A DNA stretch of 63,974 bases, counting the filler, from Neolecta irregularis DAH-3 (lineage: Eukaryota): assembly GCA_001929475.1 (NCBI GenBank). It is 10 parts of 10 records of this genome, joined end to end, with 100 filler letters (N's around TTAATTAATTAA, not from the genome) between each part and the next. Parts side by side here need not be neighbours in the genome. Positions count along the whole stretch, not along the records: positions 45,771 to 50,530 come from LXFE01000493.1; 9 more parts are not named here. One strand, 5' to 3'. Below, piece by piece: positions 1 through 63,974 of the stretch. The notes beneath the pieces are model-generated. The model searched no databases and was not told where the DNA came from. It saw only the letters and a program-made list of their open reading frames with translations. The position numbers were made by a program, and so were the translations under genes. Numbering within the stretch: position 1 is the first letter of the stretch; each line of letters starts with the position of its first letter.

Positions 1-187
1 GAAGGCGTATATCCTTTAAAACCACCCTTCACAACAGACCTTGGGACAGACGAACCAGTAGCAGTACCGGGCGGTGAGGGACTGGTAGAGATAACCGACA
101 TCGGCCCCGGTGTGTCAAATTTCCATAAAGGAGATTGGGCAGTATTGAAAAATACTGGTTTTGGCATCTCTTGTCACNNNNNNNNNN

Positions 188-725
188 GGTCTCGCTTGTG
201 CGTGCAAGACAGATTATTCCAAATGCCAATGGATACCAGAGGCGCGACTAGTTTGCGGATATGGGCGTTATCAATAGTCTGCACTGCGGCGTCGAGAAAC
301 ACAGCCAGAGCACAGCGCACAGTCCATGAAGTAGTCGGGGCTGCAGCAATAACCAGGACTCTGCGAAAGAAATCACGAAAGGAGTCGGGATAATTTGTAA
401 GGGCAACTATATGTCAATGCCGGGGTCGAGAAATCTCAGTACCCCAGGGATCGGTGCCGGTGCGGAATTTGCACCCAACTAGCAACGCCAATGCAACAAC
501 AAGCGAGTCTGGGCAGTCCGCAGCAGAGATAAAAGCCGGCCACAAACATCTACATAGAGTCAGTCTGCGCTGTGTAGAACAGTACTTTTCCAGAGTTTGC
601 GTAGCTTCGAATCCCCCGAGTTCTACAAGACTCGCGCGACACACCCGCTCAGCCATTGCAGATGCATTTCCTGCATCAGGAGTCTGTGAATGTGCTTTGC
701 GCCCATTTGCGACTGCTGCTGTCAT
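188..725 (-). CDS. cwf11: Intron-binding spliceosomal helicase Aquarius (AQR/Cwf11), 5' part, truncated by gap
   Basis: Manual splicing gives LEK|CLWPAF...LLVGCKFRTGTDPW|VALTNYPDSFRDFFRRVL...VAPLVSIGIWNNL, matching the Aquarius N-terminal ARM region. Start codon is approximate. Confidence 0.75.
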
Positions 726-799
726 TTCTGCGGTTTCACTTTGGAGCAGGTCGATGGTTGAGTACTCACGTGACATTCGCTTCACCCGTCACCCGTGTA

Positions 800-1629
800 A
801 TGTCTGGTCTGGAAAGTGCGTTCCCCTTGCTTTTGCCCTGTCTCTAACTCTTAGAAACCCTTTTTAATCTCAAAGCACGCCTTTATCTACTACCTGTCTC
901 TAATCACCAACAGTTCTCTGCAAAACAGCTCAATAAACAGGCCAAAAGGGCTGAACGGGAGGCTAATCAGCGCAAGACAAAGCTCAAAGACGTGGGTGCT
1001 GCCATCTCTGCTGTCCGCATCTCATAGGAAGGCAATCCAGAAGGGCAATCGTGATATCGCAGAACTCCACGCTTCAGAAATCATCAGGAAACAAACAGAA
1101 CACATCGATCTTCTCAGGCTCTCTGCTCGCTTAGATGCCGTGGCAAGCCGTGTACAGACTGCAGTCACCATGCGCAATGTAAATTCCTTTTGGTCACCCT
1201 GCTCACCCCACCAAGGTCTCTGGGAACATGAAGACGGTCGTTATGAACATGAACCGTGCTCTGGAAACTATGGATTCGACAAAGGCAGACACATCACTTT
1301 CCTCGAGTTAACCCTGATAGATTTCCGAGATTATGGACAGATTCGAGACACAGTTCGAGGATCTAGATGTGACGGTTCGTTTGGACGTGGCCAGGTTGCT
1401 GACAAGACAGTCTTCATATATGCAAAATTCGATTGGTCAAAGCACGGCAACAGGCACACCGCAGGACAAGGTCGATGCGCTCATGCAGGAAGTAGCTGTT
1501 GAAGCTGGAATAGAGTTTGACCAAGAACTCGGCTCGGCCAATGCTTCAAAAGCCAAGATTGCCGTCAAGAAAGACAAGGAGCGAGACGAAGAAAATTTGG
1601 ACGAAAGGCTCAGGGCTTTGCGTAGCTAG
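800..1629 (+). CDS. DID2: ESCRT-III subunit Did2/CHMP1 (Snf7 family), 7 exons
   Basis: Spliced [23 protein letters not shown]...[18 protein letters not shown]...[13 protein letters not shown]...[10 protein letters not shown]. Introns 816-854, 875-913 (GC), 992-1031, 1179-1215, 1285-1320 (GC), 1375-1410. Confidence 0.93.
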
Positions 1630-1729
1630 AGGTGTCTTCTATATACAAACACAAGTAGGCGTCTTTGGGTATCATGTGACAACGTTAACCGCTTCAAACC
1701 CCGACTAGAAACAATTTCTAGTCTCCCCC

Positions 1730-2364
1730 ATGAAAGCAGCCGATGTCTGTCAACCCTAGGGTATCACCAATTGTTTTTTTACCACAAACTTGATCTTCCA
1801 GACTGAGGCGGCTAGACAAGCCTTGGCTGCTTTCTACTGCGAGCTATGCGATAAAAGTACGCCATAATATTTATTCGTATTAATCATAGAATACGCGCGA
1901 GCCGGTCAATTTGAGGGACACTTGAGCAGCTATGTAATACCGGATTTCAGAAACACATGCTGACTTGGTAGGATCATCAGCACAAAAAGGTACACCTTGT
2001 ACACAAGTACTGAACCGACTTTCAGCGCTTCAAAGAGATGCGAGAAATGCAACGCGACCCATCAGATGCCGCACGGCGCAAAGAAAGAGAGCGTATCCGA
2101 GAGGAAAAGGAGTTGAATCGCATTACAGGAGGAAAAGCGTCGATTAATATACGGCCAATCACCATTAAACCCATCACTGAACCAAAGCCACCCACTGTCA
2201 AACGAGGTTTCAAGAATGCATTTGGGGATGATGACGATGACGATGGACTTGAAGCGACGCCAGTTAAAATTACAAATGAAGCAGTGACGTCCTCATCTAT
2301 AGGAAAACATTCTGTAAAACAAGCGAAAGACGAACCATATGATCCCGAATATCCTACTGCTTGA
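1730..2364 (+). CDS. Small C2H2 (matrin/jaz-type) zinc-finger protein, GPATCH8/ZNF804-like finger
   Basis: Spliced FYCELCDKKYARAGQFEGHLSSYDHQHKKRFKEM followed by the 2038-2364 ORF. Start is uncertain. Confidence 0.75.
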
Positions 2365-2445
2365 AAATGCCTCCTTTTTTCGGGGTCAGAAAATAGTAAT
2401 GTACAGTAATATTAAACATTGACCAATCTACCGTTTGACGACGTC

Positions 2446-3854
2446 ATGTCCAATAATGTTACCAAACGATATTTTACCAGAGCACGCGCAATCGTTTTCT
2501 CACAACATGGGAAGCCGTTAGAGGTCTTGCGTGTTCATGAATATCCTATTCCACAAGATTTGGACGAATTCTCCGTCTCGTTGAAGGTCTTGTCTGCTGC
2601 GATCAATCCAGCGGACATTAATCAGATCGAAGGCGTATATCCTTTAAAACCACCCTTCACAACAGACCTTGGGACAGACGAACCAGTAGCAGTATCGGGC
2701 GGTGAGGGGCTGGTAGAGATAACCGACATCGGCCCCGGCGTGTCAAATTTCCATAAAGGAGATTGGGCAGTATTGAAAAATACTGGTTTTGGCATCTCTT
2801 GTCACATTATGACAGCCTACTGACCGTGAGGAACCTGGAGGACGCACGCCATGACAAGCCAAGATCAATTGTTGAAGATACCCAAAAATGGTCTTGCACC
2901 ATATCAAATTGCGACAGCTGCTGTCAACCCATCATCTGCATACCGCATGCTCAAAGACTATGTTCCTCTCAAACGAGGACAATGGTTCATTCAAAACGGG
3001 GCAAATAGCGGTGTAGGCCAAGCAGCAATTCAATTGGGCAAGCTCTGGGGTTATAAAAGCATCAACGTTATTCGAAATAGGTAGGAAATTTCAGATTTTC
3101 TCGAATAATATTCTAGACCTGATTTAGACGAATTGAAAGACTATCTGAAAAAGTTGGGTGCGGATCAAGTTATCACAGATGAAGAATTATCCGACCGGGA
3201 AATCAAGAACAAGATAGCAGAATGGACAAATAACCAGGGTGTATCATTGGGCTTGAATTGTGTCGGTGGGAAAATTGCGACAGATACTGCAAGGCAGTTA
3301 TCGTACTTTGTCCAAATGTTTATCTCTTGGCTGATGAAAGAAACGGAGGGAAATTGGTAACGTATGGTGGAATGTCTCGCCAACCTGTAACTTTACCCAC
3401 AAGCCTATTTATTTTCCAAAATATCTCGTGTCATGGATTTTGGCTTGCGATATGGCGAAAAGAACACGAGAAAGAGAGGGATGAAATGCTTCTTGAGATT
3501 CTCGAGTTCCTTCGAAACGGTTCGTNNNNNNNNNNTGGGAAATTGGTAACGTATGGTGGAATGTCTCGCCAGCCTGTAACTTTACCCACAAGCCTATTTA
3601 TTTTCAAAAATATCTCGTGTCATGGATTTTGGCTTGCGATATGGCGACAAGAACACGAGAAAGAGAGGGATGAAATGCTTCTTGAGATTCTCGAGTTCCT
3701 TCGAAACGGTTCGTTACAAAGTGTTCCATGCGAATGTGTGAGATGGACGCAGGATCAAAGTCCTGGGCAGAGCCTTGATCTGTTCTTATCGGCCATCAGA
3801 AACTCAGGGAAAGGATATGGAGGGAAGAAACAAGTACTGGTCATTGACCATTAA
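2446..3854 (+). CDS. ETR1: Mitochondrial trans-2-enoyl-ACP reductase (MECR/Etr1)
   Basis: INPADINQIEGVYP, GFGTWRTHA (across GC intron 2792-2830), IQNGANSGVGQAAIQL, LVTYGGMSRQPV. A segment is duplicated around the gap at ~3526-3535 (assembly). Confidence 0.92.
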
Positions 3855-3882
3855 TCGAAAAAGAAAAGAATCGAGGTGTGTT

Positions 3883-5484
3883 TCAAAAGGATATATTTTC
3901 CAAAACGCTAGCAGCCTGCAGGAGCCCTTCTTCGTCTCCGCATTGGGCGATAATTTGCAGCCCAATAGGAGCTTGATTTTCTTTTTGTACTGGTATGGAA
4001 ATTGCAGGAATACCTGTCGAGTAAGCCGGTATCTGATTATGAAAATATTTCTACCTGCCAAGCTTGCTGGAACAGTAAACACGTCATGGACAAAACTTTC
4101 AACATCGCTTTTCTGACGCCTTAAACTTTTAATAGTTGGAGCCGTCGTCACCGAACAAGGTGCAAGAATGACGTCAACACCATCTGGGTTATTTTGCATA
4201 GTGAGGCCTAACGGATTCTTCCAACGGAAGACTTGATTAAAGTCGGTTTGAACCAGTCTCCGCACGCGCTGTGCTTTGATGTAATAACTCTCTCGGGCGC
4301 TTTTTATTCAGACCAAAGCATTGGGGGAATGTCACCTGGATGTCAAAGTATAAGTCCCAAGCAAGATTCTACGCTTCACTTCTGCACCAAATCCTTCATC
4401 GCGTGAAATGATAAAGTTAAAATCACCCTCAGGCCGATGACCATATCTGATACCATCAAATTTGGCGAGGTTCGAAGAGGCTTCTGCTGGTGCTAGAACA
4501 TAGTATGCAGGTAGTGAATTCTTTGTATTTGGTAAACTGACTGTTGTAACAGAATGGCCCTGGGAACAAAAGTACTCGCGAGCTTTGTGCCATGCAGTTC
4601 GAATTTCTGGTTCTAATTCTTCGATATTATATTCCTATGTAAATCAGTAAAAAGGTCGATGGACGTGAAGCACCTTTGGGATACCTAGACGGATTTTGTG
4701 TTTATCACGCCGCCTCAGATCTTGTAGATCGCTGTTTGCATGTGCAAATTTGGTTCGTGAACTTGCCGATAAACTGGTAGGATCTTGGGGATCGTGATGG
4801 TTGAGAATTTCTATCCTGGTCAAAGGTATACTTGGGGTCCCAAACCCCAGAGTTTCTTTATATTCGCTAGATTTGAAGCAAAAATTCCAACTGTGTCAAG
4901 AGAGTTGGCATAAGCAACAACGCCCCATCTCGAAATCATTCCATATGATGGCTTGAAGCCAATACACCCGCAATACGAAGCAGGAAGTCTCACTGAACCC
5001 CCAGTGTCGGTTCCAAGGGCTCTATTGTTTAAACCAAATTTGCAAAACAAGGTGGCTACGCATCAACCAGGTTGGCAGCAACAACAGCAGCACTGCCGCC
5101 ACTGCTTCCACCAGCACTATGCTCGACACCTGGGAACCGCGGGTTGATGGTTGGTCCATATATTGTATTGAGTGTATTTGAACTGCATGACATGAGATAA
5201 AGCCTGCAGAACTGAGTTCACACCCCATTCCGAACTCATCCATATTTGTTGTTCCGAAAATATCGATGCCGGCTTCACGCAGCTTTAGGACTACAGTGGA
5301 CTCGAATGGCGATACATAGTCTATTTGGACGCCTTAATGATGAACAGTACGCTTAAAACATGCCATTCAAGAACTGCGAAGCGCATGAGAGAGGCAGCTC
5401 CGAATGCGCAATATTGGCCTTGATAGCCACACGCAATGCCGACGAAACACCAGCAGGCAATGAGTGGACAATTGCATTCAGCAT
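3883..5484 (-). CDS. HER2: Mitochondrial glutamyl-tRNA(Gln) amidotransferase subunit A (GatA/Her2)
   Basis: [61 protein letters not shown]. Multi-exon. Confidence 0.9.
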
Positions 5485-5563
5485 CAATACTCAACTCGAA
5501 AAGAATTTGCAATGATCGTGGACATCACGTGGAGCGAACCATACCGTCATCTCACTGGAAAAC

Positions 5564-8645
<3,082 letters not shown>

Positions 8646-8797
8646 ATATGATAAAATATATACATACAACCTCCAACCGAAACAAGTGAATTCTGTACTT
8701 TTAGAGTTTGGTATTACTTCCCGTCAAGCTGGGAAAATTCGGACCACCACCCATTATTATTTCATAGGCCTCTCCACCATCCCTCTACATATTCTCG

Positions 8798-10302
8798 ATG
8801 GTTCTGCTCCCAGCATCAGTGCGTCTTGGAAGGTCCCCTCTCTGGAATTGTGTGTCCAAAGGATTGGCGACATCGTCAATTAAGCGGTTCCCCGGAACTG
8901 CTTTGAGCAACCAATACCTGCGTACTACGAATGCAATTAGACTTGCGGCGACAAATAAATCGCTTGGCTATCAGAAAAGATCCGCCGGTGGTCAGAGTGG
9001 GAATGCCGTTCAGGTGACGTCTTGCGCACTAAATTTGCTTATTCGTTTCACAGGTAACTGTCCGTGATGCTTTAAACTCGGCAATAGAGGAAGAGATGTT
9101 ATTAAATGAAAATGTAAAGTTTAAATTACATCTTATGGCTAACCTTTTAGGTTTTTTTACTGGGTGAGGAAGTTGGTCAATATAATGGAGCATACAAGGT
9201 ACCATCCACGCAGACTTCTCTCTAGTAACATAATAGATTTCAAAAGGCCTTTTAGACAAATTTGGAGATAAAAGGATCATTGATTCGCCTATTACAGAGT
9301 CGGGATTCGCGGGTCTTTGTGTCGGTGCTGCTCTTGCTGGCCTAGTGCCAATCTGCGAATTTATGACCTGGAATTTTGCCATGCAAGCTATTGATCATGT
9401 CGTCAACTCTGCCGCAAAAACACATTATATGTCTGGCGGTATCCAGCCCTGCAATGTGATTAAAAGAGTCTGAGGATTTTCTGATGGTCAGATTACGTTT
9501 CGCGGACCCAACGGAGCTGCTGCTGGGGTAGCTGCTCAACACAGTCAAGATTATGTTCCATGGTACGGCAGCATTCCTGGATTGAAAGTTGTGTCTCCGT
9601 ATAGCGCCGAAGATGCAAAAGGTCTATTAAAGGTTTCCCCCCCTTTGTTTTAGCCAGCTCAAGAGTTAGGCTGCAATCAGAGATCCTAACCCAGTGTGTG
9701 TTATGGAAAATGAGGTAATTTGATGGTTACCTCTCAGAGCTCATATCTAATAAGATAATGTATGGAATTAGCTTTCCGCTGTCACCAGAAGCTCAGAGAG
9801 ACGACTTTGTTATTCCCTTTGGAAAGGCCAAGATTGAGCGTGTTGGGAAGGATATTACGTTGGTAGCTTACTCAAGAGCTGTTGGGCAGTGTCTCGAGGC
9901 AGCCGAGATTCTCAAGAAACAAGAAAATGTCGATGTCGAAGTCATCAACCTGCGAAGTATCAAACCTATGGACGTTCCTGCGATCATCAAGAGCGTCAAG
10001 AAGACCAACCGGTGTGTTTCTGTGGACGCTGGATTCCCAGCCTTTGTATGAACAAGTTTCACGATTGGATTGATGAATTAGGGCTTTGGCTCTGAGATCT
10101 GCGCCCAAATTATGGAAAGCGATGCGTTTGATTACCTGGATTCGCCAGTTGGACGGGTGACTGGCGCTGAAATTCCTCTACCGTATGCCAAAACTCTTGA
10201 AGATTACAGCTTGCCGGATGCTGGGGTTATTGTCCAAGGTAAATGTCTGTTGATCATTTATCTTACACTGTAGCTGCACGAAAGGCTCTGTATCTTTCTT
10301 GA
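8798..10302 (+). CDS. PDB1: Pyruvate dehydrogenase E1 beta subunit
   Basis: [76 protein letters not shown]. Confidence 0.96.
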
Positions 10303-10401
10303 GCAGTTTACTAGTTTGTAATTCACCAAGGCGCCATTTCATTGCACGTGACCCAAACTCCAGATCTTCCCTCGTGAACTGCAAACCTTTTAACCCCATC
10401 A

Positions 10402-11772
10402 ATGCCCCCAAAGCTTGATATCAACAAATCCGGCTGGGAGAATGCCGAATTCCCTAGTGTTTGCGAAAAGTACTTGCATTTCGTTTTTTGTTGCTGTAGT
10501 CTAATCACTGATATAGATGTCTTGGAGCCAATCCCTATATTCGAATGACCAAGGAAGAATATGGAAAAGAGTGCAAAGTTGTGATCTCTGGGGCCTCCTT
10601 TTTGATGACTAGATTTGCTCGAGACCGTATTCCGTGTTCCGGTGGCTACCGGGGAAAGAACAACGATACAAAAGAACTGATGTATATTACTGGGACCAGA
10701 CAATGACTAACTGATAAGATTTGTCAAACGTGTTCAAGGTAAAGACTGCTATCGCAACGTGCTCCAGTAACATTCAAGGCTCCAGAATTGTTGCCAGGCT
10801 TGTTTGTTGGACCTTCAATACGGCCTCCCGTAAGAACAACGAATGTAGTATATATTAACTAGACAGAATCCAAGTTCGAGATGCCGCTCTAAAGCTGGTT
10901 GCTCAAGGTCCGCAAAGCAGTATTAACCGCGAGTATTTTGGTAAGGGATTTGTGTTCAGTGGCTAACTATGAAGCTCAAAACAACGAGGGCAAATTAAAG
11001 GATGGAGATGTTCCTGTAGGTTACAACAAGGCTGATTCGGCTGCCCGAGATCTGTTGAAGCGGCTGGCCAAGAGCGAACCATATTATCGAAGAGAAAAAG
11101 CAAATCCTTGTACATTCTTCGCTCATGGAAATTGTCCAAGGGGGGACACCTGTCCATACTCGCATAACGTCGATGATTTTCCGGAAGGGACGCAGTTTCC
11201 GGATGGACAGGTATCCATGGGAGACAGCGACAACTTTGCGCCTGCCCGTACAAACAGTTCCCGTCGACTAGGTTCGAGCGATCTGAGGCCTCCAGTTGAC
11301 AAGAAAATTGTAAGGTGCAGCGCATGGTGCACTTTTTCTCACAAGATAGAAGTCTCTTATGCTGACGGGCGTCGAGGACGACTTGACGGACCACGCCATC
11401 CGCACGTACTTTATGCGTTTTGGGCCAATACGGTCGCTGGTGGTTGTGCACAAGTCGCGGGCTGCAATTGTGAACTTTGCGACTCGGCAGGGTGCAGAAG
11501 CGGCGGCTGAAGGTACTCGAGGAGAGGCGATAGTGCAGGGCTGTCCACTGCGGGTGTCTTGGAGTAAGCCGCGCCCGCTTGCTGCTGCTGGAGCAGAGGA
11601 AGGTTTTCCGGGGACACGCCGAGCTTTGGTGGTGAGTGCAGAAGAAGACGAAGGGTCTCAGCAAGACGGCCAAGGCGCACTGCCGCTGGATGCTTATGCA
11701 CCACGGCCCATGGACAGCACAGCGCAGTACCAGAGCACGCGGCCCGCCTATGAGGAGCAACATCCTGCATAA
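10402..11772 (+). CDS. SLT11: Pre-mRNA splicing factor Slt11/Cwf5 (RBM22): Cys-rich N-terminus, CCCH finger, RRM
   Basis: [60 protein letters not shown] in the 11359-11772 ORF. Confidence 0.92.
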
Positions 11773-12018
11773 TTTCTTTGTTCGTTCTGTGTATGTTGAC
11801 CGCATCTTTGGTCTTCTTCAAGGGTGTTAGATAGATGGCGGGTTAGTACCGGAGCTGGTGGTGCACCGTCGCACTCGCCTGGTCCTCATTTGGAGTAAAA
11901 ATACCCATTCTGCTACAATTCTGAACCATATGATAATTGCAACTTGTCAATGGTTTCCCTGTAATAATGGTTGATGTAAATTTTGGACTGGGATGAACTT
12001 TTACAACCCGACTCCACC

Positions 12019-13414
12019 ATGACTACCCAGTTCTCCCAAACCTACAAAAAAGACCACGACTTTTCAAAAGTCCTTCACGGCAAGAATGCAGCAGACAAGG
12101 AAGGGTTCTCTGCAATGTTCAACAAAGACTCCAGGGCTCAGCAAACAGTAGTGAGCCCTCCTTGATCCCTGTAATTTGGTACTGATCTAACACAGGTAAA
12201 CTCCTATTTCTCTTTCTGGGACCACAAGGCCCCTGGCCAAGAGACCGATACAGACAAGAAAGAGCGACTGTCAAATTACTCAAAATTAACAAACGCGTAC
12301 TACAATCTTTCAACGGTATTGTTTTTATTGATCCATGTCTAATTTCAGGATCTTTATGAGGTAGCTTGATCGCTTTTCAGAAATTTCCGACGACTGATTC
12401 AAATAGTATGGTTGGGCCCAATCCTTTCATTTTGCAACATACTATCCTGGAGAATCATTTTTTCAAGCACTCGCTCGTCATGAGCATTATTTAGCATTGA
12501 AAATGAACATTCAAGACAATTACAATGTCCTCGATGTTGGATGTGGTGTTGGTATATATATCACATTTCCAAGGTGCTCATTATTAGGTGGCCCTGCTCG
12601 TGAAATATGTACATTCACCAATGCAAACATTACGGGGCTTAATAACAATGACTATCGTATTTTTGCCAGTTCATCAGTATCCTGAGAGTTTAGAAATTGA
12701 GCGAGCAAGGAATTATACTACTCGCCGTGGACTTTCAGAGAAAATCAGATTTGTGAAGGGTGATTTTATGCAAATGCCCTTCGACGACGCATGTTTTGAC
12801 GCCGTGTATGCGATCGAAGCCACATGTCATGCTCCAAAATTGGAAGGGGTATATGGTGAAATTTATCGGGTGCTAAAACCTGGCGGTATCGTGCGTAATT
12901 GGGTTGTACCGATGCTAAATACCAGTTTGGAGTATATGAATGGGTCATGACCGATTCTTATGATGCATCAGACCCAGAGCAGAGAAAGGTTGCATATGGT
13001 ATTGAAGTTGGAGATGGCATTCCCCAAATGGTCACCATGTCTGATGCCCGGAATGCGCTTAAAAAGGTTGGGTTTGGGATTATACTTGAAGATGACTTGG
13101 CTGCTCATGGTGATGTTGTTCCTTGGTACTATCCTATTGCCGGTCAACTCAAGCATGTTCGGAGTATGGGTGATTTCTGGAAAGTCTTTACAATGACAAA
13201 ATTTGCTCGGACTTCGTTAAATTACATGGTCGGTGGATTGGAAATGATTGGCCTTGCTCCTAAAGGCACTCAGCGAGTTGGAACAAACCTTGCGGTTGCT
13301 GCAGATGCTCTTGTCACAGGTGGAGAGGTATGTTTTCCTCTAACATCTCTGACAGCACAGAGGAACCTCTTTACCCCAATGATGATGTTTGTATGCAAGA
13401 AGCCAAAGACCTAG
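12019..13414 (+). CDS. ERG6: Sterol 24-C-methyltransferase
   Basis: [20 protein letters not shown] (with 12-nt micro-exon 12349-12360), [38 protein letters not shown]. Confidence 0.96.
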
Positions 13415-13630
13415 AATTGACTAGCGGGCGTACTAGGGTTTATGGCTACTCTTCTGTGGTCTCATTCCTCGATCCTTCCTTTATACAGATACATTTAATA
13501 CCATATATCCGTCGCCTAATTGTTTATTGTGGGTCAGAAATTGGGCTAGTTTATGAAATCCCTGTTTGAATTTTAGTAGTCCTCCGTGTAAAGATTGTGG
13601 TTCCAATGTCCGAGATGGTGGTTAGCCAGG

Positions 13631-13730
13631 NNNNNNNNNNNNNNNNNNNNNNNNNNNNNNNNNNNNNNNNNNNNTTAATTAATTAANNNNNNNNNNNNNN
13701 NNNNNNNNNNNNNNNNNNNNNNNNNNNNNN
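13631..13730. other. Artificial contig linker N-TTAATTAATTAA-N (also 27443-27542, 45671-45770, 50531-50630, 56516-56615, 58756-58855, 59967-60066, 61213-61312, 62331-62430)
   Basis: The same 100-nt spacer, carrying stops in all six frames, occurs 9 times. Confidence 0.98.
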
Positions 13731-13759
13731 CGATCTTGCCCCCACACGCTCGTGATGCG

Positions 13760-13910
13760 TGTGGCGTGACACGGATGTCTGGTTTCTGTGGCGGTGGCTG
13801 GACGCTGTCCTGCTGTGGCGTGCGGATGTCTGGTTCTGTGGCGGTGGCTGGACGCTGTCCTGCTGTGGCGTGACCCGGATGTCTGGTTTTGTGGCGGTGG
13901 CTGGATGTCT
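13760..13910. repeat. Minisatellite, ~50-54 bp unit x~3
   Basis: TGTGGCGTG..CGGATGTCTGGTT.TGTGGCGGTGGCTGGACGCTGTCCTGC repeated. Confidence 0.85.
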
Positions 13911-13980
13911 GCTTGAATATCAGTGCTTCTGCCTATCTCACGTGACTGCCCATTCCACATCCACATCACGCTCCACCGCC

Positions 13981-16900
13981 ATGCTCTCTGGCTGTCCGCT
14001 GCCTGCCGCCGCAGACAACAGTGGTCCAGCTGCAGATTGCCTGTACAGACTCGAATCGCCCCTTTCTAGAGAGTCGACCCCCCCTCTCTTTGCATCAGAC
14101 GACTCCAGTACCGACGACGATGCTCTCCCCACACAATCCATCCGCTCGAATCCCGCGTTCATCGCCCTTGTCGCGAAAAAGAAGAGGGAGCGCGAGCAGA
14201 GAGAAGCCAGAGCCGCAGAGGAGCACGAGGCCCTGGCAAGAGCTAATAGATCCGACCAGGACCTCTCAGACCTCGAGTCCGACCGCATAACCCCGGCTAC
14301 ACGCCGCAAACCACGAGTACAAATTCTTCCTCAATTGCCATGTTGACCTGCATCCAAGAATGCAACCCGGCCAATAAAGAAAGACATCCTCGAAATGCAA
14401 AAAGAAACCCAGCGAATCGAAAAAAGTCTGGCTTTTCTCTACATCACTGATCGTAGATATGGCATTGGCTCCAGTCGCGCACGTGAAAAAAAGATTGACA
14501 ATTCATGATTTCGTGACTAGCTTTAATCAGGAGAGCCGAGATCCCATTCCCCAGATCCATTCGCAACTTTCTTCCATTCCCCAGAGCGATAACCATCCAC
14601 AACTTCCTACCACTCCCCAGAGCGATTACCATCCACAACTTTCTACCACTCCCCAGAGCGATTACAATTCTACCACTCCCACCGATACAACCCTGCACTC
14701 TGTCGACAAGGATGATGATCTCTATGCGGATCCCCTCCCACCTGAAAAACTCGCACAGATTTACATCAGAAACGGAAAAAAACCCCCAGAATTTACTCTA
14801 GATAATCTAGACAGAAAGGACGACACTCCAAAACCCCCAGAATTTACTCTAGATAATCTAGACAGCAATGCCGCCCCTAATCCCCCAGAATTTACTCTAG
14901 ATAATCTAGACAGAAATGCCCACACTCCAAAACTTCCCTCCCATCACAATGAACTAGATACAAAGTCGATATCAGAACAAGCAGATGCACATATCAAATC
15001 AGACCCCCAGAAATCACAAATTGACTCTGATTCAGATCTTGAAATCGAGGGTAAACCAAATCACATCAATCGTATTCAATTCCCACAATCTCAATCGAGT
15101 CTCTACAAAAGACTACACACAATAGCAGGCGTCATATCGCCTGGAAAATCACGTATCAAGAACAGCATTGTTCAGAAAAAAGATCTCGATGCAGAGTTAT
15201 TAAGACGAGCAGGTATTCAAGCGCAAGACTTGAGAAACGCTCGAGAAATCGAATTGAAGAGTAAAGGCATACATATCAAGACCACCGAGGAACGAGCCAA
15301 GGAGGCCTCCGAGGTGGAAAATTTGGTGGAACGTGCTAGACGACAAGCTGAAGAAACGCGAAGACGGGAACGCGAGGATGATGACGACGACGAAGAAACT
15401 GAAGATGAAAATTGGGAAAGCGGGTTTGAAGAGGATGCAGACGAGGTGCGTGATCTTGATACTATCTATTAATATCCAGGATGGAGATGAGGAAAAACTC
15501 CAATTTTCAGGAAGTGAAGAGGACCGATTTGAATCTGTCGATATTTCAACATTGAACGAGGAAACCACCACTCTGGAAAATATTTTGGATGACGAACAGG
15601 AGCAAACCATCAGAATCAAGCGAAAATCTCGGAGAACTACTATAATCGACGATGAAGACGAGTCTTTTGCTCCTCTCGTGGATTCTCATACTGGATTGTC
15701 TCAATTCTTTCAACAGTCAGTGTCGACCGGCAATGCAGATACAGGCGACAAATTTGACAAACTTCGACACCACGTAAGAGTTGTGATACCAAAAGTTAAT
15801 TATAGGTCTTTGAAACTGATTCCCAAGAATTACCTCACTTGTCGATTTTAGAATTGACGACTTATTCAAAGCAAGAGAGTCTCTCTGAGAATCTAGACGA
15901 TGCGCCAATGTTGCAGTATGCAACTCTATCTATTTTCTGACCTGTAGGAATACTCAAATTACAGACACCGATACGCAAGATTCTGCTCGCGTTGTGCCTA
16001 TGCCACCTCGATTTAGTAGACCCGAATCGCCTGAACCCAAAACCAAAAGACTCATTCGTCGGCCTGGAAATCCAGACAATGTCAAAAAGTGCGATCGGAA
16101 ACCCGTGGAAAATGCCTTTGTTGAACAAGAAGCTGCAGAGTCTGAAGATGAATGGGCCGGTCTAGGTGGTGCAAGTGATGACGGCGAAGATGATAATGGG
16201 AGTGACATGGAGGGAATGATGGACGATACAACCCAAAAACTCGATGGGGACAAATTAGCCGCTTTCTACGCGTATTGCATCCACCATTCTCTGCTTACAT
16301 TACAGAAAACGTGATTTGGCTGACGATCAAAGACAAATACAAAAGATTGCCTCTGATGTCAACGGTGGCTTTAAAAGGAAACGGCAATTTGCTCTGGCTG
16401 ATGATTACGAAGATTACGATGATGAAGAGGATCCTGAACTCGTAGAGATGCGGCGCATGCAACGACTTGCGATGCGCGACAAGATGATTGAACAGACGGG
16501 CTTGGCGGGCTTGGCTAATAATCCTAAAAAGGCAGCTTTTTTAAATTCAATCGAAGATCGAGAGAATGATGGAGATGCGTCTTTTCTCGACGTGGAAGAA
16601 ACAACTACATTTCTTCCAGAAATATCTGCCGAGAATACACAAACAGATGAAAACGAACCTGTTAAAAAAAAGCCAAAGATCATGGATTCACAAAGTTTAT
16701 GGGAAATGGTCCATGGCGAAGGAGGAAACACATCTCAACTTGATCAAGTTGAATTTCTCACCGATCTCTCTTCGCGAGATACATTACTAAATGGTATCGT
16801 CGATCGCACGACTCTTCATGAACCCATCATTGATAATCGGAAAATGGCCTTTGGAGCAGTAGACTTCAAATCAACCTTTAAAATCTCCACCAAAAACATT

Positions 16901-17128
16901 GTTCCGCCACGAACCGCGGAAGAAGATGCCGTCAGAGCAAAAGCATTACAAGAAATCACTCGTGGCGGGAGAGTAAATGCGAAGAATGCAAAGAGTTCAG
17001 TAAATTATCAGGCCAAGAAATCAATTTCTACGAAAAAGAGTATCGTGAAACCCGCCAAACAACACGAAATTGAAAAAAAGAGACAAAGGCAAGTTCTTGG
17101 ATTATTCGCAAAGGGAGATTTCGAGTAA
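13981..17128 (+). CDS. MRC1: Mediator of replication checkpoint Mrc1/claspin
   Basis: KKDILEMQKETQRIEKNMALAP in the N-terminal region, and the MRC1 domain FVEQEAAESEDEWAGLGGASDD...KLAAFYA...GGFKRKR. Confidence 0.88.
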
Positions 17129-17202
17129 TGGTTATCGGATATTCGATTTACCTTGTATATATAGGGATGATTCCATTGTATATTTTGAAGCATATTCTTA
17201 AT

Positions 17203-18152
17203 TCATTCTTGCAACTTCCAATTTGTACAGATGGACCATTCTATATCGTCCAACATGAATTTCGAAACAGGCTGCCCCGCAAGTATACATGAATCCACGC
17301 TCAACCGATGTAAACGTTCCTTTCTTGTGGATATTAATAGTAATTTCTGGTCTTCACGACCAATGACAAATGCTTGACCATTTTCAATGACAACTAGCTT
17401 TATCGTAATTCTTTCCTCGTGTTTTTGGTTTGTAAGGGTTACTCGAGATTCTGACTCGACTACCCATGCGCATACGGTCTCGGCAAAGCCGCCTGGAACC
17501 CATTTAGAGCCGCGTTTTCTGGAGGGAGACCAATCTTTTGGTAATACTGTTTCTGGAATTCCAGGAATTGTTGAGAGGGGTTTCAGAGCTTTAAGATATG
17601 AGGAAGCAGGCTTGGATGGTTGACCAAGACTCTGAATTGGAGTAGTGGGCTCCACTAAAGGAGCAGGTTGAACACACGGGGCTCGAGGCAGAGACCGAAG
17701 CGTAGGGAGGGTGAATGTAGTGGAAGATGGTGTTGCAGTGAAAGATGTGGAAGAAGGCGGCGAAGAATCAATATCATCTGCCAGCGTTAGACCATGCTTT
17801 CTCGTGTCGCTGTTTGTATCATCGTTGTCCGTCACAATGTCATCGCCTCGACACGCGAGGAGTCGACGTTTGCGGGGAATGCTAGAATCGCCATCACTAT
17901 CGACGATTTGCTCCAACTCTGGCCGTTTCGGTAGAGGTCGTTGGGGTGTCGATTGGCCACTGCGAGGCGAAGACTGAGGGACGAGAAACCGGGGTTGAGG
18001 AGCGAATGGAGAAGCCTGTGCTCGGGATGTGGAATGGGGATCTGTTACAAAGCGAAAAGGCGATGGTGTCTAGCGGGAGAATAAGAGGGAGGCAGTATAA
18101 ATGGGAACTGTACAACAGGCGGGCGGGGATTGTTGGTTGACTGGCGAGGCAT
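17203..18152 (-). CDS. Uncharacterised fungal protein (SP-RK..KWVPGGFAE motif)
   Basis: MPRQSTNNPRPPV exon, one intron, then a long ORF containing LPKDWSPSRKRGSKWVPGGFAETVCAWV. Confidence 0.6.
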
Positions 18153-18576
18153 TCTGGAAGCGTCATGGCAGTGTGGGTGCCCAAAGGAGCGGTGCAGCTT
18201 GATGGTGGAGCGTTTCATACCAGCGAGCTCCTTGCTCAACAGGACAGTCAAACAGTGCTGCCTCCATATCTATCTACCTGCCCCATATACCTACCTGCCT
18301 TCTGCATATACCTACCTGCCTTCTGCGTTCTTCCTGCTGCAAATATATATTCAGGCAACAATGAGATTTACTGAGGCATACCACCTCGTTCCCGCCGCGC
18401 CCAAACAGGCAGGACGGCTGTTTGGTGTGGCATTGCGCAGGGCAGATCGCATAAAAATAGAGTCTCCTGCCCGCTGCTGCTTTGTTTCTCTCAGGGTCTT
18501 TGTGCAGGTCTCACAATTCGGATACTGGTCTCCCTGCTAGCTTCCCACCAAGAAAATCCAACGGCGATCTCCGAGA

Positions 18577-21500
18577 ATGGACCGCAAAGCTAGATCCGCG
18601 GCCCGCACGGGCCGCCCAAAGCCCCCGCGCTCCACGGCCGTCCTGAACCAGAGCTATCCAGCCAGGATGTACCAGAGCTCGCCGCCCAATCCAAGGAGTT
18701 CCCCGCCGCTGCATTCGTCGCCCATAACAAGAATTGTCTCGCCCATGGATCAGCCATACCGTACGCCAGACCCGCCCGACCATAGACAACACTCCAATCC
18801 AGGCTATGCTGAACATGATCAGTACCACGCGAATCCTTCGTATCCCCAAGACTCATACGAAATGGCAGAGACTCCGTACTATGACCGCAATCAAATAACC
18901 TCCAGTCCCTTCCCTCGAGGCGCAACAGGCTATGAAGATCGTTATACGCCGCAGGACGAGGGTATTCCGCTCATTCAAAACCCCAGTCAAGCGTCTGTTC
19001 TGTTTCAAGGGAATACAGCCGCTGGCCCCGGCTACAACGACTATCCTCAAAATGTGTCACTCGATGACAGGGCTACTCCTCTTTGGAACACTCCGAGTAG
19101 CGACCCTTCAAGTAGTGCCTTTCATTACGGCTCGCCTCTACCCGAGAAACAATTACGACGATATAATACTACAAAACGCGTCGAACTCTATCAAGGAAAT
19201 CTAGTATTCGACTGTCCAGTGTCCCAGCAGCTTTTGCAAACCCTTCCTCGTCGAGACGATCGAGAATTCACTCATATGAGGTATACTCCCTTTTATATAA
19301 TATCACCAATCACCCAGGTACACTGCAGCTACTTGTGATCCAATGGACTTTAAGTCTGAAAATTTTACTCTGCGCCAAGTCATCTACGAGCAGCCTCGTC
19401 CAACAGAGTTATTTATCGTCATTACTATGTATAATGTGCGCCTCAACTCCTAGTTCAACTTTGACATCTTAGGAAGACGAGATTCTCTTTGCTCGTACAA
19501 TGCACGGCGTCATGAAGAACATTGCACATCTCTGCTCTCGAGATAGAAGTAGAATGTGGGGCAAAGAAGGCTGGAGGAAGGCCGTCGTTTGTATCGTCAG
19601 TGATGGCCGAACAAAGATCAATCCGCGAACGCTTAGTTTGCTTGCCGCTATGGGTGTTTATCAAGACGGCGTTGCAAAGAATATTGTCAATGGGAAAGAA
19701 GTTACCGCCCATATTTATGAGGTATATGGTTTTTGCAGGGCTTTCTAATTCACGTGCAGTACACAACTCAAATATCAATTGATCCAGACATGAAATTCAA
19801 AGGAGTAGACAAGGGCATCGTACCCGTTCAAATCCTCTTTTGTCTCAAGGAAAAAAACCAGAAAAAGATGTAATATTCTTATCATCTTCAATGAGCTAAA
19901 AATAGAAACTCTCATCGATGGTTTTTCCAAGCTTTTGGCCCCATTTTGAATCCAAATGTCTGTATTCTGCTTGATGCAGGAACGATGCCAGGTGCTACGT
20001 CAATTTACCATCTCTGGAAAGCTTTCGATATCAACTCTAATGTCGCTGGTGCATGTGGTGAAATCGTCGCATTAAAGGGTAAAGGCGGAGTCAACTTGCT
20101 CAATCCACTCGTTGCTGCACAAAATTTTGAGTACAAGACTGCAAATATTCTCGACAAACCAATGGAGAGTGTATTTGGCTTTATTAGTGTATTACCTGGC
20201 GCTTTCTCTGCCTATCGATACATCGCTTTGCAGAACGATATAACGGGCCGTGGACCTCTTGCAAGCTATTTCAAAGGAGAGAAACTCCATGGTTCAGATG
20301 CTGGGGTATGTTCTATCTGTCAAATCTCTAGGCTAAATTAGCCTTAGATCTTTGAAGCTAATATGTACCTTGCGGAAGATCGTATTCTCTGTTTTGAACT
20401 GGTCGCAAAACGAAAATGCGCATGGGTTTTGCAATATGTAAAGTCTGCTTATGCAGTCACCGATGTTCCCGATCAGCTTCCTGAGCTGATTTCGCAACGT
20501 CGTCGATGGTTGAATGGATCGTTCTTCGCGGCTGTATATGCAATTGTCCATATGTTTGATATCTGGAGAAGCAGTCATGGACTTTTTCGAAAGATTTTCT
20601 TCCATATCGAGTTTCTGTATCAGCTTGTCAGTATGGTGTTTTCCTGGTTTGCGCTGGGAAACTTTTTTTTGGTATGAAAATTGTCTTTGGGTTGCCCTCA
20701 ACAGTATAGACCTATGTCATTCTCACGAGCAGTATGGGACAAGCCTCTATCGGATTCGCTCCTGGAAAATGGATCTTTCAAATAACGGTTTGGATTTACG
20801 CAGCTCTTATCGTAATGTCTTTTGTCTTGCAAGTCTTGAATAATGAAACGATCTAACCATCAGATCAATGGGAAACCGACCACAAGGTTCGAAATTGGCA
20901 TATACTTCTGCATCTATTTTCTTTGCTACACTCATGGGATATATGCTTTTTTCTACAGCTTTTCTTACAACAAAAGCGGTGGGCTCCTCCATGGCATCGT
21001 TCCGAGCAAATGACCCGACCTTTGGCCACAATTTCAGCGACACGATAAAGGCTGTCTTTGGGAATCCCGTCTTTAGAGATCTTGTTCTGTCGCTAACAGC
21101 AACCTTTGGGTGCTATGTTATTTCTTCGCTACTCTTCCTTGATCCCTGGCACATCATTACTTCCATGATACAGTACTTACTTTTATCCCCAACCTATGTC
21201 AACATTCTAAACGTTTATGCTTTCTGTAACACGCATGACGTTTCTTGGGGGACCAAGGGAGACAATGTTGTCAATACGGATCTCGGAGTCGTCAAAACGG
21301 GAAAAGAAGGACATGCGGACCTTGATATGCCTACCGATACAAAGGATATCAATCGAACCTATGCCAAGGCTTTGGATGTTCTCGCTACGTCAGCCCCGCC
21401 AGAGGAACATAAAAGAGATGCAAATACAAAGCAGCAAGATTATTACAAAGCCTTCCGAACAAGGTCTGTTGGTTTTTTCAGGTTATCTCGTGACTAACGA

Positions 21501-21754
21501 TTACAGGGTTGTATTATTTTGGGTCTTTTGTAATGCCGCGCTGGTTGCTGCTATCTTGAACGCAGGCGGAAAAGTTAGTTCCATTGACATCAAAGATTCT
21601 AGCTCGACTTCCGCTATCTATATGGGAGTTCGTACGTTTCCTGATAGAATGACCCAGGACTAATCCAACAGTTCTTTGGTCAACAGCAGGACTTAGTTTT
21701 TTCCGGTTTATTGGATCGGTCTTTTATCTTATCGCGCGGTTATTCAATTCATGA
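18577..21754 (+). CDS. Chitin synthase, division 1, class I-like
   Basis: [66 protein letters not shown]. Start could be 18668. Confidence 0.95.
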
Positions 21755-22072
21755 AATATTGGTAACCTTCAGTGGAGCTTACTTTCATGTTGTCTGGGGG
21801 TTCTATTGGGAAATTTCCTTCATCTTTTGTAATTCAACAATCTTTCTTTAGTGATCTTCAATTCAGCTCTCTATTTATGCAATGGTTTGCGGGCCGGCTT
21901 CAGGTTCGGGCAAAGGAAGGGTAGAAGGGATTTTTATTTGGTTTTTGTAATTGACAATTTTCGAATCGCGCCCGTGTCTATCCCAACAACTGCTTCACCC
22001 TTTGCCCGCCACCGCCATGTTTAAATAAGATCCCCTGTCCCCCTTTTCTCTCTCCCCTTTTCCAGTGCGATT

Positions 22073-24219
22073 ATGAGCATCACCCCGCCAAGGCATTTCC
22101 TCGGAATTCTACAAATCCCCGATCCTGAACTCAATAATGTGGTACCTGGTATGCACTGATAAGCTGATAAGCTTATATTGATCACCCCTGACACTCAAAG
22201 GTACTGTTGTCATGCTCGAGCAAGAGCTTGACCACGAGAATCAGCCTGATATAGCGCTTAAGAAGTCCAGCCAAGGCATAATTTTAAATCCACAACCACG
22301 GGACAATCCAAATGATCCTCTTAACTGGCCAACGTGGAAGCGGGATGTTGCGCTCTTGGTCCTTGGTTTCCACTGTTTAGTCGGCGGTGGTATGCACTTT
22401 ATATCTCCTTTAGAGTAACTTGACACAGGACAAACTCCAATTCTTGCTGCTGGGTTCAAGACCTTGGCAAAGCAGTTTCATGTTTCTATAACTGCCGTGG
22501 CACATACAACTGGGTTTTATATGCTTACGCTTGGTATCGGGTTTGTAAGAGCGTGATGTTTAGAGGTTGACTTGCATAGGAGTGTGTTTGCTAGCCCAAC
22601 TGCTATTATTTACGGAAAACGAATGGTTTACTTGATTGGGATTATCATTTTCTTCATTTCAAGCATCTGGGCTTCTCGTAGTATGTCTCCATCCATTAAA
22701 GAATATCGATTCAAGAGATAGGTCAGTCATACAGTAGCTTGCTGGGTGCTAGAATTGTCATGGGATTTGGAGTTTCTCCAGTAGAATGTCTTCCTAGCGC
22801 TACGATTGCCGAAATTTACTTTCTTCACGAACGAGCTTATCGAGTTGGAATATATACTTTGCTTCTTTTAGGCGGTAAAAATCTCGTCCCTCTTGTCAGT
22901 GCTGCAATCATCAACAGTCTAGGATGGCGATGGGTGTTCTATACTGTCGCGATTATCGTTGGTATGAATTTTGTCTTGACTGTATGTCGCCAGCTTGCAT
23001 ATCAAATAGGCTCACATCAAGTTCCTCTTCGTCCCAGAGACATTCTGGGATAGAAGTCCCAAACCAGACAGTCGAAGTCTCGAGGAGACTCTCAGCGCCC
23101 GCAAATTGAAGCTGAAGCTTGAAAATTTCAAATCTGGCCAATGTCTCCAGAATGAAAAGACTGGCAATCCCACTCTCGTTCCCCCAGGAATACATTTGCA
23201 TTTTGCTGAAGATGAACGGTCTGATAGGCACTCTCAAGCTTTAGACATTCCTTCATTACCGACAAAAGAGGAACCTCAAGAGGCCAGCCATTTCGTTCGT
23301 CCACCAAATACGTCTAATGTCAGAACGCTGTCTGGAAGGTCTAGCATGAGTCTTGGTCCAATTTCAACAACATCTGCGGCAGTTCCTCCGAAAACATTCA
23401 GGGAACAATTAACTGTGTTCTCTGGCCGACATGTGTCGGATTCATGGATCAAAGTCGCACTCCGTCCATTTGTCTTGTTCGCATATCCAGCTGTTCTTTA
23501 TTCGACTCTAGTATATTCGCTCAGTATAGTCTGGTTGATTGTTATGAGTGAAACTGTTGGTCAAGTTTACCAAAATGAGTAAGCTATTGCAAATCACGAT
23601 ATAGAAATTTACAGTCTAGTCCTTATCGTTTCAGCAGTCTCTCAACTGGCCTGGTATATATCAGTCCATTTATTAGTGGGATTCTTGGTACTGCAGTGGT
23701 ACACCTCTAATAATTATTTTTGTCTGATACCAGGCCGGGAAAGTTAGCGATATATTTGCTCGAATACTAACTAGACGAAATCATGGTGTCTACGAGCCTG
23801 AATACCGTCTAATAATGATTCTACCAGTTGCTCTTTCAGTCACTATCGGTTTATTCGGATTCGGTTGGTCAGCACAGCAAAAAGACGCGTGGATCGTGCC
23901 CACCTTGTTTTTCGGCGTCATAAGTTTTGGATGTTCGCTTGGTTCAACCACAGCAATTACATTTACAGTCGATTCATACAGACCGTTTGCGGGAGAAGCC
24001 CTCGTTACGCTTAATCTCACCAAAAATTTAGCCGGATTCGCATTTAGTTTGTTTACAAACAATTTTATCGATCGCGATGGTACGAAGACTGTTTTTTTGA
24101 CTTTTGGTGGAATTCAGCTGTTTGTGTGTTTATTAGGTATACCTATGTATGTTTTCGGAAAGAGAGCTCGTCATTGGACGGACAAAGCAGGTATGATGAA
24201 CTGGCTTTACACGAAATGA
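22073..24219 (+). CDS. MFS transporter (HOL1/DHA1-like)
   Basis: IILNPQPRDNPNDPLNWPTWKRD, ATIAEIYFLHERAYRVGIY, VYEPEYRL, many TM segments. Confidence 0.9.
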
Positions 24220-24441
24220 ACAAGTTTCTGACTGTTTATTCTGCTTTGTATGTTTTCTTTTTACGGGGGTTTTTTCATGATTTATCCGATTGGCGTAATT
24301 GTTTGGATACAATGGATTCGTTGGCATGGAGTTCTTTTTTAAATAAACTTCATTACGAATGCAAGATGAGAAAAAGAAACTGATCTCTCCGACATGTGCC
24401 CCGCCCCTCTACAAACCACCAAGTTTCTTTTGGTGATGTTA

Positions 24442-27427
24442 TTATTTCTTGCGGCAACAACATAGAAAGCAAGATAATTTACCAAGGTATGTGAGACAAC
24501 CCATAAACCTAACCAAAGACAAACCAGCAGTTGCCCAAAGTAAGAAACGAAAGTACGAAGCGGTTCTAGTCTTTGCGCTGTTTTTAAGACCAAACTAGAA
24601 GTGTCAATAATGGATGGTAAAAAAAGTAAACTTGATTATCGAAATTGGCAGAAGTCATGATGACGACTAGAAGACAGTTTGTGAAAATCCACGAGGTGAT
24701 TAATTGTGTTCGGAAAGCCTTGTAATCATCTTCCACGCTAGGTTTATCGTCTTCCGGGGGAGGTTTATATGGCTCCAATGTTCTTTTGACGATAACTTCA
24801 ACTAGACACAGTCAGCTGAACAGTAAATGCGAGGCGGATACATTGACTATCGATATCTTCTTGCGGTTTATCTGCTTCTTCGACAATTGCAGATTTACCG
24901 TCAGCGATTGGTTTAGATGTAGCAGATGGCAACGCTTCGACTTTGTCGCTTCCCTTGGTTCCCCATGAAACATCGTGTGTATTGCAAAAAGCGTAGACGT
25001 TGAGGATATTCACGTATGAAGAAGCGAGTACGGTATACTGAGGGAAACTTGTAATCATGTGCCAAAAATCAAAGTATAAGAACGAAGCGATAAAGTATAA
25101 TCCAAATGTAGCGACTAACGCCACCAGGATAACACCATTGTTTGAGGCGAAAAAGTTGTGTAGAAAGGATAACGTGCCGTTTTGTGTTTTGATGTTGAAA
25201 TTGGAAAAGGCGAGAGCGACTAGGATGAAGGAACATACGATGAGATATATGTTTAGAATCCCGAAAACCGCAAAAGAGATATAATACGTGTATTTGGAAC
25301 TACAAGTTAAACAGGGCTATCATTATGTTTTACCCCTTTGGTCGATTCCCGAGAGCCAAGATAAATTGCAGGATGAGGAAGCCGAGGTAAAGATATTTTA
25401 AAACAACGTTGATATCGTTTGTCGCGCTACCAAAAAGAGGTTTTTGATTTTCTGTTAAATCTATGACGACGGAGAACGTAAGCCACATGTTTGCAAGGTT
25501 AAACTATTTCATTAGTAAGAAAAGCATGACAAAAGGCACCCAAGAAAAGAAGATGTTTATGATATTGTAGACACACTGAATGTGGAAAAAAAACATTCGA
25601 ATGATATTGTGAGATGATTGCCACAGTCGGAAGAAGTGGAGTAATGAATAGACCGAGGCTGCGAATGAACCGTTGAGCCATCGTCTTCGCTGGGATATGA
25701 ATTCAGCCGCTCCTTCGGGGACATCGGTTTCAGCTTTTGAAGCCTTAATATAGGACAATTTCCATTGGGCGCCAGCTTTGGCGACCAGTTCAAAGCACAA
25801 GATGCGATCTTCGGCCAAAAACATATTCTTTTTAAAGATGTTCATTCCTTCGATACCCTTTTTGCCTAGTTTACTGGATAGTGTGTGGTCGCCGTGAAAG
25901 TATTGTTCGAGTGGGCGACCTTGGATTGCTCTATAGCGATATGCGGAGAAGGCGCCGGGCAAGACAGATACATAACCAAAAGAGGACTCTAGTGGTTTAT
26001 CGAGAATATTGGAGATCTTGTATTCAAAGTTTTGCGTCGCGACAAGAGGATTGAGGAGTTTTCTGCCTTTTGAGAGCATTGCATGAATTTCGCCGCAACA
26101 CCCGCCAAGGTTTTTGTCATTGTAGAATGCCTGCCAGAGGTAAAAAATGGACTTGTTTCCGGGTTTCGTTCCGGCATCGATGAGCAAACAGATTTCTGGA
26201 TTCAAGATTCTGCCGACGGCGTTGAATAGCCAGCGATGAGAATTGATCTTTTTCGAGTTTTTTTGTTTCAAGACGACCATCATTTGTACTGGGGGAATGT
26301 TGTTTGGATCCCCTTCGACGGGTCGAATGAGTTTCTGACTGGGAGTAACAGAGATTTGGGATGTATCTAAAGGTTGGAAAAAGCTGGCAATGGTACATGC
26401 ATTCAAAGATGTGTGCTACTGTTTCCTTTTCGTCTATTTTCTTTTTCATTACGCCGTCCTGGAAGACGCCGACCGTGGCGAGGAGATCCAAGGTGCCCGG
26501 GTCACATGCTAAGACTTTTAGGGTTAACCCCAAAGGAGACTCACGGTCGATTCCGTCAAAGATCAAGCAGACTACGATTTTTTGCCATGCAGGGACGCCT
26601 TTATTCCAGAAAGAGCTCTTTTGCATGTTGCATATATCTTTGATGTTTTGAATTACACCGTGGAGGGTACGCGCCATCAAGATTTTGTCTTCCTATGACG
26701 TCAGAGGTAATGGTGCGATAGGCGGACATTATAAGTTGTGATAGCGATGAGCAATTCTGTTTCTCTGTTGTACATTTGTGGTCTGAGAGAGTAGCCTGAG
26801 AATGAGAGTCGAAGGGCCAAAGGAATACCATTCTTAAGGGTGAACTCGTCTGGGTCGTGTGAAGCGGCGGTGTCTGCGGTCAAGGGGTGGGGGGATAGAG
26901 GGAGCATACATCTCATGTGAGTGAACTCTTCGCTCCCGCCTTCGAGGTTTTCTGATCTAAACTTTGTTTCTATGGCATTTTTGATGGCAGAGGGGACGCT
27001 ATGGGGGGATTGACACGTGAGAACGGGGGGACGCTTACGGATAGTCACAAGTGAAGACTTGGCCCTGGACGAGCTTTACCTTTCTGGTGAAGCCTCTAGC
27101 GAGGGGCTGGCTGCGGCGTCTCCAGGCCTCGCCCTCTGAGACCTGGGAGCCGCTGTAGGAGGAGTAGGGGCGCGGGGGGTCTGCGAAGCGGGGATGGAGC
27201 TGGGCGTCAGGGTCGATGAAGGATTCTCTGAGGGTGTAGCGGGAGGGGGTTGGGTTGGCGGTGAGGGGGATCTGGTCGGCGTAGGCGCCTTGAGCGGGGG
27301 CGGGGACGTAGTCTGCGGTGTATTCCGAGGTGTCTGACTTTGCATCGTCGTCGAGGGAGTAGGGCGGGGCGTCTCTGGGGGGCTCGAGGGGGCGGTAGTG
27401 GGAGGCACGGGAGTTGTCAGAGGCCAT
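24442..27427 (-). CDS. Chitin synthase, class III-like
   Basis: [57 protein letters not shown]-terminal CCCRKK. Confidence 0.95.
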
Positions 27428-27839
27428 TGGCGCGGGGGGCAGNNNNNNNNNNNNNNNNNNNNNNNNNNNNNNNNNNNNNNNNNNNNTTAATTAATTAANN
27501 NNNNNNNNNNNNNNNNNNNNNNNNNNNNNNNNNNNNNNNNNNGGGGGGGGATGGAGTTTTCCTCATCTTGTATGCTGTCTCAAAGCTAACTTCAAACTAG
27601 TGAACACGGGGAAAAACAGATACTATCTCGGATTTTTGGGGTTTGCAGCCCATTAGGGGGTGCTCTTTATTTTGTGGTTTATTTTGTAAACGGACCATCT
27701 AAGACGCAAATACCGGCACATTTGTATAGGCTTGGCGCGCCATATGTCTGGGCATCGTCACCTCGTATATATTTAGTATTTTCTAATAATTACCTGCTGA
27801 GGGGAATATCACGACAGGACAACTTGATTTCTAGATTCC

Positions 27840-28943
27840 ATGTCTCGGAAAAGCTTTCAAACGATAGAGGCATGCGGTCTCCCAGACGATGGTGATTTGA
27901 AGGTTGTGATTAATGATGGTCTCTTGTTCAACTTACAATCTGATGTCCTCTGCTCGTCTTCGCTGGTTCTCAAAGAATTGCTATCTAGGCCAGCTCTCAC
28001 GGTCCTACGGCTAGAATTCAACCATGGAATTAGGCTTGTAGATTCCAAGGATTTTGTAGTGGCATCGTATATCGATGCTTTTCCAGATTTCAAGCTGGTC
28101 TACAAGTCTCGTCCACGTCCAGATTTCGCGATTACTCAGCTTCGCGAACGAGCATTGATCGAGATTTTACGCTTATTCTACGATCTCGAAGTCAGTCTTG
28201 ATGAGAACGAGTGTGATTTAATTTATGCAATTCTCCAGCTTACGGATCTACTGGAGTGTAAACCGGTGATCGGTCGACGTTTGAATTCGTGGTTGCAAAC
28301 TCGAGTAGCACAAATCCGAGCATATTTTGAAGAACCGCGCCGATGTCTGATTTGCTTGCTGATTGCGGATTACACACAACACACGAATCTGTTTGAGGCC
28401 AGTGTTGTTCACACATCTGGAAACTTTAGTATAGCGAGGCGTCATTCGACTTTTGCCATTCTTCGAATTGACGTGCGCAATCTTGTTGCGATGAAAGCAG
28501 GGATACTATTGATGCGGGTGCAAGCGACGATTTCTGAGATTCTGTGTCTCAACTTGAAGAATGTGGAGGCTCGAGAGTTTCCTAAGGGGATTTTAGAGAC
28601 GGCCAAGACATTTGCGGTGATCCGGATGGGATCTTGTTTCCGGACGGCAGACACGTACCGGAATGTGGTGAATCTGTCCAAGATCGATCTTGACTACCAG
28701 AGTATTCTAAACTCGAGCGTGGTGTCAATTGAAACGAGCCACCCGAAGCGGGTGGTGCAGTCTGCGCTGCTCCATATACAGAGTTCGATCCGGCAGCACG
28801 CGGAGAGCATACTGGGCACGGGCAGCCGACATCCGTCGACGAGCTACTTTGTGGACGGGAGCAGGGACGAGAGTGTGCGGCAGGTGTTGATGCGCGGGGA
28901 GATGTGTCTGGACAAGCGGCAGAGTATGTATTGGGCGGGGTAG
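27840..28943 (+). CDS. Hypothetical 367-aa intronless protein, possible BTB/POZ-like N-terminus
   Basis: Uninterrupted ORF. DGDLKVVI...FNLQSDVLCSSSLVLKELL resembles the start of a fungal BTB domain. Confidence 0.6.
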   Translation: MSRKSFQTIEACGLPDDGDLKVVINDGLLFNLQSDVLCSSSLVLKELLSRPALTVLRLEFNHGIRLVDSKDFVVASYIDAFPDFKLVYKSRPRPDFAITQLRERALIEILRLFYDLEVSLDENECDLIYAILQLTDLLECKPVIGRRLNSWLQTRVAQIRAYFEEPRRCLICLLIADYTQHTNLFEASVVHTSGNFSIARRHSTFAILRIDVRNLVAMKAGILLMRVQATISEILCLNLKNVEAREFPKGILETAKTFAVIRMGSCFRTADTYRNVVNLSKIDLDYQSILNSSVVSIETSHPKRVVQSALLHIQSSIRQHAESILGTGSRHPSTSYFVDGSRDESVRQVLMRGEMCLDKRQSMYWAG

Positions 28944-29189
28944 CAGCGGGCGTATTGAGAAAGTATTAGCGGGCGTATTGAGAAAGTATGGAGGTGTGGT
29001 AGCGAGTGTATTGAGAAAGTATTAAGATATCATGCCGATAAGCCATATCGATATTGGCGGCAGATCTGCAGGGCGGCTGGCGCCACTGCATGTGAGAGCG
29101 GGAGGGTGTGGCGAAGCAAAGCATGCGCCACTGCATTGCGCCACTCAACGACAAGGCTTGTTCCTTGCGCTGTCGCCCCGCGTTTGCCC

Positions 29190-31634
29190 ATGCCGCGCCC
29201 GCTGTCGCCCCGCAAGAAACCCGCCGCTGCAAACTCCTCCCGCGATCCCGGCCCGCTCGCCCAAGGCCTGCTTGCCTCCACCGTCCCGCCGCCCGCCCGC
29301 TTCAATCCCATCAACCAGTCCCATGTCCGCAGCTCCAGCCTCTTCGATATCAAAGATGCCATGGCTAGAAACCTCCTCATCCAGGTGCTTTTCGCCTAAA
29401 TATCCTCATTAATAACAATCAGAAAGCTCTTGTCGACAGCAAGGAGTACGAAATCCTTAGTCTCGAGGAGATAGACGACCTCAAAAACGTACTCCGGCCC
29501 GCTTGTTTTCTGTCTTTTTTTTCTCACTGACCCGGCCAGGAGTACCAGATCCTACACACGAGAACAGAAGCCCTGCGTCGCAAACTCGATATCGAGTCAA
29601 AAGTCAGAGATGCCGCAGTCTCCCTCGCCAAACTCCACGTCAAATCAAAACGCAACTCGGCAATGGCAGAAGACCAGATCTTGAGCGCCAACCGCAAGGT
29701 CGACGACGTTGCTGCAGAACTATGGCATCTCGTGAGACGGGAAGATGAAGTCTACAAGCGCATCCTCCAACATAATGCTGGTATATTAAATGCTGGCATG
29801 GAAGAATTCGAAAAAGATAACAACGATATCCACGGAAGGAGAACCAGTCTGGGCGTCTTTGATGCACATCACTTGTACCGGGCGTTCGATGCTCCCACCA
29901 CCCCTAAATCTACCGTCTTCTCAAATAGCGCCTCCGTCAATGAGACAGTATACCTTCTTGAGGAAAAGCTACGCGAAACAAACCAACAGCTCAAAAATCT
30001 TCTTGGCGCAAGCCCAGAACTGACAGACGATTCCTCAATAGTCGACGATTCTTCCGCCCTCGACCAAGCCGTCCTGTTACAGCGACATATCAAGTCACTG
30101 GTCAGTTTACACGACGCCGAGTTGCGACAAATAGAGGATGCCGAGTCTGGCCGTGCACTGATACTAATGGATCTGTGGGATAAGTTGCCCAGTGCTCGCA
30201 AATTTGATCCCAAGAAGGAAGCAGAAGAAGAGGAAGAGGTATTCTCAATGACAGCTTTAATTAAACGAGTCGACCACTGCGTTGCCACAGGAGAAGAATA
30301 TCAGGCAGAGCTCAAGGAACTTGATAAACAGCGCAAGGATGAACTAAACGACCTGTGCGACAAGATGGATGATATGCAAAGCAAATATCGCAATGAGATT
30401 CAAAGATTAGAATCACAGATCCAAGACTCGGAAGATGTTCGGAACTCGTTGAATCACCGCGTCGATCAATCTATTGAAGAGCTTGAAAAGGCAATTGCAA
30501 AGGAACAACTCCTCGATACAACAGTAACTCAACTCAACGAAAAATTAGAAATGGCCGAAAGAGAACTCGAAGCGACTCGAAATTTGGAAAATGCACGAGA
30601 CGACGAGGCTTTAATTGAAGAACGTCAACGTCGAATCCAATTAGAATCAGAATTCCTGCAAAAACTACAAGCCAAAGATCAAGAAATTCTTCGTCTCCAA
30701 GAGGAGTACCGAAGAGCAGATAATGGACATCAACAAAACCTAGTCTCTCTTCAGCAGAAAACAAAGTCCCAGAAACAATCCATGGAACAACTCGAATTTC
30801 AGCTTTCTACTATCAGAGACAAAATGGCAGGTCAAGAGCAACGACTACGGGAAACCGAACAAGAATTAGTTGCAAAAACACAAGAACAAATGAAAGCCCA
30901 AGGAACAATTGAAGAACACGAAAACGAAATCATTCGCTCAAAATCAGAAATCGTCATGTTGAAGGCGCAGATGGATGAAGTCCATGGATCTCGCCAACAG
31001 CGAAAAGCCGAAGCTGCTCACGCAGCTAGAATGGCCGCTCAAATTTCAGCAGATCAAGCAAAAGAGGCAGAACTTAGTATGTTACGCACCACAAATCGAA
31101 CCCTTCGTTCTCAAGTCGAAGAATTGCAAAATATTCCGGCGCGGTCGACGACTTCTAAAGGTCCTACCGATGACGAAATTGCATTGCGAAATCGATGTAC
31201 TATGCTACAGGAAGAACTCAACGGAATGTTGGCTTCCTTTGAGACTCTGACGAAATCTCAAATCGAATTCGAAACAGAACGTCTTAGACTGGAACATCAA
31301 AATGATTTACTCCTCATAGAAAGAAATGATTTGGAAAACCAGCTTGCGGATGAAAAGGTTCGTAATATGGGACGAAGGACAGGATTGAATACACCCTGTG
31401 ATAGCCCCGGAACCCCAAACCCTGGGTTGACTTCCCTGGAGAAAGATACTACCAGTATCGCTATTTTGAGGAGAGAATTTAGAAAGATGGTACAGCAGAT
31501 GAGGACTGAACATCAGAAGGTTCTAAAGGTTTATTCTCTTTGCTTCCCGAGATATTGACGGACAGGTAGAGCTTGACGAGAGGAGACGACTTGAAGGACT
31601 TGTCAGGCAACTCAAGGGGCAACAGCAGACTTGA
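29190..31634 (+). CDS. Uds1 (up-regulated during septation)-domain coiled-coil protein
   Basis: Spliced ALVDSKEYEILSLEEIDDLK..EALRRKLDIESKVRDAAVSLAKLH, a long coiled coil, and LRREFRKMVQQMR near the C-terminus. Confidence 0.8.
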
Positions 31635-31903
31635 TCACTTACTTTCCGGGAGTTTTGAGATGTTTTTTTCGGCATCGGATATTGATATAATAATCTTGTT
31701 CCGCTTGGCTTTAATCATGTACTATTATATCTTGTTTTATTCTGCTGTATCTATCGGATGTTGTATATGGTGGCGAGGCTTAATTTTGCCTATGAAGTGC
31801 AGATGGGGAAATTCTGTTTACGACATTCCTGTTTGGGTTCTCAACTCATTTAGCATCTCCCCTATCCCTCTTTGCTACCCTCATACTTCGTGGTACTTGC
31901 ATA

Positions 31904-33720
31904 ATGAATAGTATCACGTCCACTCCAAGTCCCAAACATAGGACATCCCATTCGCCCCTGAAAGCAATTACTACTACCGCAAAGCATATCCTGGGACCGC
32001 TCAGTCCGTCTAAACTTCGAGGCTTAAATGCAGAGCCAAAGTCAAATAAAATGAATACAACAGCGATGGATTGGGTGAATAGGGGAAATCGACCATCACT
32101 GAATCATAAGCGAAGTCATAGCGAGCGACCCAAAACCGCCATTATCAAACGAAAATCAAGTTTTCTAAATTTGAGCAACAAGGCACCATCACATGTTGAA
32201 AGAGTCCTCAGTCCCCAGGAAATCGACTTTGAGTTTGAACAGCTCTTGGTCTGTTATTGATTGGGTTACATGCTTATCCAGTAGAACTCTAGAGGTATTC
32301 CGGAAAACTTGCGGTCAAAATTACGTTCAGTAGACTATAATGTAAAACAGAAACTGGTAAAATCTGAAGCGGAGAGTCAATTACGCAGCCATCGAGCTGT
32401 TCGAAGTGTTTCCTCAGTCGATGTACTAATGCCCCGACCACGACCGATTAGCACCCAAAGCGTCTCTTCCCTACAACCTCTCAAAAAGAAGAATAGACCC
32501 GAAAGGGCTAATTTTGCTGGATTAAGCTTCAAGAAAGCGAGAGATTTTGTTGGGTATCTTAAGCTTGTTGAACCAAAACAGGTTGAGATTGAGCGTGTTC
32601 ACAAATTGAGATTATTACTAAGGAACGAAACCATTAGGTATTTCTTTACTTTTGGTCTATAGCTAAAATATAGTTGGATCAACGAGTTCATTGAACACGG
32701 AGGTTTTGCTGTTTTATGCGAACAGATAACGAAGATTTTGGATGTTGAATGGAGAGAGGAACATGAAGATAAGCTTGTACATGAAATATTGCTCTGTATG
32801 AGGGCCTTATGTACTGCTGAGGTAGGATTTCAATATATCTTGCTAATCGTGAAGAATGGCCTCGTTCTCCTCATGGTCGATGAATTTGCCATTTTGGAAA
32901 AGCTCACCCAATGGATATTCTCTGAGAAGCCTCCAGCTGAATTCAATACTAGAGGTCTTATCATCGACCTTGTTTGTATGCTTCTTATTATATCCGAATG
33001 TTGATTCATCTAGTAACTCAACTGACATCAGTGGCCACTCAAAATCGACCGCTTTACGCTGAACGACTAATGGGTTACCTCGCGAATCCCAAGCCTACCG
33101 CTGAGAAAAGGCAGCATGAGTTCATCGAACAAGCACGGACTCCTCGACCTTATAAGCGTTGGTGCGTCGAGCTCGAGCGTGTTGCTCGAGACGTGTTTTG
33201 GATTTTTCTCCATGGAAAGAATGAAATACCGATATTGGATACCAAGGCCCGACTCAACATTCCCCTCAATATCAAAGGCCAACATTCGGCTGAGCCAATG
33301 GTTCCTGCGGGGTTTGTTGGTGGAGTAGAGTGGGAAGCCATGGAATACGCCGGTTGGAACCTGAAACTTGTCAACGAACTTATCCTTTCTTTTCCCACTC
33401 CGGAAAAGCGAAATGGTCTTCGTGCAGAGTTCAAGGCAAGCGGAATTGAAAAGATCATGGGCGGTAAATTTCGAAAAACGAGCACGAAATTTTACCAGAC
33501 ACTACATGAAAATCTTGCTACTTGGGTGGCTTGGGCTGAATCAGATGGATGGGATTCAAGAATTGTTCGACTGGGACCTGAAGCTGAAGAAATCCGGCCA
33601 AGGGGAATGGGTCAAGCCTCTGCTGGCCGTGTAAAGCAAAAGCTTTTTGGCCTTGGGCATCAGGGAAGCCGTGGCCAGCCGAGATTGCCTAGTCTTGATA
33701 TTGGCGGACGTCTCGAATAA
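31904..33720 (+). CDS. Formin GTPase-binding (Drf_GBD)-domain protein, Rid1-like
   Basis: KLRLLLRNETI.WI..FI..GG, VEWREEHEDKLVHEILLCMRALCT, PAEFNTRGLI, GFVGGVEWEA. Confidence 0.8.
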
Positions 33721-34427
33721 TTTTCATCATGGGCTGCGGTGTATTATTTGCCTTTTGGGATGAAATATTTCGATTTTTCTTCTTTCGTGTATAAAGGGCA
33801 TGACTCTCCATTATAGACGCGTGTAGTTCTTTTTGTGGTTACATAGTAGCATCCAGCACTTAGATAAAAAGATTTGGCTGGACCAGATTATTATCTCTGC
33901 TTGAACCCGGGACATCTGACATAACAATGCAAAATTGACTTGGGCAAGGAAAGCGACGAATTACTTTTTTCGAATATTGCTATTGAGAAGAATTATGAAA
34001 GACGTCCTTCAACTCTTACGACTGCATTCGCTACCAGTGCTTTTATGTCCCCAGATAGTCTACCTGAAATTTACCTCGAAATTTCATAATAGGAATTAGG
34101 TAGTGGATGCCAATTGAACATACTCGAGAAATGTATAAATTTCCAGGTCACTACATAGTGATCAACATGTAGAGCATGTAATATTGACAGTATGAAATAT
34201 GTTCGTTTCTAGAAAGATGAATTCTAGCAGATATTGCTTCTATATAGACGATACAATTACAAGAGACAAGGCGTAGAAAAGAAAAGAAAAGAAGTAAAGC
34301 AAGACTATATGTATCAGCTTTCATTGAGCACACCGAGATCATATACAACCTATTCTCAACAGCACTTCAAAATGCAACAACCTACACACTCTAAATAATG
34401 AAACCAAACGACTTACTCTCAAGAATT

Positions 34428-35533
34428 TTATTCCTTTACTGTTTCAAAAACTTGACTGATTTCACCCAAAGCCTTTCTATCCCCTATAGATTGAATGACA
34501 AGCTGGCAAACCTCTCCAATAACTTGCATAATCTCCATTTTCACACCTTCCAAGAGAGCTTTGATAGCACTCTCGGCAGCAATTTGTTCCAGTTCTTCCT
34601 TTGTCTTTATCCCGTCGCCGTGTCCTTGTTCTGCTTTTTGCAGATTTTCAAAGGCAGATTTGACGTTATAGGCTTGTTTTATCGTCGTAATGCTTTGGGA
34701 AATAGACTTTGAGCGGTAGGAAATGCTCGCACTGAGAGAACCAAGGGTCCATGCGGGTGTCAATTTGGAATGAATACGATAAACATATCCAATGGCCTGC
34801 GGAATTTAGGGAAAATATCAGAAAGTGATGTACATGTAATAATTCCACACCAAATCTCTCCTCTTTCAGATCGCTCAGTTCATTATGTAGACTATCAATG
34901 AAACCTTTAGGATCATCATGATAACTAGTAATTTTCGCACGAAGGCCTTCTGCTAGCTTCTGGATTCGGTTTAACCTGGCATCTGGAGAAGGTGTCGGAA
35001 GTTCAGTCTTGTCTGCTTGTCCTGGCTTGTGCTGGTCAATTGCGCTTGCGACCTGTGAAGTAATCTCAAGTTCACCGATGTAAGGATTGAATTTCTCCGA
35101 ACCAATTATCTTGGTCATTATTTCGCTTGGGTCAGGCTGGTCTATTTTGATTAGTATCAGGAACGACTATTTCTAAAAATTTCTTACCAATGCCTGCTTG
35201 CCCGAGCCGATCATATCGACTTCTCTTCTTCTCATCCGATAAAACTTTGTATGCCTCGTTCAATTTCTGGAAATCTTTGTCTGAACCGCCCTTATCGGGA
35301 TGTATCTTAGCTGCAAGTTTCCTGTAAGCTGCCTTTATTTTTGCTGGGGGGGCGTCGTTTGGGACGTTGAGAATGGAGTAATACGACCTCTCGGGGGCGG
35401 GATTAAATACAGATGAGCAGGCATAACATTGAAGCAAAGATGCTGGCGGCAGATATTCGAGCGTGACATAACAGGATGGACAGATATGAGGAGTATAAGC
35501 CGAATCGTGTAAACGAGTTGTGGTCGGGTTCAT
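34428..35533 (-). CDS. J-domain protein with DnaJ-X domain (Djp1/Caj1-like) and N-terminal CxxC..CxxC
   Basis: YYSILNV...AYRKLAAKIHPDKGG, FNPYIGEL, FGVELLHAIGYVY. Confidence 0.8.
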
Positions 35534-35758
35534 TGCGTTCTGTCAAAGCAATCGGTCTTTATGAGACATATCCATAACTCTCCATTCTATTATTTGCTAT
35601 CAGATACATGAGTGCTTTACCACCTTCTGATGGAGGATATGCGCAGAGAATTAGGAAATGTATGTTTAAAAAAATTACTCGCGGACAGAGAATAGAAAGT
35701 AAAATCATTACAGAATATATGTCATCATCGCTCGTTTCCATAGATTTGTGCCCTGGTA

Positions 35759-38700
35759 CTACGAGTCCTCCGCGTGTTTCGTGGAAGTCCGTTGCAATGA
35801 CTAGAATCATGAGATAAAAAAGGTCAAAGGACAATATACCACAACGAAATCTTCAATGTTCCTTTGTTTCTTCTTTTCCTTGACACTCTTTCCATGCATC
35901 ACACGATCGAATCCGGATGAACCAGAAAGAAGATAGTAAACCTGATTGAAATTAGCAGCTAAATATAGTACAACATACCCCCGCCATAACGCAGAAAACG
36001 CCGAATGAGAACAAGTAGACTCGAACGACAGTGACAACATTGGTACGTCCGTTTCCAGTGAACCATCCGAAGATACAGAAAAGAGTAGCAATAACATCGA
36101 CGGTAAAGACAGCGCTTGCCAATTGCCATGAAGGAAGAGAGGTGTAGAATGGTCCGCTTGCACGAGTAATGAAAATGAGCCAATTCTCAGTAAGCGTAAT
36201 TTCGAGAAATAAGATTTGATCACGATCTCCGGAATTCTGAATGAGACCCTTGGTGCCATCGCCAAGATGTAAGCCGGCGCCGAGAATAGTGGTAAGGCAG
36301 ATCCAGGTACCAGCAGCCAGGATGGTACCCTGAACGAGAGAGAGTCCCCAAAGCCGCGGTAGATTCCATTTGACAGGCTTCTGTGAATACGGCGCATTGT
36401 CGTAGGCGATCGCAAGCGTTGCAATATCGGCGAAGATGGCAATGAATACAACCAATTCAAGATTCAAGAGTTGATTCAAGATAATCAGCCATAGACCGAG
36501 GAATATCTCCAGGTGAATAGACAATGCGATACGATAAACAACGTAGGCGTACATCCGATGAAAAATTTGGCGTGAGGTCTTGAGAGCATCGATGATTGCA
36601 GATAAACCCGGAGCGAGAAAGACAATATCAGCTGCAGAACGAGCAGCATCCGAGGCACCTTCCACAGCAATGCCAGTGTCTGCTTTCTTGAGGGATGGGG
36701 CATCATTGACACCATCGCCCGTCATTGCAACAAGGTAACCACGTTGTTGGAGGATCCCGACAACATTATACTTATGCTGAGGGAATACACCAGCAAAACC
36801 ATCAGCAGCCTCGACGAAATCATAGAATTCAGACCCGGGCATATTACCACCACCGCCAAGGCCCAGTTTTTCAGAGTTATAAACGTTCGTTCCCATGCCG
36901 AGCTGTCGAGCGGTTTCCCTAGCAATACCCACGGCATCACCAGTCAACATTTTGATAGAAAGACCCAATCGACGAGCTTCAGCTATTGTAGGTATGGTGT
37001 CAAGCCGAGGAGGATCCGAGCAAGGCATAATTCCTAAAATTTCCCAGTTAGAATCTCCGCGCTTTCGGGCCACCCCGAGAGACCTGAAACCACGAGTAGC
37101 AAATTCAGAGACACAATTCTTGTAGGCAACATCAATTTCCTCAGGAATATCATGATCTTCTTCGACAGTTTTGAGAACAAATAATGGAGCTCCTTTAACG
37201 CAGATGATACGTTCGCCATCCGGAGATTCCACAATAGCCGTAACCTTCTTCGAGACTGGGTCAAATGGATGAAATTCTAGAACCTTGTACTTGCCGAGGA
37301 GAGCTTTGGCTTCCGGATAATTCTTCAAAGCTTTCAAAAAGGCCTTATCTATAGCATCAAGACCTTTCTTCTTTCGCGAAGCAGCGAGACAGGCAGTGAG
37401 CATAAGCTCGTCAGGCGTAATTCCTACAACGCAAAATGGTTCGGACATAGAAAGTTTATTCCTGGTAAGAGTACCAGTTCTACGTTTCAGCCATAAAGCA
37501 ATTCAGGAAGATGTATACTTATCAGAACATAGGATCTCGACACCAGCTAGAGACTCAATAGCACTGAGTTTCTGAACAATAGCCTTCTTCTTGGCCAGAT
37601 AAGCAGCGCCGACCGCCATTGTAGTAGTGACAACCTATAAATGAGTAACATCCGTGAAGATCACGAACAGCAGGAAGACCGACTGGTACTCCGATGACAG
37701 TGATAACCAGAGTTGCTCTTAAAAGGTCGTGAATCGAATTGGAACGATAGAACCCAGCGACGTAAATCGCGAACAAAGTAAGGATGACGAGAACCAAGAG
37801 AGTAGTCCCGATTCCATTCAAAACTTCCGTAAAATGACCTTTGACGTTTCCTGCTCGAGAAACGAGAGAAGCAGCACGACCAACAAAAGTGCCGTCACCA
37901 ATTGCTGTGACAATCATGAAGGCTTCTCCACGTTTGACGGTAGAACCTAGAGTTTAGCGCCATATGACGTATATTTACACACTAGCGTAGCAATTGTCTC
38001 CCTTGAGTTTGTCAACAGAAAGAGATTCTCCAGTGATAGCAGATTGATCGACCTGTACATAGCAGTTATCCGTAACAAGACGACCATCGGCAGAGACAAT
38101 AGTGCCCTCTTCGATTTGGAGAATATCACCGGGAACAACATCGCTGGCTTCAATCTCTTTAAGTTGGCCATCGCGGAGAACGGTAGCCTTGAGGGCGAGA
38201 TGTTTCTTTAGTTCTTCAACAATAGAACCAGCTTGGTATTCCTGCATGAAACCAACACATGCATTGAGCAGTAGCAACGCCGAAATGACACCAAAGTCAA
38301 CCCAAGCTTTGAGACCTATGGCAAGAATGGCAGCCGCTTCCATAACGAACTGGATAGGACCGACTGTAAGAGGTTGTTAGTACAATGGCAAGCAATATAT
38401 GCATACCGAAAAACATCATGAACTTCTTGTACAGATTCTCCTTTTCTTCTTTCATCTGGTTGAAGCCAAACCGTTTTCTTCTATCGGCCACCTCTTGCGA
38501 AGTAAGACCAATTCGAGTGTCGGTTTGAAGAAACTCCTCAGCGACAGGTTTGGCCGACATAGCACCAGTCCCCTCCTTTTCTTCTTCGTCCAGCAGACCA
38601 TCTTCGCTTTCAAGATCTTCAATCAAGGCATCGATATCTTCGTCTTCATCAGACTCAATAGAGCGTTTTTCGGGGTCTGCGGCAGCCTTTTTGTCGCCTG

Positions 38701-38764
38701 TTTGGGCGAAATAGTCATGCGTATGATACTCTGGCGTGGCAGAGTCTATGTTTGGATCCGCCAT
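35759..38764 (-). CDS. PMA1: Plasma-membrane H+-ATPase
   Basis: [34 protein letters not shown]-terminal SLQRTSTKH. Confidence 0.98.
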
Positions 38765-39434
38765 GAAGAGAAAGACCTGCGCGTGGTGTTATTCCTGCAA
38801 TCAGTACTCAAGAGAATTGAAGGACAACCTAAGAGATACGGGGGCCTGACAAGAGATGGGATAACACCAAAAGATGGCTGCAAATAGACGTAGGAGGTGG
38901 GAGGGGGTCGATGTGGCTGGAGGCAATCGAGGTGTTGTGGGCGGGGCGAAAATCGAATTGGGCTCCGACCTCCTTTTTATAAACCCGGCCGGGCGGGTGT
39001 TGACTGTAAAGATGGGGCCGGTATTACAGGAATCACTTTACTTCGTCTTCCACCATTCCCGCGCCTCACATCGGCCGAGCCAAGCCCTGACTGCACGTCT
39101 TACAACAGTGCGTCATAGAAAGAGATCTTTCTTTTGGTAGATATTCGTGCGGCAATTGTTTTCAGGGGATGCAGTCACGGCTGTATCGGAACGTCTAATG
39201 CCGTCAATCGGCTTTTGATAAAGCTTAATCTATTAATTGTTGTGAATGTTTCCCTACTGGAGAATGGCGATATGTCGTCTCGTGAAACAAAAGTTGCAAT
39301 GCTCCAAGACCCACCAACTACTCCGTACCTAAATGCCATGAAAGCCTCTGTAGCGTCGTGCGTTGAGTCTTCGGCCTAGTGGAATGCTGGCGAACGTTTT
39401 AAATTCTCTATTGACTATTTCTTTGCCTTTATCT

Positions 39435-39921
39435 TCATAATTGTTTCCACATGAGAACGTGATCCATCCCATCTTCATCAAATACTCCCTTGTTTTCATC
39501 AACTCGATAGCCTAATTGCGCGTAGAAAGATTTTCGCTGAAGCTGGGAATGCGTTTTCAGGCTCAGACAATCCGGGTTAGATTTTCGCACATAGTCTTCG
39601 AGCGTGAAACATAGTTTCTTAGCTATCCCATTACCCCGTCCTTTTGCGCGGACTGCAAGTCTTGTCAGCTTATTGTCATTGACAAGTCGAACAGTCCCAT
39701 AATCATCCGAGGTATTAGCATCAACTGCGAGGAAATATTTTGTCGTTGGATCCTGGTCAAACCTTTGCAAAGTTAAAAATCTCCGAATTAATGAAATCCT
39801 ACTTATCAAATTCTTCATCGGCGCTAAAGCCTTGTTCATCACAGAAAACTTCTATCCGGATCTTTTTGCATCTCTCAATTTCTACGGGGGTTTCACACTC
39901 TATTATTTGAATTTGTAGCAT
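39435..39921 (-). CDS. GNAT acetyltransferase (ElaA/YjcF-like)
   Basis: KIRIEVFCDEQGF, RLAVRAKGRGNGIAKKL, FYAQLGY, FDEDGMDHVLM. One intron. Confidence 0.85.
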
Positions 39922-40294
39922 AGATGATGATTTAGCAATGGTTTATCAACGGTATTATATTGTAAAGCAAAATGCCGGATCTCTACTGTGCGAAAATGTG
40001 GATAGTGTTTTGGACGTTCCAGAAGTAAATGGATGACGGTTTTTAAAAAAAAATTGCAATAAGGTTGAAAGAGGTTGAAAGAGGTATATATTGTATTCGA
40101 CACTATTATAGAATCCGTCTACTCAATAGCGATTCTCGCCATTCCTGCTCGGTTCTGCAAGCAGCAGAAATGATGTTATCGGAATTTATCAAAGTCGTGT
40201 CGTCATCCTTCTGTCAAACATTTTGATGAACAACACATACAAATTCATTGTCAGCAACAACCCTTCGAAAGTGATAGACCAGGATTTCTCAAAG

Positions 40295-41350
40295 ATGTCT
40301 TCCTATAAGCGGTCTAACTTTGCCAATCCAGCATACCGAACGCTTGTCTCCTCCGTTGGTGCAGCATTTGCAATACAACTGGTAGCAGGAGCGCCTTCAG
40401 TGATTTTCCAGACAGAACGATTCTATGATCATTCTTCCCCAACAGATTAGCCTAACCATACTCTAGATTTAACTGGAGGTCTTTCATTTCTGGTATGCAC
40501 TGGATTGTCTCTCTACCATCCTGCCTTACGCGCACGTTCCTTAGCAGCTGCGAGCGGCATTCCCAAGCCCGCATTCCCTTCGTTTACAACTTTCCATCCT
40601 CGACAATTGATCCTTAGCAGCCTAACCACCGCCTGGACATTCCGTTTGAGTATCGATAATTCATGCATTGCCACTGATCAACAAGGCCTTTTCTTGTTCA
40701 GCCGAGTACTCAAATATGGAAAGGACTCCCGCTTTGACGAGATAAAGAAAGACGTTTGTATCCTTCTCTTGATCTTCCTAACAAAAGCCTTTGAAATTTG
40801 CAGGGGCATGGTTTGGTCAGGCTTTATGGGTATCGTTCGTTTGTCTGCCTGTCATGGCAGTCAATGCTGCCCCTGCCACAACCCTCGTTTCATTTGGTTT
40901 CCGTGATCTTATCGGCATCTTGCTTTGGGACGCCGGATTTGCCTTTGAAGTTATCGCAGATCACCAAAAGGCTGACTGGCGAGCTCGGAAAGAGCCAAAA
41001 AAACACAGCCAGGAGTTCATTCGGGAAGGGCTATGGTCGACTAGTCAACATCCTAATTACTTTGGTGAAATGACGCTTTGGACGGGAACCTGGATAATTG
41101 CCAATCATGCTCTTAACAAGACAGTTATATATCCTTCATGGATGGGGTTAGCTAGCGGAATTAGTCCCGTCTTTCTCAGACTGCTCTTGACCAAAGTATA
41201 ACTCCAGGATTAAATCCTTTCTCATACAACTTTTAGGTGAGCGGAGTCCCTCTCCAAGAAGTGGCGAACGACAAAAAGTTTGGTGGAAAGAAAGATTACG
41301 AAGAATATAAGCGAAACACCCCGGTTGTTATTCCAAAACTTTTCAGCTAG
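40295..41350 (+). CDS. DUF1295/steroid-5-alpha-reductase-family membrane protein, possibly decaying
   Basis: ERFYDLTG, GKDSRFDEIK, IADHQK, GLWSTSQHPNYFGE, VSGVPL. The first intron appears to have an AT donor. Confidence 0.8.
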
Positions 41351-42525
41351 TCGTTTTTCAGTGAAAAACTATGAAAGAGTCGTTTTTCAGTGAAAACATA
41401 TGAAAGAGCTCAAAGTTCCTCATATTCCATGTCAGCCATTCCATACTTTCTTTCCAACTTCAATCACGCATTGGAAGCGTATCAGTTCAGAGTTTAGTTA
41501 CAGAATAATCGTCAACATTCCGGCAATCCGATGGATATCAAGCGCCACAACTTTGCTATCTTATGGGCTAGAATGATAAGACGAAAAAAATAGGGTTATG
41601 AGTAAATAATGAATGTCTGTTCTACAATCTAAAGATAGCACAGATAATTTGCGGTAGGTCAAAGTGGGGGACTCAAGGATCCCCCACAGCCACCATCGGC
41701 GATCGCGGGCAACCAGCCAGGTTGGATGCACGGGCGTCTGGAGTCAAGAAACATTGGAGACGGATAGGGCCATTTGTGGGCTGTGGAGCCAATTCTACTG
41801 AAGATGAAACCAATTGAGACAGAATGAGGGCCTGTAAGATTGTTATATAAATACCGCCTGGTCTGATTAGCAAGAAGGCGTAGGATAATATTACGTCCGT
41901 TAAAGGCCGGGTATATTAATAGCAGAGTATATAGTTAAACCCAGTAGTACTATGTTAATCTGTTAAACCAGACATAAGACAATAGCAGACATTAGCCCCA
42001 TCAACAAAATTTCCCCTCCATGAATACACTTAGGGTTTGTGCGATATGTTAAAGTCAGTTCGGATCATTCTGGTTATTGGCACAAACCTTAATTCCATAT
42101 TTACTTAACATCACTCTAACCAGGGGATAGCCAGCGGTTTTAAACGAATGTTCCAAGAGTTCTTATGCAAGCCAATTTACTTAAGACTAGAGCGTATAAA
42201 TAAAAATGCTAAGAGTGGTATCGGTGAATAGATATTGATACTAATAACCTGGGTTTATAGATTGAGTTTTAATGAGGAGATTTTTTGCTTTTGGACAATA
42301 CAATTTTGAAAAAATGAGCATGGGATGTGGTTTTAATAGATATTTGTACTCTACTGTTAGTCTGCATGCCTCCAAAGGGTTAGATGCTGTGAAAAGGAAA
42401 ATATTCGCCGTATTGAGTTGGGAAATGTGGGTAGGAGGGGACATTTGATTTGATTATACTGCACACAGGACAATTGGGATGAGATAAACTGAGCGGGGAG
42501 GCATGGTGGAAAGTTGGGGAGAGTA

Positions 42526-42560
42526 CCCTAACCCTAACCCTAACCCTAACCCTAAACCCT
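42526..42560 (+). repeat. Interstitial telomere-type repeat (CCCTAA)x5
   Basis: ccctaaccctaaccctaaccctaaccctaaaccct read directly from the sequence. Confidence 0.9.
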
Positions 42561-43858
42561 CCCTCCTCCGGGTTACCCTTTCGGTTACCGGGGAAAACTA
42601 GAGGTCTCCGGCGGGCGGGCGGGTGTCAACCAATCTCCGGGGGTGGCGGGTAGTTCTTTTGGTCAATTTATATAGGTGCAATACCAAATTCACCAAATAT
42701 CCAAAATTGCTAATATAAAATGATTTTTCTAACAGGCCATTTCTTTAGTGCTGCACATACTCACAAAATTCACATCCTGACTAGTATCACGTGATCCATA
42801 ACAAATCATGCGAGCATTACTTAGAGCAAATGGCAATCAATTCAGAGTTGAACGACCAACCAACGTATTGAAACGAAAAAAGCACTATCGGGATCAGAAT
42901 TTAAAGGCGAAACTAATGGTCTGCCAGCATCTTCAATACAAGAAAGTCAAAGGGGGACCTTTGAGGAAGCATCGCATGGAAGCGCGGTATCCAAAACAAA
43001 TCACAGGAAAACGCAATTACCACAAGCAGATGCGCCTCGACGAGGGCTTTCCAACGGTACAAAATTCATTGAGATTGGAGCGCTGGAAGATGCAGAAATT
43101 GCAGAAGAACATTTTGGATTCCAGTTGCAAAGGGAACCACCAATGTAACGGTATAGCCTGGTATTACCTGGATATACCCATGCCAATACAGTAGGTGGCA
43201 GATAAAGAAACATAAGACATTAGATAGAAATCTATATAAAGGCTATGCTCACATATCTTAGTCTAAGCTCACACGCCTACAAGCTTAGATTAAGGAAATA
43301 TAACCTAATGTTATTGTACTTAAGCTCCAACTCTTACATTTTTTTTACAATAAAAACAAGTATAATAACTAGCCTAAGTATTCGTACTTCTTACAAAGGG
43401 ACATACGTATCATAAGTATTCCTATTTGGCTAGGAATATCTTACTTCCGCCTTTATATACTTCCCGTCAAGCCACCTTGCCGTATTGGTAATATATACAC
43501 AAAGAGTATATCCTTACAGCTCCCCGGTGGGATGCACTTGAGAAGAGAGAAAATGGGTTGTTTTACAAGTGGCCAACTGCAGGCGGTGGTGAGATTGGTG
43601 GATTGTACAAAACTCGCAATTTTAGAACACTTGCAAGGGAACGATGCTTAGACAGGATAGAAAGCAAAAGAACATACACCTATGCTCTATCATCCTCGCC
43701 GTCTCATGAGCTAGAGATAAGACAATAGAGGAGACTGAAACCGAATAGTTACTGTGCCTATTTTTTACAACCGAAAGAGACACGTCAGTATGTCAAAGTA
43801 CTCAGCTTTTAATCACGGCTGTTGGATGCCAAAAAGAGGCTCATAATTCAGCTCACCG

Positions 43859-45393
43859 CTAGTCAAAATCTTTCAAGTCCACAGGCCTGCCAGGCTTTTC
43901 AATGGTTGTCCAGTTGGACCTCTTTGCCATGCACTTTGCAATTGATGCAAACAGTTTGGCACTTTGAGTCTCATCACTAAAGTCAGAAGGCTCCTTTCTA
44001 TGGCCAATTTGCGCAATCTGGACCCCAGACGCTATCAGGGTCATATTTGTAATGCCATCGAAGGTCGGCTTAATTGCGGAGATAACCTTTCCAGATAGGA
44101 TATCCTTCACGAGTTCTGGTTCCGCGCTGAGCGGTCGAGCAAGACCAATCCCATCTGTGGCTCCCGATTTGACTGCATTTACCATCCCTCTGTTATCTTA
44201 GTCAGGATTCTGCGAAAGTGCAAAAATACGTAGCAGTCCTAAATCCACCCGTGACATATATTTTTGTCTTCTTCAAATTAGGTCTGATAAGGTCTGCAAA
44301 TTCGAGGAAGTATGCCTCGCGTTGCTTGGTGCTCTCTTTCTTATGTTCGAAAGCCAGGTTTTCGTAATTCCCGCCGCTCAAATCTATAAAATCGACCTTT
44401 GCTTTTTCAAGTTCTATGCAGAGTTTTGCAGCTTCCTCAACGCAAAATCCGCCTTGTTGGAATTCAACACTGTTTAACTTCACAGATATTGAGAAAGTAG
44501 GGGGACACCGAGACTGAATCGCATCAATGATTTCAAAAATGATACGTGATCGATTCGCAAGTGGACCTCCGTATTTATCATTACGGTTGTTTGTTATTGG
44601 AGAAAGAAATTGGGCCAAGAGGTACCCATGAGCTGCATGAAGTTGAACGCCATCAAAGCCAGCCTGGTACAAAAGTTCCGAGGTGATCGCGAACTGCTCA
44701 ACGATCTCTCGTATTTCAACTATAAAGTCAGAACATCGCTGAGACATTCTATATTTTGACTTTCACTAAGGGGTCTTGGCTTCGCATACAGAGTACGATT
44801 GTTCATTTGAACATCTCCAGCGCTTACAGGATTCGGATTCAATAAGGTCTGAATCTGTCTGCCTGGATGTGAAATCTGGGCAATGAATACTGATTCGTGT
44901 GACTTTGCAACTTTCACTGTCTTTGCGAACATTTCGAGTCGATTATCCTCATTATCGTGAAGTAAAGCAGATCCCGCTGATGCTAACTGATCTGGATATA
45001 ACATGATATTACCACTCGTTATATTATTCTTCTTGATCTTGGGGGAATCATACCTTACTATTAAGCCAATTCCGCCTTTACTCCACTAAAAATTGAGAAT
45101 GATCAAGTACTTGGTTGCGCACACGTTCATATAATTGAACATATTCTGCATTTGGAACTCCTCGTTTTTTCTCATCTATGGATGAAGGATACCAAGTAGC
45201 GAGCTCTTCCTTCAAGATAAACGGAATATTTTCCATATTTCAAATATACATTCATCGGGGCTTTGCAAAAGCGATTGAAGCAAGTTAAGCCAGAAAAAGG
45301 GAAAGTAATAAGCTTTCCAAGAATGGTGGTATCGATTGGTTCGGCATCATATCGCACTGGTAGTCTTTTCCTTTCAGGGTTATGCTCAGACAT
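43859..45393 (-). CDS. NADH:flavin oxidoreductase / Old Yellow Enzyme family
   Basis: NRFCKAPM, QISHPGRQ, AGFDGVQLHAAHGYLLAQFLSP.TNNRNDKYGG, TGGFRTA, GLARP. Confidence 0.93.
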
Positions 45394-45770
45394 CGTGAAT
45401 CCCTGGGTTTACAGAATGGGAAGCCAAATCCTGTAAACTGCTGATCGTGAAAGTAATTCTTGGCATTGAGTTTGAATTTATTTCGCTGTGACGCTAATCA
45501 AACCCGAATTTAGCCCCCCCTCCCTGTAAGAGCATGAATGATTTAATTCAAATATTTGTGGATTGTTTCTTCCTTGTTGGATGTAAGTATTGAAGCCCAG
45601 ATATGAATAAGACTAGGTTGTATTGTTTCTAGCCTAAGTATTGGCGACTTGGCTAGGTATGAACCGCCTANNNNNNNNNNNNNNNNNNNNNNNNNNNNNN
45701 NNNNNNNNNNNNNNTTAATTAATTAANNNNNNNNNNNNNNNNNNNNNNNNNNNNNNNNNNNNNNNNNNNN

Positions 45771-46300
45771 ATTGCCAATTCATTACTGAATACTGCTTAT
45801 GGTTGCTGAAGGAACACCAAGCGGAAATCCGGGGATAACTCTGCCGAGCCTCCAAAGAAGCATCGAAAAGCAGACCATGTCGAACCTGATGATAATGATT
45901 CTACCATGGGTGGTAATGATGACACTTTTAATTATGAAGCAAGTCACTCTGGCCAACAAAGTATTACAACTAAGTATCAAACGCTGAACATCTAGCTGGT
46001 GACGATAACGATTCTACCATGGGTGGTAATGGCGACTCTTTTTATTATGAAGGAAGTCACTCTGACCAACAAAGCATTACATCTGCGAATCAACTAGGTG
46101 TGTTAAACGCTGAACTTTTATCTGTGCACACTGTCTATGAGTCAGATGCCGAGGATGACTATTCAACAGAAAGTCAAGATGATCAACAAAGCATTACAAA
46201 TGCGAATCGACTAGGTGTATTAAACGATGAACCTGTATCTATGTACACTGTCTATGAGTCAGATGCCGAGGATGACTCTTCAACAGATATCTACGAATGA
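45771..46300 (+). pseudogene. 3' end of the orphan secreted-protein family: basic motif plus acidic repeat tail, frameshifted
   Basis: First 66 nt are identical to 50465-50530. Then PPKKHRK, GGNDD/GGNGD x2 and VYESDAEDD x2. Confidence 0.55.
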
Positions 46301-46614
46301 GGAAGGAAGAGAATACATACAAACCTCTTAGACCTCAGTGCCCGTTTTTGTTTCTGCAGATATGAAGGCAAGTTTATTTTAATATGTGTTTTGTAGTGTC
46401 AACATGATATTGTTTAATTGTAAAATGAATGTCCATACAGATATTCTGCCCTTGATATGAATTATAACCGAATAATATCGGTGCCAGACCACGATTGAGA
46501 CTCCGCCATGCCGCACTTGTGAGACTGCCCAATGCAAGTCGCATTTGAACATGCCCAGACTAGGAGACTGCCCACTGCGAGACGCACCTGAAATGACATC
46601 CGACTGGGAGACTG

Positions 46615-47931
46615 TGCAGTTTGAACATGCCGCGCTGCAGCAGTTCACCGCGTATGCGTACTCGCTCTCCATCTAACTCTAACCGCAGCGCCTACAAACG
46701 CGGCGACATCCTCGTCAATCTCGACGGCGGCCAGTCCATTGCAAAGGTCTTTCTTCAAACCAGCCCATTGAACAGATTCCACCGCTTCGACCCGCTGCTC
46801 TGCCTGACATGCGCCGCCTCTTGCCGGTGTCACTAACCGCCGCAACTCGCTCGACCTGCTGTCGCTGCAGCCCATGCTCGATTTCGTCGACCGAGCCGTC
46901 AAGGAAACCGCAAGACAGGTCGCCATCATCCCTGGCTCAACGCCCTCGCGCTCCTCTTTGACCGCTTCCTCAAATCCGTCGTCCAGCCCTATCTCGCAAC
47001 ACTGCTTACCCATGCCGCCCGCCTCGACTGCCCCGCCTACCTCCACATCGTCGTCGCCTGCTTCCAGCAGTCCTTGCACATCCACACCGTGTGCGTAGAC
47101 GCCCCTGCCGCCAGCAGGACCTTTAAAAAACACGCAAAATCCTGCACCGCCGCCTTGATCGCCCCCTTTCTCGATCACTACCTCGAAAAGGAACTCGAGT
47201 ACTTTTGTTCCGGACCAGGTGGATTCTTTGGAGAAAAAGGTGCCGACGTGCATCCTCACTACTCACTCCAGATCCAGCTCGAAGCCGCAGCTACGAAATC
47301 GCTCTTGCTGAACAACGCCAAACACGACGTCGTCAAACGAAACTTTCTCGCCTCGTTTAAAAATGCAATCCTCGCCCCGGTGTCCGTCCTCGCCATCCCC
47401 TCTAAAAGAGTCGCTTCACCTCCACCCGAGCTGGCTGCCCAAACAGAAATCCTGAAACCCCGTCTCGAAGGCATTACATCGCTCTTCAGCCTTGAAATCG
47501 CTTTGACAATAGTAAACTCTCGAAGAGAAGCTCTGGACCGCGCAAACCATTTCATAGCCCTCGACGGTCCCCTTGCACCCCACACGTCCGCACACTCCTT
47601 GTCCTTGATCCTAATTTCAATGTGAAGAAATATTTAGCTTATTGGATATGTTCGGAAATAGCCATATCAAGGTAGGGTTTGACAAAGCTATTCTACACAT
47701 GTTGATATACTCTTCCAAAGATTCATCCCACACCCCCCGTCCGCTTCCTCGAACTAGTCCACATTGGCGATTTAATCCAACAAATAATTGACCTCTTTTA
47801 CCAACAAGAAATGGTTAATCATCTTTTGTCCAAACTAATTTTAGAAACATTTAATTGACTGCAACGATTTCTTGAATCCGGCCGTTAAAGAAAAGAAGAA
47901 TTTTGAACAATTGATAGATGAACGCGTCGCA
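46615..47931 (+). pseudogene. RCY1: Internal fragment of recyclin Rcy1/Pof6 (Sec10-like region), decayed
   Basis: FEHAALQQF..NLDGGQS, KRNFLASFK, RLEGITSLFSLEIAL, HIKVGFDKAI, FLELVHIGDLIQQ, FLNPAVKEKKNFEQLIDERVA. Frameshifts and deletions; no start, stop or F-box. Confidence 0.8.
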
Positions 47932-47944
47932 ATAATTACAAGAG

Positions 47945-48320
47945 TACAGTATTATCCATACTCCCCGTTGCAATAATATTTCCATCGGGAGACCAAGACG
48001 CGCACAGAACCCAGTTGGTGTGCCCTGTTGATGGATAAAGGGATACAGGCAAGGCACCTTTTAAAGTATACTGCGGTGTCTGCGTTAGACAGTCCCATAT
48101 CCGAGCTGTACCGTCCCTACTGCCAGTAACTAGTCTCTCAGAGCCATTCGGACCAAATTGCGCCGTCAAAATTTCAGAAGAGTGCCCGCTTATCGACGAG
48201 GTACATCTCGTCACAGAACGAAAGCGAAATACCGCTTGAGGAGTATACACCAGTTTCAGTATTCTATGTTTTAATATGTCGGTGTATATGTTTTCCAGCA
48301 CATCGACCGCCGGCTCATCA
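47945..48320 (-). pseudogene. RSA4: Fragment of ribosome-assembly WD40 protein Rsa4/Notchless
   Basis: YTPQAVFR..VTRCTSSISGH...ARIWD..TQTP..TLKGHTNWVLCASWSPDG..IATGSMDNT. Only the first ~2 WD repeats, one intron retained. Confidence 0.85.
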
Positions 48321-48407
48321 TTCGACCCAGCAATGCGAATTCGAAACCCCCACGCCCGTCCATAGCAGCTTGAAAGGTATTCCGCACACTACACGTAATA
48401 ATACAAG

Positions 48408-48860
48408 ATGGCGCCGCATCTGCAGAAATGGACGCTCAAGCAGCAGGAACTGGTGTCGGGAAAACCCGGCGCGGCAGGAACCGGAGACGAGTATGCCGAC
48501 AGCGAGCGCGGCGCGTGTCTGCTGTGCCAGCGGCAGTTTCGCAGTGTCGAGACCCTGCACCGCCACACGCAGCACAGCGAGCTGCACCGCCACAACCTGC
48601 AGAATGCAGACACTCGTAAGGCAGCGGCGCGCCGCATAGCGTCGTACCGCGACCGGGCGCGAGATCGGCGCAAGGCCTACCGGCAGCCGGGGCGGCCGGC
48701 AAAAGATCCGCCGCGGGAGAAAGATCCGCCGCGGGAGAAAGATCCGCCGCGGGAGAAAGATCCGCCGCGGGAGAAAGACCCGCGGGAGGAAGAGGCGCCC
48801 GGCGACAAAGACACAGACATCGACAAAAGGGCGCAGCTACTGGGCAAGATGGGCTGGGCA
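48408..48860 (+). pseudogene. C-terminal fragment of an RBM5/RBM10-like splicing factor (C2H2 finger plus truncated G-patch)
   Basis: CLLCQRQF...HTQHSELHRHNL, YRDRARDRR, LLGKMGW, then an abrupt end with no GLG half of the G-patch. Confidence 0.75.
48702..48788 (+). repeat. 18-bp coding tandem repeat AAAGATCCGCCGCGGGAG (KDPPRE) x4 plus a partial copy
   Basis: Perfect copies seen directly. Confidence 0.95.
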
Positions 48861-49058
48861 GCGCATCGCAGGGCCGCGTGGAGCCGGTACGTGATAAATC
48901 AGATGGTTAAGGGTGGCTGAGGGGATGTATTCTGCCTTCTCAAATTCGAGACTTGTCCTAAAGTGCCATTTTTTGATTCACATCGACACTTTAACCACTA
49001 TAAATGGACGAGATGCAGCTGATCTAGAAAGACAGAGTACCCGATCAACAAAATTAAC

Positions 49059-49714
49059 ATGTTGTTTCTCAGGTATTTTCTTTTCCTTGGTGGATGCTAC
49101 TTATGTTTGCAGGACTATATGCTTTGGCATTCTTGCTATCATGCATGCTACTGCCACACTACAAGGTATTTTTGTGGAAAATATACAGGTTGCCACACAG
49201 GATCCCAATCAACCAGTATTTGACCCAGTATCCGAGTTGAAAAAACTATGGTATCATCCACCTGCAGAAGGCATTTGTCGGTGTCATAAAGATCAGTACG
49301 ATCGCATGAAACGGGAATATGGGGATCCCTATTTTCCTATTGTGGCAGTCATATTAGACGGATGCGAACCTTTCAGTAAATCTGTGGGTAAACGTTCGTA
49401 TGGAATTATAAGTCATAGTCGAACCCTTTTCAGAGAGTCATCGAATAATTTGGTAATGCTTTGTGACTGCGGCCATATTGATCTGGCAGTTTTCTCTCTC
49501 AGCCACAAACAATCTGTTTCAAAAGAAAGCGAAGGATACTATTTTAGCAGTTCTAGAAATAATCAGCAATGATCCAGGAGGATTTATATACAAGGATAAT
49601 CCAAAATATTGGGTATATGAGAGGCTTGCACCTATTCTTTTTCCATACAATGACAACAAGGACCTGAGGTATTGCCAATTCATTACTGAATACTGCTTAT
49701 GGTTGCTGAAGTAG
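49059..49714 (+). CDS. Orphan predicted secreted protein (copy 1)
   Basis: ATG 49059, intron 49073-49112, giving MLFLRTICFGILAIMHATATLQG (signal-peptide-like). A second ~37-nt GTAATG..CAG intron joins it to the FSLSATNN...YCLWLLK exon. Confidence 0.6.
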
Positions 49715-49735
49715 CACCAACCGGAAATCCGGGAC

Positions 49736-50530
49736 ACAGGTTGCCACACAGTATCCCATTGGTCAACCAGTATTCGACCCAGTATCCGAGTTGAAAAAAC
49801 TATGGTATCATCCACCTGCAGAAGGCATTCGTCGGTGTGATAAAAATCAATACGACCGCATGATACGGGAATATGGTGGAGATCTCTATTTTTCTATTGT
49901 GTCAGTCATATTAGACGGATGCGAACCTGTCAGTAAATCTGTGGGTAAACGTTCGTATGGAAGTATAAGTCATAGTCGAAACCTTTTCAGAGAGTCATCG
50001 AATCGTTTGGTAATGCTTTGTGACTGTGGCCATATTGATCTGGCAGTTTTCTCTCTCAGCCACAAACAATCTGTTTCAAAAGATCAGTATGACCACATGA
50101 AACGGGAATATGGTGGAGATCTCTATTTTTCTATTGTGTCAGTCATATTGGACGGATGCGAACCTGTCAGTAAAACTGTGGGTAAACGTTCGTATAACAG
50201 TATATGCAACAGTCGAACTGTTTTCAGAAAGTCGTCGAATAGTTTGGTAATGCTTTGTAACTGTGGCCATATTGATCTGGCAGTTTTCTCTTTCAGCTAC
50301 AAACAATCAGTTTCAAAAGAAAGCGAAGGATACTATTTTAGCAGTTCTAAAAATAATCAGCAATGATCCAGGAGAATTGATATACAAGGATAATCCAAAA
50401 ATTTGGGTATCTGAGAGGCTTGTCCCTATTCTTTTTCCATACAATGGCAAGAAGAAACCGAGGTATTGCCAATTCATTACTGAATACTGCTTATGGTTGC
50501 TGAAGGAACACCAAGCGGAAATCCGGGGAT
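49736..50530 (+). pseudogene. Tandem partial copies of the same orphan gene (no signal peptide, internal duplication)
   Basis: LKKLWYHPPAEG x2 and ILDGCEP x3 across 49200-50530 at high nucleotide identity. Confidence 0.75.
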
Positions 50531-50630
50531 NNNNNNNNNNNNNNNNNNNNNNNNNNNNNNNNNNNNNNNNNNNNTTAATTAATTAANNNNNNNNNNNNNN
50601 NNNNNNNNNNNNNNNNNNNNNNNNNNNNNN

Positions 50631-50784
50631 AGGAGAGGAGAGTTGAGTACCGATAGCAAGTACTGGATAGGGGAGAGTACTGATACTGAGTAGTGGAGTA
50701 GATACTGAGAGTGAGGGTGAGGGTGAGTAAAGTACTGAGTATACTACTGTAGAGTAGTGGTGAGTGTGAGTGTAGAGTACTGCT
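50631..50784. repeat. Copy of the GAGTAG/TACTG-rich repeat at 56089-56250
   Basis: Near-identical sequence at both ends of the contig. Confidence 0.85.
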
Positions 50785-50794
50785 NNNNNNNNNN

Positions 50795-52575
<1,781 letters not shown>

Positions 52576-52661
52576 TTTAGTTGGAATGTATTAGGTTAAG
52601 CAATTCAATTAATTGGGTTTCAAAGTACTTCATCAACCACCAACTGATCAAGACCTTTCAA

Positions 52662-53228
52662 ATGCTACGATCTGCATTCCGTTGCCGTGCACTGGTGACT
52701 CGTTCATACATAAATCCTCTCATCTCTGCAATTCCCAAAACTGCGGTATCGGCCCGACCTTGTATGGCAATGACGTAATTTTGATTGATTCGTTTCTAGT
52801 TTTACAATCGCGATGTTATTCTGAACATGCCGACGAGACATTTGAGTCATTTACCGAGCGGTGAGATCAAAAATAGGTTGCATGACTTACTATACAAAGA
52901 TACGTGAAATTCTTTGAAGGTGTAGACGACCTTTTCGAACTTCAAAGAGGCCTAAATAATTGCTTCGCTTACGATCTTGTTCCCGCTCCAGCAGTCATTG
53001 AATCCGCTCTCCGGGCAGCTCGAAGAGTTAATGATTTTCCAATGGGAATCCGGATCTTTGAAGGTATAAAACAAAAAGTGGAGAATAAACAGCAATACCA
53101 GCAATACTTGGACGAACTACGACCGATTCGTGAAGAATTAGGCAAGTTTGACAAAAGAAATACGAGTTAACTTTTTAGGTATTCCGTTGAAGGAAGAATT
53201 GTTCCCAGAGACACAAAAACAGAAATAG
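52662..53228 (+). CDS. COX6: Cytochrome c oxidase subunit 6 (Va)
   Basis: ETFESFTER, FELQRGLNNCFAYDLVPAP..ALRAARRVNDF, REELGIPLKEELFP (across GC intron 53142-53178). Confidence 0.95.
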
Positions 53229-53256
53229 ATGATAAATATCAAGCTAATATCTTTAT

Positions 53257-55999
53257 TTAAACTCCAGTTGCATTCCCCTGCTTCACTACGCCCTCATTTA
53301 AATAAATATTGCGATTCTCCATGGTTTCAATAAGGGTGTTTTCGAATCCAGGAACCTTTTCCAAACTAGAAAGACTGGTTGTGATGAATTTTGCGTCCTC
53401 GACTAGACTATAATTAGTCTTCCTATTAAAACAGAACGCACATGGATTTTTCTTCAGCACAGGAAATAGGAACCTGAGAAAACGCTTCCACCAGTTTTGA
53501 CGTGTAAAGCTGGAATACCCGACTCATGATCGACTTGATGTTAGTAGAGCAAACGTAGAGTGCCGCACGACTCGTGTATCTTCTGACAGGTACCGAGAAA
53601 GCACCCGATGGAGAGTAGAGGTCTCCTTCACCAATATCTGAGCGTATGCATTGTTTTTTCCAATGGAAGCTGAGGAGGCCCATTCCTTCGACATCATCGT
53701 TTTACAATGAGCTTGTAATCGGTCTCCCATTATTGAAACCAACTTGGCATGGATTTCTTCTTGGTGTTCTTGTAATGTCTGCAATCAGTACATACCAAGT
53801 GAGCAGCATTATACGCGTTTCACCCGATCAAACTCGGAGAGAGCAGATGTATTATTGAGATACCGACGAAAGAATTCACGAGTATAAGGAACCAGCGCGA
53901 CTACTGCCCCGAGTGACTGTGATGCTAAAGCGAGATGTTTTGCTGTAATGGATTTTAACCCTGCCGCTTTGGTGGCACCTGCTCCTAGAATCATTTGACA
54001 TATGCGCGAGTTGAAGAGTTTAAGAATCTCGATCATGTTTGATGCGATTTCAGCGACATGTGGAGTGAGTGTTTGGGATAGCTGTTGGTACTCTTGCAGC
54101 ACGAAGAGCAAGTTCAACAAGGACGAGGATACAAAATATCTTTGCTCGTCCACTAGGATATGCTGTATTTTAGAATCGGAGGTTGGCTTGAGTATCTCGG
54201 TCGAATGGTCCGAGGTAGCCGCGTGCACTAAAAATTGCACAATCTCTTGATGATGTAGAGGAGTTTCTTGCAATGCCCATTGATCAGTATCGATTACTTT
54301 GGCCAGAATATTTAAACGGTCCTTGTGCAATGTTGTAAGGAACAATCGAGCCAAAGATTAGTCGGGCAGACGCAGCATATACCTGAGACGTGACTTCGAC
54401 TTGAAGTAGTGTACCTGGACGGCCAGAGAAGGATTCGCATTCCGCGATGAAGCTGGCGCTGATGGTGTAGAGACGGGTGAACTCTGGGATTCCGAATTTT
54501 TCATTCTGATCGGCCCTGACTGCGAGGATTTTGGTGATACGACCCTGGGCGGTATCTACTGTTGATCCTACGATGTCGTTGAGAGAGACTGGCACACGAG
54601 CTGTTTCTGTGCCGTTGGGGGTAGCTAATGCAGCGAGAGCAGGGTCAATGTCTGTTGAGGTGAGATCGAGTAATAGCTTTTCGTGAGCGGCGATACGTCG
54701 CACGAATTCGCAAGTGAGGGTATAAATGGTGGCCAACATTGTATTGTAGCTTGAAGGAGGCATATTTCGGAGGCTCTGTGCAAGGGCTATGGATTTATCT
54801 GCGGTTGTGCGAGAGGCGACGGTGCTGTCGTTTGAGTCCGAGTCTTCTGGGGGGAGATGCTAATGATTAGAGACATGGGGGGAAAGGGCTAGAATTACAT
54901 TTTTGACTATTAATTTGGCTTCTCGGACTACGGCCTCTCTGTATGACTGGGTTGCCTTGTCGACGAAACCGACGAGATGGAGGAGGTCGAGGTATTGTTT
55001 GATTTGATCACGCAGAGTATCTGAGAAGCGGTGGTAGTCCAAGGAGGGGCGGGGGGAGGTGACTGTGGTGTCTGGAGGTGGGTGTTTGAGGTTATTGTTT
55101 ATGTCTTGGAGGAGGGTGTTTATGAAATTGTCCTGGAGGATTTTTGCAGCTTTTAAGCGCAAGCGGTGCATGTCATGGTCTATATTTGACAGGGCATTTA
55201 CATTTCGGAGGTGTGAGTGGAAGTCAAGGTCGAGTGCGAGGGTGTGGAGGAGTTTGAGGGAGGCTGTTACGTCTGAGCGATCTAGGGCGAGCTGGATGAG
55301 ATGGAGACGTGAGCAGAGGGAGTGGATGCGGGCGATGTAGGAGGCGAGAGTGGCGATGTTTGCGGATTTGCGTTTGAGGCGAAGGAGGTGGAGGTTTGGT
55401 TGGGCATGAACATTGTGAAGGAGGGCGAGTTGCTGGCGCAGGTTGTGGATTGAGGCGATGCAATGGGCGGATTCTGCTTCGAGGGCGCGGAGGCCTTCGA
55501 GGGCTGAGAAGAAAGAGGTGCTTGTAGAGCCTATTTCGTTGATGAGGCTGATTTCGACGGTATCGAGATACCAGGAGAGTTTCTCCTGGAGGACGATGTT
55601 GTTTGCGAGGAGTTTTTTGGGGGGAGAAGAGGGAGATCGGAGGACCTGGGTGTGATCTGTAACGGCGGCAAAGATGCGTGGATTTTCGAGGCGAAAGTCT
55701 TGATCAAAGAAGACGGGAGGGACAGCAGATATTGAAGGAGGGATTGCATGAGTGGAAGGTGTATGAATGGAAGGCGTGTGAGTGGAAGGAGGGTTATTAG
55801 ATGAGAGAGGGAGGGAATCTGTGGATGAAAAAGGCGAAGGTTCTGGCCGGGGTAGGTGGAGGGAGCGGTAGCGGGAGTGCTGGGCAGCGAGGGTTGCAAT
55901 GTACGGCGCAAAGAGCGAGGGCGAGATGTGCGGGACCGGGGAAAGTGCGACTGGTGGAATGAACGAAGGTTGTGCAGTGCATGGGGCAACAGTGCTCAC
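53257..55999 (-). CDS. VPS54: GARP subunit Vps54 (start codon not located)
   Basis: VFFDQDFRLENPRIF, LQEKLSWYLDTVE, FNSRICQMILGAGATKAAGLKSITAKHLALASQ, KETSTLHRVL. Confidence 0.92.
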
Positions 56000-56014
56000 G
56001 GGCAGGGCAGCAGT

Positions 56015-56515
56015 GGAAGTAGAAGTAGAAGTAGAATCCAGAGTGAGTAGTAGTACGGGTAGCTGTTAGAGTGGTGGGTTGATACTGAGGAGAGGAGAGT
56101 TGAGTACCGATAGCAAGTACTGGATAGGGGAGAGTACTGATACTGAGTAGTGGGAGTAGTGGAGTAGATACTGAGAGTGAGGGCGAGGGTGAGTAAAGTA
56201 CTGAGTATACTACTGTAGAGTAGTGGTGAGTGTGAGTGTAGAGTACTGCTACTGGAGCCCGTTGTAGAGTAGAATACTGTGTATACTACTGGAGAGTAAT
56301 AGGAGAGCACCGGGGTAGAGAACTGATACTGAGTAGGGAAGCACAGAGTATACTAAAGGTTCGAGTAGTAGAATTAGACTGAAGGGTAGTGGTTCCAACT
56401 CGAAAGTAGTGGGGTTAGAGAAGTGTGGTTAGAAGGAAGCACTGATGCTGACACACTGATACTAATACTGATATGATATTGATACAGATACTCGAATCGG
56501 AATATAAGACTTATA
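56015..56515. repeat. Low-complexity GAGTAG/TACTG-rich repeat element, possible LTR or satellite
   Basis: Strong AGT/ACT periodic composition, with a second copy at 50631. Confidence 0.6.
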
Positions 56516-56765
56516 NNNNNNNNNNNNNNNNNNNNNNNNNNNNNNNNNNNNNNNNNNNNTTAATTAATTAANNNNNNNNNNNNNNNNNNNNNNNNNNNNN
56601 NNNNNNNNNNNNNNNCAACAAGATTTGGAGGATATTAAAAAATATCGAAAGAGGCGGAGGTGACCGGTTGTAAGCGGTGACTAGATGGTATTGTAGCGGA
56701 TGACAGGATGATTGTAGCGGAAGACAGGATTATGCGGATGACTAGGATGGTATTANNNNNNNNNN

Positions 56766-57251
56766 ACATTATGGCAAGAGACCCAAGCCTTTGCAAAACA
56801 GCATCCCGAAGCGGTAGCAGAGGGCAACTCTGTTGATTTTCTGGTGGATGATCACAAGGGTCTTGAAGGAAAATACAACCTCTGCCACTTTTGGTCCAAT
56901 TTTGAGGTTTTTCTCTCCAAGGATGATCCTCATGTGTAGATTGGGGATATGCGGTTCTGGAGGAGTGATGCGTATGTGAAATATTTTGAACATCTAGACA
57001 AGGCTGGTGGATTTTTCTATGAGCGAATAGGGGATGCGCCGGTGCATTCTATTGCTGCAGCGTTGTTCCTGAAGAAGGAGAGGATTCATTGGTTTGAAGA
57101 TATTGGCTACTGGCACGTTCCATGGGGCCATTGTCCTGCGAATGAGGAACTTCATGCAAGCGGGAAATGTCTCTGTGATCGCAAGGAGAGTTTTGACCGG
57201 GAGGGGTATAGTTGCTGGCCGAAATGGGCCAAGATGATGGGAATGGAGTAG
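56766..57251 (+). CDS. GT15 alpha-1,2-mannosyltransferase (Kre2/Ktr family), 3' part
   Basis: YNLCHFWSNFEI, LDKAGGFFYERIGDAPVHSIAAALF. Confidence 0.92.
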
Positions 57252-57313
57252 TTTCCGATAAATATAGTGTGGCGGAAACTTCATTCCCCGCAGCGGGATC
57301 GTCCACCCAAACC

Positions 57314-57989
57314 ATGACCGCGAATACTCCGCCTACGTCTCCATCGTCTACATCCAGTGCGCCACCTCGTAAATCCACAGCGCGGGATCTCGCATTAATC
57401 TCGCGCGAACTGGAATCCATAAACACTCGTTTCGAAAAAGATGTGGAAGGACACTTTCGAGCGAATATCGCCCAGCTTCAATCCGAGCTTTTATCGCTCA
57501 ACGACGGAACACACCCTGAATACCTGGCCGAGATTGAGCTAGTTGAAAAGACGCGGGACGATGAATTGGAAAATGTCGATTTCGAGTACGAGTATAAGCT
57601 CCATCGGGCCAAGGTAGAATACGAAGAAGAAATCGAGAGCGCGAATGAAGAATATCAGGTATGCCGGGGGTTCAAGTAGTATCTAAACGCAGACTTTGAT
57701 TCAAACGCTAAAGTCTACAATATCAACACATCTATGTGACCGCCGACGAAAGCTACGTGAAGAGCGCGATACAGGAGATTTAACCAATATCCACGATCCA
57801 GTTCTGCTATCACCTGAAAAGGTGCGCAAATTACGAAAGAGGGGGGGAGCGAGCACGGGGTTTCGAAGGGGGTATTATAATGACGGTGACGGCAAAAAGA
57901 TTGCATTTAATCCGCCGAAAAAGGCGGACGAGAGGCAAGTTCAACAAGATTTGGAGGATATTAAAAAATATCGAAAGAGGCGGAGGTGA
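57314..57989 (+). CDS. Sds3-family Sin3/Rpd3L subunit
   Basis: LQSELLSLNDGTHPEYL...RRRKLREERD. One intron. Confidence 0.7.
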
Positions 57990-58109
57990 CCGGTTGTAAG
58001 CGGTGACAGGATTATGATTGTAGCGGATGACAGGATGATTGTAGCGGAAGACAGGATTATGCGGATGACTAGGATGGTATTATGTAAATAGATTTCATTA
58101 ATATAGCAT

Positions 58110-58755
58110 TTAGGCGATAAATGGAAACATTGCTTTTCGAGATTTTGGGTAGTGTTTGAACTCTGTTTTGTATCGTTGATGTTTCTAGCGAGTGAGTGGG
58201 GAAGGAGGGGTAGCTACCTTTGCGGCCCACAGGTACATTTGAGCAGTGGAAACGACAAGAAAGAGGTGGGCTGGGAGTAAGTAGGGGATGTACAAGAGCG
58301 TACCGGCCCAGGATCTTGTGAGGAGGGAGAATGATAGCCAAGCGAGGAATTCGAAAAAGTAGTTTGGGCAGGAAACGAGATCAAAGCCGTAGCCGGATGG
58401 AATCTTTCGCTGTGTAGAGCCCTGCGGACGCAGGTTTTTGAGAGCGAGGTGGGTGAGGAAGTTTGAGATTTGGGCAAACTAGAGATTGGAAAGGAAAGGG
58501 AGAAAGCGTACGGTCCACAGGGCGACGCAGAAAGCGATAGTGGGGGCCGGGGTGTTCCGTGGACGGTATATCCAGTAGGCGAGGTTGAGGCCGCAGAGGA
58601 GATGGTAGTGGGCCGAGTTTTTAAAGATATTGAGGAGGGGCATTGTGGGGGAGGAGAAGCGATGGACGAAGAGCGACTCGTACTCACGTTTGAGGAAATG
58701 GAGCATGACGAGGAGGAACGCGGCCCTGCAAGTCAGGACCGACAAGCGGGGGGGG
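58110..58755 (-). CDS. TSC13: Very-long-chain enoyl-CoA reductase Tsc13, 3' part
   Basis: [55 protein letters not shown]. Confidence 0.9.
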
Positions 58756-58855
58756 NNNNNNNNNNNNNNNNNNNNNNNNNNNNNNNNNNNNNNNNNNNNT
58801 TAATTAATTAANNNNNNNNNNNNNNNNNNNNNNNNNNNNNNNNNNNNNNNNNNNN

Positions 58856-59966
58856 AAGCACTGGAGAAATTTAGGCCATTGTTACATGGAGCCAGGTTTA
58901 TAATCCGGACCGATCACAAAGTACTTCAGTATATTCTGAAGCAACCGAAACTAAATCCAAAGCAGATTCGAATACTAGCATTCATGGCAGAATTCTCAGA
59001 CTTCGAAGTTGAGTACATCCCAGGAGCTGCAAACCTTGTGGCAGATGCACTCTCTAGAAAATCAGAATTCGAATATCTAGCCGTAACATTAGAGAATGAT
59101 GAAGCATGGATGGACAAAGTTTGGCAATCACTTGTGCATTCGGACTGGAAAGACACCTGGACAANNNNNNNNNNGAATATCTAGCCGTAACATTAGAGAA
59201 CAATGAAGCATGGATGGACAAAGTTTGGCAATCACTTGTGCATTCGGACTGGAAAGACACCTGGACAAAATTTTTAAAAGGAATACCAGTTGAGGACTTC
59301 GAGGTATAGGATGGACTGCTCCTGAAAGATAATTGTGTTTGTACCCCGGAAAACTGTACTCTGGAGTTGCTGAAAGCATATCACGATGATCCATCGAGCG
59401 GCCACCCTGGACCCAGAAAAATGCTAGCCTCGCTGGTCAAAAATATTTATTAGAAAAAGATGTCAACGCAAGTCGAAGACTTCTGTAACTCCTGCATTGT
59501 ATGTGCTAAAATAAAAGCAGATACAAGAAAGAAAGCTGGACTACTGAAACCCCTTGATATCCCAGACAAACTCTGGGCAGAGATCACCATGGATTTCATC
59601 ACAGGACTACCATTAATAGGAGAGTATGACGCGATTCTGACTATCGTGGACAGGGCTACTAGGAGGTGCCACTTTTGGCCTTCGAGAACCACCTGTTCAG
59701 CAAAGGACCTCGCGAGAGTCTTATTAAATCGGTACTACCCTCTCCATGGTATCCTGAAATCAATTATATCGGATCGAGGACCTCAGTTTGACTCAAAATT
59801 CTGGCAAGAGTTTTGGAAGCTAATAGGTATGGACATCAAACTTTCTACGGCCTACCACCCACAAATAGATGGTTTATCAGAAAGGATGAACCTGGTGGTG
59901 GAAGATTACCTAAAGACATTTATAGGTAAGTCAGCTGACTGGGTAACTTTGCTGGGAATGGCAGAG
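58856..59966 (+). mobile_element. Ty3/Gypsy LTR-retrotransposon pol fragment (RNase H end plus integrase), with stops
   Basis: FIIRTDHKVL, YIPGAANLVADALSR, HDDPSSGHPG, CIVC, MDFITGLP, ISDRGPQF, STAYHPQIDGLSER. Two in-frame TAGs. Confidence 0.93.
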
Positions 59967-60719
59967 NNNNNNNNNNNNNNNNNNNNNNNNNNNNNNNNNN
60001 NNNNNNNNNNTTAATTAATTAANNNNNNNNNNNNNNNNNNNNNNNNNNNNNNNNNNNNNNNNNNNNCCCACCCTCTGGCCTCTTATCACCTGTTATCACC
60101 TGCCGTCCTTGCCTGCTATCGCCCGCCCACCTCGTCCGTTACTACTCCCCGTCCTGATCCGTTATCATCCCTGTCCTTTCACCTGTTACTGCCCGCCCTC
60201 CTCGCCATCGCCGCTAGCCGCCCCCTCCACCTCAACCTTCTCGTCCTTTATCGCCCCACCCTCTCGCCCTTTACTGCCCGCCCTTAGTATGTAAAGGCTC
60301 ACGCCCAGGGACAACAACAGCCCAGGGTTTTGCATTGGTGACCAAATCTAGGTGCTGATGCAGCTCGAGTCTTGCAGATGGATCATAGGACAGCATGCTT
60401 GGGGGTACCAGGGGCCATTCTCCCAGCATATATGTTGACATGCTCTCTGCTACTTAACAGGATGAGCCTAATGGGGACTCTGGATATGTGGGCAGTGGTG
60501 TGTGATGAGAGAGCCTATAGCAAGTAGTTCCTTTGCCTAAAGGCTAATGTCATATATTATTTTTGAATATCTTTTAGAATATATCAATGTTGAGATTAGT
60601 CTGGGAATAATTGCCACTATAATCTGCTACTACAAAGTATAGATAGTATCTCAATGTGTAATACTTTGGCACTAATGCCATGAATAGTTTCATATGGACC
60701 CATGGGCTTAGGGTTAGCT

Positions 60720-60830
60720 TTCGACCAAATTATTGAATTCGATTCGATTCCAAAAATATGGACTGAATCCAAATATGGATTCAGATTCATGAATCCATAT
60801 CGAATCTGATACGGATTCTATGCATCACTG
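60720..60830 (-). mobile_element. Putative hAT/MITE-type transposon end
   Basis: Reverse strand begins CAGTGATGCAT, followed by dense GAATCC/GATTC subterminal repeats in both orientations. Confidence 0.45.
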
Positions 60831-61399
60831 ATATTGAAGGTGTCCAGTCTTGAAAAATTGAAAAATTTGCTGTGGTAAGATTGCTAGAATCCATATTGAT
60901 AATTGGAATTAACATTTCAATATAATGATATCTCTTGGGATAACAGAGATAATTTCTGGTAGATATATTTAGAAAATATTCAATGTCTCATTAAAAGTCT
61001 TAAACAGTCAAGTCTATTCAAGTCCAAACAAGCAAGTCTGATCATATGAAGAATTTCGGCCACCTATACAGTCAGCACACAACCTTAGGTTGAGCACTGA
61101 TGTGGACTTAGGTTGGATATGCTGCTGTAGATACTGCTAAAGAGTGATATTGAATATCAGGTCAAAGCCTAGCCAGCTAATCTGGCTGGGCGCTACTTAT
61201 GTACAGAGTCGCNNNNNNNNNNNNNNNNNNNNNNNNNNNNNNNNNNNNNNNNNNNNTTAATTAATTAANNNNNNNNNNNNNNNNNNNNNNNNNNNNNNNN
61301 NNNNNNNNNNNNTGAGTTACCGCGTTGCGCACTCGCGTTCCCTCTCACCGCCTTGACCGCTGGCGCTCCATCTCACTGCTTGTCTGATCGCGATCCCTA

Positions 61400-62330
61400 A
61401 AATGCCCCTCCCGCCGCTCCCGTTCCGCCCGCCCTCCCGCCGCACCCGTTCCTCCCGTCACTCCCGTCGCTCCCGTTCCGACTGTCCTCCCGCCACTCCC
61501 GCCGCTCTCGTTCCGCCTGTCCTCCCGCCGCTCCAGTTCCACCTGCCCTCCCGCCGCTCCCGCCACTCCCGTTCCACCCTCCCTGCCGCTCCCGTTCCGC
61601 CAAACCATCCTGTCCCTCCCGCCGCTCCCATTCCACCCATCGCTCCCATCGCTCTCGCCTCTACCGTTCTGCCTATCGCTCCCGCCGCTCCCTTTCCACC
61701 CGCCGCTTCTATTCCACCCATCGCTCCCGCCTCTCCCGTTCCGCCCGCCCGCCTTCCTCGTCCCGCCCGTCTCGCCAGTCCTGCTCGTCTCGCCCATCTT
61801 GCTCGTCCCGTCCGTCCAGCCTGACTCACTCGTCTCCCCCGTCTCGTACCACTCTCCCGCCCCGCCCGACTCGCTCCTTCCCGCCAGACTGTCCCTTCGC
61901 CCGTCACGCCGTCTTGCCCTCGTTTGTCCTGTCCGCCTCGTATGTCCAGCCTGCCCCGCCTGCCCCGCCCGCCTCGCTCGTCCCGCCCGACTCTCCCCAC
62001 TCGCCCTCCTCGCCCTCCTCGCTCCTCCAGCTCGTCACGTCCCACTTGCCCATCCCTCCCGCCCGCTTCGCCTGTCCCGCCCGCCTCGCTCGACTCGCTC
62101 GTCCCGCCAATCTCGCCCGTCTTGCCCTCACTTTTCCCGTCCGCCTCGCTTATCCCACCCGCCCTGAGNNNNNNNNNNGACTCTCTCCTTCCCTCCCCAC
62201 TGTCCCTTCGCCCGTCACGCCCGTCTTGCCCTCGTTTGTCCTGTCCGCCTCGTTTGTCCAGCCCGCCCCGCCCGCCTCGCTCGTCCCGCCCGACTCTCCC
62301 CACTCGCCCTCCTCGCCCTCCTCGCTCCTC
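61400..62330. repeat. C-rich low-complexity repeat (CCCGCCGCT/CTCGCC). Related sequence at 60067-60290
   Basis: Extreme strand bias and internal duplication. The overlapping ORFs are compositional. Confidence 0.85.
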
Positions 62331-62451
62331 NNNNNNNNNNNNNNNNNNNNNNNNNNNNNNNNNNNNNNNNNNNNTTAATTAATTAANNNNNNNNNNNNNN
62401 NNNNNNNNNNNNNNNNNNNNNNNNNNNNNNAATATACAAAGGGAGTGCCTT

Positions 62452-62690
62452 CAAACCTAACATACAGTATATTTCCATCAATCACAAACTGACCTTACAT
62501 ACAGTATATTTCCATCAATCCCAAACTGACCTTACATACAGAATCCCCAAACTGACCTTGCATACAGTAATATTTCCATCAATCCCAAACTGACCTTTCA
62601 GTAATATATCCATCCCCAAACTGACCTTACATACAGTAATATTTCCATCAATCCCCAACTGACCTTTACAGTAATATCCATCAATCCCAT
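62452..62690. repeat. Minisatellite, ~36-38 bp unit (AAACTGACCTTACATACAGTATATTTCCATCAATCCC) x~6-7
   Basis: Degenerate tandem copies seen directly. Confidence 0.9.
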
Positions 62691-62721
62691 TGTTGCAAAC
62701 TTGTACTCCTGCAATTCTCAA

Positions 62722-63507
62722 ATGATACCCAGACGCTCTATTCTGCTTTCAAGTTTACAAAAGACATGGATTCAAAATCGATTCCTTTCAACAGAGTACG
62801 TGCATCCAACTATCATTCTGAACAAGACCTCTGCATGATATCAATTATTATCATCGCATTGCCGATAAGACCATGGATTCCCTGACGCTATCGCTCGAGG
62901 AACTCTTGGACGAAACTGGACAAACTAAATATGATGTCGAGTACTCTGTATCCTCTTTCTCGGACCTGTTGACATTCAGAGCGGTGTGCTCACGTTAAAG
63001 CTTGCCCNNNNNNNNNNTCTATCGCTCGAGGAACTCTTGGACGAAACTGGACAAGCTAAATATGATGTCGAATACTCTGTATCCTCTTTCTCGGACCTGT
63101 TGACATTCAGAGCGGTGTGCTCACGTTAAAGCTTGCCCGCCATGGAACATATGTGATCAACAAACAACCGCCCAATAAGCAAATTTGGCTATCCTCGCCT
63201 ACAAGGTACGTCGTTCGTTTGCAGTTTTACATTGAACCCAGTGGTCCAAAACGGTACGATTGGAAGAACCATCAATGNNNNNNNNNNACAAATTTGGCTA
63301 TCCTCGCCTACAAGGTACGTTCGTTTGCAGTTTTACATTGAACCCAGTGGTCCAAAACGGTACGATTGGAAGAACCATCAATGGATTTACTCTCGCGATA
63401 ATTCTACACTTCAAAATCTGCTCAATACTGAGCTAGGCCGTATATTTCAAAGAGAATTGCAACTTTTGAAAGAACATGACGATCAACATGCTACAAAAGA
63501 TACTTAG
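62722..63507 (+). CDS. YFH1: Frataxin (with assembly-duplicated segments)
   Basis: [48 protein letters not shown]. Confidence 0.93.
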
Positions 63508-63974
63508 GATTTCTCTCGACCTTGGACTCTTAATGCGCTGTCAACAATTCTAAATATTAAACAGGCTGTGAAATAGACTTACTTCATCATACCGACGACT
63601 TTTTCTTCTTCAAGCACACGTCCTACTACTTGAACGCCAACCGGTAATCCGCTCATCTTTTTCGCATCATAGATCTTGTACATATACCAATGAACTACAC
63701 CTTTCCATGAATCATATGCAGCGCTAGTCGTGTCTTTTTCAGTTACTCGGGTTACAGGCACTGATCCAACGGCATAGTCCAGTACATTGTAGAGGAACGT
63801 ACTCGCCGCTACCGGCAGGATATTCGCAGTCTCGTTATGCGGTATGGCGGGAATCGGCATTGTCGGGCAGACAATCCCGTCAATTCCAGCTTCGTTCCAT
63901 TTAGCCGTCCAAAGCTCACGATAAAGGTTCCGTTTATTGGTCCAGCGAAGGAACTCTGCAACAGATTTCGTGCG
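63504..63974 (-). CDS. Amidase-signature enzyme (acetamidase/FAAH-like), 3' part
   Basis: DGIVCPTMPIPA, TFLYNVLDY..GSVPVT, GLPVGVQVVGR..EEEKV. Final exon after a 33-nt intron. Confidence 0.85.

Follow-up and report, generated by a model that had tools for sequence, protein, structure and literature searches.

We analysed a 4760-nt scaffold of Neolecta irregularis DAH-3, which in its entirety occupies positions 45771-50530 of a 63,974-nt stretch of DNA (hereafter the window) made up of 10 small scaffolds linked by N44-TTAATTAATTAA-N44 spacers. From left to right it carries the 3' part of an orphan gene, fragments of three conserved genes, and the 5' part of the orphan gene. An earlier note had described the three fragments as Rcy1/Pof6 on the plus strand, Rsa4 on the minus strand and an RBM5/10-like gene on the plus strand, joined almost without spacer, and Pfam and protein matches bear this description out. 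The scaffold was compared with contigs of two public runs, a DNA run (X1) and a cDNA-like run (X2), which come from a different assembler than the scaffold.

The Pof6/Rcy1 (Sec10-like) pseudogene (46593-47931, plus strand) is identified by a Sec10_HB domain (Pfam, E 2e-9) and by its best protein match, the N. irregularis DAH-3 "F-box protein pof6", to which it is 69% identical (E 1.8e-81) over residues 1-433 of 624; the piece had been taken to be internal, but it begins at residue 1 of this annotated relative. Its lesions comprise a 10-codon deletion, at least three frame changes, a scrambled region with an in-frame stop codon at residues ~71-125, and truncation at 47931 (residue 433 of 624). 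Two introns, at 46652-46688 and ~47814-47844, are absent from the alignment with the intact protein and are spliced out in X2. Where the Pof6-derived block begins on the left, the repeat search and direct reading of the sequence revealed two degenerate direct copies of a 29-nt unit, 43 nt apart (46521-46549 and 46564-46592, plus strand), both resembling the first Pof6 codons. Further to the left, two X2 contigs abut at the pentamer ATATG (46455-46459) and then run into unlike sequence (TGTAAG... and ...CTTACA), which marks this as a candidate polymorphic LTR-type insertion site with a 5-bp target duplication; neither of these contig ends was found in a search across the window.

The Rsa4/Notchless fragment (47942-48346, its protein match lying at 47948-48346; minus strand; WD40, E 3e-20) covers residues 76-203 of the 508-residue N. 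irregularis Rsa4, with 73% identity (E 4.7e-73). It has lost 6 codons of a conserved motif, has Arg in place of Gly in one WD repeat, and keeps a 33-nt GT..AG intron (48025-48057), seen as an insert when aligned with the intact protein. Among the columns that 17 other fungal Rsa4 proteins conserve, the fragment and the intact protein differ at 16, the departure lying on the side of the fragment in 11 cases, on that of the intact protein in 3 and on neither in 2. The divergence is uneven, with 65 of 68 residues matching in the stretch 136-203 and 39 of 60 in the stretch 76-135, a pattern that uniform neutral decay fails to predict and that counts against the block-copy reading given below, with gene conversion as a candidate rescue. 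A spacer of ~10 nt (47932-47941) separates the Pof6 and Rsa4 pieces; it is bridged by an X2 contig (47756-47812 joined to 47844-48194), and by an X1 contig (47756-47971) marginally. The breakpoint on the Rsa4 side, 47941|47942, lies 6 nt into an Rsa4 intron. One X1 contig matches to the right of 47942 and carries 255 other letters to its left, the last 30 of which would represent the rest of this intron and the next codon (Val), suggesting that a fuller Rsa4 copy is present in the same DNA run.

After a spacer of less than 60 nt (48347-48404) follows the RBM5/10-like pseudogene fragment (48405-48860, with G-patch remains to ~48889; plus strand), recognized by a match to DUF7066 (26.8 bits, slightly below the cutoff of 27) and by 35% identity to residues 443-596 of the 659-residue Pneumocystis jirovecii RBM5. 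It represents the C-terminal quarter of the gene and includes the C2H2 finger, an 18-nt repeat that has expanded (48702-48783) and, shifted in frame, the beginning of the G-patch. The GC content of this piece is 67% as against 40% for the orphan gene, and the GC3 of the Pof6 (0.58-0.73) and RBM5 (0.79) fragments exceeds the 0.34-0.57 of 8 ordinary ORFs of the window, which counts against the block-copy reading given below. The claim that all three fragments keep short introns holds for Pof6, on the evidence of X2 splicing, and for Rsa4, whereas for RBM5 there is a candidate intron (48377-48407). A word-based search did not find an intact Neolecta RBM5 parent; in an exhaustive profile search the best single-stretch matches were just 43-48% identical, and no Neolecta protein was among the 20 looked up of 150 listed.

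The orphan gene lies on the plus strand in two parts. Its 3' part (45812-46300) has exons at 45812-45960 and 45996-46300, the stop codon ending at 46300, and the 35-nt GT..AG intron between them is backed by an X2 joint from 45960 to 45996; it encodes a basic stretch (KRK/PPKKHRK) and an acidic tail that consists of tandem repeats of 113 and 117 nt. The 5' part (49059-50462) has exons at 49059-49072, 49113-49452, 49490-49668, 49712-50246 and 50284-50462, with loose ends of X2 contigs at 49110 and 49489 agreeing with introns 1 and 2, and encodes ~2.5 copies of a ~185-residue unit, among them a stretch of 237 nt duplicated in tandem (49842-50320). A candidate TATA box, TATAAATGG, lies at 48999-49007 (plus strand), 52 nt upstream of the ATG. 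The protein gave no Pfam match and a best Atlas match of 0.81, the structural model had a pLDDT of 31.8, and searches for a known family or fold and for relatives of the gene detected none. With its hydrophobic N-terminus, its tandem ~185-residue units and 237-nt and 113/117-nt repeats, its lack of detectable relatives and the several near-identical versions in X1, it recalls the tandem lineage-specific secreted repeat-protein genes of fungi; it differs in having no known family or fold, and secretion or an effector role is putative. The N-terminus is probably a signal peptide, and this, with the absence of relatives, is the whole basis of the label "effector-like" given in the earlier note.

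The scaffold is thus circularly permuted relative to the orphan gene, with the 3' part at its left end and the 5' part at its right. When the right and left ends are joined, a 566-codon frame with a terminal stop only is obtained, in one of the six splice combinations tried, and a spliced cDNA-like X2 contig links scaffold end to start (50460 to 45810). The joint between the ends, already placed inside the orphan gene by the earlier note, falls in a 43-nt intron. Based on the open frame and the spliced link, the mosaic must either be flanked by two or more complete or partial copies of the orphan gene or belong to a tandem or circular unit. Hence the circular permutation proposed for this unit stands, while a tandem or circular unit is one option only.

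The identical 66-nt ends that had been noticed are confirmed by the repeat search: 45771-45836 and 50465-50530 (both plus strand) match at 66/66 nt. In the left copy, 45771-45811 form the 3' part of the 43-nt orphan-gene intron and 45812-45836 open the next exon; the right copy directly follows the intron donor GT (50463-50464). A third copy, 91% identical, occupies the same intron after orphan-gene repeat unit A (49671-49736, plus strand). Immediately behind the left copy X1 has two continuations (variant depth 364/687 at 45837 and 45863), and the X2 contig that joins the ends carries the variant letters rather than those of the window at both positions, from which it follows that the 66-mer has at least two distinct right-hand flanks. 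These variants could also be alleles instead of paralogues, since near-duplicates at 94-98% identity occur in three other scaffolds of the window, as is usual where a sample is mixed or heterozygous. De Bruijn graph assemblers are known to yield contigs with identical ends where the graph loops or breaks at a repeated k-mer or (k-1)-mer. The present case resembles this artefact in the exact, fixed-length overlap at both ends, lying inside a repeat with a third copy, and in the branching of X1 contigs right behind the overlap; it differs in that, of the 10 window scaffolds, just the present one overlaps exactly with itself at its ends. In light of the position of the ends within an orphan-gene intron, the spliced joint from end to start and the second continuation, the identical ends most plausibly mark a point within a repeated gene where the assembly broke off, rather than mobile-element ends, with 66 presumably being the overlap length of the assembler.

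We then considered the origin of the mosaic. The intact N. irregularis DAH-3 pof6 (OLL26673.1) and Rsa4 (OLL26672.1) have consecutive accessions (EukProt P005074 and P005073) and lie on one 21,845-bp contig. Accordingly, two or more of the fragments derive from neighbouring genes. The chance that two of three random genes among ~5,500 would be adjacent is ~0.1% on a rough estimate. The source genes, called unrelated in the earlier note, are so in function but, as regards pof6 and rsa4, not in position; of the intact parents whose existence was anticipated, probable ones were found for these two and none for RBM5 in the searches above. Introns retained in the Pof6 and Rsa4 pieces further establish, as had been suggested, that the fragments were copied as DNA and not retroposed. 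The block combines retained introns with disabling lesions, both criteria of a non-processed pseudogene. It is like non-processed pseudogenes arising by segmental duplication in its introns, frameshifts, stop codon and truncations, in having intact relatives elsewhere, and in that the Pof6 and Rsa4 fragments preserve the neighbour relation of those relatives; it is unlike them in being heavily shrunk, two putative deletions leaving ~2.3 kb of three genes, in still being transcribed and spliced, and in containing a third piece with no parent found.

Based on these observations, we propose, as a reasonably probable reading, that the block is a dead, non-processed copy of one contiguous chromosomal stretch, since shrunken, which lies between complete or partial copies of the orphan gene, the scaffold having been cut at a repeat. 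A single DNA-level duplication would have copied a contiguous block carrying pof6 and rsa4, probably with the RBM5-like gene adjoining; the contiguous origin is shown for two of the three genes only (pof6 and rsa4), and the RBM5-like gene probably stood originally beside them. The subsequent history may have involved two deletions, one removing the 3' ends of pof6 and rsa4, which would have been convergent, and the other the 5' end of rsa4 together with most of the RBM5-like gene; the tail-to-tail placement of pof6 and rsa4 in the mosaic is what would remain after a single deletion spanning two convergent neighbours. The copy would also have gained the frameshifts, stop codon and small deletions, and would now occupy the spacer that separates two complete or partial copies of the repeat-rich orphan gene, whose product is probably secreted. 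There the assembler, stopped by the repeat, would have ended the scaffold on either side at one and the same 66-mer, which accounts for both the identical ends and the circularly permuted orphan gene. The block itself would have no function of its own and would be carried in read-through transcripts, with its old introns still spliced.

The close packing of intron-bearing fragments of several genes in mixed orientation had prompted a different proposal, namely that the mosaic is the cargo of a non-autonomous mobile element, of the Pack-MULE or Helitron type, that gathers unrelated exons. Gene capture by both kinds of element is known from plants, Helitrons occurring in fungi too; in such captures the fragments are drawn from several unlinked host loci, and chimeric read-through transcription has been reported for the captures of both. 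Pack-MULEs have long terminal inverted repeats around the captured fragments and a 9-10-bp target-site duplication, while Helitrons begin with 5'-TC, end in a 3' hairpin followed by CTRR, insert at A|T, have autonomous partners encoding Rep/helicase, and occur in many copies with differing cargo. The block shares with such captures its mixture of intron-bearing pieces and its co-transcription as a chimeric read-through RNA, seen in X2, and the candidate insertion at 46455-46459 would show mobile DNA landing here. It is, in contrast, devoid of the element features looked for: within the scaffold there is no pair of inverted repeats of at least 20 nt, and a looser search (seed 8) gave four pairs in 46250-49100 with none at the mosaic edges; a hairpin with CTRR-T was not found on either strand of the scaffold by a simple scan (stem of at least 6 bp, loop of 3-8 nt, 4-15 nt to CTRR-T), which degenerate ends could escape; no transposase, Rep/helicase or reverse transcriptase was recovered in the 56 scanned of 77 listed long ORFs of the window, and no second copy of the mosaic occurs within the window. 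The earlier note's remark that neither a transposase nor element ends are visible accordingly agrees with our scans, and the capture that it proposed does not. Capture of exons from multiple loci we reject, as the intact pof6 and rsa4 are next-door genes and one block duplication suffices to account for the abutment of their pieces. Mobile-element cargo in any form, whether of one host piece or several, appears very improbable.

That the scaffold is instead a chimera, misassembled from reads that belong to unrelated loci or organisms, might be suspected from the fragmented assembly with its scaffolded-in allelic pieces, the uneven composition, and the divergence of X2 contigs from the window at 46455-46459. 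This we consider extremely improbable: X2 contigs cover 47756-48194 (spliced), 48172-48531 and 48749-49073, with X1 contigs chaining over the same places, and contigs of one or both runs cross the Pof6/Rsa4, Rsa4/RBM5 and RBM5/orphan-promoter junctions. Bridging by independent contigs from two runs indicates that the mosaic is no chimera, and all 30 scaffold bins are covered in both runs. A 4694-bp unit of orphan gene plus pseudogene block, collapsed from a head-to-tail array or present as circular extrachromosomal DNA, would explain the exact 66-nt overlap, the frame open across the join and the transcript-like contig linking end to start, and the two versions of parts of the mosaic, ~0.5-2.5% apart between X1 and X2, could be units of an array. 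However, these versions may be mere alleles; the sole end-to-start joint listed is an X2 splice with the variant letters at 45837 and 45863, none being listed for the DNA run; and the summed X1 depth of ~408 over the mosaic against ~600 in the 66-mer bin departs from the equality that an array predicts, a weak indication, as contig depth is not copy number. Hence we regard an array or circle as unlikely. An improbable elaboration is that the 4.7-kb unit is a real cassette, either circular or amplified head to tail, in which a lineage-specific secreted repeat-protein gene was co-amplified with the three-gene pseudogene block, the latter serving as terminator and promoter spacer of the gene and expressed as spliced non-coding RNA, for which a polymorphic LTR at 46455-46459 might act as promoter.

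Read as a shrunken block duplication, the locus is of an ordinary kind and, for now, adds no more than housekeeping knowledge. It illustrates that what looks like exon shuffling in a fragmented fungal assembly can be a segmental duplicate of adjacent genes that has since shrunk, and that identical scaffold ends can stem from a break within a repeated gene. Its value for genome annotation is modest: all three fragments ought to be annotated as pseudogenes, and gene callers would overlook or cut short the orphan gene, which is split across the scaffold ends. The transcribed, still-spliced block also offers a small natural case of splicing outliving coding function. Within it, 49 nt of former coding sequence are now spliced out as an intron.

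Joined through N44-TTAATTAATTAA-N44 spacers, the ten small scaffolds of the window do not represent a single chromosome piece, and the finding reported here is confined to exactly one of them, the 4760-nt scaffold at 45771-50530; the remaining scaffolds carry ordinary intron-split fungal housekeeping genes, e.g. those for phosphofructokinase, chitin synthase, MCM and a P-type ATPase. Based on Pfam matches and protein alignments, the three abutting host-gene fragments that the earlier note described in this scaffold are real. The first (46593-47931, + strand) encodes a Sec10-like region (Pfam E 2e-9) and is 69% identical to residues 1-433 of the intact 624-residue N. irregularis DAH-3 protein annotated as 'F-box protein pof6' (P0001). 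The second (47948-48346, - strand) encodes WD40 sequence (E 3e-20) with 73% identity to residues 76-203 of the intact 508-aa N. irregularis Rsa4 (P0004), the next-best fungal Rsa4 proteins reaching 45-57%. The third (48405-48860, + strand) aligns with residues 443-596 of the 659-aa Pneumocystis jirovecii RBM5, from the zinc finger to the first residues of the G-patch. Spacers of ~10 nt and <60 nt separate the fragments.

The Pof6 fragment has lost 10 codons to one deletion, contains a scrambled stretch in which an in-frame stop occurs, shows at least three frame changes and ends at residue 433; in the RBM5 fragment an 18-nt repeat is expanded and the G-patch is frame-shifted. The Rsa4 fragment is missing six codons of a conserved motif and has a change at a conserved WD-repeat glycine; it differs from the intact protein at 16 columns conserved in 17 other fungal Rsa4 proteins, the departure lying on the fragment side in 11 cases, on the intact-protein side in 3 and on neither in 2. 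The fragments retain introns that are missing from the intact-protein alignments, two in Pof6 (37 and 31 nt) and one of 33 nt in Rsa4; this retention bears out the earlier suggestion of copying as DNA and rules out retroposition. Orthologues from a second intact organism are likewise ruled out, since truncation, frame shifts and fusion of the fragments are seen in both of the public sequencing runs that we consulted. The Pof6, Rsa4 and RBM5 fragments are pseudogenes copied as DNA. Separately, P0001 is without the N-terminal F-box that two other Rcy1/Pof6 matches carry (Pfam), and the homology of the Pof6 pseudogene begins at the same residue 1 as the annotated P0001; either a 5' exon is absent from the Neolecta gene model, or the lineage has lost the F-box.

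We consider it reasonably probable that the mosaic formed by these fragments is a segmental duplicate that has shrunk to a transcribed pseudogene block, situated between repeated copies of an orphan gene and seen through the fragmented assembly of a Neolecta-like fungus, a kind of feature that is already known. The intact pof6 and Rsa4 proteins of N. irregularis (OLL26673.1 and OLL26672.1; EukProt P005074 and P005073) each have a single contig recorded, of 21,845 bp, and their consecutive numbers on one contig therefore mark pof6 and rsa4 as neighbouring genes. By our own estimate, the chance that two of three randomly drawn genes adjoin is about one in a thousand for a gene number of ~5,500, the figure found in a passage of PMC5309816. 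In the mosaic the pof6 and rsa4 pieces meet tail to tail, and with the intact genes being neighbours there is no need to invoke separate captures of unrelated genes; a contiguous block duplicated once and then shortened by deletions would suffice. In Schizosaccharomyces pombe, too, pof6 and the Notchless/Rsa4 homologue are probably neighbours. A search by the fission-yeast systematic names recovered no paper, the searched passages of PMC8537764 yielded no mention of pof6 or rsa4, and the papers retrieved on Neolecta pseudogenes showed nothing on this topic in their titles and abstract beginnings.

The RBM5 piece may originally have lain beside pof6/rsa4. A word-based search among longer proteins found no Neolecta parent for it, and an exhaustive search gave 373 matches (E <= 0.001), of which those listed reach at best 43-48% identity over a single stretch; the 20 looked up from the best 150 of the 373 include Pneumocystis, Umbelopsis, Lipomyces, Penicillium, Syncephalis and Rhizopus and no Neolecta. 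Overall, this piece is 67% GC, against ~44-47% GC for the genome.

One of the readings offered in the earlier note was gene capture by an element of the Pack-MULE or Helitron kind. Scaffold 45771-50530 contains no inverted repeats 20 nt or longer, a looser search returned four short pairs, none bracketing the mosaic, and our own simple scan of the scaffold detected no hairpin-CTRR-T; in the window, none of 56 long ORFs scanned matched a transposon family, and no second copy of the mosaic is present. Membership in either class is thus not supported, and with pof6 and rsa4 being neighbours and the element features not found, capture of unrelated genes is not borne out. With low probability, the mosaic could be one contiguous piece taken up by an element that ends beyond the scaffold. 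Two observations do not fit the duplication reading, namely the uneven divergence along Rsa4, where residues 136-203 match at 65 of 68 positions and residues 76-135 at only 39 of 60, and the raised GC3, which is 0.79 in the RBM5 piece (48405-48889) and 0.58-0.73 in the Pof6 piece (46939-47586), eight ordinary ORFs from the window ranging over 0.34-0.57. Both observations could stem from gene conversion involving the parent or from a parental locus rich in GC.

The two public runs come from one study, were compared through Logan contigs and contain 79% and 69% of the sampled words of the scaffold. One of them, labelled 'DNA?' (X2), shows five GT..AG skips of 31-49 nt and behaves as cDNA; the DNA run (X1) shows none. 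Three places are spanned by X2 contigs, namely the Pof6/Rsa4 junction (where 47756-47812 is joined by splicing to 47844-48194), the Rsa4/RBM5 junction (48172-48531) and the stretch from RBM5 to the orphan-gene promoter (48749-49073); X1 contigs chain across all three. As contigs of both runs cross these junctions, the mosaic is no artefact of the original assembler. One X1 contig matches right of 47942 and carries 255 other letters to the left, of which the 30 shown read, on the Rsa4 strand, as the remainder of a 33-nt intron and then a valine codon, just as V follows DNT in the intact protein. From this we infer that the same DNA includes a fuller Rsa4 copy, that the Pof6/Rsa4 breakpoint would lie 6 nt into that intron, and that the last Rsa4 exon of the fragment would be at least 95% identical in DNA to the fuller copy.

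The cDNA-like X2 contigs cover nearly the whole pseudogene block (46455-49073) with a + strand pattern, in that splicing removes the introns of the + strand and leaves the antisense Rsa4 intron in place; this suggests one read-through transcript, running from behind the upstream orphan copy toward the next. An X2 contig also splices out a 49-nt GT..AG stretch at ~47672-47720 that corresponds to the VGFDKAI...LYSS coding sequence of intact Pof6; here former coding sequence has become a cryptic intron of the pseudogene transcript. All supported introns in 45771-50530, in pseudogenes and orphan gene alike, are very short (31-49 nt).

The first 66 nt of the scaffold (45771-45836) were confirmed to be identical to its last 66 nt (50465-50530), the only exact terminal self-overlap among the ten scaffolds of the window, and a third copy, 91% identical, lies at 49671-49736. 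Of this 66-mer, 41 nt are the final part of a 43-nt intron of the orphan gene and 25 nt belong to the following exon. Read from the ATG at 49059 across the right end and on into the left one, the sequence can be spliced into a 566-codon frame whose sole stop is the terminal one. Six splice combinations were compared, and the other five contain 3 to 42 stops. Four of the six introns in this model have some X2 support, as joints (50460->45810 and 45960->45996) or loose ends (49110 and 49489). The open frame across the joined ends indicates that the scaffold is circularly permuted relative to the orphan gene, which on a linear chromosome needs at least two gene copies or part-copies flanking the mosaic, or a tandem unit. 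Accordingly, of the earlier proposal of a permuted or collapsed repeat unit, a weaker form stands, i.e. permutation across the orphan gene, backed by the open frame and the X2 join.

Right after the left 66-mer, X1 has two continuations, with a variant depth of 364/687 at 45837 and 45863 (contig depth not being copy number), and it is the variant letters, rather than those of the window, that appear in the X2 contig spanning the join. We posit that one orphan-gene copy would supply the tail seen in the window, upstream of the mosaic, that a second would have its 5' part downstream of the mosaic and a slightly different tail beyond the scaffold, and that the assembler would have halted at the common 66-mer on both sides. 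The variant letters could also be alleles; three other scaffolds begin with 140-177-nt pieces that recur within them at 94-98% identity. X1 holds several sequence versions over the orphan gene (5' part 49059-50462, 3' part 45812-46300), with summed contig depths, which are not copy numbers, 3-6 times those of the mosaic; these hint at further copies of the gene. No further copy was detected in the window by blastn or tblastn.

The hydrophobic N-terminus of the orphan protein looks, from its sequence, like a signal peptide, and is followed by ~2.5 units of ~185 residues, a basic stretch and an acidic repeat tail. It has no significant Pfam family, its best ESM Atlas score (0.81) is under the lead level of 0.9, and a single-sequence AlphaFold2 model was unusable (mean pLDDT 31.8).

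At 46455-46459, 155 nt behind the orphan-gene stop, X2 contigs fail to bridge the arrangement of the window. Two of them share ATATG at this site and then run into unlike sequence (TGTAAG... and ...CTTACA), giving TG..CA ends, 6-nt inverted termini and a 5-bp duplication, which looks like a polymorphic LTR-type insertion; neither end has a match within the window with up to three mismatches allowed. We set aside absence of the junction, reading the non-bridging as insertion polymorphism.

Elsewhere in the window, the 1018-nt scaffold at 61313-62330 has a GC content of 70%, carries long ORFs rich in Pro/Ala on both strands together with internal degenerate repeats, gives no Pfam match, and could represent either contamination or low-complexity sequence. 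The start pieces of the three scaffolds mentioned above (1-177, 50631-50784 and 56616-56755), set off by N10, recur internally in the same scaffold, at 2629-2778 in the first and at scaffold positions 5458-5616 and 1327-1467 in the other two. They are probably allelic pieces scaffolded in, and the sample would thus be mixed or heterozygous.
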